A stretch of DNA of 50,013 bases from Fervidicoccaceae archaeon (GCA_038734945.1 JAVYOA010000002.1:372001-422013), one strand, 5' to 3'; counted from the stretch's first letter, positions 1 to 50,013 are shown. Translations and numbers: made by a program. The notes: generated by a model not told the origin, from the sequence alone.

Positions 1-753
1 TACGAGGCTGAGAAATTGAAAGTTCTGTTTGTTCCCGTTTACTATAAGGGAGATATTGGGGATGAACTAATCTTGGAGGCTGCAGAGAAGCTGAGGGCTG
101 CTGGAGCACAACGACCCGTCATCGGCGCTTCCGTACAGCATGTGAGGCTTATACCGAAAGTATATGAGAGGCTGAGCTCCCTCGGATTCTCACCAAGAAT
201 TTCGTCTGGAAAAAGAATGTTTTCTGGACAGATAGTAGGATGCGATTATACAGCTCTGATCTCTGCTGTGGATTCCGATTCCGCTCTGATAATAAGCGGG
301 GGACTCTTCCATGCTCTTGGTGCTTCTTTTGCCTTCAGAGGGCCAGTGATTCAAGTGGATCCATATGCGGGAAAGGTGAGGAACATGGAGGAAGAAAGAA
401 CAAAGTGGATGAAGAGAAGGTATGCAGAGATGATGAGGGCAAGGGAAGCAAGAATGTGGGGTATTATAATTGGAACGATGATAGGACAGTATAGACCATC
501 TATACTCGAAAGGCTTAAGAGGAGAATTGTTGAGAGGGGCATGAAATACAGATTGTTTGCTTCTCACATTCTGAAGAGAGAGAACTTACTTAACTTGGCA
601 AATTATGATATAGATGCTTTTGTGGTCACATCGTGTCCAAGAATCCCAATAGATGACTTCACGCTTGATCCGATGGAAAAGCCGGTCCTCACTCCTGGAG
701 AAGCTCTATCTGTTATTGAGGGGAAATTGGAGGTATATAGGTTTCCTTGGTAG
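1..753 (+). CDS. dph2: Diphthamide biosynthesis enzyme Dph2 (5' truncated)
   Basis: GQIVGC, GGLFH and VVTSCPRIPIDD motifs; frame open to the window edge. Confidence 0.9.
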   Translation, partial: YEAEKLKVLFVPVYYKGDIGDELILEAAEKLRAAGAQRPVIGASVQHVRLIPKVYERLSSLGFSPRISSGKRMFSGQIVGCDYTALISAVDSDSALIISGGLFHALGASFAFRGPVIQVDPYAGKVRNMEEERTKWMKRRYAEMMRAREARMWGIIIGTMIGQYRPSILERLKRRIVERGMKYRLFASHILKRENLLNLANYDIDAFVVTSCPRIPIDDFTLDPMEKPVLTPGEALSVIEGKLEVYRFPW

Positions 754-1376
754 AAGGAACAATTGATAAAAAGAAATTGGAGATCATGCTAGATAAGCTT
801 GAGGGAAAGCTTAAACCGCTGCCGAATCTTGAGCAGCACAGAACGCCAGGATGGATAGCAGCAGACATAGTTTGGACAGCAAGACAGTCTGGAATGCTCC
901 TAAATAAGAGAATTTTGGACCTAGGGTCTGGAGTAGGGATCTTCTGCATAGCCTCTCTGCTTGCTGGAGCTTCCGAATGCATTTCCATCGAGATCGATCC
1001 AGATTCAATTGAGGTCCAAAGAAGGAACTTGGCCATGTATGAATTGCAGGATGATGCGCATGTTATATTGGGGGATGCTAAACATCTTCCATTGAGAGAG
1101 AGCATATGCGATTTGGCTCTGATGAACCCTCCTTTTGGGACTGTAAAAAAAGGAGATGATGTTGCTTTTCTTTATTCCGCTGTTTCAGCCTGCAGAGCAG
1201 CCTTAAGTCTTCACCTCTCCAGCGAAAAGACCAGGGAATTCATCTACAGAGAGATGGAAAAGATTGGAAAGAAGAGCAAAGTGTTAAAAACGTATAAAAT
1301 GGAGTTAAAACAAATATTCGAATATCACAGATCTAGAATAAAGAGGATAAGCGTGGATCTATATTTGGTGGAGTGA
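747..1376 (+). CDS. METTL5-family SAM-dependent RNA methyltransferase
   Basis: LEQHRTP, LDLGSGVG and NPPFG motifs; sits next to dph2 and csl4. Confidence 0.85.
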   Translation: MVEGTIDKKKLEIMLDKLEGKLKPLPNLEQHRTPGWIAADIVWTARQSGMLLNKRILDLGSGVGIFCIASLLAGASECISIEIDPDSIEVQRRNLAMYELQDDAHVILGDAKHLPLRESICDLALMNPPFGTVKKGDDVAFLYSAVSACRAALSLHLSSEKTREFIYREMEKIGKKSKVLKTYKMELKQIFEYHRSRIKRISVDLYLVE

Positions 1377-1377
1377 T

Positions 1378-1944
1378 ATGGAGAACAATGATGTTGTCGT
1401 ACCAGGAGAGGAGCTGGCAGTCATAGAGGAGTTCTCTCCACTGAACGGAACATACAGCGATGAGAATGGCTTCGTGAGAGCCTCGCTTTTGGGAAAGGTT
1501 TCGAAAGATCTATTGAACAAGGTAATAAGAGTAAATCCCGTGAAGTCCAGGTATGCTTTTCCCATGGTGAAGGATATCGTTATTGGGTATGTTAGCTTCT
1601 TGAGGGGAGAGATAGCCATGGTGAATATTGTGAGAGATGGAAACCTCAGGCCTTTGACAGGACAGCTGGCTGGCTTTCTCCATATCTCACAGACGGGAGC
1701 TGAGGGAAGGCACATCAGTGAGCACATTGCCCCAGGGGATCTTATAAGAGCAAGAGTGATATCGTCTGAAAATCCATTTCAGCTTTCAATAAAGCATCCC
1801 TCACTCGGAGTCATCCTGGCCTCGTGCTCTCAGTGTGGGGCCATACTGCGGAGAGATGGAGACAAGCTAGTTTGTCCAAAGTGTGGAAACATTGAGAAAA
1901 GAAAAATTGCCTCAGGATATCTGAATTTAAAAAGAATAGAGTAG
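1378..1944 (+). CDS. csl4: Exosome RNA-binding component Csl4
   Basis: VVPGEELAVIEE, S1 domain and C-terminal CxxC..CxxC Zn ribbon ending EKRKIA. Confidence 0.92.
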   Translation: MENNDVVVPGEELAVIEEFSPLNGTYSDENGFVRASLLGKVSKDLLNKVIRVNPVKSRYAFPMVKDIVIGYVSFLRGEIAMVNIVRDGNLRPLTGQLAGFLHISQTGAEGRHISEHIAPGDLIRARVISSENPFQLSIKHPSLGVILASCSQCGAILRRDGDKLVCPKCGNIEKRKIASGYLNLKRIE

Positions 1945-1993
1945 AGATCTTCTAGAGGTTTGTTGAAACGAGAGAGAAGGTGGGTTTTCCGTT

Positions 1994-2638
1994 TTGACGG
2001 TAAAGAGAAAAATTGTTCTGAGGATTTCAGGTGAGATTGAGAAGGAAAAGATCATTGAGGAAATAATGTCGAGAATATCTGCACAGGAGGCATTTTACAG
2101 GCTTAAGGGAGACGTTCTAGAACTCAGGCTTATAGGAGATCCCATTAGTGTTGAAAGAAGTGTTGAGGCTGTGAGAAAATTTGCTTCAAGTACGATGCTC
2201 GGAGCTGGAGGGAAGAGGGGAGGGACAATCGTTCAGCTATCACAGGCTTCCAAAACTCTCGGAGTTCCTGTTCCAATTGAAGCATTTTCACATCTTCTTG
2301 AGGCATTGGGAGTAAAGGTAAAGAAACAGAAGGACGAGATCATCATATATGAGAGGGCGGAAAAAGTTAGAGAAATAGCTAGAGATTTCTTCTTAAGGCT
2401 AAGAGAATCCAGAACAATCGCTTTCGGAAAAGCAGCTGAGCTTATTGCTATTCTCAGCTTCCTTCATGATCTTCTTCCCATCGAGATCTCTGAAATTGGG
2501 AAGGAGCTGGGAGTTTTGGAAGAGAAGGATGGAAAGGCTCAACTGAGAGTGAGATGGGATGACGCATTTTTAACTCTCAATAGAGAGCTAAGTGAGTCAA
2601 AGGGAAAAGAAGGAGAGAGTGGAAAGGCTCTATTTTAA
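1994..2638 (+). CDS. DUF2067-like crenarchaeal protein
   Basis: 214 aa ORF in the csl4-rpoL position; call rests on synteny. Confidence 0.55.
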   Translation: MTVKRKIVLRISGEIEKEKIIEEIMSRISAQEAFYRLKGDVLELRLIGDPISVERSVEAVRKFASSTMLGAGGKRGGTIVQLSQASKTLGVPVPIEAFSHLLEALGVKVKKQKDEIIIYERAEKVREIARDFFLRLRESRTIAFGKAAELIAILSFLHDLLPIEISEIGKELGVLEEKDGKAQLRVRWDDAFLTLNRELSESKGKEGESGKALF

Positions 2639-2798
2639 GCCGAAGTTCAAAGAAAATATAGCTCTTAGAACACTTATGGGCTAAAATTAAAAAGGGGAGA
2701 ATGTAATTGTTTATCATTCACTGGAGAATTGGAATATTAAAGGCTCCAGTGGAAGATATTTTGCTGTTCAATGTCTATGCATTGAGAAGTGATTAAAA

Positions 2799-3101
2799 AT
2801 GTCGACAGCACCGAATTATGTTGTTAGAAAAAAGTCGAGCACTGAGCTAGAGCTTGAGATATTCAATGAAGACCACACTCTGGGAAACTTGCTAGCAAAG
2901 AGGATATTGGATGAAAGGGGTGTGGTCATGTCCTACTACAGAATAGAGCATCCCCTTAAGAACAGCATTATTCTCTATGTGAAGACCGATGGAAGCATTT
3001 CCCCAATTGAAGCTATTAGGAGGGCTGTGAAGGGCACATATGCCCTCATCGATGAGCTGGGTGCTAAGATTGAGGAGAAGCTCAAGGAGGCTCAAGCCTG
3101 A
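2799..3101 (+). CDS. rpoL: RNA polymerase subunit Rpo11/RpoL
   Basis: EDHTLGNLL and YRIEHPL motifs. Confidence 0.95.
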   Translation: MSTAPNYVVRKKSSTELELEIFNEDHTLGNLLAKRILDERGVVMSYYRIEHPLKNSIILYVKTDGSISPIEAIRRAVKGTYALIDELGAKIEEKLKEAQA

Positions 3102-3111
3102 GAGCAGAGTA

Positions 3112-3381
3112 CTGGAGCTCTTGGTAAAGGGGGGAATTGCTATAGGGCTCGTTACAAAGGGGAACTTAATAGAGCATTTCCTTATCGAAAGGGTTGACTC
3201 CGATCTTCCAGAGAGGCTGAGTGAGAGGGGTTTCATAAAGGAGGTGAGAAAGGTCGTGATTAAGGGGGGGAACAGCGAGCTGCTTTCGAGATTGCTTGGT
3301 GCTGAGGCATTGGAAAATCTCCCTCATGAAGAGCTTATGCTGAACATTCTAGATGAATTGGAAAAATTGAGTGGGAGGTGA
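3112..3381 (+). CDS. Small hypothetical protein (start uncertain, CTG 3112 or TTG 3121)
   Basis: Fills the rpoL-tfs gap with coding-like composition. Confidence 0.55.
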   Translation: MELLVKGGIAIGLVTKGNLIEHFLIERVDSDLPERLSERGFIKEVRKVVIKGGNSELLSRLLGAEALENLPHEELMLNILDELEKLSGR

Positions 3382-3388
3382 TTTCAGG

Positions 3389-3733
3389 ATGAAGTTCTGC
3401 CCAAAGTGCGGCTCACTTATGAAGCCGAAAAGGACTGGGGGGAAAACCTATCTTGAGTGCCCAAAATGCGGATATGTAGAGGAAATGACCACAAGCCAGG
3501 AAGGCTATAAGATAGCAAGCAAAATAAAGCACTCAAACAAGGAAAAGTCGATCATAGTTGAAGAGGGAAAAGTTCCGGAGACGCTTCCAAAGTTGAAAGA
3601 TGCTGTTTATTGTCCAAAATGTGGGTACAATGAGGTCTATTACTGGACCATGCAGACTAGAGCAGCCGATGAGCCTCCAACGAGGTTCTATAAATGCGTG
3701 AGATGCGGGCATGTTTGGAGAGAGTATGAGTGA
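3389..3733 (+). CDS. tfs: Transcription cleavage factor TFS
   Basis: MKFCPKCG and QTRAADEPPTRFYKC with intact DE; SD GGAGGTGA before ATG 3389. Confidence 0.95.
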   Translation: MKFCPKCGSLMKPKRTGGKTYLECPKCGYVEEMTTSQEGYKIASKIKHSNKEKSIIVEEGKVPETLPKLKDAVYCPKCGYNEVYYWTMQTRAADEPPTRFYKCVRCGHVWREYE

Positions 3734-3816
3734 ATACAGCATTAAATTGCGATCAAAGAGTATAAAAGAGAGTTGGGCGGATTCTCATATAGGGTTAACG
3801 GGAAGGTAGATCTTGG

Positions 3817-4551
3817 ATGAGGCTTCAATTTTCCGATGCTTCACTTTGGAGAGAGGTGTTGGTTGGAGCAAGCAAACTAGTTAAAGAAATAACTGTGGTG
3901 CCTGAAGATTCGGGAGTAAGGTTAAGGTCACTCGATCCGAGCCACGTAGTTCTCGTGGACATCTTTTTTCCAAGGGAATCCATGGAAGAATATGAGTCTG
4001 GCAGCGAGGCATTTGGAATAGATTTGGAGGAGTTTGCTGAGATCATCAGAAGAGCTAGAAAAGATGATGCCCTCACGATGGAGCTGAAGGAGAATAGGCT
4101 GAGAACGGTTTTCAGTGGAAAGCTGAGGAGGGAGTTCATTGAGCCCACCATTGAAGCATCATTCAAAGATCTTCCTGAACCAAAGATAGATCTGAAGGCT
4201 GAAGTGAGGATTCTTCCTGAAGCACTGAAGAATGCTCTTGAGGATATAGAAATGATGGGAGATAGTGTGACCTTTGAGGCCAGTGAAGATTCTTTTAGAA
4301 TATTGAGCGAGAGCGAAGTAGGAACTGCCTCGGTAGTTCTCACCAAGGATGGAGGAGAAATTATATCAATCCAGGCCGAGGAGGTTCAGAAAGCTACATA
4401 TGGGATCGAATACTTCTCGGAGCTTCTCGGTCAGATAAAGAGAGCTGAAGTAGCCATATTGAGCTTCTCAAATGATATGCCCGCAAAGCTCGTCCTAGAG
4501 CTTCCTCAGAGAGCAAGGTTGGTAACGTTTGTCGCACCAAGAACTACCTAG
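3817..4551 (+). CDS. pcn: PCNA sliding clamp
   Basis: SLDPSHVVLVD, C-terminal FVAPR, 244 aa. Confidence 0.95.
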   Translation: MRLQFSDASLWREVLVGASKLVKEITVVPEDSGVRLRSLDPSHVVLVDIFFPRESMEEYESGSEAFGIDLEEFAEIIRRARKDDALTMELKENRLRTVFSGKLRREFIEPTIEASFKDLPEPKIDLKAEVRILPEALKNALEDIEMMGDSVTFEASEDSFRILSESEVGTASVVLTKDGGEIISIQAEEVQKATYGIEYFSELLGQIKRAEVAILSFSNDMPAKLVLELPQRARLVTFVAPRTT

Positions 4552-5671
4552 AGAGAGAGCTCTAGAGTGGATAAGAAGAGAGCTCATAGAGTACTATACT
4601 GCAGCAGAGCTTGAGCTGCCTGAGAATCTTTCCTCAAGAGAGTTTGCTTTCCAACCTCTAACGTCTCAATTCTATGTGAGACACTTATCATTCAAATCTG
4701 CTGATGAGCTGAGAAAGTTCATCTTGAAGAATCCTCCCATGCATCTCTATTATTCATCGGCTGTTTATCTCTTTCCAGAGATCAAGGAAATGGAGAAGAA
4801 AGGTTATGTTGGAAGCGAACTTCTGTTCGACATTGATGTTGACGAGATCTCAGGGTGCAATCCCATGGAGCAGCTTCATGTATGTCTCAACTGTGGACAT
4901 TTAATGTATGGAAGCAAGATAAAGAGATGCATGAAGTGCAACAGCTCAAAAGTTGTTGAGGTTTCCCCGGTTTCAGAAGACTGCATAAGAAAGGGAGCAA
5001 GAATGGCTGCTGAGCTGACGAGAGTCTTGAGGAGAGATCTTGGCTTTGATCGTGTTGACATATATTTTTCCGGTAACAGGGGATTTCATGTTAGGCCCAA
5101 TTGTGATGAAGAATGCATGAAGCTCACCAGCGATGAGAGGAGAGAAATAGTAGATTACTTGAAAGGGACAGGTCTGGATCTCGAGGCTATTCTGGGACCT
5201 CTCAAGGATAATTTGCTGGTTCCCTCTCCAAGGGATCCTGGATGGAGGGGGAGAATAGGCAGAGCTATCTATGAGAGGCTTGGCCTAAGAGAGGATGATT
5301 CTATAACATGGGGAGAGGCGAAGAAGCGGCTTAAAATTGAGAGAGCTGAAGAAGCTATATTGCTGGCATCAATTGACATAGATGAGAAGGTAACGATAGA
5401 TGTTCATAGGCTCATCAGGATCCCTGGTTCCATTAATGGCAAACTAGGACTGCCCGTTGTAAAGCTTGGAGAGGCTGAGCTGAAGGATTTCACTATACGA
5501 TGCGAGCTCTCTCCATTTAAAGTTAAGGTTCCTATCAAAATGCGGGTAAGTATCATCGAAAAAACAATAATGGGTATAAAGGTAAGTGCTAATAAAGGTG
5601 AATTGCTGGAAGTTCCTGGCTGCCTAGCATTTCCATTTCTGGTGAAGGGAATAGCAGAGTTGGGTGAGTAG
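4529..5671 (+). CDS. priS: DNA primase small subunit PriS
   Basis: REFAF, ELLFDIDVD, FSGNRGFHV and HRLIRIPGS motifs; Zn-ribbon insertion. Confidence 0.95.
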   Translation: MSHQELPRERALEWIRRELIEYYTAAELELPENLSSREFAFQPLTSQFYVRHLSFKSADELRKFILKNPPMHLYYSSAVYLFPEIKEMEKKGYVGSELLFDIDVDEISGCNPMEQLHVCLNCGHLMYGSKIKRCMKCNSSKVVEVSPVSEDCIRKGARMAAELTRVLRRDLGFDRVDIYFSGNRGFHVRPNCDEECMKLTSDERREIVDYLKGTGLDLEAILGPLKDNLLVPSPRDPGWRGRIGRAIYERLGLREDDSITWGEAKKRLKIERAEEAILLASIDIDEKVTIDVHRLIRIPGSINGKLGLPVVKLGEAELKDFTIRCELSPFKVKVPIKMRVSIIEKTIMGIKVSANKGELLEVPGCLAFPFLVKGIAELGE

Positions 5672-6074
5672 GGTGGATGAAGAGCTCTCAGCTGAGCTAA
5701 CAAGGGCAGCAACAAGAGGCACTATTGATCTGCATTTATTAAGAAAGAAGCTGTTGCTTGAGATCTCTGAGCTTTGCTATCAGGACGGCAGGATCAGGCT
5801 GATTGAGCGGTTTGAAGATGTATGCAGGGAAGCTGCAAAGAGGGGAGAAAAGATTGTCAAGATCATATATGCCATTCAGAAAAGGAGCGGGGCTGGGGAA
5901 TATACTCCTCTCAACGTAGCTGTTCAGCAATCGGAGGGCAAGACAGTTGCGTGGATGTACAGATATGAGAATGATGCCTTCGAGATCTTCACCTCTCCAC
6001 CGGATAGAGCTGAACACCTTGCTTATCTTGGAGCTGCCGAATGGCTGAAGATATTCAAGTTCACTCATGACTGA
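5664..6074 (+). CDS. Probable highly diverged GINS15 (Gins51) subunit
   Basis: Occupies the gins15 slot between priS and rpl44e; C-terminal AEHLAYLGAAE resembles the end of the GINS B-domain. Confidence 0.55.
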   Translation: MSRVDEELSAELTRAATRGTIDLHLLRKKLLLEISELCYQDGRIRLIERFEDVCREAAKRGEKIVKIIYAIQKRSGAGEYTPLNVAVQQSEGKTVAWMYRYENDAFEIFTSPPDRAEHLAYLGAAEWLKIFKFTHD

Positions 6075-6194
6075 GAACAGCAGCTACATTGTTCAAAGTC
6101 GAGAAATATCTATTTAAACCCTCTTGAGCAACAGAAGAGAGAGATTAACTGCCAACAAACTGGATATCAATAGCTAGTTGTGAGGGAAAGGAAG

Positions 6195-6479
6195 TTGAAG
6201 GTTCCAAAGCAAATAAGAACGTACTGTCCAAGGTGCAGGAAGCACACAGTGCACTCTGTAATGCTCTACAAAGGAGGGAAGAGAAGGAAGCTTGCAATTG
6301 GAGAGAGAAGGTATAGAAGGAAGCAGGAGGGCTATGGCTCAAAGAGAAGGCCAGAGCAAAAGAGATTTGCTAAAACAACGAAAAAGCAAGTTCTTAAGCT
6401 CAAGTGCTCTGAGTGTGGATATATAACACACAGAAGGGGAATCAGGCTAAAGAAGCTCGAAATAACGGAGGTGGCCTGA
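6195..6479 (+). CDS. rpl44e: 50S ribosomal protein L44e
   Basis: KVPKQIRTYCPRC..LKCSECG; TTG start at 6195. Confidence 0.96.
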   Translation: MKVPKQIRTYCPRCRKHTVHSVMLYKGGKRRKLAIGERRYRRKQEGYGSKRRPEQKRFAKTTKKQVLKLKCSECGYITHRRGIRLKKLEITEVA

Positions 6480-6680
6480 ATGCCGAAGAAGAACAAAATA
6501 CCTATACCGGAGCCTAGGACTAAATTCATATTGATAAGATGTCCGAGCTGCGGGAATGAGCAGGTTGTCTTCTCCCATGCCACGTTCCCTGTTAGGTGCC
6601 TCATTTGTGGAAGCCAGCTTGTCAGGCCTACAGGAGGAAGGGCCATGCTCCAGGCCCAGTTCATAAAAATTGTAGGTTAG
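6480..6680 (+). CDS. rps27e: 30S ribosomal protein S27e
   Basis: RCPSCGNEQVVFSHA..CLICG..PTGG. Confidence 0.96.
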   Translation: MPKKNKIPIPEPRTKFILIRCPSCGNEQVVFSHATFPVRCLICGSQLVRPTGGRAMLQAQFIKIVG

Positions 6681-6723
6681 GAGGATTATTTTTCAAATAT
6701 ATTATGCAGGAGGATGATGGAGA

Positions 6724-7518
6724 ACGGTAAGGTCTAGGAAAGATTTTCCAGAAGCAAATGAGCTGGTGGTGGCAACAGTCAAGGAAATTTTCGATTATGG
6801 AGCCTATGTTGAGCTCGATGAATATAAGAACATGAGGGCCTACCTGCCTTGGAGCGAGGTTGCTTCGAAGTGGGTGAAAGATGTTAAGGATGTTATTAGG
6901 CCAGGTGAGAAGATAGTCGCCAAGGTAATACGGGTCAACAGACAGAAGGGGCAGGTCGATGTCAGTTTAAAGAGAGTTTACGATACCGAGAAGAAGAAGA
7001 AAATGCAGTGGTACAAGAGAAATCAAAGAGCGGAGAAGGTCCTTCAGCTAGCAGCACAGAGAATTGGAAAGAGTCTAGATGATGCGTACAAGGAAGCTGG
7101 ATGGCCACTTGAGGATTACTATGGAGAGATTTATTCTGGTTTGGAAGCTGCTGTCATGAGCGGGCCTGAGGCATTGAGGATCCCTGGAGTAAAGGAGGAG
7201 TGGATCATCCCACTTCATGAGGAAGCAGTAAAGCACATACAAATAAAGCAAGTAAAGCTAGTTGGAACAGTTACCCTGAGATCGCTTGAGCCAGATGGCA
7301 TTGAGAGGATAAAAGATGTTCTAATGAAGCTGAAGAGCTCGGTGGGAGATGATGTGAAGATAAATGTCTACACTGTAGGTGCTCCTAGGTACAGAGTTGA
7401 GCTGATCACGACTGATTATAAGGTTGGCGAGAGGGCCCTGGAAAAGTCAGTTCATGAAGCAGAGAAAGAAGCTCAGAGGAAAAGGGTTGAGATGATCTTC
7501 ACAAGGGAAAAAGCATGA
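6724..7518 (+). CDS. eif2a: Translation initiation factor aIF2 alpha (start apparently ACG at 6724)
   Basis: S1 domain FDYGAYVELDEY, DVSLKRV and GAPRYRV; conserved N-terminus RSRKDFPEANELVV lies upstream of the ORF-track GTG. Confidence 0.93.
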   Translation, partial: TVRSRKDFPEANELVVATVKEIFDYGAYVELDEYKNMRAYLPWSEVASKWVKDVKDVIRPGEKIVAKVIRVNRQKGQVDVSLKRVYDTEKKKKMQWYKRNQRAEKVLQLAAQRIGKSLDDAYKEAGWPLEDYYGEIYSGLEAAVMSGPEALRIPGVKEEWIIPLHEEAVKHIQIKQVKLVGTVTLRSLEPDGIERIKDVLMKLKSSVGDDVKINVYTVGAPRYRVELITTDYKVGERALEKSVHEAEKEAQRKRVEMIFTREKA

Positions 7519-7697
7519 GGTGGCTGTTGAGAAAGTGCAGGAGCTGCGGAAGGTACACCCTTGAGCAGAGCAAATGCCCATATTGCGGAGGGGAGCTCCT
7601 AGTTCCTCATCCTCCCAGATTTTCTCCTGAGGATAAATATGTTAAGTATAGAGTCCTGGCGAAATCTACCACGGAACGCTCTTCAGCTTCAGCTTGA
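7515..7697 (+). CDS. nop10: H/ACA RNP protein Nop10
   Basis: RKCRSCGRYTL..CPYCGG..PHPPRFSPEDKY. Confidence 0.95.
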   Translation: MRWLLRKCRSCGRYTLEQSKCPYCGGELLVPHPPRFSPEDKYVKYRVLAKSTTERSSASA

Positions 7698-8187
7698 ATG
7701 CTATATAGTTTGTTAAAACATGAAGCAGAGGGATAAGTATTAGCCCTAGAACAAAGCTCTCTAAGGACGGGTGAAGGCAGCCTCTGCAAAGAAGAATGGC
7801 AAGCGTTGAGCCTAGGTAGAAGTCCAGTTGATCAGCAATAGGTAGCATCCCTCCTCTTTCAATCCCCATTCTCCGCTTGAAAAAGGACTTAATTATATCG
7901 CCCAATATTGCACCAACTGATGAGACTATTCCTGTAGTTGCAACTTCGGATATACTCCCAGAATAAAGCCCTAGCAGTGCCGCAGTTATTCCTCCTGCTG
8001 CTATTCCACCAAACATCCCCTCGAAGCTCTTCCCATCCCCAAGGATCCTCCTTCCATCTCTCCATTTTTTCCCTCTGTCTATTGGGTGAGTCTTGACTAT
8101 CTTTGAGATCACTACAGGTGATCCATTAGCAACCATTGGAGGAAGGTATATGAGAAAGAACTCTGCTAGTATTCGCATGAAATCCAC
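7666..8187 (-). CDS. carS: CDP-archaeol synthase
   Basis: ANGSPV, PID, LGDGKSFEG, GDIIKSFFKRR, DQLDF and KSVPW motifs. Confidence 0.92.
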   Translation of the reverse strand: MDFMRILAEFFLIYLPPMVANGSPVVISKIVKTHPIDRGKKWRDGRRILGDGKSFEGMFGGIAAGGITAALLGLYSGSISEVATTGIVSSVGAILGDIIKSFFKRRMGIERGGMLPIADQLDFYLGSTLAILLCRGCLHPSLESFVLGLILIPLLHVLTNYIAFKLKLKSVPW

Positions 8188-8768
8188 TCAAATCCACCCC
8201 TTTGAATGCTATAAGTGCCGAAAAATTTTCCGTTTATTTCGGCACTTCCCTCCATCTTCCATCCAACCCTGGAAAATCTCACCATGGAGGTTGAATAATG
8301 CTTCAGGGCCTCCTCACCACTTGGAGCTTCTCCTGTTAAGCTTACTTGAGCCGTTGCAAGAACCATTGCTTTTTCAGAGATTATCCGCAGCAGAGAGCAA
8401 ATGAATGAGAATGCCCTGAATGCTGATTCTATATTATACGAGGCAGAGACCCTGAATATGCTGTTTATACTATCAATAATGAGGAGTTCCTTCGAGCCCC
8501 ACACCTTTATTATGTCATGCATTATTCCCCATTCGTCCCAGTCATCCGAGAACTCGACCTCCGGTGGAACCCCTATCTGCAGTGCTCTCTCATATGTTGG
8601 GCTTCCTTCAGTGTTAACATAGAGGCTTTTCCTTTTGAGGTTCTTCGCTAGGGTCAGAGAGAAGGAGGTTTTTCCGACCCCAGCCTCCCCGTAGAGAACT
8701 GCGAAGCCCTTTTCTTCCGGAAATATTTTCTGCTTTAGGGCCTCCCAGCAAGACGGCTGTTCGCTCAT
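8166..8768 (-). CDS. RecA-superfamily ATPase (RadB-like)
   Basis: Walker A GEAGVGKT, YVNTEG, Walker B LIIDSI. Confidence 0.75.
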   Translation of the reverse strand: MSEQPSCWEALKQKIFPEEKGFAVLYGEAGVGKTSFSLTLAKNLKRKSLYVNTEGSPTYERALQIGVPPEVEFSDDWDEWGIMHDIIKVWGSKELLIIDSINSIFRVSASYNIESAFRAFSFICSLLRIISEKAMVLATAQVSLTGEAPSGEEALKHYSTSMVRFSRVGWKMEGSAEINGKFFGTYSIQRGGFEWISCEY

Positions 8769-8833
8769 GGTTTTGATCTCTTCCTATCTGATTTAGCTGA
8801 AACTATTATAACCTTAATTTTGTCCTGTTATAT

Positions 8834-9439
8834 ATGAGAGACATGTTGCTTCGGAGAAAAGTAGTTCTGGCAGTAGTTGATCCCAGGAAGTTCTACCTGC
8901 TAGCTGAAGGCATGAGAAGTTTGGGAATCAATTTCTCCATACCAGAAGCCCTTCCATTTGTTTGCTCTGAAGAAGAGCTTGTTCTTCTTGATGAAGATAG
9001 AGAAGATATGGCAACAGGAGACTGCGAAAAGGTGCTAGTTAAGAGTACAGAAAAAAATTTCATAATGTCTCTGCTTCCTAGGGTTTCTGGAAAAAGGGCT
9101 TTTGATGAGTTGGCTGTTGGAGTTGATCTTGGTCTGAACTCAGCATATGTTGTCTATGGTGATGGGCTTCTGCTGCTGAAGGGAAAAGTTGCTATTGAGA
9201 AGCTGAGCAGGACCCTGAAAGAGATCTCCATGATTCCTCATGAAAGAATGATTGTATGGATTGGAAGCTGGACAGGCGGGGAGGAAATGTGGAATGTTGT
9301 GGGAGAGATACTAGAGCTGGGTGGAATATCAATAGAGATTGTAGATGAGTATGGTACTAGCAGAAATTCTCTTGAGAGGGAGAAAGACCCAGATCTTAGA
9401 GCAGCAAAATTGATTCTCAAGAGGGGTAGAGGGAAGTGA
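8834..9439 (+). CDS. RNase H-fold (YqgF/RuvC-like) protein
   Basis: VGVDLG, VDEYGTS and DLRAAKLI acidic motifs. Confidence 0.6.
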   Translation: MRDMLLRRKVVLAVVDPRKFYLLAEGMRSLGINFSIPEALPFVCSEEELVLLDEDREDMATGDCEKVLVKSTEKNFIMSLLPRVSGKRAFDELAVGVDLGLNSAYVVYGDGLLLLKGKVAIEKLSRTLKEISMIPHERMIVWIGSWTGGEEMWNVVGEILELGGISIEIVDEYGTSRNSLEREKDPDLRAAKLILKRGRGK

Positions 9440-10680
9440 AGATAGCTGCAGAAAAAAATGGAGAATATTATTGGATAAAAGGTCCAGCCAGCATAAGCAT
9501 CGAAGAGGGGAAAGTGGAAATAAATGGAGCTGTTTTCAATCAGGGAGAAAAGATCATAGTGCATTCGAATAGAAGCTACACATTTTTACTGCATGGAGGG
9601 TCTTCTGCTGAGGTTCTAGGCGGAGCGGAATTCGAAATTGATAGTGCAAGCAGAGAGGACATTATAGTTTATGAGAACTGGAAGAAAAAAGCGAGTGAGC
9701 TAATGGATTTGTGCAAGAAGGGAGAGTGCAGAGTTGTAGTTATTGGTGAAGTAGACAGTGGGAAAACATCATTTGCAACTATGATAGCCAATACGTTTTT
9801 ACTCAATGGAAAGATTCCGATTCTCATAGATGCTGATCTTGGTCAGAACACTCTTGGTCTTCCTGGATTCATCGCCATGGGAAAATTTAATGAGAAGAGC
9901 ATATGGCCCAGAGAGCTAGGATGGGATTTCATAGCATTTTTGGGAAGGCTGTCTCCAAGAGGAGTTGAGAGCGAGCTGATTCTCCAAATAAAGAGAATGT
10001 CTGAGAAGGTAATAGGGCATCCTCTGATAATAGATACGGATGGATGGATCTCTGGAAGCGAGGGAGAATCGTATAAATATAGGCTAATAAGCAATCTCTC
10101 CCCTACTATTGTTATAGCTGTTGGGGAGATAAGCAACACGCTCGAGTCTCTGATTTCTGGAGAAGCTGAGATAGTGAAGGTTGGTTCACCTCCTAGGAGA
10201 GCTCGGAGAGATAGGGAGGAAAGGAGGCTAGTGAAGGGAGAGAAGATCCTGAAGTTTCTCTCCAATGCCTCCAAAAGAATCATTGATCTGAGGAATACAC
10301 CCCTCTTCTTTGAAACCAAAATGATCAATCGCAGTTTTGCTGCATTGGAAAGTAAAGCTGAAGATGGAGAGAGCGATACAGTATTGGAGGGGGTGAGGGG
10401 AAAAGCCGATCTGGAAGGGAGAATATGTGCTTTAATAGGAAAGGGTGGGTGGGTTAGAGGAATAGGTATTATCGAGGGACTCAGGAGATGGGAGCTGCTC
10501 GTGAGAACAAACTATTTCGAGGACATAAAGATAGTCCAGATAGGTTATATAAAGCTCGCGGGGAATACATTAATCGAGTTTCCACTTTGGGGTGGAGAAG
10601 TTGCCAGGAGAGCTGAGGTTGGAAGAGGCATTTACAAGGATCGGAGAAAGGTACGAGGAGAGGGAAAGGGCTTTCAATGA
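9436..10680 (+). CDS. Clp1/Nol9-family polynucleotide 5'-kinase
   Basis: GEVDSGKT, DADLGQ, IIDTDGW and REERR motifs. Confidence 0.88.
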   Translation: MKIAAEKNGEYYWIKGPASISIEEGKVEINGAVFNQGEKIIVHSNRSYTFLLHGGSSAEVLGGAEFEIDSASREDIIVYENWKKKASELMDLCKKGECRVVVIGEVDSGKTSFATMIANTFLLNGKIPILIDADLGQNTLGLPGFIAMGKFNEKSIWPRELGWDFIAFLGRLSPRGVESELILQIKRMSEKVIGHPLIIDTDGWISGSEGESYKYRLISNLSPTIVIAVGEISNTLESLISGEAEIVKVGSPPRRARRDREERRLVKGEKILKFLSNASKRIIDLRNTPLFFETKMINRSFAALESKAEDGESDTVLEGVRGKADLEGRICALIGKGGWVRGIGIIEGLRRWELLVRTNYFEDIKIVQIGYIKLAGNTLIEFPLWGGEVARRAEVGRGIYKDRRKVRGEGKGFQ

Positions 10681-11896
10681 GGAATATGAAATAGCTCTTA
10701 TAATCAAGAGAGAGCAGGGGAAGAGAGCTGTTCTCTTGAGAGGCAAGCGCAGCCTACCTCTCATAGTATCGAATTTATTCGAAACTAGAGAGAAGATGCT
10801 CAGGCTCCTCGGTCTTTCGACAATGGAGGATCTCTATGAGAAGACCACTATGAGAACTATGGAAGAGGAAAAAGCCTTCATCTTCGAGAGACTGGAAGAT
10901 CACTATGAAAAGATAAATGTGGGATTCGATTCTCTGGGAGCTCTCAAGTACTATGAGAAGGATGGGGGATTCTACTACACTTCCTCAATAATAGTTGTGA
11001 AAACTGGAAAGAATCACAACGCGAGCATACATAGAATAATGGTTCTAGATTCAAGGAGGGCTGTTGCTAGGATAGTTCCCAGGCATCTCTTCAAAGTATA
11101 TGAGGAGAACAGAAAGAGGGGGGAGAACACAGCAATAACTATCCTTTTAGGCTCACATCCGATTGTAGAGCTGACAGCTTCCATCTCCCCTCCATTTGAT
11201 GAGTTTGAGTTCACTCTCATACCAAACTTCGTAGGAAGGAAGATCTCGGTTGTGAGAAGCCCGATTCATGGTAATCCAGTTCCTCTGGGAACATCCTTCA
11301 TCATTGAGGCAGAAATAACCCAAGAGCAGATAGATGAGGGGCCGTTCGTTGACATAATGGGGACATATGATAGGGTAAGGAAGCAGCCTCTCATCGAGAT
11401 AAAGGAGATATGGGCACTGAGAAATGGAGAGCTGTATAGCCATGCTATACTGCCAGGAGGAGGAGAGCATCAGCTCCTCATGGGAATAACAAAGGAAGCA
11501 CAGATTTGGAAGTCTGTTAGCTCCGTTGTTCCCAAGGTCCACAAAGTTAGGCTCACTCCGGGAGGCGGTGGATGGCTTCATGCTGTCGTATCGATTGAGA
11601 AAAATCATGATGATGATGGAAAGAACGCAATACTTGCGGCCCTTGGAGCCCATCCAAGCCTGAAGCATGTAGTAGTGGTGGATAGTGATATTGATCCAGA
11701 TGATCCATTTCAAGTTGAGTGGGCAATAGCAACTAGATTCCAAGCAGATAAGGATCTTGTATTGATAAGAAAGGCGAGGGGTTCAACGCTGGACCCAAGC
11801 GCCGAGGATGGCTCCACTTCAAAGATGGGATTAGATGCTACAAAGCCGGTTTCATCCCCAATTAGATTTGAGAGGGCAAAAATTCCTGGTGAGTAA
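10592..11896 (+). CDS. UbiD-family decarboxylase (likely trans-anhydromevalonate phosphate decarboxylase)
   Basis: DGGFY, HRIM, EGPFVD, VDSDID and STLDPS motifs; adjacent to an AcnX pair. Confidence 0.85.
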   Translation: MEKLPGELRLEEAFTRIGERYEERERAFNEEYEIALIIKREQGKRAVLLRGKRSLPLIVSNLFETREKMLRLLGLSTMEDLYEKTTMRTMEEEKAFIFERLEDHYEKINVGFDSLGALKYYEKDGGFYYTSSIIVVKTGKNHNASIHRIMVLDSRRAVARIVPRHLFKVYEENRKRGENTAITILLGSHPIVELTASISPPFDEFEFTLIPNFVGRKISVVRSPIHGNPVPLGTSFIIEAEITQEQIDEGPFVDIMGTYDRVRKQPLIEIKEIWALRNGELYSHAILPGGGEHQLLMGITKEAQIWKSVSSVVPKVHKVRLTPGGGGWLHAVVSIEKNHDDDGKNAILAALGAHPSLKHVVVVDSDIDPDDPFQVEWAIATRFQADKDLVLIRKARGSTLDPSAEDGSTSKMGLDATKPVSSPIRFERAKIPGE

Positions 11897-11899
11897 GAC

Positions 11900-13102
11900 T
11901 TGTATTTGAGCAGAGAGGAAGAGGATATATTGAATGGAAAGTTTGGAGAAGCTGCATCCTCTGCACTGAGGGTTATTATAAAGGTTGGAGAGTCTCTGGG
12001 GGCCGAGAGACTAATAGAGATATCACACGCTCATGCATCCGGATTATCCTACATGACAATCGGAGATGCTGGACTCACTTTCCTGAGAAGCTTTGCAGAG
12101 AGGGGGGCAAGAGTAAGGGTATTCTCTACAGTAAATCCAATAGGAATGGATGTTGAGCTCTGGGAGAGGCTCGGAATCTCAAAGGACTTTGCGAAAAAAC
12201 AGATGGAAATAATTGATGCAATTCTCAAGATGGGATTTGAGCCGACGTTCACCTGTACTCCATATTTAATAAGAGCGCCCATAAAAGATGAGCACCTCGC
12301 GTGGGGAGAAAGCAGTGCTGTTGCTATGGCAAACACTTACTATGGAGCCCGAACGAATAGGGAGGGAGGTCCCCTTGCTCTGATGAGCGCTATAGCAGGG
12401 AGAACATACCTTGCAGGGCTTCACCTGGATGAGAACAGAGTTCCCACTCACGAAATAGTTGTTGATGATGAGCTGCCACTCGATGATCCAGCTTTTGCTG
12501 GAGCTCTTGGCTATGTTGTTGGGGAAAAGATCAGGAGCGGAGTTGCATTACTCAGAAGGGCAAAAATGGGTTTCAATTCAGTTAAGTCCTATACTGCTGC
12601 AGCAGCCGCAAGCGGAGACCTGGCACTCACATATATAGAAGGAATAACTCCTCAGTTCAACTGGGCTGTGAAGAAAGCTGACTCTCCTGAGAGGGTTCAC
12701 ATAGAAAGGAAGGAGGTTGAGGAGCTAATCGCACTGAAGGGAAAGGTGGATGTTGACGCGATCTTTGTTGGATGTCCCCATGCAGATGAGGATGAGGTTC
12801 TCGCATTGTATAGATTGATATCCAGGTGTCGAAAGTTGAAGGTTCCAATTTGGATTTCAACTTCGAGAATAACGTATGCTAAGCTGAAGGAAATTGGAAT
12901 CGTGGATAAGTTGGAAGCTCTGGGTGCTGTGATAATAAGAGATACCTGTCCAGTTGTTTCTCCTTTTGTTGGAGAGAAATTCAGATCGGTTGCTATAACC
13001 AGCGGAAAGGGCTTCTTCTATCTTCCCAGAATGCATGGAGCAAGAACAATCATAATTCCATTTAACAGAATAGGTGAGGTAGCATGCGAAAAAAGGAAAT
13101 AA
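11900..13102 (+). CDS. Aconitase X large subunit (phosphomevalonate dehydratase L)
   Basis: TCTPY, WGESSA, GARTNREG, GCPH and DTCPVV motifs. Confidence 0.88.
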   Translation: MYLSREEEDILNGKFGEAASSALRVIIKVGESLGAERLIEISHAHASGLSYMTIGDAGLTFLRSFAERGARVRVFSTVNPIGMDVELWERLGISKDFAKKQMEIIDAILKMGFEPTFTCTPYLIRAPIKDEHLAWGESSAVAMANTYYGARTNREGGPLALMSAIAGRTYLAGLHLDENRVPTHEIVVDDELPLDDPAFAGALGYVVGEKIRSGVALLRRAKMGFNSVKSYTAAAAASGDLALTYIEGITPQFNWAVKKADSPERVHIERKEVEELIALKGKVDVDAIFVGCPHADEDEVLALYRLISRCRKLKVPIWISTSRITYAKLKEIGIVDKLEALGAVIIRDTCPVVSPFVGEKFRSVAITSGKGFFYLPRMHGARTIIIPFNRIGEVACEKRK

Positions 13103-13488
13103 AGTTGAAGGTGCTCGTGGAGGGGAAAGCTGAGGGAGAAGTGGTAGTTTACCAGAGTCCCCTCTCGTTCTTGGGTGAAGTTGATCCGAAGGAAGGGGCA
13201 ATATTACTTAGGGGAGGAGATAGGCTCAAGATTGCTGATAAAATTTTCATATTTCCCGGTCTTAGAGGGAGCACTGTAGGCAGCTATGTCATTTACGCTC
13301 TAAAGCAATATGGAAAAGCACCTTCTGCAATGATTGTGAGGAAAGCAGATCCAATATTAATAGCAGGGGCTGTTCTGGCCGAGATCCCCCTAGCAGAGGG
13401 AATAAATGAGAAGGATATGGAAGAGGCTAAGGAGTTCAGGAGGGGTATATTCGATGGAGAGAGAAGTGTGCTCATGTTTATTGATTAG
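13084..13488 (+). CDS. Aconitase X small subunit (DUF126, phosphomevalonate dehydratase S)
   Basis: [16 protein letters not shown] and KAPSAMI motifs. Confidence 0.88.
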
Positions 13489-13850
13489 TCCTTTCTCCTC
13501 TCCTTTCTGAGCTCTCTGAGCTTCGCTACAACATCTAGCCAGCTTGCTATAGCTCGGGAGAGCTTCAGATCTTCATCATAGGATGACGTTCTTCCTATGT
13601 CTTCCGAGAGAATCTCCAGCTGCTTCAATATCTTTTCCTCCATCCTCGCAAAGAGAGGGGTCGAGATCTCAATGACTGCTTCCGTTTCATCAGAAACGAT
13701 TGCTACTTTTCCATGAATTGGGCAAACTATATCTCCATTTTTCAAGCGAAAGAGCGGAGAACCACAGATTGGGCATGATTGGGAGAGCATGGCTGCACCT
13801 TGCCTCAACAGCTCTGCCCCCTTCTTTGCCGCATCCTCGTGCCCACCCAT
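13485..13850 (-). CDS. UPF0148 / Sjogren autoantigen p27-family Zn-finger protein
   Basis: [23 protein letters not shown]. Confidence 0.85.
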
Positions 13851-13901
13851 CTTTATCCTCCCCCTTAAGAAAGGAACCTTGAGCTCAGCATGCTTAAACT
13901 A

Positions 13902-13966
13902 GGGGTCGCTTCTGCAGATGCTCTTCATCGGTTTCCCCTCAATCCGCCCATCGAGCCTCATCCCCC
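13902..13966 (-). ncRNA. Box C/D guide sRNA (predicted 16S Cm1402 guide)
   Basis: GGGG/CCCC terminal stem; C AUGAGGC, D' UUGA, C' AUGAAGA, D GCGA; guide CGAUGGGCGG. Confidence 0.7.
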
Positions 13967-14063
13967 ATTTTTTCTGTGGTCCTATGCCATAATAATGTTT
14001 TTATCCAAAAACACAGATCGATCTGGAATTGAAAGAAAAATTGTTCGTGTGGAGCTGAAAAAA

Positions 14064-15281
14064 TTGACCGAGAAAGGACTAAAGGATGTACTGGAAGAGG
14101 TATTTTCTGAGGCAATGAGATCGAAGATATTCAGAGACAGAGATAAGCTCACACCAGATTATGTTCCAGAGCATCTTCCGTTCAGGGAGGATCAAATAAG
14201 GAGGATCGCCTCAGCACTATCACAGGCACTGAGAGGTTCAAGGCCAAACAATCTGTTCGTCTATGGGCTTACAGGAACTGGGAAAACTGCTGCCGTTAAG
14301 CTGGTTATAAGAGGACTTTCGGAGAGGGCAGCTGAGCTGAGGATCCCGGTCTTCACAGCATATGTCAATTGCAGGCAGAGAGATACAGGATATAGAGTTC
14401 TCGCAGACATTCTCGAGTCACTTGGGGGAAAGGTTCCCTTCACCGGACTGAGCATAGCAGAGCTGCAAAGGAGGCTATCTAAGCGAGTAGAGTCCCTAAA
14501 GGGAAGGGTGATAGTAGTTCTGGATGAAATAGATTTCCTAGTGAAGAAGCAGGGAGATGATATTCTTTACAAGCTGATAAGAATGAATGAGGAGCTAAAT
14601 GGGAGCTCAGTGAGCATTATAGGAATAACAAATGATTTGAATCTAGTTGAAATGCTTGATCCGAGGGTAAAGAGCAGCTTGGGAGAGGAGGAAATAGTAT
14701 TTCCTCCATATGATGCTCTTCAGCTCCGAAGCATACTTGAAGAGAGGGCGAAGATCGCTTTCTATGAAAATGTCCTTGAAGATGATGTTATACCTCTATG
14801 TGCTGCATATGCTGCTAGAGAGCATGGTGATGCCAGAAAGGCGCTGGATTTGCTCAGGATGGCTGGAGAGATGGCTGAGAGGAGAGGGAAAAATAAGGTT
14901 TCGAGAGAGGATGTTGAGGCAGCAAGGGGAGAGCTGGAGAAGGACAAGGTTTATGAGGTTGTCTCCTCGCTGCCTCTTCATGCTAAGCTGATTTTAGCCT
15001 CAATACTTGATCTCACAGCAAGCAATGATAGTGCTACGACGGGAGAAATATTCATTGAATATTCGAAGAAAACATCATCGCTTGGACTAGAAACAGTAAC
15101 ACAGAGAAGAGTGACAGATATAATAAGTGAGCTGGACATGATGGGGCTGGTTTCCGCTAGAGTTGTCAGTAGGGGGAGATATGGCAAGACGAAGATTGTT
15201 AAAATACAGGCTAACAGAGAGAGCATTGAGGCCGCCCTGAGGGAGGACGAGATTGTTGAGCAGCTCATCAGGAGAAAGTGA
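14064..15281 (+). CDS. cdc6: Orc1/Cdc6 replication initiator
   Basis: PDYVPEHLPFRE, GLTGTGKT, VLDEID, GDARKA and wHTH SRGRYGKT; likely TTG start at 14064 after GGAGCTGA. Confidence 0.95.
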   Translation: MTEKGLKDVLEEVFSEAMRSKIFRDRDKLTPDYVPEHLPFREDQIRRIASALSQALRGSRPNNLFVYGLTGTGKTAAVKLVIRGLSERAAELRIPVFTAYVNCRQRDTGYRVLADILESLGGKVPFTGLSIAELQRRLSKRVESLKGRVIVVLDEIDFLVKKQGDDILYKLIRMNEELNGSSVSIIGITNDLNLVEMLDPRVKSSLGEEEIVFPPYDALQLRSILEERAKIAFYENVLEDDVIPLCAAYAAREHGDARKALDLLRMAGEMAERRGKNKVSREDVEAARGELEKDKVYEVVSSLPLHAKLILASILDLTASNDSATTGEIFIEYSKKTSSLGLETVTQRRVTDIISELDMMGLVSARVVSRGRYGKTKIVKIQANRESIEAALREDEIVEQLIRRK

Positions 15282-15846
15282 TGTCTTTGTTGGAATAGAT
15301 GATGGTATGTTCTTGAAGGGAAAAAGCAAGTGGACTGTGCTCGTGGGAGTAAAATTCAATGGCCTTTCTTGGGAAAGGACTGCACTGGAAAAGATCTATG
15401 TAGACCAGCTCAACGGAACTGATTCTGCCCTGAGACTTCTGGAGAGGCTGGTTGAAAAGGGAGAGAGATGCACTGTTTTTCTCGACGGAGTGACCTTCGC
15501 TGGTTTCAATGTGATCGATCCAAATGCTTTATATGAAAGGACAAAATTCTCCATAGTCTCGATTTTCAGAAGAAGGCCAAACAGAGAAAAAATTGAGAGG
15601 GCTCTCAAACTGCACTTCTCTGATTGGATGCTCAGGTGGGAGATAATCTCGAGAGTATCAGATGAGATTGATGAGGTAAGCATAAGAGGGAGGAAGCTTT
15701 TTTTCTATTCTCCAAATAACGTAGCTTTAGCATCTTCCATGATAAGGAGAATGGCGCTTGTATCGAAGATTCCTGAGCCTCTGAGAATAGCTGACATGCT
15801 AGCAAAGGAATTAGGAAGGTTTTTCCTCTCCTTTACATATACATGA
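15253..15846 (+). CDS. DUF99 / endonuclease V-like protein
   Basis: VGIDDG, LDGVTFAGFNVID and KIPEPLRIA motifs. Confidence 0.85.
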   Translation: MLSSSSGESDVFVGIDDGMFLKGKSKWTVLVGVKFNGLSWERTALEKIYVDQLNGTDSALRLLERLVEKGERCTVFLDGVTFAGFNVIDPNALYERTKFSIVSIFRRRPNREKIERALKLHFSDWMLRWEIISRVSDEIDEVSIRGRKLFFYSPNNVALASSMIRRMALVSKIPEPLRIADMLAKELGRFFLSFTYT

Positions 15847-15902
15847 AAAGCCTTCCTTTCCGAATACCATCATTACAGAGAAAATGAAGATCTTTTAAGA
15901 CA

Positions 15903-16970
15903 TCAAATAATGATGAGTCCTTCTCTTTTGGCCAAGCTTAGTACTTCCTCTATTTCATCCTTTCGGACCCTTCTATTGAGATCTTTCCACCTGCTTTCCT
16001 CTAGCAATACTCTATAGGTTGGATAGTACTGATCCATTATGTTTATAACAAGCCAATCCTTTGGCATGTTCTCAGATAACCACTTCACTATGGGCTTGCT
16101 GCAGCATTCCACATGTCCAGGAAGAACTAGATGCCTCAAAATTATGCTTCCCTCCCAGCGAACGCTAATCAGGTTCCTGGTAACCACTTCCCTGTATCTC
16201 GGGGCTGCTGATAGCACAGAAGCGTGGGAAGGTTCCCAGTACTTGAAGTCCGGAAGCCACAGATCGATTACATCGAGAAGCAGCCTCGTTAGCTTCTCGC
16301 TCATGTAGAAATTGCTATTCCATATCTGCGGAACGTCCTCATTGAAGTACTTGAAGCTCTCCACAATTACATGGGCATGAGGTGTTGGTTCTCCCCCAAC
16401 ATGATTAATGTTTATGGCTCCCATTCTCACAAGCTTACTCTGTATTAGAGCAAGGTCTCTGGCATCCACATAGGCCCCCCTTAGAGGAATCTGCTGGGAT
16501 ATCTCGAAATTCTGGCAATAAACGCATCTGAAGTTGCAACCAGTATAGAATATTGTCCCGCTTGGAATCAGAGGATGCTCCTCTCCATAGTGAGGAAAAT
16601 ATGTTGAAACCTGACCTCTGTAGTCTACCCTGCAGTACTTTCCCTTTGCAAGCATTCTATTTGTTCCGCACTTTCTCTCGCATAGTTCACAGCTAAGAAT
16701 CATTCTATTGAGTATTTCCGTCTTTAGATCTATATAGGAAACAGGTGCTTGAGGAAGAGCTTTTTCGTTGTATTTTACGATTTCATTGAGCCGTTTTCTG
16801 AATTCGAACTCCATTTCCCTGTGCAGTGACCAAAGCTCATCATCAGTGAGCATGTTGAGCTCTGCATCGACTGGGATGCTCTTAGCTATTTTATATCTAG
16901 GGGGGTACCTTCCCCTGAGCACTCCAAAGTACCAGCTGAGAGCTGTTTCCAGTTTACTCTCAGCACTCAT
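15903..16970 (-). CDS. Radical SAM protein, PflX family
   Basis: CELCERKC, HYGEE, CNFRCVYCQN, GGEP and LPDFKY motifs. Confidence 0.88.
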   Translation of the reverse strand: MSAESKLETALSWYFGVLRGRYPPRYKIAKSIPVDAELNMLTDDELWSLHREMEFEFRKRLNEIVKYNEKALPQAPVSYIDLKTEILNRMILSCELCERKCGTNRMLAKGKYCRVDYRGQVSTYFPHYGEEHPLIPSGTIFYTGCNFRCVYCQNFEISQQIPLRGAYVDARDLALIQSKLVRMGAININHVGGEPTPHAHVIVESFKYFNEDVPQIWNSNFYMSEKLTRLLLDVIDLWLPDFKYWEPSHASVLSAAPRYREVVTRNLISVRWEGSIILRHLVLPGHVECCSKPIVKWLSENMPKDWLVINIMDQYYPTYRVLLEESRWKDLNRRVRKDEIEEVLSLAKREGLIII

Positions 16971-18202
16971 TGTGGCTCAGCTGTTTTAAGCTCAGAACAA
17001 TACTTCTTTTTATATGATTCGTTTAGCTTCCAGGTCAACCATCTATCCTTGCATACGTCATTGAGTACAGAGAGAATGAAATCACTCAGCATTTCATCCT
17101 CGCTCTTCTCTGACCAATTGTAGAATATCCTTCTTGTAGTTCCCTGCACTACATATTCAAAGAATGGGCTGAGCCTCTTTCTCCTAGCTGGGAAGTACAC
17201 ATATATTGGTTTTCCCAGCCTGGCAGCCTCCATTACTTCGTAGAATACACCATAGGATGCATTTTCCGAATAGTGATACACAATTATTGCATTGGCATTT
17301 CTAACGAGCGATATGTCCCTTTCCACAACTTGTGACCTTATGAGGTCAATGGATTCCTGAAGCTCATCGAGCTTAAGCTTTATGCCATTTATTTCCACTG
17401 CACTCTCATTTCCGCTAAATGCTGTTTCATATTCTGTGATGAGATCCCAATCCTTTATGGTGAGGGGATTTAGAACTATGAAATACTTGGAGATAGCAGA
17501 TATGAATTTCGAGATTTCCTGCTCAACCTTCTCCAGTGGAATTCCAGTTATTGGGAAGCTCAGATATATCTTTGGTTTCTCCCGCACAATCAGATCTAGG
17601 AAGGTTGAAACTGGATGATTCACGCTGAATACGAGCCAATCTATTTTTTTACCATCGCGCCTGCTCTGTATTTCTCTTATGTAGTCCAGAACCAAGTTGA
17701 TGCTCTCCTTTCTCCAGGTAGCCAAAATGCTCAGCCTGGGCTCAATTCTTCCTCTCCAAGCTTGATCAGATAATAGCCTCTTCTTTACATTTAATAGGTC
17801 ATCAACTAATATGTAGATCTCTTCAGGATTTATTCTCTCTATATGTTTGATGCTGAGCCCTCTTATAATTCCCTCGGGGTGTGTGTGGCTGGGAGCTATT
17901 CTAAATATTGCAGGAGAGCTAATTACGCTGATAACATTTCTCTTAGATGATGCTTCTCTCCTGTTGATCCTCGCTATTATCTCCTCTATGGCTTCATCCC
18001 TAATTGTATTGAGCTGCTCTGGAGAAAGGTCCAGGACGTTTTCCCTCGTTATGTTTAGAGAGTACCTCTCTCCAACGAGTTTCATGTAGTCGAAAACCCT
18101 GTATATGTCAATGGATGCATCGATATTGCTTTTTGAAGCTAGATCAACTAGTTCATCTAGAAACTCGTCCCTTCTGTTCAGAGGAGGGCTTGTAACAAGA
18201 AT
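16967..18202 (-). CDS. NMP-kinase-like + nucleoside 2-deoxyribosyltransferase-like fusion (start uncertain)
   Basis: C-terminal YLSFPIT..RDISLV..SYGVFYE..GKPIY; frame open 39+ codons upstream of ATG 18085. Confidence 0.65.
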   Translation of the reverse strand: MLVTSPPLNRRDEFLDELVDLASKSNIDASIDIYRVFDYMKLVGERYSLNITRENVLDLSPEQLNTIRDEAIEEIIARINRREASSKRNVISVISSPAIFRIAPSHTHPEGIIRGLSIKHIERINPEEIYILVDDLLNVKKRLLSDQAWRGRIEPRLSILATWRKESINLVLDYIREIQSRRDGKKIDWLVFSVNHPVSTFLDLIVREKPKIYLSFPITGIPLEKVEQEISKFISAISKYFIVLNPLTIKDWDLITEYETAFSGNESAVEINGIKLKLDELQESIDLIRSQVVERDISLVRNANAIIVYHYSENASYGVFYEVMEAARLGKPIYVYFPARRKRLSPFFEYVVQGTTRRIFYNWSEKSEDEMLSDFILSVLNDVCKDRWLTWKLNESYKKKYCSELKTAEPQ

Positions 18203-18269
18203 TCTCCTATGCCCTCCCCTATCTTGGGAGTAAGTGGGTGAGAGGTTGGAAGAAAAAAGCTGCGTTGAG

Positions 18270-19280
18270 TCACTTAAAACCAGGTTTCCTCACCCTCACC
18301 ACATCTTTGTTCACGAGATCAGGTGGTACTCTGCCATTGAGGAATTCTATTAAGTTCATTGCTACTTTTTCTGCCATTGCATTTCTAGCTTCATGCGTCG
18401 CGCTTCCTATATGAGGGGCAAGCACAACATTTTTCAGCCCTGTGAGCTCATGTGATGCTGGAAGAGGTTCTTCCTCAAAGACATCGAGAGCAGCGCCAGC
18501 TATCCATCCTTCTTTGAGTGCCTTCACAAGGGCCCTAGTGTCAACTATGGCGCCTCTTGCAGCATTGATCAGATATGCTGTTGGCTTCATGAGCCTCAAT
18601 CTCTGCTCGTTTATTAGATGCCTTGTTTGCTCATTCAGATTTGCGTGAATTGTAACTACATCGCTGATTGACAGCAAATCGTCGAGCTCTGCATATTTCG
18701 CATTGAGGGCTTTCTCCTCCTCAGGAGATAGCCTAAATTGATCGTAGTAAACAATATTCATTCCAAATCCTATTGCCCTCCTGGCGACCTCTCTTCCTAT
18801 CCTTCCCATTCCTATTATGCCAAGAGTCTTTCCCTTCAGCTCCATGCCAAGAAGCATAAGAGGGTGCCAACCAGTTCTCGATCTTTCCCAGTCTCCATTT
18901 CTAACGAATGCATCGGCTTCCACTATTCTTCTGGTTATTGCAAGCAGCAGAGCCATAGTGAGATCGGCTGTTGCATCTGTTAGGACGCCAGGGGTGTTGG
19001 TAATGTATATGCCCTTCTCTGTAGCGTATTTTATATCTATGTTATCAAAACCAACTGCATATTGTGAAATTATTCTTAGATTCCTCGCTTTATCTATGAG
19101 CTCCTTATCTATTCTGTCTGTGAGTAGTGTGACTAGGGCATCAACTTCAGATGCCTTTTCCAATAGGATCTCTCTAGGGGGAGCCCAGTACTCCTTCCAA
19201 ACCTCAATTTCAAATTTATCCCTCAGCTTTTCAATCCCCACAGCTGGAATTTCCCTTGTTATAAAAAGTTTTGGTTTCAT
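18270..19280 (-). CDS. gyaR: Glyoxylate reductase
   Basis: [27 protein letters not shown] and PHIGSAT motifs. Confidence 0.9.
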
Positions 19281-19435
19281 TTTACAGCACCGACCATATT
19301 TTATTCATTAACAAAAATATAAAATCAATCATTGGCCTTTAGTATTGAGCTCGTTTTTGCTCAACCGAATAGAAATGCTTAATATCTTCCTCTATATTTT
19401 TTCCCTTTATGCAGTATGAAAATCGAGGAGGAAAA

Positions 19436-20215
19436 ATGTCCGAAGTTCACATACCAAAGAGCCATCCGCGATATAGAAGTCTTGTCGAAAGGGAGCTCAT
19501 TGTTGAGGGTCTAAAACAGGGAATAGTTGTACCGCAGGGATTGATTGCTCATGGTAGGGGGGAAGCCTTCGACTATATAATAGGAGAGAGAACGATTCCA
19601 GCTGCTATGCATGCAATAGACGTATCGGTAGCGAGAATTCTCCTGGCAAATCATCCAGTTATTTCAGTAAATGGGAACACGGCCGCGCTTGTGCCAAGAG
19701 AGATTGTTGAGCTTTCCAGGGAGACTGGAGCAGAAGTTGAAGTGAACCTGTTCTATAGGACAGAGGAGAGGGTGAGAAAAATAGCGGATCACCTGAAAAA
19801 GCATGGAGCTAACAGAATCCTTGGCGAAAAGTACGTCGAAGGTATACCGGGGCTAGAAAGCGAGAGGAGAAAGGTTGATCCGGAGGGGATTTTGAAAGCT
19901 GATGTCGTTCTCGTCATGCTTGAGGATGGTGATAGGACTGAGTATTTGAAAGCTATGGGAAAATTCGTCATAGCCATAGACCTGAACCCATTCTCGAGGA
20001 CTGCTAGGAAGGCAGACATAACCATTATGGATAACGTGACGAGAGCACTTCCAGTTATGATAGAAAGGGCGAGAGAGATGAAGAGCTGGAGTAGAGAAAG
20101 GCTGGAGAGCCTAGTTAATAGCTACAGTAATTCTGTCAAGCTTTCCGAATATGTTGAGCATATATTGAATAGGCTGAGAGAGGAGGTTGAGAGGCTGAGA
20201 GCGATGGAAAAATAG
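19436..20215 (+). CDS. Phosphopantothenate synthetase (4-phosphopantoate-beta-alanine ligase)
   Basis: IPKSHPRY, AHGRGEAFDY, SVNGN, LEDGDR and DLNPFSRTA motifs. Confidence 0.92.
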   Translation: MSEVHIPKSHPRYRSLVERELIVEGLKQGIVVPQGLIAHGRGEAFDYIIGERTIPAAMHAIDVSVARILLANHPVISVNGNTAALVPREIVELSRETGAEVEVNLFYRTEERVRKIADHLKKHGANRILGEKYVEGIPGLESERRKVDPEGILKADVVLVMLEDGDRTEYLKAMGKFVIAIDLNPFSRTARKADITIMDNVTRALPVMIERAREMKSWSRERLESLVNSYSNSVKLSEYVEHILNRLREEVERLRAMEK

Positions 20216-20226
20216 ATTAGCAAAAG

Positions 20227-21099
20227 TCATTCCATCAATTCTCTTATGCTGAGTCCATTTTCAGAAATAGTATGGCTTCTGGCATTCCCAAACAATGAGA
20301 TAAGTGACTCAAGTGCCTCATTCACTTCGCCTTTTTCGACGACAACTACAATGAGTCCCTTCTTCACGAAGTATCCCAAGGCATCAATCCTTCTGAAAGC
20401 TCTCTTGAGCTCTTCATCCATTTCCCTTGTCATCATTCCCACGCTCAAGCTGAATTCTCTCCCGGCTTCAACCAAGTTGCTGAGTGATGGGTTCTCAGCG
20501 AATTTCTTGAATATCCTTTCTCCTTCTTTCTTTATCTGTTCTCCGTAAGCCTGGAGCATTTTCTCTGTGCTCATTTTTCTGATGATGGATGTTATCACCC
20601 TGTATTTTCCAATGCTTTCGATTAGACTGTCAACAGCTGAATATCCCGGAGCTCCAGGGCTTTGCCTAATAACTATTCCTTTTCCCATGCATATTGCGCT
20701 TACATCTCCGAGTCCTGTGCCTGATCTCACTTCCGCTATGTGTGCTGCACGACAAATCTCTCCGAGCATAGTCCTACCTCTGGCATGCATGAGCAGATAG
20801 AAGGAATAAGATATCGAGAAGGCTGCACTGACAGCATAGCCTACCGAGTGAGGGAGGGGATCCCTATATTGAAAGGGAATGCTCTCCTTAATTTTGAGTA
20901 CTCTTCTTATGATGTTTGCTTGCCTGGGAGCTCTTGTGCGGAGAGGACCTCTTCCTGGATAGCATGCTACGGCATTTGGCTTGATAAGAAAGCCCGCTCC
21001 AATAGAGCCAGTCCTGAGAGGATCTTCTTCGTAGAAGGGGAGCCAGAAGGCTGAGATGTGGTGAGGAACCTCAATGCAAAGTCTTCGAGGAGCTTCCAA
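20227..21099 (-). CDS. Pantoate kinase (GHMP family)
   Basis: PHHISAF, TGSIGAG, AHIAEV..TGLGDV and GAPG motifs. Confidence 0.88.
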   Translation of the reverse strand: MEAPRRLCIEVPHHISAFWLPFYEEDPLRTGSIGAGFLIKPNAVACYPGRGPLRTRAPRQANIIRRVLKIKESIPFQYRDPLPHSVGYAVSAAFSISYSFYLLMHARGRTMLGEICRAAHIAEVRSGTGLGDVSAICMGKGIVIRQSPGAPGYSAVDSLIESIGKYRVITSIIRKMSTEKMLQAYGEQIKKEGERIFKKFAENPSLSNLVEAGREFSLSVGMMTREMDEELKRAFRRIDALGYFVKKGLIVVVVEKGEVNEALESLISLFGNARSHTISENGLSIRELME

Positions 21100-22384
21100 G
21101 TCTGAGATCCCTCACCACATCGAGTATTCTTCTAGCTATAAAGCGCTTGAGAGCTTTCTCAACTTTGATGACTTCCCCCCTCCTTGTTATTATTGTGATC
21201 TCATTGTAATCGCTGGAAAATCCTATGTCCTTCCTTGCCACGTTATTTGCTACAACGACATCTGCATTGTACTTGTTGAGCTTAGCTCTGGCTGCTTCCA
21301 TGAGTTGTTCCTCACTATCAACTGTTTCTGCTGCGAATACAACGAGAATGGAGTTCTTCTTTCTCCTGCCAACCTCTTCAACGATTTTTGGCGTTGGTTC
21401 CAGGGCTAAGTTCAGAATGCTGCTGCTCGAGATCTTTTTCTCCTCAGAATAAGTTGGTTTGAAGTCGGCGGGAGCTGCTGCCATTATTATTACATCTGGA
21501 GAAAAGGCTCCCATTTCACTGAGCACAGCATTCAGGAGCTCATTTGTTGTCTCCACAGATGTTTTGTTTCTTATCACTCTGAGCTCGCTTGACAATATGG
21601 GACCATGTATGAGTGAAACCTCTGCTCCCCTGTACATTGCTTCAATTGCCAGGGAAAGCCCCATTTTCCCCGAGCTTGGATTGCTTATGAATCTAACAGG
21701 ATCCAGATATTCTCTCGTGGGTCCTGAAGTAATCAGCATCTTCATTCCTCTCAGATCATTTCCCCGAGAGAGAATAGCCTCAACGTGCCATGAGAGCTCC
21801 CACTCCTCTGGAAATTTTGCTTTATCTCCCTCAATGATTGGTTCATGAAATAGTACACCTAGCTTCCTTAGCTTCTCAACATTTTCTGCATACTGAGGCG
21901 CTTTCATGAGCTGAATGTGCATTGTTGGTACAAGAATAACTGGCTTCCCTGCCCCAATGAAAGATAGCGCTGTGAGAGTTACTGGGGAATCGGCAATTCC
22001 ATTTGCAAGCTTGGAGACTGTGTTTTCAGTCGCAGGTGCTATGAGCATAGCATCGCACTCTTCGGAAAGAGCTATATGTCCTACTTCCCCTCCAAATCGT
22101 CCATGGAAAACTCTATTGCCAGTGGCCCATTCAAAAAGCTCGGGTGAGACAAGCCTGGCTGCTTCCTCACTCATCACCACATGAACTTCCAGACCATTTC
22201 TCATAAGGGACCTCGCCACATCAATCGATCTGTAGAGGGAGACGCTGGAAGTAACTCCTAGAACTATGCACTTTCCCATCAGCTCCTTTGATTGCTCACC
22301 GATTATCTTCTTGGATGGATGCCTAATTCTTTTAATATTCGTGAAGTCCTCCAAGATTAACCCTTTCCGAGGATTTTTCCTCAT
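21071..22384 (-). CDS. coaBC: Phosphopantothenoylcysteine decarboxylase/ligase CoaBC
   Basis: HIAL, APAT and GPTREYLDPVRFISNPSSGKMG motifs. Confidence 0.95.
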   Translation of the reverse strand: MRKNPRKGLILEDFTNIKRIRHPSKKIIGEQSKELMGKCIVLGVTSSVSLYRSIDVARSLMRNGLEVHVVMSEEAARLVSPELFEWATGNRVFHGRFGGEVGHIALSEECDAMLIAPATENTVSKLANGIADSPVTLTALSFIGAGKPVILVPTMHIQLMKAPQYAENVEKLRKLGVLFHEPIIEGDKAKFPEEWELSWHVEAILSRGNDLRGMKMLITSGPTREYLDPVRFISNPSSGKMGLSLAIEAMYRGAEVSLIHGPILSSELRVIRNKTSVETTNELLNAVLSEMGAFSPDVIIMAAAPADFKPTYSEEKKISSSSILNLALEPTPKIVEEVGRRKKNSILVVFAAETVDSEEQLMEAARAKLNKYNADVVVANNVARKDIGFSSDYNEITIITRRGEVIKVEKALKRFIARRILDVVRDLRLGSSSKTLH

Positions 22385-22418
22385 AAAAAATTGGCAAAGA
22401 AAAGAAAATTAATGTTAC

Positions 22419-23072
22419 CTAATAAACCTCTTTTTCCCTCAGAAGTATCTCGCAGCATTTCCTAACAAATCCATAGAATATATGAAAATCGATATAATCG
22501 TACTTTGTATTAACGAGTGCATAAATTCCGCTCCTACTTTTCACTTCTCTCAGCAAGAACTTCCCGAACTTCTCCTTTTCCTCAATGCCTGGTATTTCCA
22601 GTGCTCTCCCCTTTACATAGAATATTAGCGCTGCACTTCCTCCCCAAGCTATTATCTCATCCCTTATAAGCAGAGCGTCGCTGACCGTCAAATCCTTGAT
22701 GTTAGATGCTTGAAGTCCTATGAGAAGGGGGTTCATCCAATCATTTAGCTCTAGCTCATGAAAGATCCTCCTGCTAAGCATGCAGTCAAATATGCTGCTT
22801 AGCTGACCTCTAAGCCTCTTAGTTCTGCCACTAATATCGAGAAGGCCTAAGTCGCTCAATTTCTTCAGAGCGCTCCTTATTATTTGTTCAGAAGTTGCCA
22901 GATTTCTTGCTAGCTGTACCCTTCCTCTCTCAGGGTCCTGCGAGAGAATATAGAGAATTGAGAACAGAAGAGAAGGGCTAGAGGAGTTGCTGCTTCCTGC
23001 CATCGCTTCAAGCTCGCTGATTATTCTGCAAATTTCCGCTATCTGAGCTGAGCCACATGTCCTCATTAACAT
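22419..23072 (-). CDS. Putative wHTH protein (DUF4443-like)
   Basis: GRVQLARNL..EQIIRSALKKL..GLL; IRDEIIAWGGSAAL. Confidence 0.5.
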   Translation of the reverse strand: MLMRTCGSAQIAEICRIISELEAMAGSSNSSSPSLLFSILYILSQDPERGRVQLARNLATSEQIIRSALKKLSDLGLLDISGRTKRLRGQLSSIFDCMLSRRIFHELELNDWMNPLLIGLQASNIKDLTVSDALLIRDEIIAWGGSAALIFYVKGRALEIPGIEEKEKFGKFLLREVKSRSGIYALVNTKYDYIDFHIFYGFVRKCCEILLREKEVY

Positions 23073-23310
23073 AACCTCCGCTTCTAATTATTTCGATAGC
23101 AATTTCCCTCGATGTAATTTCGCTATTTCTTAATATAGCTTCTCTAATAGCTTCAATATTAGGTTTTGTTTTTATCCCGTATTCTTCCCAGAGCCATTCC
23201 ACTAGTTCATTTAGTTTGTCTCTCTTTAGTTTCAGCAGCTCCTCCACCAAGTATTGCTTTATCTTGTTTTCCTTCCTTTTAAAATCGCGAACATTTTTAA
23301 TTATATTCAC
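23008..23310 (-). CDS. Hypothetical protein
   Basis: 100 aa ORF co-oriented between aspS and the HTH gene. Confidence 0.6.
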   Translation of the reverse strand: MNIIKNVRDFKRKENKIKQYLVEELLKLKRDKLNELVEWLWEEYGIKTKPNIEAIREAILRNSEITSREIAIEIIRSGGYVNEDMWLSSDSGNLQNNQRA

Positions 23311-23388
23311 CCCAGAGCTATAATTTTTCGATTGAAGATGCCTGTGTTGCAGTGTGCTTTGGATTTCAAGCGAACAATTTTTCAGGAA

Positions 23389-24714
23389 TCATGGAGTGAG
23401 CCTCTCTGGGTCTCTCGGCAGCAGTCTTGCCTCCCTGATGTTCTTTATTCCAAGCATTTGGGCAACCAGCCTTTCAAGTCCAAGTCCTGAGCCTCCATGC
23501 GGAGGAGCGCCATAGCGGAAAACTCTTATGAAGAACTCGAAGTTCTCAACCTTCAGTCCCTTCTCTCTTATCTGGCTCTCCAGCACATCTGCTCTGTGCT
23601 CCCTCTGACTGCCACTCACAATTTCCATCCCTCTATAGATGAGATCGAAGCTTTTAGTGTAGGTTGGCTCATCCTCTTTCTTCATTGTATAGAATGGCCT
23701 CTTCACCCATGGATATTCCGTAATATAGAATAGCTGGGAGCCAAATTCCTTCTCCATTATATCTCCCAAACCCTTTTCTCCCTCACTATCGATGTCGTTA
23801 GGATCTGGCTGCTTTATACCATGCTCTCTGAGCAATTTATGAGCCTCTCTGAATGTTATCCTTGGGACGTCTCTGGGAACTTCAAGGGAGATATTGAAGT
23901 ACTGCCCAATTTCTTTCTTGAATCTCTGAAGCACGACTTCTATTGAATGTATGACAGCTCTTTCAACAACTTTCATTACATCCTCGTGATCATCTATGAA
24001 TCCCATCTCTATATCTACAGACTCGTATTCGGTTAGATGCCTGTTGGTATGATGCTTCTCTGCTCTATAGACTGGCCCTACCTCGAAAACCCTTTCGAAA
24101 CCAGCAACAACCATCATTTGTTTATATAGCTGCGGGCTCTGGGCAAGGTAAGCACTTCTGTCAAAATATATTACAGGGAAAACCTCAGCCCCACCCTCCG
24201 TTGCCTCAGCTACAATCTTAGGCGTAAAGACTTCCAGGAATCCGTTGCTTCTGTAGAACTCCCTCAAAGCATTAACTGCTACATCCGTCACTTCAAATAT
24301 GAGCTTGTTCCTTGGAGCTCTGAGGTCCAGAAATCTCCAGTCGAGTCTTGTTGCCAGGTTTGTTTTTTCCCAGTCATCTGGATCGATAGGAACTGGTCGG
24401 GCAGCCTGTGAGATTATGTGAATTTCCTCAGCATTTATTTCCTTGCCACCCAGAGAAGCTTTACTGTCCCTCAATACTCCTTTCACAGCAATGACATCCT
24501 CTGAACCGAGTTCCCTCGCTAAGCTATAGGCTTGAGGATTAGTATCTTTCTTCGCCACGCACTGAATTGCCCCCGTTCTATCACGAATTATGATAAAGGC
24601 TACTCCTCCCACCAATCTAACTGTATGCACCCATCCAGCAACAAGCAGCTTTTCTCCCTCCGTTTTGCGGAGGGCTTCAGAGATGCTTATCCTCTCCTTG
24701 AGAGATACTGACAT
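23389..24714 (-). CDS. aspS: Aspartyl-tRNA synthetase (archaeal type)
   Basis: OB domain; AYLAQSPQLYKQ, YRAE..RHLTE and PPHGG.GLGLER motifs. Confidence 0.95.
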   Translation of the reverse strand: MSVSLKERISISEALRKTEGEKLLVAGWVHTVRLVGGVAFIIIRDRTGAIQCVAKKDTNPQAYSLARELGSEDVIAVKGVLRDSKASLGGKEINAEEIHIISQAARPVPIDPDDWEKTNLATRLDWRFLDLRAPRNKLIFEVTDVAVNALREFYRSNGFLEVFTPKIVAEATEGGAEVFPVIYFDRSAYLAQSPQLYKQMMVVAGFERVFEVGPVYRAEKHHTNRHLTEYESVDIEMGFIDDHEDVMKVVERAVIHSIEVVLQRFKKEIGQYFNISLEVPRDVPRITFREAHKLLREHGIKQPDPNDIDSEGEKGLGDIMEKEFGSQLFYITEYPWVKRPFYTMKKEDEPTYTKSFDLIYRGMEIVSGSQREHRADVLESQIREKGLKVENFEFFIRVFRYGAPPHGGSGLGLERLVAQMLGIKNIREARLLPRDPERLTP

Positions 24715-24814
24715 TTAACATCACTTTCCAGAACATTGTTGGCTCTGATGTCTTAGTTCCTTGATACTGAGATAAAAAGGTTTTCTGGCTGAAGGTTCTT
24801 TAGTCCACTCAATA

Positions 24815-24830
24815 TTCAAATGAATTTGAA
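24815..24830. promoter_or_regulatory. Palindrome TTCAAAT-GA-ATTTGAA (putative operator)
   Basis: Perfect 7-bp inverted repeat in the divergent aspS/PAC2 intergenic region. Confidence 0.35.
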
Positions 24831-25043
24831 AAAACTGAATTTGCATAAACTGTCCTCTTAAACAATTTTTCCTCTTCCTTTGAAGAAACGGCTGAGCTGT
24901 GATCCTACAGAATGTATTTCCCAGTCATGTGAAAGTCGTGTTGCTTCTTACTATATGAAACGAGAATGAGCAACGCTTTTGATTTCCCATAACTTATTAA
25001 GCAATTAAATAATAATAGTAAAATTGAGAGGATGTGAAGATCT

Positions 25044-25790
25044 TTGCTCACAATAATAGAGAAGGAGAATCTGAAAGATCTTTCTGGAAAAACCGTCATA
25101 GTAGGCTTTCCAGGAATGGCATTCATAGGGAAAGTTACAGCAGATGTTCTTGTTAACAAGCTTTCTCTGAAAGAGGTGGCTGAGATCTACTCTTACGATG
25201 CTCCTGCATCAGTGGGTGTAAGCGAGGGGCTTATACAGCTTCCCTCAATAAAGATATACAGCAATCATGACCTAGATCTGGCAGTTCTTACAGCCTCATA
25301 TCAGCCTCAGGCTGAGGAAGGGCAGAACAGGCTAGCCCATGAGCTGAGCAGAAAGCTATCGGAGATCGGAGTTAGAAGAATTATCTCTGCCGCTGCCTAT
25401 GTGACTCCAGAGGTTCCGGAGAAGAGAAGGGTGTTTGTGGCTGCCACCGAGAAGCGCTTGGTGGAGGAGTTCAGCGCTCTTGGCTGCATTCCCATGGATG
25501 GCGGGATTTCTGGTTTGAACGGACTGCTTCCAGGGCTCGCTGAGATATATGGCATGGAGGGAGCAGCTTTGTTGGGAGAAACTGGGGAATTCTTCGTTGC
25601 TGGAGGAATGGTTGATTACCTCTCGGTGGCTGAGATTGTTAAGGTCATTTCATCATATCTTCAGCTCAATATAGCAGTAGATGAGCTCATAGAGAGAGCA
25701 AGAGAAATAGAGGAGGGAGTGAAAAGGGCAATAGCAAGAAGCATGACTATGGAGGAAAAGAAGGAGAAAGAGCCATCGACACATATGTAA
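25044..25790 (+). CDS. PAC2-family proteasome assembly chaperone
   Basis: IVGFPGMAFIGK, ISGLNGLL and LLGET motifs. Confidence 0.88.
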   Translation: MLTIIEKENLKDLSGKTVIVGFPGMAFIGKVTADVLVNKLSLKEVAEIYSYDAPASVGVSEGLIQLPSIKIYSNHDLDLAVLTASYQPQAEEGQNRLAHELSRKLSEIGVRRIISAAAYVTPEVPEKRRVFVAATEKRLVEEFSALGCIPMDGGISGLNGLLPGLAEIYGMEGAALLGETGEFFVAGGMVDYLSVAEIVKVISSYLQLNIAVDELIERAREIEEGVKRAIARSMTMEEKKEKEPSTHM

Positions 25791-25833
25791 AATAAGGAGA
25801 ATGCTGTGATGATTGGGGTTCGTTGGGGTAAAA

Positions 25834-26535
25834 ATGAACTTTCGAAGACCCATCGATATATCTTCGCTCCTGGATCAAACATCTTTTAAAATAGTGGATG
25901 GTAAGAAGCTAGCAGTTAAGAACTATACAAAGCCCAGCGGGATAATAAAGTGGCTTTTGCTGAACTTTCCTCCAATCCCATTTTACTATCCGCTTACTCT
26001 GGATCCTGCAGAGAGAATGAGAAGGGAAATAGATTTTTTCTCGCATGAGGCGGAAGGATTTCTCATTCCAAAAATTTACAATATTGACTGGAAAAAAATT
26101 GTGCTTGAAAGGGAATATATTGAGGGGAGGCATCCATCATTTGAAGATGAGAAGGACCTGAAATCCGTGGGAATGGCTTTATCATTCATTCATAGGGCCG
26201 AAAGATGTCTTGGAGATACGAAGCCTCAGAACTTTCTCATAGCTGAAAATGGTGTATATGTCATAGATGCTGAACAAAGCCTGCTGTCCTGCCAGAAGAG
26301 GAGATTTATAGGCTGGGATGTAGCGCTATCAATCCTATTCATTTTCTGGAACAATCCCCTCATAAGCCCAAATGAGTTCTCCTCAAAGGTGAGATCTTTT
26401 CTGAACGGCTACAAGGAGGCTGGCAGCAAAATAAGCTGGGAAATCGTTAGAGAAGCGCATCCACTCATACTTTTGACACCTCCCCAACTTCTTCTAATTG
26501 TAAGGGAGTCTTTGAGCTTAGAGAATAATGTCTAG
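25834..26535 (+). CDS. Atypical protein-kinase-like (RIO/Kdo/APH fold) protein
   Basis: AVK, REYIEG, LGDTKPQN and IDAEQ motifs. Confidence 0.7.
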   Translation: MNFRRPIDISSLLDQTSFKIVDGKKLAVKNYTKPSGIIKWLLLNFPPIPFYYPLTLDPAERMRREIDFFSHEAEGFLIPKIYNIDWKKIVLEREYIEGRHPSFEDEKDLKSVGMALSFIHRAERCLGDTKPQNFLIAENGVYVIDAEQSLLSCQKRRFIGWDVALSILFIFWNNPLISPNEFSSKVRSFLNGYKEAGSKISWEIVREAHPLILLTPPQLLLIVRESLSLENNV

Positions 26536-26565
26536 AACTAAAAATTGGTAAATAAAGCGACGAGG

Positions 26566-27732
26566 CTAGTGTTTGGAAATCATTCTGTAGAGCATTATTG
26601 CTGAACCTGAGTTTACTGCGAGGGAATAGATAACTGCCGCAAAGGGATGCAGCGAATAGAGAACGGCGAAGAAGATTGAGCCTATTCCGAAAGCTATGGC
26701 TTGGGCAACTGCATATGCTCCAAAGCCTCCAGCATAGTCCTGTACGGATAGCTCGGATATTGTTGCCCTGAATGCAGATTCGAAATAGCCTGTCACAATT
26801 CCCCAGAGCGTTGCTCCCAAGGCATATTGATATATGCTACCTCCATTGTTAATGAGAAGATAGGTAGCCAAGGCGCTTGCCGGCGGAACAGCTATGTATA
26901 TGAGAAGCTTCGCTCTTTCATAAACAAAGCCAATTGATATTGCTGCCAGAGCATCAGTAATCATTGCGATCATGTACATGAGAGCAACAACGTTGCTTCC
27001 AACTCCTGTATTAACCATGTGATAGGAAACAATCCCCCATGGGACATATGCAGCAGTTATCAAGCCGAAGAGAATGATGAAATCTCTCAGCTCTCCTCTG
27101 ATTTCCCTTATTTTTATTTTCATGCTTATTTCGAGCGATGACAGCCTTGGATAGAGTATGAATGCGGTGAGAACCAGAAAAATGCTAATTGATGCTGGAA
27201 TTGCCAAGAACTTGAAACCTGCCGAATAGCCCCCGTGTCCGCTCAAGAAATATGCTATTATTAAAGGACCAGTAACTGCACCTATTTGATCCAAGAACTC
27301 ATGTATTCCGAAAGCCCTTCCCTTCCCTATTTCCTCTGTGACCTCGGAGAGAATCACGTCTCTTGAGGGGGTCCTCAAACCCTTTCCAACTCTTTCAAAC
27401 ATGAGCAAAGCGAAGGCTATCTGCCAGCTTCCAGCTATTACAAGTGCCGGGATAACTGCCAGATTCAGAATGTAGCCAAGTATTACAGTAAGCCAAAGGA
27501 ATATGCTACCTCTATAATTGGAAATAATGAGCCCAGTAATTCCTCTGGCAACATATGAAATGAGCTCACCCAGTCCCAGAAGACCTGCAAAGAGAGCAGG
27601 GGCTTCTAGGTACTCCAGAAAAGCTCCTCCCACAGATCTGGCTCCTTCATAGGTCATATCTGCAAAGAGGCTGACAAAGCTAAGAATCAAAAAAATTAGA
27701 ATCTTTCTGCTTATATTCAAAACTAAGATCAC
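26566..27732 (-). CDS. MFS transporter
   Basis: ADMTYEGARS, ERVGKGLRTPSRD and many TM segments. Confidence 0.88.
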   Translation of the reverse strand: MILVLNISRKILIFLILSFVSLFADMTYEGARSVGGAFLEYLEAPALFAGLLGLGELISYVARGITGLIISNYRGSIFLWLTVILGYILNLAVIPALVIAGSWQIAFALLMFERVGKGLRTPSRDVILSEVTEEIGKGRAFGIHEFLDQIGAVTGPLIIAYFLSGHGGYSAGFKFLAIPASISIFLVLTAFILYPRLSSLEISMKIKIREIRGELRDFIILFGLITAAYVPWGIVSYHMVNTGVGSNVVALMYMIAMITDALAAISIGFVYERAKLLIYIAVPPASALATYLLINNGGSIYQYALGATLWGIVTGYFESAFRATISELSVQDYAGGFGAYAVAQAIAFGIGSIFFAVLYSLHPFAAVIYSLAVNSGSAIMLYRMISKH

Positions 27733-27795
27733 CTTTCGTTTTGCTAAAAAAATTCTCCTTAATTAATATGAGCTTTTATTAGTGGAAAAAAGTTT

Positions 27796-29574
27796 TCAGG
27801 TCTCCTGAGATGCAGTGAAGCTAGAATAGGTTGCTTTATAGAGAGGATGTATCCTGAGCTCCTTGATGTTGGGTACATATTTATCGCTGACCCCATATTT
27901 GTGCCCCCGCCACTTCTTCGACCATTCATCTAAGGACATGCCGTTTTTCTTCAGGATAGAATCTCTGTATATATCGCTAAGGACGTTGTATGCGCAGAAA
28001 GGTATCACTCGTCCATCGGGAGAGGTGTAATGTATGTTGCATCTCATAACTCTCTGTACATCGTAGTTGTATTGATCCATGAAGTGCATGAGTCCCAGGA
28101 ATAGTAAGCTGTAGTGGAGCTCTCCGAGAGCATCATAGCTCCTCTCTCTTATTACTCTCATCAGCAGCTTGCTGATGCTCGCACCATTTGGTAAGTTATC
28201 CCTTATTATATAATCTCCAAGGTGTCTCAGGGAGGAAATGAGGCTCAAATATGTCATAACCTTACCTGCTCTCTCCAGCTTTTCTCTTCTCTCATCAAGA
28301 AAGTTGAGGAATCCATCAACATCGATGAAGTCCGTAATCGAGTAGAATCTCCTGAATTTTCCTCTCTCGTCTCTATCCACAATTACATATGTAGCTGCTC
28401 CACAAGCAATGTGGTTTGCCATGAGAAACTGCTCTCTCTTAGTAACAGCCTCTATGAATTCGGCAAATTTTGCTGCAACAGGAATGGGATACCAGGAGCT
28501 TGCCTTTATCTGACCGTCAGTCTGCCTTTCAATTCTCTCTATAACGTCTGGAATAGTTATTCTGAACTTGTCCAATTCGTGCTTCTTCATTCTTCCTGTA
28601 AGGCTGACTGGTTGAAAGTTCACCGCTCTGACTATATCCATGTTCTCAGCAGCAAATCTCACTATGTTCCCTAGGTCATTGTCGTTTATGCTCTTTATTA
28701 CTGTTGGAACAAGAACAACGCTCGTCATTCCGGCTTTTCGAAAAGCATCGAATATGAATGGTATATCCCAGTGATTTTTGGGATTTGTTTTTGGATTCGT
28801 TCCGTCGAAGCTCATGTAAACAGTGTTCACTCCCGCTTCCCTTAGCTCCCTGGCCCATTTTACAGCAAGCTCAGGATTCTTTCTGTAAACTTCTGCCAGA
28901 GGAATTCCTTCGGTGTTGAGCTGAATGTGCCTCACTCCTTCCTCCTTCATCATCCTGACTATATCCACTAGATCATCTCTCATGAGAGGTTCTCCACCAG
29001 TCAGCTGAATGACCAATGTTTTATGTTGCTTCTTCAGCTGCCTGACCTGCTCTCTAAGCTGCTCTATCGTGGGCTCATATACATACCCAACCCTCTCTGC
29101 AAAGAAGAAGCAATACCAGCACGAGAGATCACATCTATTTGTGACTACAATGTTAGCTAGGGCTGTGTGATTCTTATGCATTCCACAAAGTCCACATGAG
29201 AAGGGACAGGGAGCACTTACGGGCACATAAGAATACGTGCCTCTTCCCTCATCCTCATACTTCTGGAACCTGTAGTACATCTGGGCATTCCCATAGTAAA
29301 GATCCTCAAATGCTCCATGTTCCGGGCACTCCTTCCTTATAAATAGCTTTCCCTCTCTCTCAACTATGATTGCTGGTAAAAGCCTCTCGCAGATGGGACA
29401 GATGCTCTGTGTATGCTTGACAAGCTTCTCTCCGTCCTTCAATTTTGGCATTGGGCCTCCAATGTTTATAACCTTGCCCTCTATCTCAATCGATTTCCCC
29501 GCAAATCTGCTCACAGGCCTAAAAGCTTCCATTAGGTTGCTATCGCTTCTCGTGGATTCCGTAGCACCAGCCAT
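27796..29574 (-). CDS. tes: Tetraether lipid synthase (radical SAM, GDGT-MAS)
   Basis: SICPIC..KECPEHG, CPFSCGLC..H, TNRCDLSCWYCFF, GGEP, NFQPVS and RCNIHY..IPFCAYN. Confidence 0.88.
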   Translation of the reverse strand: MAGATESTRSDSNLMEAFRPVSRFAGKSIEIEGKVINIGGPMPKLKDGEKLVKHTQSICPICERLLPAIIVEREGKLFIRKECPEHGAFEDLYYGNAQMYYRFQKYEDEGRGTYSYVPVSAPCPFSCGLCGMHKNHTALANIVVTNRCDLSCWYCFFFAERVGYVYEPTIEQLREQVRQLKKQHKTLVIQLTGGEPLMRDDLVDIVRMMKEEGVRHIQLNTEGIPLAEVYRKNPELAVKWARELREAGVNTVYMSFDGTNPKTNPKNHWDIPFIFDAFRKAGMTSVVLVPTVIKSINDNDLGNIVRFAAENMDIVRAVNFQPVSLTGRMKKHELDKFRITIPDVIERIERQTDGQIKASSWYPIPVAAKFAEFIEAVTKREQFLMANHIACGAATYVIVDRDERGKFRRFYSITDFIDVDGFLNFLDERREKLERAGKVMTYLSLISSLRHLGDYIIRDNLPNGASISKLLMRVIRERSYDALGELHYSLLFLGLMHFMDQYNYDVQRVMRCNIHYTSPDGRVIPFCAYNVLSDIYRDSILKKNGMSLDEWSKKWRGHKYGVSDKYVPNIKELRIHPLYKATYSSFTASQET

Positions 29575-29770
29575 ATCTATCCCCAACAGTTCGAGATTTT
29601 AAGCAGACTCATGTAAAAGCTAGTCACATCTCCTTTAAAAATAAATTTACCTATATTTCCGTAAAAAAAGGGAAAACAGTTTTTCGAGTGACCGCTTGCT
29701 TCGATCGCAAATATTTAAAATGTTCTCAACGGATATAACCACAGCAGAAAGTAACTTTTCTGAATAGATA

Positions 29771-30358
29771 ATGAGCAGCAGGAGATGTAATGTGAGAAGG
29801 GAACCTTTCAATCTAATAGTAACACACTATCCAGGATATGATAATTATGTTGTTGCCAGGGAGAAGCTGAAAAAAGTTCTCGACAATGCCAGGATAGTTG
29901 ACACTTCGCAGAGCATTATTCTCTTGATAGTAGATGACCCATATGCAGCCATCGAGAAGATAAAGAGCTCTGAGGAAATGTCGTCCTCTCCGATATTGAG
30001 AGTTATTCCAGTTGATGCCGTAACAGATGTCTTTGTTGATAGGATAAGAGAAGTTGTTCATGAAATATTTCGTAGAAAGGCTTCACCAAATGACACGTTC
30101 AAGATCAAGATAGATGGAAGGGTGTATAAGAGGGAAGAGGGTGAAGTAGCGAGGATCCACAGGAATGAAGCTATTGAGCTCATTGCACATGGAATAGATA
30201 ATCCCGTTGATCTCGATTATCCTGACTGGTTGATTTATATAAAGACGCTGAGACTGTACAGAGCTACTGAGCTTTCTAGCATAACTATATGCAGAAGAGA
30301 TCAGATTCTGAGCTTTGCTCCAAAGGAGGAGGAGGTTGAGAAGAGTGAGGAGCTCTAA
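29771..30358 (+). CDS. Stand-alone THUMP-domain protein
   Basis: ILRVIPVD, TFKIKI and VDLDYPD motifs. Confidence 0.8.
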   Translation: MSSRRCNVRREPFNLIVTHYPGYDNYVVAREKLKKVLDNARIVDTSQSIILLIVDDPYAAIEKIKSSEEMSSSPILRVIPVDAVTDVFVDRIREVVHEIFRRKASPNDTFKIKIDGRVYKREEGEVARIHRNEAIELIAHGIDNPVDLDYPDWLIYIKTLRLYRATELSSITICRRDQILSFAPKEEEVEKSEEL

Positions 30359-31760
30359 GCTCTTCGGAACTGCGGGGATTAGGGGAAGATACTTAGACAA
30401 GGTCAGGCCAGGGCTTGCCTATGATATAGGAGTGAGCGTGGCAGCCCATGTGGGAGGAAGGGGGACGATAACCATAGGTCACGATGTTAGGACCACAAGC
30501 CCACTGCTCGCGCTAAGTGCAGGATCGGGAGTGATGAGCGGAGGAGTAGATGCTATATTCCTTGGCCTCGTTCCAACCCCAGTTCTCGCGTACAGCGTCC
30601 CCCACACGAAGAGCAAGGCTGGCATAATGATAACTGCAAGCCATAATCCTCCTCCTGACAATGGAATAAAGGTATTCCAGTATAACGGAATGGAATATAC
30701 CGAGAGAATGGAGGAAGAGCTTGAGCTTCTCATGCAGGTCAAATCCAAGTTCCACGCCACTTGGGATCAGGTGGGAAGGCTAATTGATGCTGCAGAAGTT
30801 GGAGAGGACTATGTGGATGAGATTTCCAGTGTTCTGAGACCCAGGAGCATAAAGTATGTTCCCAAAATATATATAGATTGCAGCAATGGTGCTGCCAGTA
30901 ACTACACTCCGAGAATTCTGAGGAAGATGGGGGCAAAGGTCTTTTCAGCGAACTGTCATCCTGATGGCTATTTTCCTGGGCATGAGCCGGAGCCAAGACA
31001 GGATGTCCTTGAGCCTTTTCTGCCAGTTGCTGCATCCCTCTCTCCAGATGTCATAATGGCTCACGATGGCGACGCTGATAGGCTTGCTGCTCTCACCACA
31101 AGAAGGGGGTTCATAAAGCAGGACATATTAATAGCTCTCTACTCAAAACACAAGCTCATGGAAGGGAAGGGAACAATAATTGTGAGCATTGATGTTGGGA
31201 ACAGCGTTGTCGATATCGCAGACAAGTACGGAGGAAGAATTGTGAGATCAAAGCTAGGAAAGATTCATGAAAAGCTGCTTGAGCATCCAGGAGCTCTTCT
31301 TGCCGCTGAGCCATGGAAGCTAATAGATCCAATGTGGGGATTCTGGGTGGATGGAATTTATCAGGCAACGCTGCTGACAAAGCTCATGATGGAAGAGGGT
31401 GTTACAATGGATGAGCTCCTCTCAGATATTCCAACATATCCGTGGGCTAGGTTGAGCATCCCAATCATTGATGATGCTGAAAAGCATGAGGAGTTCTATG
31501 AAAGATTGAAGGAAAAGTTCGTATCAAGCATGGGGGAGTATGAAACCATGACAACGCTTGATGGGGTAAGGCTGGACTTTTCGGATAAGAGCTGGGTTCT
31601 TATAAGGATGAGCGGCACTGAGCCAAAGGTCAGAGTTTATATTGAGGGGAACGAGAACAAAAGAGTTGATGAGCTCATAGAGAAGTCAATGGAAATAACC
31701 AAGAAAACGGCAGAGGAGCTTGGACTGAAGCTTGAGGCACCAACTATAAATAGGGGATGA
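30345..31760 (+). CDS. Phosphohexomutase (PGM/PMM/GlmM family)
   Basis: LFGTAGIRG, TASHNP, DGDADR and RMSGTEP motifs. Confidence 0.92.
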   Translation: MRSSKLFGTAGIRGRYLDKVRPGLAYDIGVSVAAHVGGRGTITIGHDVRTTSPLLALSAGSGVMSGGVDAIFLGLVPTPVLAYSVPHTKSKAGIMITASHNPPPDNGIKVFQYNGMEYTERMEEELELLMQVKSKFHATWDQVGRLIDAAEVGEDYVDEISSVLRPRSIKYVPKIYIDCSNGAASNYTPRILRKMGAKVFSANCHPDGYFPGHEPEPRQDVLEPFLPVAASLSPDVIMAHDGDADRLAALTTRRGFIKQDILIALYSKHKLMEGKGTIIVSIDVGNSVVDIADKYGGRIVRSKLGKIHEKLLEHPGALLAAEPWKLIDPMWGFWVDGIYQATLLTKLMMEEGVTMDELLSDIPTYPWARLSIPIIDDAEKHEEFYERLKEKFVSSMGEYETMTTLDGVRLDFSDKSWVLIRMSGTEPKVRVYIEGNENKRVDELIEKSMEITKKTAEELGLKLEAPTINRG

Positions 31761-31761
31761 G

Positions 31762-32379
31762 CTAAGGAGGATTTCCTATCAGCTGAGCAACGTTTCCCTG
31801 TATGTTCTCAACTATTCCCTGTCTAATCATTCCAACAGCTATCGCTAGAAGGATCATGGAGAACAGCTTTATCAGAAAAATGCTGCCTTTCCTTCCAAAC
31901 AGGTTGAAGAGCTTCTCTCCAGCAAGAAGTATCAATAGAGCAATAAGGCCGTCTATTAGTATTGCTAGCAGAGATGTTGATAGTCCCCAGCTATACTTTA
32001 TGTAGATCACAGTTGTGATTGAGCCTGGTCCCGCAAGAAGCGGTGTAGCCAGAGGGACTATAGCAAGCGAATCTCTCTCCTTAACGAGCTCGACCTCAGT
32101 GTTTCCGAAAACACCCCACAGACCATATACAAAAAGGATGATGCCTCCTGCTATTCTGAAATCTGATGTAGTTATGCCGAAGTACCTGAAGAAGGGCTCA
32201 CCGAAGAATGCGAAGAATATTAGGAGAGAAACTGCTATGATTATACTGTTTAATATCGTCCTCCTTCTCTCCCCCTCTTCCATATCCTTTGTATAGCCAT
32301 AGAAGAGAGGGGCGTTTCCAATGGGATCAAGAATTATGAAGAGCATGATTATAGATTGAATCAGATATGTAAGATTCAA
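31762..32379 (-). CDS. MarC-family membrane protein
   Basis: LDPIGN and IVPLATPLLAGPGSI motifs; likely TTG start at 32379. Confidence 0.9.
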   Translation of the reverse strand: MNLTYLIQSIIMLFIILDPIGNAPLFYGYTKDMEEGERRRTILNSIIIAVSLLIFFAFFGEPFFRYFGITTSDFRIAGGIILFVYGLWGVFGNTEVELVKERDSLAIVPLATPLLAGPGSITTVIYIKYSWGLSTSLLAILIDGLIALLILLAGEKLFNLFGRKGSIFLIKLFSMILLAIAVGMIRQGIVENIQGNVAQLIGNPP

Positions 32380-32384
32380 GTAGA

Positions 32385-32723
32385 TCACCTGCACACCTTC
32401 TCTTTGATTGCTTCTTCTTCGCTGGAAATGCAGCTGAATATACATTCTCCAAAGCACTGGGATTCTCTACTCCCACATTTTTCTTCACACAGAGCGATGC
32501 AGTTCTTCTCCTTCAGCTTTAGTATCAGCAATGATGCCTCCCCTTCCTCTAGCTTCACTATTTTGCTTTCCAGAAGGTCACTTAGCTCTTCCTTGAGAAC
32601 TACTCTTCTCACCGCCTCGAAATCGACGAGCCTTGAGTCGAAGATGACTGAATGGGTTGGGCTTGAGATCCCTAAGCATAGCCTCTTTCTTATTTCATCT
32701 TCTTCCTTGAGAACCTCTCTCAA
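32385..32723 (-). CDS. Hypothetical protein with Cys-rich C-terminus
   Basis: Sits in operon between the AIR-synthase-like gene and marC. Confidence 0.55.
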   Translation of the reverse strand: MREVLKEEDEIRKRLCLGISSPTHSVIFDSRLVDFEAVRRVVLKEELSDLLESKIVKLEEGEASLLILKLKEKNCIALCEEKCGSRESQCFGECIFSCISSEEEAIKEKVCR

Positions 32724-33726
32724 TCTCTTCCAGCCTCTCTATGAAGTTGTCCTGGGGAAGCTCTTCCACAATTTTCTCAGCAACTTCTCCCCTTTTTATA
32801 TATAGCTTTCTTTCCCTTCTTTCGGTTACCTTTCCTATTATGGAAGCCTCTACCCCAATGCTGGACAGCTTGCTCAGAGCATCATTTATTCTGCTCTTGG
32901 GAACAGCAGCAAGAAGTGTCCCACTGGAAAGGGAAAAGAGGGGATCGGCGCCAAGTGCGCCCAATATCTTTTCTGTCAAGCTGAATATGGGGATCTGATT
33001 TCTATCTATCTCAACAGCCCAGCCAGAGGCATAGGAAAGCTCGAATGCTGCGGCTGCTATCCCTCCTTCTGTGGCATCATGCATTGCATGGGCTAATTTT
33101 TCAGAAGAGAGAGCAATTGCTTCGGGGACAACAGAAATCTTCTCTATCAATTTTTTTGCTTCTTCCAGCTCCATCCTTGAGAAACCCCTTTCTATCAAGA
33201 ATTTCTCGAGATCATAGGCTGCGATAGATGTTGCTTCCATTGCAGCTCGCTTAGTCATTATAACTAGGTCTCCCGGCATGGCTGCTGAGGTCGGAGTGAT
33301 TGACTCCCTCGATCCTATTCCCAGTGCTGTAATCGAAATGAGCGGCCTAGTTACAGCATCGCTGTACTCCGTATGTCCTCCAATAAGCGATCCTCCAATT
33401 TCCGAGAGAGCTCTTCTCATGTCCGACGCGATCTCAATAATCCTTTCGTCCTCAGTGGATTCGGGAAGAATAATCGTGGCAAGGAACCAAAGAGGTTTAA
33501 CTCCGCTTGACGCTATGTCATTGGCAGCAACATGAATGGATAGCCACCCAATCCTGGTATGAGCTGCTGTTATTGGATCGGAGTGAGCTGCCAATATTTC
33601 GCTTTCGCTAACATCAACTACTCCTGCATCCTCCCCAACCATTGGTGGCAAAATAACTCTAATGCCAGAGCCTATGTCGAAGAAAAAAGCTCTTTGGAGC
33701 AGTCTTATTGGGAGCTTTCCTGGCAA
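32695..33726 (-). CDS. AIR synthase-related (HypE/ThiL/PurM superfamily) protein
   Basis: GEDAGV, SDPIT, AANDIA, GGHTE and HDATEGG motifs. Confidence 0.88.
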   Translation of the reverse strand: MPGKLPIRLLQRAFFFDIGSGIRVILPPMVGEDAGVVDVSESEILAAHSDPITAAHTRIGWLSIHVAANDIASSGVKPLWFLATIILPESTEDERIIEIASDMRRALSEIGGSLIGGHTEYSDAVTRPLISITALGIGSRESITPTSAAMPGDLVIMTKRAAMEATSIAAYDLEKFLIERGFSRMELEEAKKLIEKISVVPEAIALSSEKLAHAMHDATEGGIAAAAFELSYASGWAVEIDRNQIPIFSLTEKILGALGADPLFSLSSGTLLAAVPKSRINDALSKLSSIGVEASIIGKVTERRERKLYIKRGEVAEKIVEELPQDNFIERLEEIERGSQGRR

Positions 33727-33737
33727 CTCAAATCACT

Positions 33738-34340
33738 TCATAGCTCCACATTTGCATGCCTGGTTTTAAGATCTAGCTCTCTCTTATTCAATCTATACAT
33801 GAGTCCTCCTATTATACCATCAAGAACAACCATTGCCGTGTCCTCGAAAAGAGTTCCTAGCGGTGCCAAGGGCTCATGCAGGCCGAGTATCTGCCTGGAG
33901 AAATAATCCTTCTCCTCTGCGAGCTTCGTTCTACCAGGTATTCTCAATATGAAATCTGCTATCTGCCCAAGAGGGCTGTCAGGATATGATGTTACAGCAA
34001 ATACAAGCGCTCCCACTCTCTTTGCAGCTCTGGCAGCAGTGACAATCAGCTCAGTGGAGCCTGAGCCGCTTATAGCTATCACAGCATCTCCTGCGGCTAT
34101 GCTCGGGGTTATTGTGTCCCCAAGTACATAGCTATTGAATCCTAGATGCATGAGCCTCATAGCAAAGGCTCTACCAACTAATCCGCTTCTTCCTGCACCC
34201 ATTACCAGAACTTTCGCACCTTTATTGTATATATCAACAAGTTTCTGCGAAAAAATCTCAATATCCTTTCGGTCAAGCTCATCGATACTCCTGTCTATGA
34301 AAATGGCTATTTCCTTCATTGCTTCATATTCATAACTCAA
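33738..34340 (-). CDS. hxlB: 6-phospho-3-hexuloisomerase
   Basis: GAGRSG, FAMRLMHLG, ISGSGST, PLGTLFE and RHANVE motifs. Confidence 0.93.
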   Translation of the reverse strand: MSYEYEAMKEIAIFIDRSIDELDRKDIEIFSQKLVDIYNKGAKVLVMGAGRSGLVGRAFAMRLMHLGFNSYVLGDTITPSIAAGDAVIAISGSGSTELIVTAARAAKRVGALVFAVTSYPDSPLGQIADFILRIPGRTKLAEEKDYFSRQILGLHEPLAPLGTLFEDTAMVVLDGIIGGLMYRLNKRELDLKTRHANVEL

Positions 34341-34498
34341 GGCAAGATCCCGATCAATGTTCTATCTCAAAGCTATTTTATATTTTGATATTCGAAAGTG
34401 TGGGAATTGAGAACATTTATCATGCATTTACCGCTATGACTCCGTCTCCTATCTTAAAATGCATTTGCTAACAAAAAGATCTTTTGAGGATGATTCGC

Positions 34499-34843
34499 TT
34501 GAGTGAGGATGGATTGCTCGATAATCAAATCGGACAGAGAAGCGATGTTGTAGAAAAGTTCAGAGTTATGTTATCCAAGGAAGCAGAGGAGGCAAGAATA
34601 GATGCTATATCAACTGCCAAGCTAGCCATTTCGATTTATAAAAATGGGGAGAGAGAGCTGGCCCTCCTGGTCATCAGGGAGAGCATGAGAATAGCGAAAG
34701 GCTATGTGGAGCTAACTGAGAAAATAGGTGAGAACCAGGATAAATCCTACGACCTTCTGCTCGGTCTAGAAACGATTGAAGAGCTAATGAGGAGCGGAGA
34801 GAAGGTTGAGTATTTGAGGGGGATCTTGGAGGAGATAGCCTAG
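34499..34843 (+). CDS. Hypothetical helical protein
   Basis: ORF with SD-like GAGGATGA before TTG 34499. Confidence 0.6.
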   Translation: MSEDGLLDNQIGQRSDVVEKFRVMLSKEAEEARIDAISTAKLAISIYKNGERELALLVIRESMRIAKGYVELTEKIGENQDKSYDLLLGLETIEELMRSGEKVEYLRGILEEIA

Positions 34844-34873
34844 ACCTTTCCCTCAGATGGGGGTTTCCTTGAA

Positions 34874-35263
34874 TTGATTGAAAGTGTGAGAAGAGCGGAA
34901 ATTTCGAAGGACGATATTAGGGAAATGCTGGAGGCAGCTACAAGCGAAAAGCTGAATATAAGCTATTTGGAGATAGATGGGCTCGAGCTCTTCGTGGAAG
35001 CGATCTATGGAAACGGTCTCGTTCACATCTACATGCTGATCGACGAAGGTCAGATGAGAAGAGGAAAAATCCAGTTGAGAGGAATAATGGTATTCATCTC
35101 AGATCCGATATGTGCCACAATTTTCACATGGTTTATTCCTTCCTTCTCAAGCGATGTGGAGGTATATTTCTACAGCGATTGGACTGTCTTCTATATTTCC
35201 ACCCCAAGCATATTCGATTTGAAGAAAGCGGTATCAGCTGTGAGAATAGCGGTATCGAGTTGA
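34874..35263 (+). CDS. Hypothetical protein
   Basis: 129 aa ORF co-oriented with the previous gene. Confidence 0.55.
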   Translation: MIESVRRAEISKDDIREMLEAATSEKLNISYLEIDGLELFVEAIYGNGLVHIYMLIDEGQMRRGKIQLRGIMVFISDPICATIFTWFIPSFSSDVEVYFYSDWTVFYISTPSIFDLKKAVSAVRIAVSS

Positions 35264-35269
35264 GCAGAA

Positions 35270-35488
35270 TCAAGAAATCTCTTTTCCAATCTTTTTGGAG
35301 AAGTCGAAAACTGTTATGGAAACGATTGAGTTATTCTTTATTCTCAGAACGATGTCATTTTCCAGCAATATCTCCTCATCTGCATCCTCAATTTCATATC
35401 CGAAGTTGATGTACAGTATATCGTTTCTATTATCATATTCAAACCAAATTTTGTTGATATCGCCTAGTGGAAGCTTTTTTCCTTCCAT
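35270..35488 (-). CDS. DUF2283-family protein
   Basis: YDNRNDILYINF..IVSITVFDFSK. Confidence 0.8.
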   Translation of the reverse strand: MEGKKLPLGDINKIWFEYDNRNDILYINFGYEIEDADEEILLENDIVLRIKNNSIVSITVFDFSKKIGKEIS

Positions 35489-35511
35489 GGCAGTTTCTCC
35501 TCTTCAGGAGC

Positions 35512-35775
35512 TCAGCCACTCGAAGCCCTCTTCTCCTTCAGCTCTCTCAGCTCTCTCTCTATAGTGCTCAGCCTCTTCTCCACGTTCTCTATGTGCATTG
35601 AAAGATGATTTATGGCATCAACTATGGCATTTAGAGCATCAACCAGATCAGCCTCACCGTGCTCATGTGAATGCTCATGTTCATGCTCCATTTCTGGATG
35701 TGTTTCCATTACTTCTTGAACAATTTTCTCCATATCATCTTCTTTTTTTGGTATTGTTAACCTCATTTTACCCAT
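35512..35775 (-). CDS. Small His-rich coiled-coil protein
   Basis: HPEMEHEHEHSHEH followed by heptad repeats. Confidence 0.65.
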   Translation of the reverse strand: MGKMRLTIPKKEDDMEKIVQEVMETHPEMEHEHEHSHEHGEADLVDALNAIVDAINHLSMHIENVEKRLSTIERELRELKEKRASSG

Positions 35776-35813
35776 TGCTATGACACCATGCCTTCAAGTT
35801 CAGGAATTGGAGG

Positions 35814-35887
35814 GGCCGCCGCCGGGGTTTGAACCCGGGACCTCCGGATCCACAGTCCGGCGCTCTTCCAGCTGAGCTACGGCGGCC
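35814..35887 (-). tRNA. tRNA-His (GUG), intronless, genome-encoded G-1, CCA not fully encoded
   Basis: Cloverleaf: acceptor GCCGCCG/CGGCGGC, anticodon loop CTGTGGA, T-loop TTCAAAC, discriminator C. Confidence 0.97.
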
Positions 35888-35893
35888 AATGTA

Positions 35894-35951
35894 CTTCTCA
35901 TTGGCCATCGATCTTCATTGCTTGCGCTCAGTTGCGGCCCCTTAGAGATGC
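35894..35951 (-). ncRNA. Candidate box C/D sRNA upstream of tRNA-His
   Basis: D' CUGA, GC-GCAA-GC hairpin, C' AUGAAGA, D AUGA; C box degenerate. Confidence 0.5.
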
Positions 35952-35980
35952 GATTACCAATTATTTTTTAGCATAATGGG

Positions 35981-35990
35981 ATTATAAAAG
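35981..35990 (-). promoter_or_regulatory. TATA box (CTTTTATAAT) for the sRNA-tRNA-His unit
   Basis: Nearest clear TATA upstream of the tRNA, about 30 nt before the sRNA candidate. Confidence 0.45.
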
Positions 35991-36085
35991 TATGAGAGTA
36001 GGGAAAGGAATATCTCATAAAAATATTCCAACGATTAGATTAAATAATAAGCGAGAATATTATGAAAGAATGAGGGCAAACAATC

Positions 36086-36436
36086 TTGTCCTTCTTCAGA
36101 AGAGGGCGGGCTGGCAAGGAAAAAAAGCCCGTGTATGAGGAGGTAAGCCAAAGTGAGCTGCTTTACTCGAAGAGAAAATTTGGTCTCGTTGTGGTTAGAG
36201 GGACAGTTAGCGGAAAACCAAAGCTTCTTACGATGAGGGGAATTTTTGGAGGAATGGCCCACGAGCACACAACTGTTTTCAGCTTGGAAAAGGGGGTCAA
36301 TGTGTATTTTCCCGGAATTGCCTTTCTAAAGGATGGGGAGGAAGTCTCTGTATATGGCAGGTTCACTCCCCCAAACTCTCTGGCTGCATCAAAAATAGAA
36401 ACCAAAAATGTAACATATGAGCTTCAGTTGGAGTGA
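36086..36436 (+). CDS. Hypothetical protein (possible OB fold)
   Basis: Beta-rich pattern VVRGTV..GEEVSVYG..ASKIE. Confidence 0.6.
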   Translation: MSFFRRGRAGKEKKPVYEEVSQSELLYSKRKFGLVVVRGTVSGKPKLLTMRGIFGGMAHEHTTVFSLEKGVNVYFPGIAFLKDGEEVSVYGRFTPPNSLAASKIETKNVTYELQLE

Positions 36437-37809
36437 GGAGATGTCCCTTGTACAAAACTGGAAGAAATATGCCAGCTTACCTTTCTCTCCTGCTCGAGCA
36501 CTCTCTCAGAGCACTTGACATAGGAAGCATGCTGGAAAAAAGGCTAAGCTTTGATGGAAGAACCTTGACTATCACTAACAGGGAAGGCAGGATTTTGGGC
36601 TCACATGAAATTGACAATGGTAAAGTGATTTTGATAGCGCTTGGTAAAGCTTCTCAGAGCATGACGAAATCTATGATGAAAGTAATGGGTGAAAGGGTTA
36701 GCAAAGCTATTGTGGTTTTTCCTGAGGACCAAAATCTTCTCCTGGAACCCAAGGACAATATAACAGTGATCCCTTCTTCCCATCCGGTTCCATCCAACAA
36801 GAGCATATTAGCAGCAAGAGTGATAAAAGAGGCATTGTCTGGATTGAGTTCTAGCGACACTGCGATTTTCTTGATATCTGGCGGAGGCTCTTCTCTCGTC
36901 GAGGAGCCCATTCAAGGAATATCGCTCGATGAGTTGGTTAGAACATATTCCCTGCTTCTCAGCTCAGGAGCTAATATAAAGGAGGTTAACACGGTCAGAA
37001 AGCATATTTCTTCAGTAAAGGGAGGAAGGCTCGCTGAGCTGGCTCATCCAGCGAAAGTTATAGCACTGATTGCGAGCGATGTTCCAGGCAACGATGAGAG
37101 CTTTATAGCAAGTGGTCCAACTGCACCCGATCCCACAACCTACCAGGATGCTCTCGAGATCCTGAAGTTCTATGAGCTGGAGGAAGAGGTTCCTTCAGCA
37201 GTTCTTAAGGTGCTGAGAGATGGTGCCATGGGCAAACTTCAGGAGACTCCGAAGCCTGGAGACCACATTTTCTCCAATACATGGAATTACATAGTTGCAT
37301 CCCCATTTGATTTGGCCAAGGCTGTAGAGGAGAGGGCAAGACAGCTCGGGTTTAATGCATATGTATTAACAACGAGGATTGAGGGAGAAAGTCGTGAGCT
37401 TGCTAAGGCTATTTCATCTGTTGCTTTGGACACGCTAAAGGGCTTCACGTCGTTTCAGAGACCGGCTGTTTTGATTCTTGCAGGAGAACCAAGCGTGAAG
37501 GTGAGGGGAAGAGGAAAAGGTGGAAGAGCTACAGAGCTCATAGCATGGCTCTCTCGAGAGATTGATGGGGCAAGAGGAATATCTGCTTTCGCAATAGATA
37601 CTGATGGTAAAGATGGTAGTAGCGATGCAGCTGGAGCATTTGCAGATTGGAACACATGGAGCGAGCTGGTCAGGATCTTTGGTAGAAAGGTCATTCAAAT
37701 GTTGAACAGCAATGACTCCTTCTCTGTGCTCGATTCTACTGGATACACTATTAGAACAGGACCTACCGGTTCAAATTTGAATAACTTGATATGTCTAATC
37801 ATTGAATAA
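36433..37809 (+). CDS. Glycerate 2-kinase (MOFRL family)
   Basis: GKAS, SHPVP, ISGGGSSL, SDVPG, IASGPT, DTDGKDG and TGPTGSN motifs. Confidence 0.92.
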   Translation: MRRCPLYKTGRNMPAYLSLLLEHSLRALDIGSMLEKRLSFDGRTLTITNREGRILGSHEIDNGKVILIALGKASQSMTKSMMKVMGERVSKAIVVFPEDQNLLLEPKDNITVIPSSHPVPSNKSILAARVIKEALSGLSSSDTAIFLISGGGSSLVEEPIQGISLDELVRTYSLLLSSGANIKEVNTVRKHISSVKGGRLAELAHPAKVIALIASDVPGNDESFIASGPTAPDPTTYQDALEILKFYELEEEVPSAVLKVLRDGAMGKLQETPKPGDHIFSNTWNYIVASPFDLAKAVEERARQLGFNAYVLTTRIEGESRELAKAISSVALDTLKGFTSFQRPAVLILAGEPSVKVRGRGKGGRATELIAWLSREIDGARGISAFAIDTDGKDGSSDAAGAFADWNTWSELVRIFGRKVIQMLNSNDSFSVLDSTGYTIRTGPTGSNLNNLICLIIE

Positions 37810-39337
37810 AGGGGTCTCTTTCGTGGAGAACGGAACAGATGATAGAGAGAGGGAGGAAAAGGAGCAGGAAAGAGAGGTAATTGACTTCTATCAAGTTGGA
37901 AAAAACATATTTGTAATGATCTATAGAGAGGGCAGCAGGATATTCTACAGGCCCATTGAGCCTGAGCTCTCTGAGAAGGAGCTAGAGGCGCTCAGTGCTG
38001 TCAAAGATTACGTTATGAAAAGGCTATATTTCACGCATAGAGATTTGAGAGAGAGATGGACTAAGCTCCAGCAGGATGTAGAGGAAAAGGTCAAAGAAGC
38101 CAATGATGTCCTTCTTCTAAAGCTAGATTCCCCATCTCTCAGCAAGATCTCGTACTATGTGAAGAGAGATTACTTGGGATACGAGCGCATAGATGTTCTC
38201 ATGAACGATCCATTCATAGAAGACATTTCAAGCTCGGGACCTGGAATCCCCATCTATGTATATCACATAAAATACGGATGGCTGCCAACAACGGTCATTT
38301 TTCCTAGCGAAGAGAGCTATACAGCCTTTATCAGAAGACTAGCATATAGGGCAGGACAGGATCTGGTTTTTGCCACGCCAATAGTTGAGGGGCCGCTGCC
38401 TCCTAAGAACTATAGAGCTCACCTTGTCTTAGATGTTATATCCAGAAGCGGATCCTCGTTCACAATCAGGAGGGGGGCAGAGGTTCCACTGAGCATTGTG
38501 AGGCTTATCATACTCAGAACCCTTTCCCCAAGAATGGCAGCCTACATATGGCTGCTAATTTCCCATATGAGAACAATACTGATAGCTGGTCCAATGGCAA
38601 GCGGAAAGACAACCCTTCTCAATGCAATAATAATGTTCATCCCTCCAGCAAAGAAGATTGTGTCAATTGAGGAAACAAATGAGCTGCGATTGGATAGAGA
38701 GAATTGGGTCCCCTTAATTGTTAGGCCATCAACTTCCCCAGGAATATCAAACATAACACTCTATGAGCTTTTGAAGTCCAGTCTCAGACAGAGGCCGGAC
38801 TATATAGTAGTTGGTGAGGTAAGAGGGGAAGAGGCCTATACGTTTTTCCAGGCAATTTCTCTTGGACATGGCGGTCTTGGAACAATACATGCTGAATCAT
38901 TTCAACAAATAATAAGGAGACTTGAAAGTCAACCCTTGAACATTCCAAGAAGCATGATTCCGCTGGTGAACACAATGATATTCATGAAAAGCATATACAA
39001 AGAGGGTGGAATTGTGCGAAAAGTCTCCGACGTTATTGATATAGTTTCCTATGATCCCTCAACTGACAGCATAAATGCTTCATCCTCATTTCACTATGAT
39101 CTGGAGAGAGATGAATGGATTGAAGCTGAGATACTGCCAGGGTTAAACAAAATCTCTGAGCTAACTGGTCTCAGCGTGAGCGAGTTGAAAAATGAGCTGG
39201 CAAGAAGAGAGAGATTCCTCTCGACCCTTGCAGCAAAGGGCATTGATCTTCCAGACGAAGTCTCAAGAGCCATAGAAGAATACTCACTGAATCCTGAGAG
39301 GGCTATTGAGATGTTCGAGGGAGTCAAGGAGGAGTGA
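37802..39337 (+). CDS. Type IV pilus/type II secretion ATPase (VirB11/TadA-like)
   Basis: GPMASGKTT, SIEETNE, LRQRPDYIVVGEVRG and GHG..TIHA motifs. Confidence 0.92.
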   Translation: MNKGVSFVENGTDDREREEKEQEREVIDFYQVGKNIFVMIYREGSRIFYRPIEPELSEKELEALSAVKDYVMKRLYFTHRDLRERWTKLQQDVEEKVKEANDVLLLKLDSPSLSKISYYVKRDYLGYERIDVLMNDPFIEDISSSGPGIPIYVYHIKYGWLPTTVIFPSEESYTAFIRRLAYRAGQDLVFATPIVEGPLPPKNYRAHLVLDVISRSGSSFTIRRGAEVPLSIVRLIILRTLSPRMAAYIWLLISHMRTILIAGPMASGKTTLLNAIIMFIPPAKKIVSIEETNELRLDRENWVPLIVRPSTSPGISNITLYELLKSSLRQRPDYIVVGEVRGEEAYTFFQAISLGHGGLGTIHAESFQQIIRRLESQPLNIPRSMIPLVNTMIFMKSIYKEGGIVRKVSDVIDIVSYDPSTDSINASSSFHYDLERDEWIEAEILPGLNKISELTGLSVSELKNELARRERFLSTLAAKGIDLPDEVSRAIEEYSLNPERAIEMFEGVKEE

Positions 39338-39343
39338 GGGTGC

Positions 39344-40240
39344 TTGGAGAGAGAGCTCCTTGAGAGGGCTGCTCTATATGCTCACAGAATGATTGGTTCC
39401 TTCCCTCTTACTCGGGACATATTTTCTAGATTGCCATGGCTCAATCGCTATCTTGAGCTCATTGATTTTCCCCTTCCTATGGAATACTATGTATCTCTCT
39501 CATTGCTGATTTCTGGGATCACTTTCCTTGGAATTTTCATATTTTCCTTTCTTTTCTACTTCATCCATCTCGGTGTACCAGCATATTTCTCATTTCTGCT
39601 CTCTTTTCTACTCTCATTGGCGGTAGGCTCAGCTGCCTTCGGCATATCGATCTTCGCTCCTGTGCTAAAAGCAAGAGAAATGAGATCAAAGATTGAGGAG
39701 GGGGCACTCTTCGCTATTATAACTCTCTCTGCAGCTGCTCTCAGCAACCCAAACCTCTTCGAGTCCCTTATAGCATCGGAGAAATTGATCTCATCAAAAG
39801 AGATCCGCGCTTCTTTCAGAAGGATAATAAGGAGAGTTAATTCCGGAATGGATCTCAGGGATTCCCTATCCAGAGAGAGCGAGCTCATTCCATCTAGGAC
39901 AATGGCGATCCTATATGAGGGGCTTTCCAGCATTTCTTTAACAGGTGTGGGTCTAGCAGAATATCTTCAGGGCTTTCTGGAGGATCTTCTCTCGACAATG
40001 GAGGGCAAGGTGAGAAATGTCATAGATAGGCTAGGCGTTCTCATTGAGAGCTACATAATAATAGCGCTCATATTTCCCTTTCTTTTGATCATAATGCTGA
40101 TGATGAGTGGTTCCTTCAGCGGAAGCCAGCTCAATATATATCAAACAGTTCTTCTTTTTGACTTTGGAGTCCTCCCAGCAATATTTGCTATTCTTATTCT
40201 TCTAGCTGACATGATATTGAGGGAGGTGGCTATGGATTGA
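39344..40240 (+). CDS. TadC/T2SS-F-like membrane platform protein
   Basis: TM segments plus RRVNSGMDL; follows the ATPase. Confidence 0.8.
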   Translation: MERELLERAALYAHRMIGSFPLTRDIFSRLPWLNRYLELIDFPLPMEYYVSLSLLISGITFLGIFIFSFLFYFIHLGVPAYFSFLLSFLLSLAVGSAAFGISIFAPVLKAREMRSKIEEGALFAIITLSAAALSNPNLFESLIASEKLISSKEIRASFRRIIRRVNSGMDLRDSLSRESELIPSRTMAILYEGLSSISLTGVGLAEYLQGFLEDLLSTMEGKVRNVIDRLGVLIESYIIIALIFPFLLIIMLMMSGSFSGSQLNIYQTVLLFDFGVLPAIFAILILLADMILREVAMD

Positions 40241-41133
40241 GGATAACGATGAATAGAAATAAAGAAAGAAGTGCGTTTGAGATCGGCCTATTCAACATAG
40301 CTATGGCTCTCGCCCTTTCAGCATTGACCTTCATTCTTTCTTGGCAGTTGTTTGAGCGCTTCCTTTCCTCTCTCTTCAGTGCAAATCCTTTTGCTAGGGA
40401 AAGAACATACATTGTTCTTACCTCCCTTAACCTGGCTTTCATAATCGGATCGATCCCCCTAGCATTCAGAGTCAGGAAAATAGTTAGGGAAGAAGGAAAT
40501 TCTATGAGGGGAATTGTTCTATTTCTCGATATGGTATCTGTAGGAACGAAAACAGGCTCAAATGTTCTCGATTCAATGAGGAGAGCCGTTAGGTTCGTCC
40601 CATCAGAAGGGCTTAAAAATAAGTTGAAAAATGCTATATCGGAGGTAGAGATGGGTGGTTCTTTTGAGAATGCCGTAAAGAGATCATCCTCAGGACTGCC
40701 GAAGCTTGTCTCTGAATCAATAAAGGCCCTTATTCCTTCCTCACAGGCTGGGCCCAGAGCTGGCGATGTCCTCCTTTTAGCAAGAGACTTCGTTAGAAAG
40801 CTCATGCTCTTTGCTGATGTTAGAAGGACTTCACTTGCCCTCTATTTTTACATTTCCCTTCTATCCCTCGCAATATTTGAGGGTGGAGGTGTCTTTCTAA
40901 TTTATCTCATATCCTCCATAGCTAGCAGCAGTCTGCCGAGTGCTTCTTTCCTCAATCTCAACATAATACAGACATGGACGTTTCTCTTCCTAACTGGTCT
41001 TGAGCTATCAATCTTCTCCAGCCTATTCGTAGCAAAAGTTGTTCGAGGGAAAATTAAGCTAAGCGCAGACTATGCTGAGTTCTTCCTCCTCGTCAATTAT
41101 ATTACAATGGGGCTCATCCCCCTCTTCCTCTGA
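40237..41133 (+). CDS. Second TadC/T2SS-F-like membrane protein
   Basis: TM segments plus EVEMGGSFENA. Confidence 0.8.
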   Translation: MRITMNRNKERSAFEIGLFNIAMALALSALTFILSWQLFERFLSSLFSANPFARERTYIVLTSLNLAFIIGSIPLAFRVRKIVREEGNSMRGIVLFLDMVSVGTKTGSNVLDSMRRAVRFVPSEGLKNKLKNAISEVEMGGSFENAVKRSSSGLPKLVSESIKALIPSSQAGPRAGDVLLLARDFVRKLMLFADVRRTSLALYFYISLLSLAIFEGGGVFLIYLISSIASSSLPSASFLNLNIIQTWTFLFLTGLELSIFSSLFVAKVVRGKIKLSADYAEFFLLVNYITMGLIPLFL

Positions 41134-41170
41134 AAAATTTGAGATCTGATCAAATGTTCTTGCTGCTCGC

Positions 41171-42886
41171 TTATTTGATAAGCCCCAGAGATCTCCACGC
41201 ATTTATCAATATACTCATGTCTGCAGGATCAACAGCTGTTCCAAGCTCTCCCATAGCTATGCGTCTAGCCCCCTCAATCCCAACATCTCTCCACTTTAGC
41301 ATAGATGATAGTAGGACGTTGATCGTTCTTAACCAGGGCTTGCTCTCCAGAAGCTCGACTATCTTTTCATAGTCCTCCGAGGATAGCTTACGCCTCATGA
41401 GCCTGTTATTTGGATAGCCAGTCATTGTGACCTTGAGTAGGGGCTCTGGAATAGTTAAATTCGAGGCCTTTCCATAGCATCCCTCCATGGATAAGCCGAG
41501 CTCCTCTGCCTTTATGCAGTACAAGGATCTCACGTACGGAGCTGCCTCAGCACTAGCTTTGAGCAAGTCGAGGCCACTTACTAGACTAAAATAGCTTGAG
41601 AGGGATCCATCTTCGCCATTGGAGATTGCAGATTTAAGAGCAGCAACTCCTATGAATATGGACGATCTGGGATCGAATTTCTCCATAGTATCCTCGCTGG
41701 AATGATAGAATCTATCGGGCCAGCTGTTTATCATAACTGCAGGTATACCCATGGATATGTAAATGTCATGGTCGCTTCCAGCTTCATAATTGGTTATCCA
41801 GAATTTCCTCAATGGGATTTCGCTCGGAGAGCTGAAGCTCCTGCTTTTTGGAAGAGAGCGGAATAGCTCTTTGAGAAGCACCGGCTCCATGGAGGAGAGC
41901 AAGTGAATGGGAGGCCGAATGAAGTTGAGAGAGGAACCACTCAGTTCCTCAATTTCACCTATCATGTCAAGGTTGATTGCTCCCATTATTTTCCTCCTTC
42001 CTATGGCTGTGCGCAAATATGCAATCGTGCCACTGAACTCTGGGACCCACAGAAAGACCAGCCTCCTGTTCAAAATCTTCTCCTCAAGATTGGCCCTCTT
42101 CATTGAAAGGGCCGCCGCTATTAACCCAGCTACCCCGCTTATATTATCGTTCACAGTGAGACCTGGATGGCACATGTGAGCAGTAAGATGATATTCATAG
42201 CCGTCCTCACCGAAGGCCGTTTCTACAACTGGTATAGATGCTACTTCTCCATATTTGGAATTAACAAAGCCTTCTACTTCAACTTTTCTCCCTCTTTCAA
42301 TCCAACCTTCAATTTTCTCGGCCATTAGCCTCGATATCGTTAGAGCTGGAATCTTCATTAGATTAAGATCTTCGTGACTTGGGAAGAGAGAGAAGTAGGG
42401 AAAAGCTGTTGGAGAGCCAGTTCTTCTGTAGAAAATTATTGCTTGCGCTCCTCCATTGACCGCTGCCAAATATGATTCAAAGCTGAAGTCTCGAGCCAGA
42501 AGAATCCTGTTTTCAAAGCCTTGCTTCTCTTTCCTTCCTCGCTCTAGAATTGCAATCTCTCCAGAGAATGATCCTGGAGGGGAGTGAGCAACCACAGAGG
42601 TAGGAATGGATAGAAATGTAGAAATCTCCATCCTAGTTGGGCTCAAAATCCTCAGAGCTGAATCCTCTATCTTCCATGCTACTAGATCAGAATCGTATGG
42701 GAAGAGAGAGCTATCGTGTTGAAAAATGTGTATTTCTGAGTCTATCCCGTTATCGCTAAGGAAATCTGATATTGCTCTTCCGACTTCTAGTATTCCAGGA
42801 CTTCCCTGTATTCTATGAATTGAAGAAAGATAGCTCGCTATTGATGCAATTTCTCCAGGCCCAACAAGTTCTCTCAGCTGCTCCAA
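41171..42886 (-). CDS. M28-like peptidase (DUF4910 family)
   Basis: HRIQGS, AHMCHP..NDNISG, PEFSGT, NLDMIG, GSDH and YHSSED motifs. Confidence 0.82.
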   Translation of the reverse strand: MEQLRELVGPGEIASIASYLSSIHRIQGSPGILEVGRAISDFLSDNGIDSEIHIFQHDSSLFPYDSDLVAWKIEDSALRILSPTRMEISTFLSIPTSVVAHSPPGSFSGEIAILERGRKEKQGFENRILLARDFSFESYLAAVNGGAQAIIFYRRTGSPTAFPYFSLFPSHEDLNLMKIPALTISRLMAEKIEGWIERGRKVEVEGFVNSKYGEVASIPVVETAFGEDGYEYHLTAHMCHPGLTVNDNISGVAGLIAAALSMKRANLEEKILNRRLVFLWVPEFSGTIAYLRTAIGRRKIMGAINLDMIGEIEELSGSSLNFIRPPIHLLSSMEPVLLKELFRSLPKSRSFSSPSEIPLRKFWITNYEAGSDHDIYISMGIPAVMINSWPDRFYHSSEDTMEKFDPRSSIFIGVAALKSAISNGEDGSLSSYFSLVSGLDLLKASAEAAPYVRSLYCIKAEELGLSMEGCYGKASNLTIPEPLLKVTMTGYPNNRLMRRKLSSEDYEKIVELLESKPWLRTINVLLSSMLKWRDVGIEGARRIAMGELGTAVDPADMSILINAWRSLGLIK

Positions 42887-42944
42887 GATCCAGCACCATG
42901 ATTCTTAAGTATACAGGGGGTTGTATATTAATGTAGGTGAAAAT

Positions 42945-43310
42945 ATGGAGAAAGAGAAGAGATCACATAGAGAGAGCTTCGTTGTCGGAAAGGAGCACTT
43001 AGCGTCGAGAATTGGGTCTGGTGATGTTGAAGTTCTCTCCACCCCAAGCTTAATAGCCTTCATGGAAAAGGTAAGCAAAGATCTTGCAGGGAAGCTCGTA
43101 GAAGAGGGGAAAACAACTGTTGGAGTTCATCTGGACATATATCACGTAGCTCCAGCATATGAGGGTGATGCTGTTGAAGTTGAATCCAGGATTGTGAACA
43201 CAGCTGGTAATAGAATTGTTTTCTATGTGCAGGCAGAGTGCAGAGGGAAAATTATTGGATATGGAGTTCACGAGAGAGCTGTAGTAGATTCAAGAAAATT
43301 CTCTAAATAA
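42945..43310 (+). CDS. FlK-type hotdog thioesterase
   Basis: GSGDVEVLSTP..ME, TVG..H and GVHERAVV motifs. Confidence 0.85.
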   Translation: MEKEKRSHRESFVVGKEHLASRIGSGDVEVLSTPSLIAFMEKVSKDLAGKLVEEGKTTVGVHLDIYHVAPAYEGDAVEVESRIVNTAGNRIVFYVQAECRGKIIGYGVHERAVVDSRKFSK

Positions 43311-45471
43311 TTCTCAGAAGCATGTAGGCAGTATAGCTTATAGCTATAGCTACCAGAATGGAATAACTCATTTGCAGTAACACGCCCTTTAGACTCCTCG
43401 TCTCACTGTACATAGTTGCAACAGTAGCAAGGCAGGGGGTGTAGAGCGTTGCTGCTATCAAGATGGAAAAAGCCTGCAATGGTTCATATCCCATGGAAGC
43501 GACTGCATCGTTCAAGCTCTGGGCGCTAGGATTGAATAGGGTGATTGCTTCAATGAAGCTTTCCTTGGCAATGAAGCCATTCAGGAACATAAATGCAGTT
43601 TTCCAGGCGGAGTCCTCACTCAAGCCATATAGCTTTCCTATGGGAGACAGGGCTTGGGAGATTGTGTAGGAAATGCTCTCATCAACTGTGCTTGCTTGAG
43701 TAAGCGATGGAGTGAAGTTCAGGCTCACCCATATCAGGACTGAAAGAGCCAGTATTATGGTTCCTGCTTTTTTCAGAAAATGCTTTGAATTGTCCCAAAC
43801 ATGCCACCAGATGACCCTCCATATAGGTCTATGGAGCGGGGGGATCTCTATGATCAGCCCTTGCCCTTCTTCTCTTCCTTTAGCAAGAAGTCCCGTCAGA
43901 ATTCTGGCAGTGAGCATTGCCACCAATATTGATATTATGTATACTGATGTAACAGCAGCCGCTCCAAGAATGGGAGAGCTGAACAAAGCTGCTGTAAATG
44001 CTATGATGATGACAAGTCTTGCCTGGCATGGAATGAAGGGTATCGAATATATCAACGCCTTCCTCTCAATGCTATCTTCGATCCCTCTCGTTGAAAGCAC
44101 TGCTGGAATATTGCAGCCAAGTCCAAGAAGGAGGGGAAAAGCGCTTCTCCCTGTCAGACCAAATTTGTTCAGCAGCGAATCAAATGCTATAGCCATTCTA
44201 ACTCCCAATCCTGAATCTTCCAGCGCTCCTAGGAATGCTATGGATATCATTATGAGAGGGAGGAAGCTCAGAACAGAGCCTACCCCAGGAATTATTCCCT
44301 GCGAAACGAGAGAGACGATGACTTCAGGGAAATGTCCACTCATCAATTTCTGGGATATGGATGCTAAATAACTGAATGTCAAGGAGAGAATGCCACTTAT
44401 GCTGTAGCTCTCCAGCGCTTCCCCCCATTCGGGCCTTCCAAGGCTTCTGAGAAATACATTCAGGGGAAAGCCTGTATTTATTGTGAATGCAACAAAGAAA
44501 ACTCCAAAGTATATCAGGGCAGAGAAAATTAGCGAGAGAAATGGACTTTGCATTACTTTCTCTAATGTTGAGCTTTCCTTTCTTGAAACCTCTGTTGTCC
44601 TGACATATTTCTGTATGAGCTTTTCTACAACATCATACCTGTAGTTGATCAATGCATCTCTTGGAGACCGATTGTATTTTTCTATGTAGTCTTTCACTTC
44701 TTTCTCAACAACTATTCTCATATCCTCTCCATATTTCTCAAAAATATAGCTAGAAACAAGGTTTTCCTGCTCGATCAGTTTTATGGCTGTCCATCTATTC
44801 CCCCAGTTCGTTTCAACCTTTCTGCGTTCAAGCTCCTCCTCTATTTTTCTTATTGAATCTTCCAGAGTAGGATAGTGAATCTCGAGTCCTTTATCCGCTT
44901 GTTCTCTTCTAGCAATCCTGATTGATTCCTCCAGCAGCCTATTTATGCCAAGACCAGTTATTGAGGAAATTGGTATAACTTGAACTCCCAGCGCCTGAGA
45001 TAAGCCATCTATTCTCACGTGAACTCCATGCGAGTGAGCCTCATCGAACTTGGTTAAAGCTATGACTGCCTTAGTGGTAAGTTCAAGAACTTGAATAGCA
45101 AAGTAGAGCGACTTAGTCATGCTTAGGCTGTCAACAAAAATTATTACTGCATCGTACTTTCCAAAGAGCAGTTCCCTCAGAGTTATTTCCTCTTCTAGGG
45201 AAATTGAGAAGAGATTGTAAATTCCAGGAAGATCTGTGAGGCACATTTTTGTCCCTTCATATTCGATTACTGCCTCCTTCTTTTCAACTGTGGTTCCTGG
45301 CCAATTTGCTACAGATACTGTCTTTCCAGTAACTGTGTTGAAAAATGTGCTCTTCCCAACGTTGGGGCTTCCAGCGACAAGAAGTCTTATAGCGCACTTC
45401 TCCTTCTCTTCTTTACCCATTTTATCACACATATCTTTGTCTTTATTGCCAAAACTCACTACAGGCGCCAC
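43303..45471 (-). CDS. feoB: Ferrous iron transporter FeoB
   Basis: GSPNVGKS, NWPGTTVE, DLPG, GCNIPA, PCQAR and YTPC motifs. Confidence 0.95.
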   Translation of the reverse strand: MAPVVSFGNKDKDMCDKMGKEEKEKCAIRLLVAGSPNVGKSTFFNTVTGKTVSVANWPGTTVEKKEAVIEYEGTKMCLTDLPGIYNLFSISLEEEITLRELLFGKYDAVIIFVDSLSMTKSLYFAIQVLELTTKAVIALTKFDEAHSHGVHVRIDGLSQALGVQVIPISSITGLGINRLLEESIRIARREQADKGLEIHYPTLEDSIRKIEEELERRKVETNWGNRWTAIKLIEQENLVSSYIFEKYGEDMRIVVEKEVKDYIEKYNRSPRDALINYRYDVVEKLIQKYVRTTEVSRKESSTLEKVMQSPFLSLIFSALIYFGVFFVAFTINTGFPLNVFLRSLGRPEWGEALESYSISGILSLTFSYLASISQKLMSGHFPEVIVSLVSQGIIPGVGSVLSFLPLIMISIAFLGALEDSGLGVRMAIAFDSLLNKFGLTGRSAFPLLLGLGCNIPAVLSTRGIEDSIERKALIYSIPFIPCQARLVIIIAFTAALFSSPILGAAAVTSVYIISILVAMLTARILTGLLAKGREEGQGLIIEIPPLHRPIWRVIWWHVWDNSKHFLKKAGTIILALSVLIWVSLNFTPSLTQASTVDESISYTISQALSPIGKLYGLSEDSAWKTAFMFLNGFIAKESFIEAITLFNPSAQSLNDAVASMGYEPLQAFSILIAATLYTPCLATVATMYSETRSLKGVLLQMSYSILVAIAISYTAYMLLRII

Positions 45472-45594
45472 CCTATTATCTGAGCTTTCTGCTTATTTAA
45501 TTGAAGCTATTCGACTCTTTCTTTTTTTTAAATTAAAAAAGATTTATTCAAATGAATTTTGTATATACTTGAACAAGCTGACCTCCTCCCCGCC

Positions 45595-46905
45595 CTAAAG
45601 TGCGAGGGTTTCGGGGAGGTTTGGAGCTACATTCCCGGCTCTCGTCAGGTTCAGATCCACGCCTGGTCTCGGGCTCGTTACCCCTACCCCGTGTAGAGCG
45701 GGGCTCGGGGGTATGGTTTTTGCTTTGAGCAGAACATTGTATGCTCCGACTAGGTCCGCGTTGAATACTTTGCTGTGTTTATAGCACTTGAATAATCCTC
45801 TGTATACTCTCTTATGGTCCTGGTTTTTCGCTTTGCATAGTGGACAGGTGGTGGATGTGCTCTCTTCGCTGACAAGCTCTACTCTGATACCGTACTCTTC
45901 TCCAACTTCGGCAATTCTCATTAGCAGATACCCATATGTCCATGTGTGAACCACCTCGAAGTTGATCTTGGAGCTTTTACTGCTGTTCTGAGCAATGTAC
46001 TTTGGATAGCCAACTATCACTCTTGATACTCCTCTCCAGTACAACCACTCCACAGTGTTCCTCACAGCCCAGTTGATGTAGTTCTTCACCTGCCTCCTCC
46101 ACTTTTTGTACATTCTCCTAAGCCTCCTGGAGGTTCTCAACCCGTACCTGTTCAAAGTGGACTGGTAATCCGCTATCTTCTTCCTCCAGTAGAAGCTAGT
46201 GCTCTTCAAAGGTCTACCCGAAACGAGTAGAGCAGAACCATCCTCTACATATACTGCTAGCAGGTTGTTTATACCAATATCTACTCCAGCAACTTTATCT
46301 CTCAAGGGGTTCATTGGTACCTCAACCCATTTTTCCTTAACCAGCTTCTCAGAGACCTCGAACACTACATGTATGTACCACTTCCTTTCATCACTGTCGT
46401 AGCGTATCTCAGCCCTTCCCTGCTTACCTCTAACGTTTACTCTACCGATGTACCTCACTCTGATGCTCCCGATCGCACCCAATCCCTTGAATACAATGTA
46501 TTCTCCATCGAACCTGTACTGATCGTTCCTGAGAACACACCACAGCTCCCTCGACCCGCCTCTCTTCCTATACCCCGGTGGATTCACTTTCTTTACGAAC
46601 GGTGGTAGCTTACATTCTTTCTTCGCTTTCAGTAGTGAGAAGAAGCTTCTCCAAGCTTCATCGTTCTTGTTCAGGACCTGCTGAGCTGTAGCTGAACCTA
46701 TCAAAGCTTTGTAATTCTCGTAGAACTCTCTATACGTTGTTCTCAAGTCTACTCTCTTCTCCTCGAAGAACATTCTCCTCCTAGCGTAGTTGACTTCGTT
46801 CCATAGCTTAGCTGACAACGAGCAAAGTAGCTTGAGCTTGTTCTCTGAATCTCTATCTGGTGCTATTCTCAGTACTGCTGTTCTCCTCATCTCTCTTTCT
46901 CCCAC
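45595..46905 (-). CDS. tnpB: TnpB RNA-guided nuclease
   Basis: LWNEVNY, GVDIGINN, EESTSTTCPLC and NADLVGAYN motifs. Confidence 0.95.
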   Translation of the reverse strand: MGEREMRRTAVLRIAPDRDSENKLKLLCSLSAKLWNEVNYARRRMFFEEKRVDLRTTYREFYENYKALIGSATAQQVLNKNDEAWRSFFSLLKAKKECKLPPFVKKVNPPGYRKRGGSRELWCVLRNDQYRFDGEYIVFKGLGAIGSIRVRYIGRVNVRGKQGRAEIRYDSDERKWYIHVVFEVSEKLVKEKWVEVPMNPLRDKVAGVDIGINNLLAVYVEDGSALLVSGRPLKSTSFYWRKKIADYQSTLNRYGLRTSRRLRRMYKKWRRQVKNYINWAVRNTVEWLYWRGVSRVIVGYPKYIAQNSSKSSKINFEVVHTWTYGYLLMRIAEVGEEYGIRVELVSEESTSTTCPLCKAKNQDHKRVYRGLFKCYKHSKVFNADLVGAYNVLLKAKTIPPSPALHGVGVTSPRPGVDLNLTRAGNVAPNLPETLAL

Positions 46906-47315
46906 TGCTCCTCCACATACCTCTTGACAGCATCTGCTGACACACTACCAACTGTTGCTACGAAGTAGCTTCTAGACCATAGCTTACCTCTAGTAGCACC
47001 AGCCTTCAGCTCCGGGAATTTTTGCAGTATCCTCCTAGCGCTCTTACCCTTGAGGTAGTTCACCACATAGGCTGGGGATAGCCGTGGAGGGCATGAGCAG
47101 AACACATGAACATGGTCCGGTAGCACCTCGATAGCTATAGACTCGCATCCGAGCTCAAGAAGTATCTGCCTCAGTACCTCTTTAGTGTATTCGGCAACTT
47201 CGCCTACGAGAACACCTCTACGGTACTTAGGAATCCACACAAAGTGGTAGCCACACCAGTACCTAGCATGCCTAGTGCTCCTAAACTCAAACCACGCCTG
47301 AGAGTAGCCCTCCAC
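46887..47315 (-). CDS. tnpA: Y1 HUH transposase TnpA
   Basis: YHFVWIPKYRR, DHVH, LKGKS, WSRSYF and YVEEQ motifs. Confidence 0.96.
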   Translation of the reverse strand: MEGYSQAWFEFRSTRHARYWCGYHFVWIPKYRRGVLVGEVAEYTKEVLRQILLELGCESIAIEVLPDHVHVFCSCPPRLSPAYVVNYLKGKSARRILQKFPELKAGATRGKLWSRSYFVATVGSVSADAVKRYVEEQWEKER

Positions 47316-47482
47316 GGCTATCCCAAGAACACATTAGAGAATACAGAGCTTATAAACCTTACCACACCATCCCCGCCCTAAGGGGCGAGGCTTTCGAGAT
47401 TGTAATTTCTCCCATTGTGCTATATTTGAAAAATGTTTTTTATATTGTGCTCCATAAGGTATTTTCTTGAAGTCTTGTTCGG

Positions 47483-47914
47483 ATGGTGAGGAAGGTGAGT
47501 AGCTCCTTTGCAATAAAGGTTCTAAAAATACCGGAAGGTTCCTCATTTCCAGAAGAGCTTGAAAGGGAGATAGAGAAGCTTGGATTGAAGGGAGGAATGG
47601 TAATGGGAATTGGAGGCTTCGAGAGCTTGGAACTTGGAATCCTGAATCCAACTACAAGAGAATACGCTGTAAACAAATACACAAGCACAGACAATGTGAA
47701 TTTGGAGGGCGTTTCAATAATTGGAAATTACTTTGTGAGGAGCGATGGAAAGATTGCAACGCATATACACGTGTCAATAGCAACAGGAAGGGAGAGCTCA
47801 GCAGGAGGACATCTAATAAGAGGAAGGGTGAAGCCATTTCTGGAGCTCTTCCTAATAGAAGTGGGAGAAGAGGTTAGAAGAGCTTTCGTTCATAGAGATG
47901 TACAGAAAAAATGA
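47483..47914 (+). CDS. PPC/DUF296 domain protein
   Basis: GIGG, HIHV and GGHL motifs. Confidence 0.85.
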   Translation: MVRKVSSSFAIKVLKIPEGSSFPEELEREIEKLGLKGGMVMGIGGFESLELGILNPTTREYAVNKYTSTDNVNLEGVSIIGNYFVRSDGKIATHIHVSIATGRESSAGGHLIRGRVKPFLELFLIEVGEEVRRAFVHRDVQKK

Positions 47915-47933
47915 TTTTTATTTTCCAATATTA

Positions 47934-47964
47934 CTTGCCATGAGAGCGAGGCTTTCAGTTGTAA
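47934..47964 (-). repeat. Degenerate copy of the IS605 left end
   Basis: GCGAGGCTTTCAGTTGTAA versus LE GCGAGGCTTTCGAGATTGTAA. Confidence 0.6.
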
Positions 47965-47970
47965 TTCCCA

Positions 47971-49179
47971 TCACTGCTTCCACGCTGCCTTAAGCACTCT
48001 GAGTATATTTCCTCCGATGACCTTAGCTATTTCATCGTCTGAGTATCCATGCTTAACTAGCCACCTAATAATATTTGGGAACTCCGATGGATTCTCCAGC
48101 CCATCGACGAATGGTACCTTCTCATAAGGCGGAAGCCCCTCCTCGCTGCTTGCCTTTATCGAGAGGTACTCTGCAAATACCTTATGAAGGGCAACATGAT
48201 CACCAAACAGTGTATCAGGACCAAAAGCAACGTAATCTATGCCAACCAGCTTCTCCACATATTGGAAGTGCTCCATTATGCTTTCCAGGCTATGTTTTGG
48301 ATGATTTCTTGTTATGGTCGTATGCGGAGCAGCCTCAATTGCAAAGAACCCTCCCTTCTCAGCTATAGCATAGATCACCTCATCAGGCTTCATCCTGCGA
48401 GAGGGCCAGAGAGCTCTGGCTCCGGCATGAGTAACAACTACTGGATATTTCGAAGCCTCAATCACATCAATGCTTGTTTTGTCGCTCGCATGGGAAACAT
48501 CGATCAGGACACCTAGTTTGTTGAGCCTCTCCACAAGTGAATAACCGAGATCCGTGAGCCCCCTGTCATGCACGTCCGCTAGACCGCTTCCAAATTCATT
48601 ATTTTTGCTATAGACTACCCCCATCACTCTAACCCCAAGACCATATAGAACGTCGAGCTTTGTCAGATCTTCTCCGATCTTCGGTGGGCTTTCCAGAGAA
48701 ATCACCATGGCTATCTTTCCCTCTCTGAATGCCCTCTCTATATCTTCCACTTTTCTTGCAATGAACACAAGATCCTGGTGATCGATGTCAGCCTGCCAAA
48801 TGCCGATCTGGTGCACTACGTTTTCCCAATGCCATGAATCGGGTGAGAACATGAGAGCCGTGCCATCCATCATGTTCTCAAAAACTGCATCCAAACCAGA
48901 GAGAGCAAGACCTTCGTAGCCAATAAAGGGTCTTCCTGAACGGGAGTGCTCAACAAATTCTGAGGGATCCTCTGGGAATATCTCCGTGTGATCGTGTGCA
49001 GAAATAAGTATGTTTTTCTCAATAATTGATTGCACTCTCTCCTCTTCTGACTTGGAGAGATCGACCTTCGACGATGGAACCCTTCCTATCACCTTAGCGA
49101 GCTTGAAAGATTTATAGTCCTTGTTTTCTTCCAAAAACTGCCATGACTTGTATCCACTGTATTTTTTTCCCCATCCCAT
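47971..49179 (-). CDS. Membrane dipeptidase (peptidase M19)
   Basis: HDH, DVSH, THAG, GPD and GGNILRV motifs. Confidence 0.88.
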   Translation of the reverse strand: MGWGKKYSGYKSWQFLEENKDYKSFKLAKVIGRVPSSKVDLSKSEEERVQSIIEKNILISAHDHTEIFPEDPSEFVEHSRSGRPFIGYEGLALSGLDAVFENMMDGTALMFSPDSWHWENVVHQIGIWQADIDHQDLVFIARKVEDIERAFREGKIAMVISLESPPKIGEDLTKLDVLYGLGVRVMGVVYSKNNEFGSGLADVHDRGLTDLGYSLVERLNKLGVLIDVSHASDKTSIDVIEASKYPVVVTHAGARALWPSRRMKPDEVIYAIAEKGGFFAIEAAPHTTITRNHPKHSLESIMEHFQYVEKLVGIDYVAFGPDTLFGDHVALHKVFAEYLSIKASSEEGLPPYEKVPFVDGLENPSEFPNIIRWLVKHGYSDDEIAKVIGGNILRVLKAAWKQ

Positions 49180-49226
49180 CTTCCTTCACCTTTAGTAATC
49201 ATTCGCTGGGAAAAAGAGAAATTTCT

Positions 49227-50013
49227 TTATCTCTTCCTCTTGAGGAGGAAGGTAAATGCTCCCACACTAACTATAATGATCAACAATACGGCTATCCATA
49301 ATCCGGAACTAGATATGATTGTCGATGCTTGAGCTGTTGTTGTAGTCTGTGTGGTTGTTTGTGTTGTTGTTGGAGAAGTAGTTGTTGTAGTTTGTTGAGC
49401 AGCAGTTGTTGTTTTAGTTTGCAAAGGCAAATAATAGATATTCAGAAGCTGATCTGCAAAGTACCATTTTCCTCTAAGCGGAATATCGCTTCCAGCAAAA
49501 TCAGCAGAGAAGACGTTGACCCATGGCACTCTGTAGAGAACTATTTCCGGCAGATCCTTGTTTATGTACAGCTCAACCTGCTGAAGATAGGCTATCTGTT
49601 TATTTGGATCCGATTCCTTCATCCAAGCGTCAAGCAAGCTATCTACTTTAGAATTGTTGTAGTACATGACGTTTGTGAATGGGCCCTTTCCTATCCAGGC
49701 AGAATCGAAGAGCTGATATGTCCAAAGGGGAGATAGCCAGTATTTGCTCGTAGCTATTTGATACTGACCATTCGCCTGAAGATTCAGCCATGTAGCGAAA
49801 TCCACGCTCTTTATGACTACATTTATCCCTACATCCTTTAGCTGGTCCTTGACTAGCTGTGCAATTATCTGCTCATCTGCTTCTGGTCTTGTTAGCAGCT
49901 CGATTGTGAATCTCGTTCCATTGCTGGAGACTGGATATCCTGCCTCATCGAGGAGCTTGCTGGCGAGAGTTAAGTTCCTCTCGTAGTGTATCAGCCCGCT
50001 TGGAGGTGGGACG
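49227..50013 (-). CDS. Oligopeptide ABC substrate-binding protein (C-terminal part) with Thr-rich linker and C-terminal TM anchor
   Basis: SBP_bac_5-like text LLDEAGY..QLKDVGINV; poly-Thr stretch; hydrophobic tail ending KRKR. Confidence 0.85.
   Translation of the reverse strand, partial: VPPPSGLIHYERNLTLASKLLDEAGYPVSSNGTRFTIELLTRPEADEQIIAQLVKDQLKDVGINVVIKSVDFATWLNLQANGQYQIATSKYWLSPLWTYQLFDSAWIGKGPFTNVMYYNNSKVDSLLDAWMKESDPNKQIAYLQQVELYINKDLPEIVLYRVPWVNVFSADFAGSDIPLRGKWYFADQLLNIYYLPLQTKTTTAAQQTTTTTSPTTTQTTTQTTTTAQASTIISSSGLWIAVLLIIIVSVGAFTFLLKRKR

Follow-up and report, generated by a model that had tools for sequence, protein, structure and literature searches.

The aIF2-alpha locus

The stretch of DNA analysed here, referred to as the window, comprises 50,013 nucleotides (C2:372001-422013) of the 1.34-Mb genome G000, which belongs to a hot-spring archaeon of the Fervidicoccaceae. 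Its + strand carries a cluster in the order L44e-S27e-aIF2alpha-Nop10, which is a conserved archaeal gene order. The features of the cluster, with positions counted from the first nucleotide of the window, are as follows.

6180..6479, + strand: rpl44e-like ORF, first in the cluster, named from reading its translation
6480..6680, + strand: rps27e-like ORF, named from reading its translation (zinc-ribbon CxxC motifs)
6679..6686, + strand: first copy of AGGAGGAT, overlapping the rps27e stop, 19 nt before ATG 6704
6690..6703, + strand: AT-rich, TATA-like stretch TTTTCAAATATATT, recognised by reading the sequence
6704..6730, + strand: upstream ORF (uORF) MQEDDGER, then a stop; out of frame with aIF2-alpha
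6708..6718, + strand: Shine-Dalgarno (SD) sequence AGGAGG(A)TGAT, complementary to the 3' end of 16S rRNA; its predicted P site is on ACG 6724
6714..6737, + strand: uORF MMENGKV, then a stop; out of frame with aIF2-alpha
6715..6717, + strand: in-frame TGA, closing the aIF2-alpha frame three codons before ACG
6724..6726, + strand: ACG, proposed initiation codon of aIF2-alpha on the basis of comparison, SD spacing and coding signature
6724..7518, + strand: aIF2-alpha CDS, 264 codons from ACG to the stop, then TGA 7516-7518
6766..6771, + strand: GTG GTG, the first canonical in-frame starts
7515..7697, + strand: nop10-like ORF, its ATG overlapping the aIF2-alpha stop

After the TGA at 6715-6717 the aIF2-alpha frame reads TGG AGA ACG (6724-6726) GTA AGG TCT AGG AAA GAT TTT CCA, ie WRTVRSRKDFPEANELVVATVK. 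Between the stop codon of the rps27e-like ORF (TAG, 6678-6680) and the ACG there are 43 nt. No in-frame ATG, GTG or TTG occurs between this TGA and GTG 6766, nor between the preceding in-frame stop (TAG, 6673-6675) and the TGA. An earlier account of this DNA, made without database searches (hereafter the sequence-only reading), had proposed the ACG as the start of aIF2-alpha; its positions for the closing TGA and for GTG 6766 as the first canonical start, and its count of 264 codons from ACG 6724 to the stop, are all correct.

A search of the whole of G000 found aIF2-alpha as a single-copy gene. According to precomputed domain assignments its product contains Pfam PF07541 and the S1 domain PF00575, and it matches chain B of PDB 2AHO, from S. 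solfataricus, with an E value of 1.2e-67 over query residues 5-258, so that the similarity extends over the full length. Query residue 5 corresponds to residue 3 of chain B, and the ACG codon is aligned with Met1 of the S. solfataricus protein, which bears out the earlier description of the N-terminus as typical of aIF2-alpha. The overlap of the nop10 ATG with the aIF2-alpha stop (ATGA, 7515-7518) makes translational coupling of nop10 likely.

The start codon in related genomes

All 41 related genomes were searched and each gave one match to aIF2-alpha. Loci were examined for 30 of these matches, the other 11 being matches without a locus, and each tblastn match was extended without gaps to reach the codon that corresponds to ACG 6724. 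The collection used holds only eight genomes of the Fervidicoccaceae. DNA was available for three lineages of the genus, the organism's own (A, G000), G001 (B) and G002 (C), and two further lineages, D and E, were known from protein calls. The start-aligned codon was ACG, and not ATG, in all three genus genomes, with ACG GTA AG common to them. Two contigs from a scan of metagenomes, L033 and L034, are variants of lineage B and have the same ACG; they were the only two contigs that the scan gave. Since ACG GTA AG, preceded by an in-frame stop or by unrelated sequence and by an SD at 9-10 nt, is found again in the two other species and in these two contigs, the arrangement goes beyond chance. 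In the other genera every locus (27/27) has an ATG, TTG or GTG no more than one codon from the ACG position. The canonical codon is exactly on that position in 21 of the 27 (12 ATG, 5 TTG and 4 GTG) and is one codon off in the remaining six; F. fontis, for example, has TTG GTT AGA at its aIF2-alpha start site. ACG is thus found at the start-aligned codon of 3/30 loci, all from a single genus, and is not broadly conserved among orthologues.

No canonical start accounts for the conserved N-terminus in these lineages. In A the first one is 14 codons downstream of ACG. Lineage C, like A, has an in-frame TGA three codons upstream of ACG, and no canonical start occurs within 15 codons downstream. 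In the short open stretch from TGA to ACG, the ACG is the only codon that A and C have in common. Lineage B has only an in-frame ATG 27 nt upstream of its ACG, which has no SD and is the one used by gene callers. In the ACG lineages all the public calls of the protein that were examined are either truncated or wrongly extended (P0002, P0003, P0005, P0131 and probably P0007). The calls from the five lineages are given here.

P0002 (own lineage, A): begins at GTG 6769; truncated
P0003 (lineage B): begins at the ATG at -27; extended
P0005 and P0131 (lineage C): begin at VKEIF; truncated
P0132 (variant of lineage C): MHTVRARK, with an ATG in frame 6 nt upstream
P0004 cluster, four members (lineage D, 87% to C): MVRARKEFPE, a canonical start at the exact ACG codon
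P0007 (lineage E, 86% to C; protein call only): begins only at MASKWV, 220 aa, which fits the absence of a canonical start upstream

In a maximum-likelihood tree D is the sister of a group made up of E, C and (A, B); the support is 80/88, and a polytomy is possible. If ACG arose just once, after D had diverged, the distribution of the codon would be accounted for.

The three lineages A, B and C cannot be aligned upstream of the ACG, except for the TG.T of the SD, and are aligned codon by codon downstream of it. Over the 13 codons after ACG the number of variable sites is 1, 0 and 10 at codon positions 1, 2 and 3, respectively; judged from these three lineages, a substitution pattern of the coding type begins right after ACG. 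Four-fold degenerate sites differ between the lineages by 64-69%, which is near saturation, and since A, B and C agree in every base of the ACG, the codon has survived near-saturating divergence. The two GTG codons at 6766-6771 correspond to GTA GTA in B and to GTA GTC in C; the downstream start is therefore not conserved.

Shine-Dalgarno spacing

The 16S rRNA gene lies on the same contig and its 3' end (...GGATCACCTCCT) gives the SD consensus AGGAGGTGATCC. To obtain the preferred spacing, the whole genome was screened for SD 5-mers ahead of ORFs of 150 codons or more; each ORF had to have an in-frame stop no more than 6 codons upstream and to be free of other canonical starts in the vicinity. 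The canonical starts recovered in this way showed a sharp peak, with 74/189 at 9 nt and 112/189 at 8-10 nt after G6 of AGGAGG. ACG 6724 is 10 nt from AGGAGG 6708-6713 (counted from G6713), or 9 nt via TGAT 6715-6718. The spacing is 9 nt in lineages B and C, after AGGTG and GTGAT, so that the SD is found 9-10 nt from ACG in 3/3 lineages. The sequence-only reading had called attention to the SD-like GGAGGATGA (6709-6717), which does end 6 nt before the ACG, and had compared it with GAGGATGA before a TTG at 34499; that site is real (34486-34493), its gap being 5 nt versus 6 nt at the ACG.

The ATG codons upstream of the ACG have quite different spacings from the SD, namely 0 and 3 in lineage A, 4 in B and 2 in C, all far from the optimum of 9 nt. 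The first copy of AGGAGGAT would be too distant to serve ATG 6704 at the spacing used by this genome. Among the candidate starts, the ACG is the only one predicted to be served by an SD.

Near-cognate starts elsewhere in the genome

Genome-wide, ACG is not enriched at the position set by the SD, and in the screen no ACG other than that of aIF2-alpha stood at 9-10 nt. We considered whether ACG is reassigned in general and rejected this, on the lack of enrichment and on the presence of a normal, intron-bearing tRNA-Thr(CGT) at C9:229732-229843. CTG is enriched at 9 nt, with 5 matches in the genome screen versus 16 for 51 other codons together. There were seven CTG candidates in the screen, of which the following four were compared across species.

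LeuRS-like gene, CTG at G000:C9:263562: CTG in 3/3 genus genomes, TTG in F. fontis
Pyruvate-kinase-like gene, CTG at G000:C9:471396: CTG in 3/3 genus genomes, with the same SD
CoxS-like gene, CTG at G000:C9:194842: CTG here, ATG in the two other genus genomes
ORF 16967-18283 of the window, - strand, CTG at 18283-18281: CTG at 9 nt in the 2/2 genus genomes that hold the ORF

CTG starts in unrelated genes of the genus suggest that tolerance of near-cognate codons is lineage-wide, rather than a circuit specific to one factor. Among the other initiation-factor genes, those for aIF1, aIF2-beta and aIF2-gamma begin at canonical codons. The screen also gave ATA, ATT and ATC candidates. An initiator tRNA was not found in the assembly by aragorn, among 41 Rfam tRNA matches or by regex searches; the anticodon-stem motif expected for it is absent from five genomes of the family as well, and is therefore not diagnostic here.

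Proposed initiation at ACG

We consider it likely that, in this genus of the Fervidicoccaceae, translation of aIF2-alpha truly begins at ACG 6724-6726. At the level of sequence, the comparisons establish the position of the start, its conservation throughout the genus, the SD geometry and the absence of a shared alternative start. The start proposed in the sequence-only reading is upheld by the same four lines of comparison, ie ACG in 3/3 genus genomes, a canonical start there in 27/27 other loci, the spacing from the SD, and a coding signature from the next codon onwards.

Initiation might proceed as follows. On the L44e-S27e-aIF2alpha-Nop10 transcript the 30S subunit would pair the 3' end of its 16S rRNA (...GGAUCACCUCCU) with the SD AGGAGG(A)TGAT at 6708-6718, and the codon 9-10 nt further on would thereby come to lie in the P site. 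The initiator Met-tRNA would then pair with ACG via a central C-A mismatch to give a protein of 264 residues, presumably with Met as the first. Initiation at ACG is expected to be weak, and the output of aIF2-alpha would then be well below that of the upstream ribosomal-protein cistrons; through the ATGA overlap the output of nop10 may be well below it likewise. Selection may keep the weak ACG start as a fixed expression setting. The ACG start may also be part of a lineage-wide tolerance of near-cognate codons, because CTG starts are conserved in the genus too.

ACG is absent from the start codons of NCBI translation table 11. If the proposed start is true, ACG would be a natural archaeal start codon outside ATG, GTG and TTG, and outside the range of gene finders. 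Eukaryotes use ACG and CUG as non-AUG starts, for example in AAV VP2 and Sendai virus C', with Met-tRNAi delivered by eIF2. The present case resembles near-cognate initiation in eukaryotes in that the factors are homologous (aIF1, aIF1A and aIF2), in that both ACG and CTG appear to be used in this genus, and in that the weak start is on an ordinary cellular protein. It differs in having an SD at a fixed 9-10 nt rather than scanning and Kozak context, in its archaeal host, and in that the ACG would be the sole start of an essential gene and not that of an alternative isoform. Since the homologous eIF1, eIF1A and eIF2 select the starts of eukaryotes, the genus may offer a natural system in which a eukaryote-type complex, positioned by an SD, accepts mismatched codons.

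The accessible text of a 2020 review of initiation lists the archaeal start codons as AUG, GUG and UUG (PMC7531240). According to the accessible parts of two further papers, aIF1 of S. solfataricus discriminates against non-canonical starts such as AUU (PMC6237735, PMC4705826), and the first of these describes archaea as being without scanning (PMC6237735). In Haloferax, as far as the available text of that study goes, near-cognate codons accounted for about 30% of the putative alternative initiation sites and were left out of consideration (PMC7261190). No description of ACG starts in archaea was found in the accessible literature; the supplements of PMC7261190 may list ACG sites.

Alternative explanations

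The sequence-only reading had suggested that the ACG start, together with overlapping uORFs, is part of an autoregulatory circuit. In this explanation an ACG start, with or without uORFs, ties the synthesis of aIF2-alpha to start-codon stringency or to the level of aIF2, as an archaeal counterpart of infC, eIF1 and eIF5; we regard it as rather unlikely. The gene product is a subunit of the factor that delivers the initiator tRNA. The persistence of the ACG despite near-saturating divergence suggests that a weak start is under selection, and makes this an obvious place to look for dosage control or feedback. Autoregulation of eIF1 by a poor-context AUG is established in eukaryotes, according to the accessible text of PMC6237735. 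Any regulatory meaning of the weak ACG start is, at this stage, something that we infer.

Both of the uORFs named in the sequence-only reading are present, and both are out of frame. The uORF at 6704..6730 is not conserved in lineage C and has no SD at a functional spacing; it is probably incidental. The ATGs of the other, at 6714 and 6717, lie inside or adjoining the SD at spacings of 0 and 3, and the uORF at 6714..6737 is probably not used. Relative to ACG, the upstream ATGs are at -20, -10 and -7 in lineage A, at -5 in B (a uORF of 3 codons) and at -7 in C (a uORF of 11 codons). An ATG 5-7 nt upstream of ACG therefore occurs in every one of the three lineages, but frame, distance and length of the uORFs vary between them, so that conservation of the eIF5 type is not seen, and no upstream ATG in lineages A-C is preceded by an SD at 8-10 nt. 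A structural RNA switch was considered and dropped, as the fold of 6670-6770 was no better than that of shuffled sequences (z 0.02; 88/200 shuffles fold at least as well). An Rfam scan of the whole window gave nothing except a tRNA at 35814-35886.

Further points against autoregulation are that ACG is confined to one genus, with canonical starts in 27/27 other loci and in the sister lineage D, and that the factor known to control fidelity, aIF1, is encoded here by a gene that begins with ATG, the genes for aIF2-beta and aIF2-gamma also being canonical. CTG starts in the LeuRS-like, pyruvate-kinase-like and other genes indicate that near-cognate starts are not specific to initiation factors. 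The expected sign of the loop may also be wrong: on biochemical grounds, low alpha would lead to less ternary complex and hence to less initiation at ACG, which is positive feedback. With uORFs that are not conserved and an ACG restricted to one genus, autoregulation is without comparative support. We attach only a small probability to the idea that the aIF2-alpha ACG senses start-codon stringency or the supply of ternary complex, possibly in connection with the unusual tolerance of ACG and CTG in this genus.

The AUU start of infC is widespread in bacteria. The likeness of the present case to infC (IF3) is that of an initiation-factor gene with a conserved non-canonical start. Unlike IF3, which itself discriminates against AUU and so closes the loop, aIF2-alpha is not the discriminator known in archaea, that being aIF1 in the accessible literature; moreover, the present ACG is restricted to a single genus, and feedback is here only hypothesised. 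A role of the archaeal alpha subunit in start-codon discrimination was not found in the accessible literature on archaeal initiation. With the poor-context AUG of eIF1 and the uORF of eIF5 the locus shares an initiation-factor mRNA, a suboptimal start and upstream ATGs; it differs from them in that the upstream ATGs are unconserved in frame and length and are without functional SD spacing, and in that archaea, in the literature accessible to us, are without scanning.

It is very unlikely that ACG is not a start at all and that each lineage has its own, A using GTG 6766 or 6769, B its ATG at -27 and C a GTG downstream, the segment in between being untranslated or its Thr codon an ordinary one. 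These starts are the ones used by the public gene calls P0002, P0003, P0005 and P0131. The stretch TTTTCAAATATATT at 6690..6703 could be an internal archaeal promoter, comparable AT-rich stretches are present in lineages B and C, and such TATA-like sequences would allow a leaderless transcript. However, the 13 codons from ACG to GTG 6766 have the coding pattern (1, 0, 10) and agree with the N-termini of all relatives. The GTG codons are not kept in the other lineages, no SD precedes the -27 ATG of lineage B, and an SD is kept 9-10 nt from ACG in all three lineages.

We give little credence to a start at an upstream out-of-frame ATG (6717 here) followed by a programmed frameshift into the aIF2-alpha frame. 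In both A and C an ATG is found 7 nt upstream, together with the string xAC-G-GTA, and a +1 shift would give M-E-N-V-R or M-P-Y-V-R. In lineage B, however, the ATG at -5 would call for a -1 shift, so that the direction is not shared in the way of prfB; no slippery site, rare codon or stop occurs at the would-be shift site, the upstream ATGs are 2-4 nt from the SD and far off the 9-nt optimum, and the start of lineage D is at the ACG position itself.

Plant organelles edit ACG start codons to AUG. C-to-U editing of the mRNA would account for the conservation of an ACG precisely where the Met codon should be, and the likeness to the organelles lies in a genomic ACG exactly where relatives have ATG; the CTG starts of the genus argue for tolerance in decoding instead. 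Editing would turn those CTG starts into TTG and not ATG, although TTG is canonical here. C-to-U editing of mRNA is not known to occur in archaea, nothing in the data calls for it, and we hold it to be most improbable.

The weakest explanation is an assembly or sequencing error, ie the 1-nt insertion that the sequence-only reading had offered as its alternative, or a decaying gene, and it can be dismissed, since identical contigs were recovered from three studies and three species with unrelated spacers have the same arrangement. Logan contigs from these studies have the same letters as the window across the site, with no differing letters or indels in any of them, including the interval 6704-6770; their depths are 7.6 (X1), 106 (X2) and 8.1 (X8). 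X1 and X2 may derive from the source samples, X8 is a 303-nt contig covering 6689-6991, and run X5 gave no contig over 6666-6823. Identical contigs from three studies, one of them at a depth of 106, rule out the insertion. The point in favour of an error is one contig of lineage C that is off by one base in the spacer. This 2148-nt contig (P0132) encodes MHTVRARK in a protein otherwise identical to that of lineage C, which implies a spacer one base shorter than in L003 and hence the ATG in frame 6 nt upstream; the difference is either a real polymorphism or a contig error, and either indel variation or assembly error thus exists at this spot. Decay of the gene is opposed by its single copy and by whole-gene differences of about 40, 20 and 145 at the first, second and third codon positions, which point to purifying selection.

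Leader and gene junction of aIF2-alpha

The region ahead of the proposed ACG start of aIF2-alpha and the junction at the end of the gene contain the following features.

6679-6686, first copy of AGGAGGAT, overlapping the rps27e stop
6690-6703, AT-rich, TATA-like stretch lying between the two copies
6708-6715, second copy of AGGAGGAT, 29 nt from the first
7515-7518, ATGA, in which the start ATG of a nop10-like ORF overlaps the aIF2-alpha stop

Judged from sequence, translation of the nop10-like ORF is probably coupled to that of the ACG-started gene, and the 6679-6715 region, with its TATA-like stretch, may hold an internal promoter. One short lineage C contig encodes a protein (P0132) with the N-terminus MHTVRARK, which implies that the spacer between the Shine-Dalgarno (SD) motif and the ACG differs by one base (L003/L032 spacer), bringing an ATG in frame. 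Either the spacer is polymorphic here or the contig was misassembled.

The bulged SD variant of aIF2-alpha, GAGGATGAT, recurs in the window within 34486-34501, where it lies 4 nt before TTG 34499; the ORF lister chose the in-frame TTG 34484 at this site.

Other near-cognate start candidates

An ORF within the window also appears to begin at a non-canonical codon.

16967-18283, minus strand, ORF of 438 codons, CTG at 18283-18281

No canonical start was found around its 5' end. The CTG lies 9 nt downstream of a GGTGA-type SD, and the ORF overlaps the end of an upstream dehydrogenase-like gene. The lineage C homologue likewise has a CTG at 9 nt. Candidates elsewhere in the same genome are listed below.

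Near-cognate start candidates outside the window (SD-set, at the position set by the SD)
C9:263562, LeuRS-like gene, CTG, SD-set, kept in all three genus genomes
C9:471396, pyruvate-kinase-like gene, CTG, SD-set, kept in all three genus genomes
C9:194842, CoxS-like gene, CTG, SD-set, ATG in the other two genus genomes
C1:136390, CTG, genome screen
C1:164000, CTG, genome screen
C9:429990, minus strand, CTG, genome screen
C9:517144, ATT, genome screen
C9:272996, minus strand, ATA, genome screen

tRNA genes

The 33 aragorn calls and 41 Rfam tRNA hits for the whole genome included no initiator tRNA of the A1:U72 type, and the anticodon-stem motif was missing from five genomes of the family, one of them a one-contig genome. 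Several tRNAs of the genome carry introns, among them tRNA-Thr(CGT) at C9:229732-229843.
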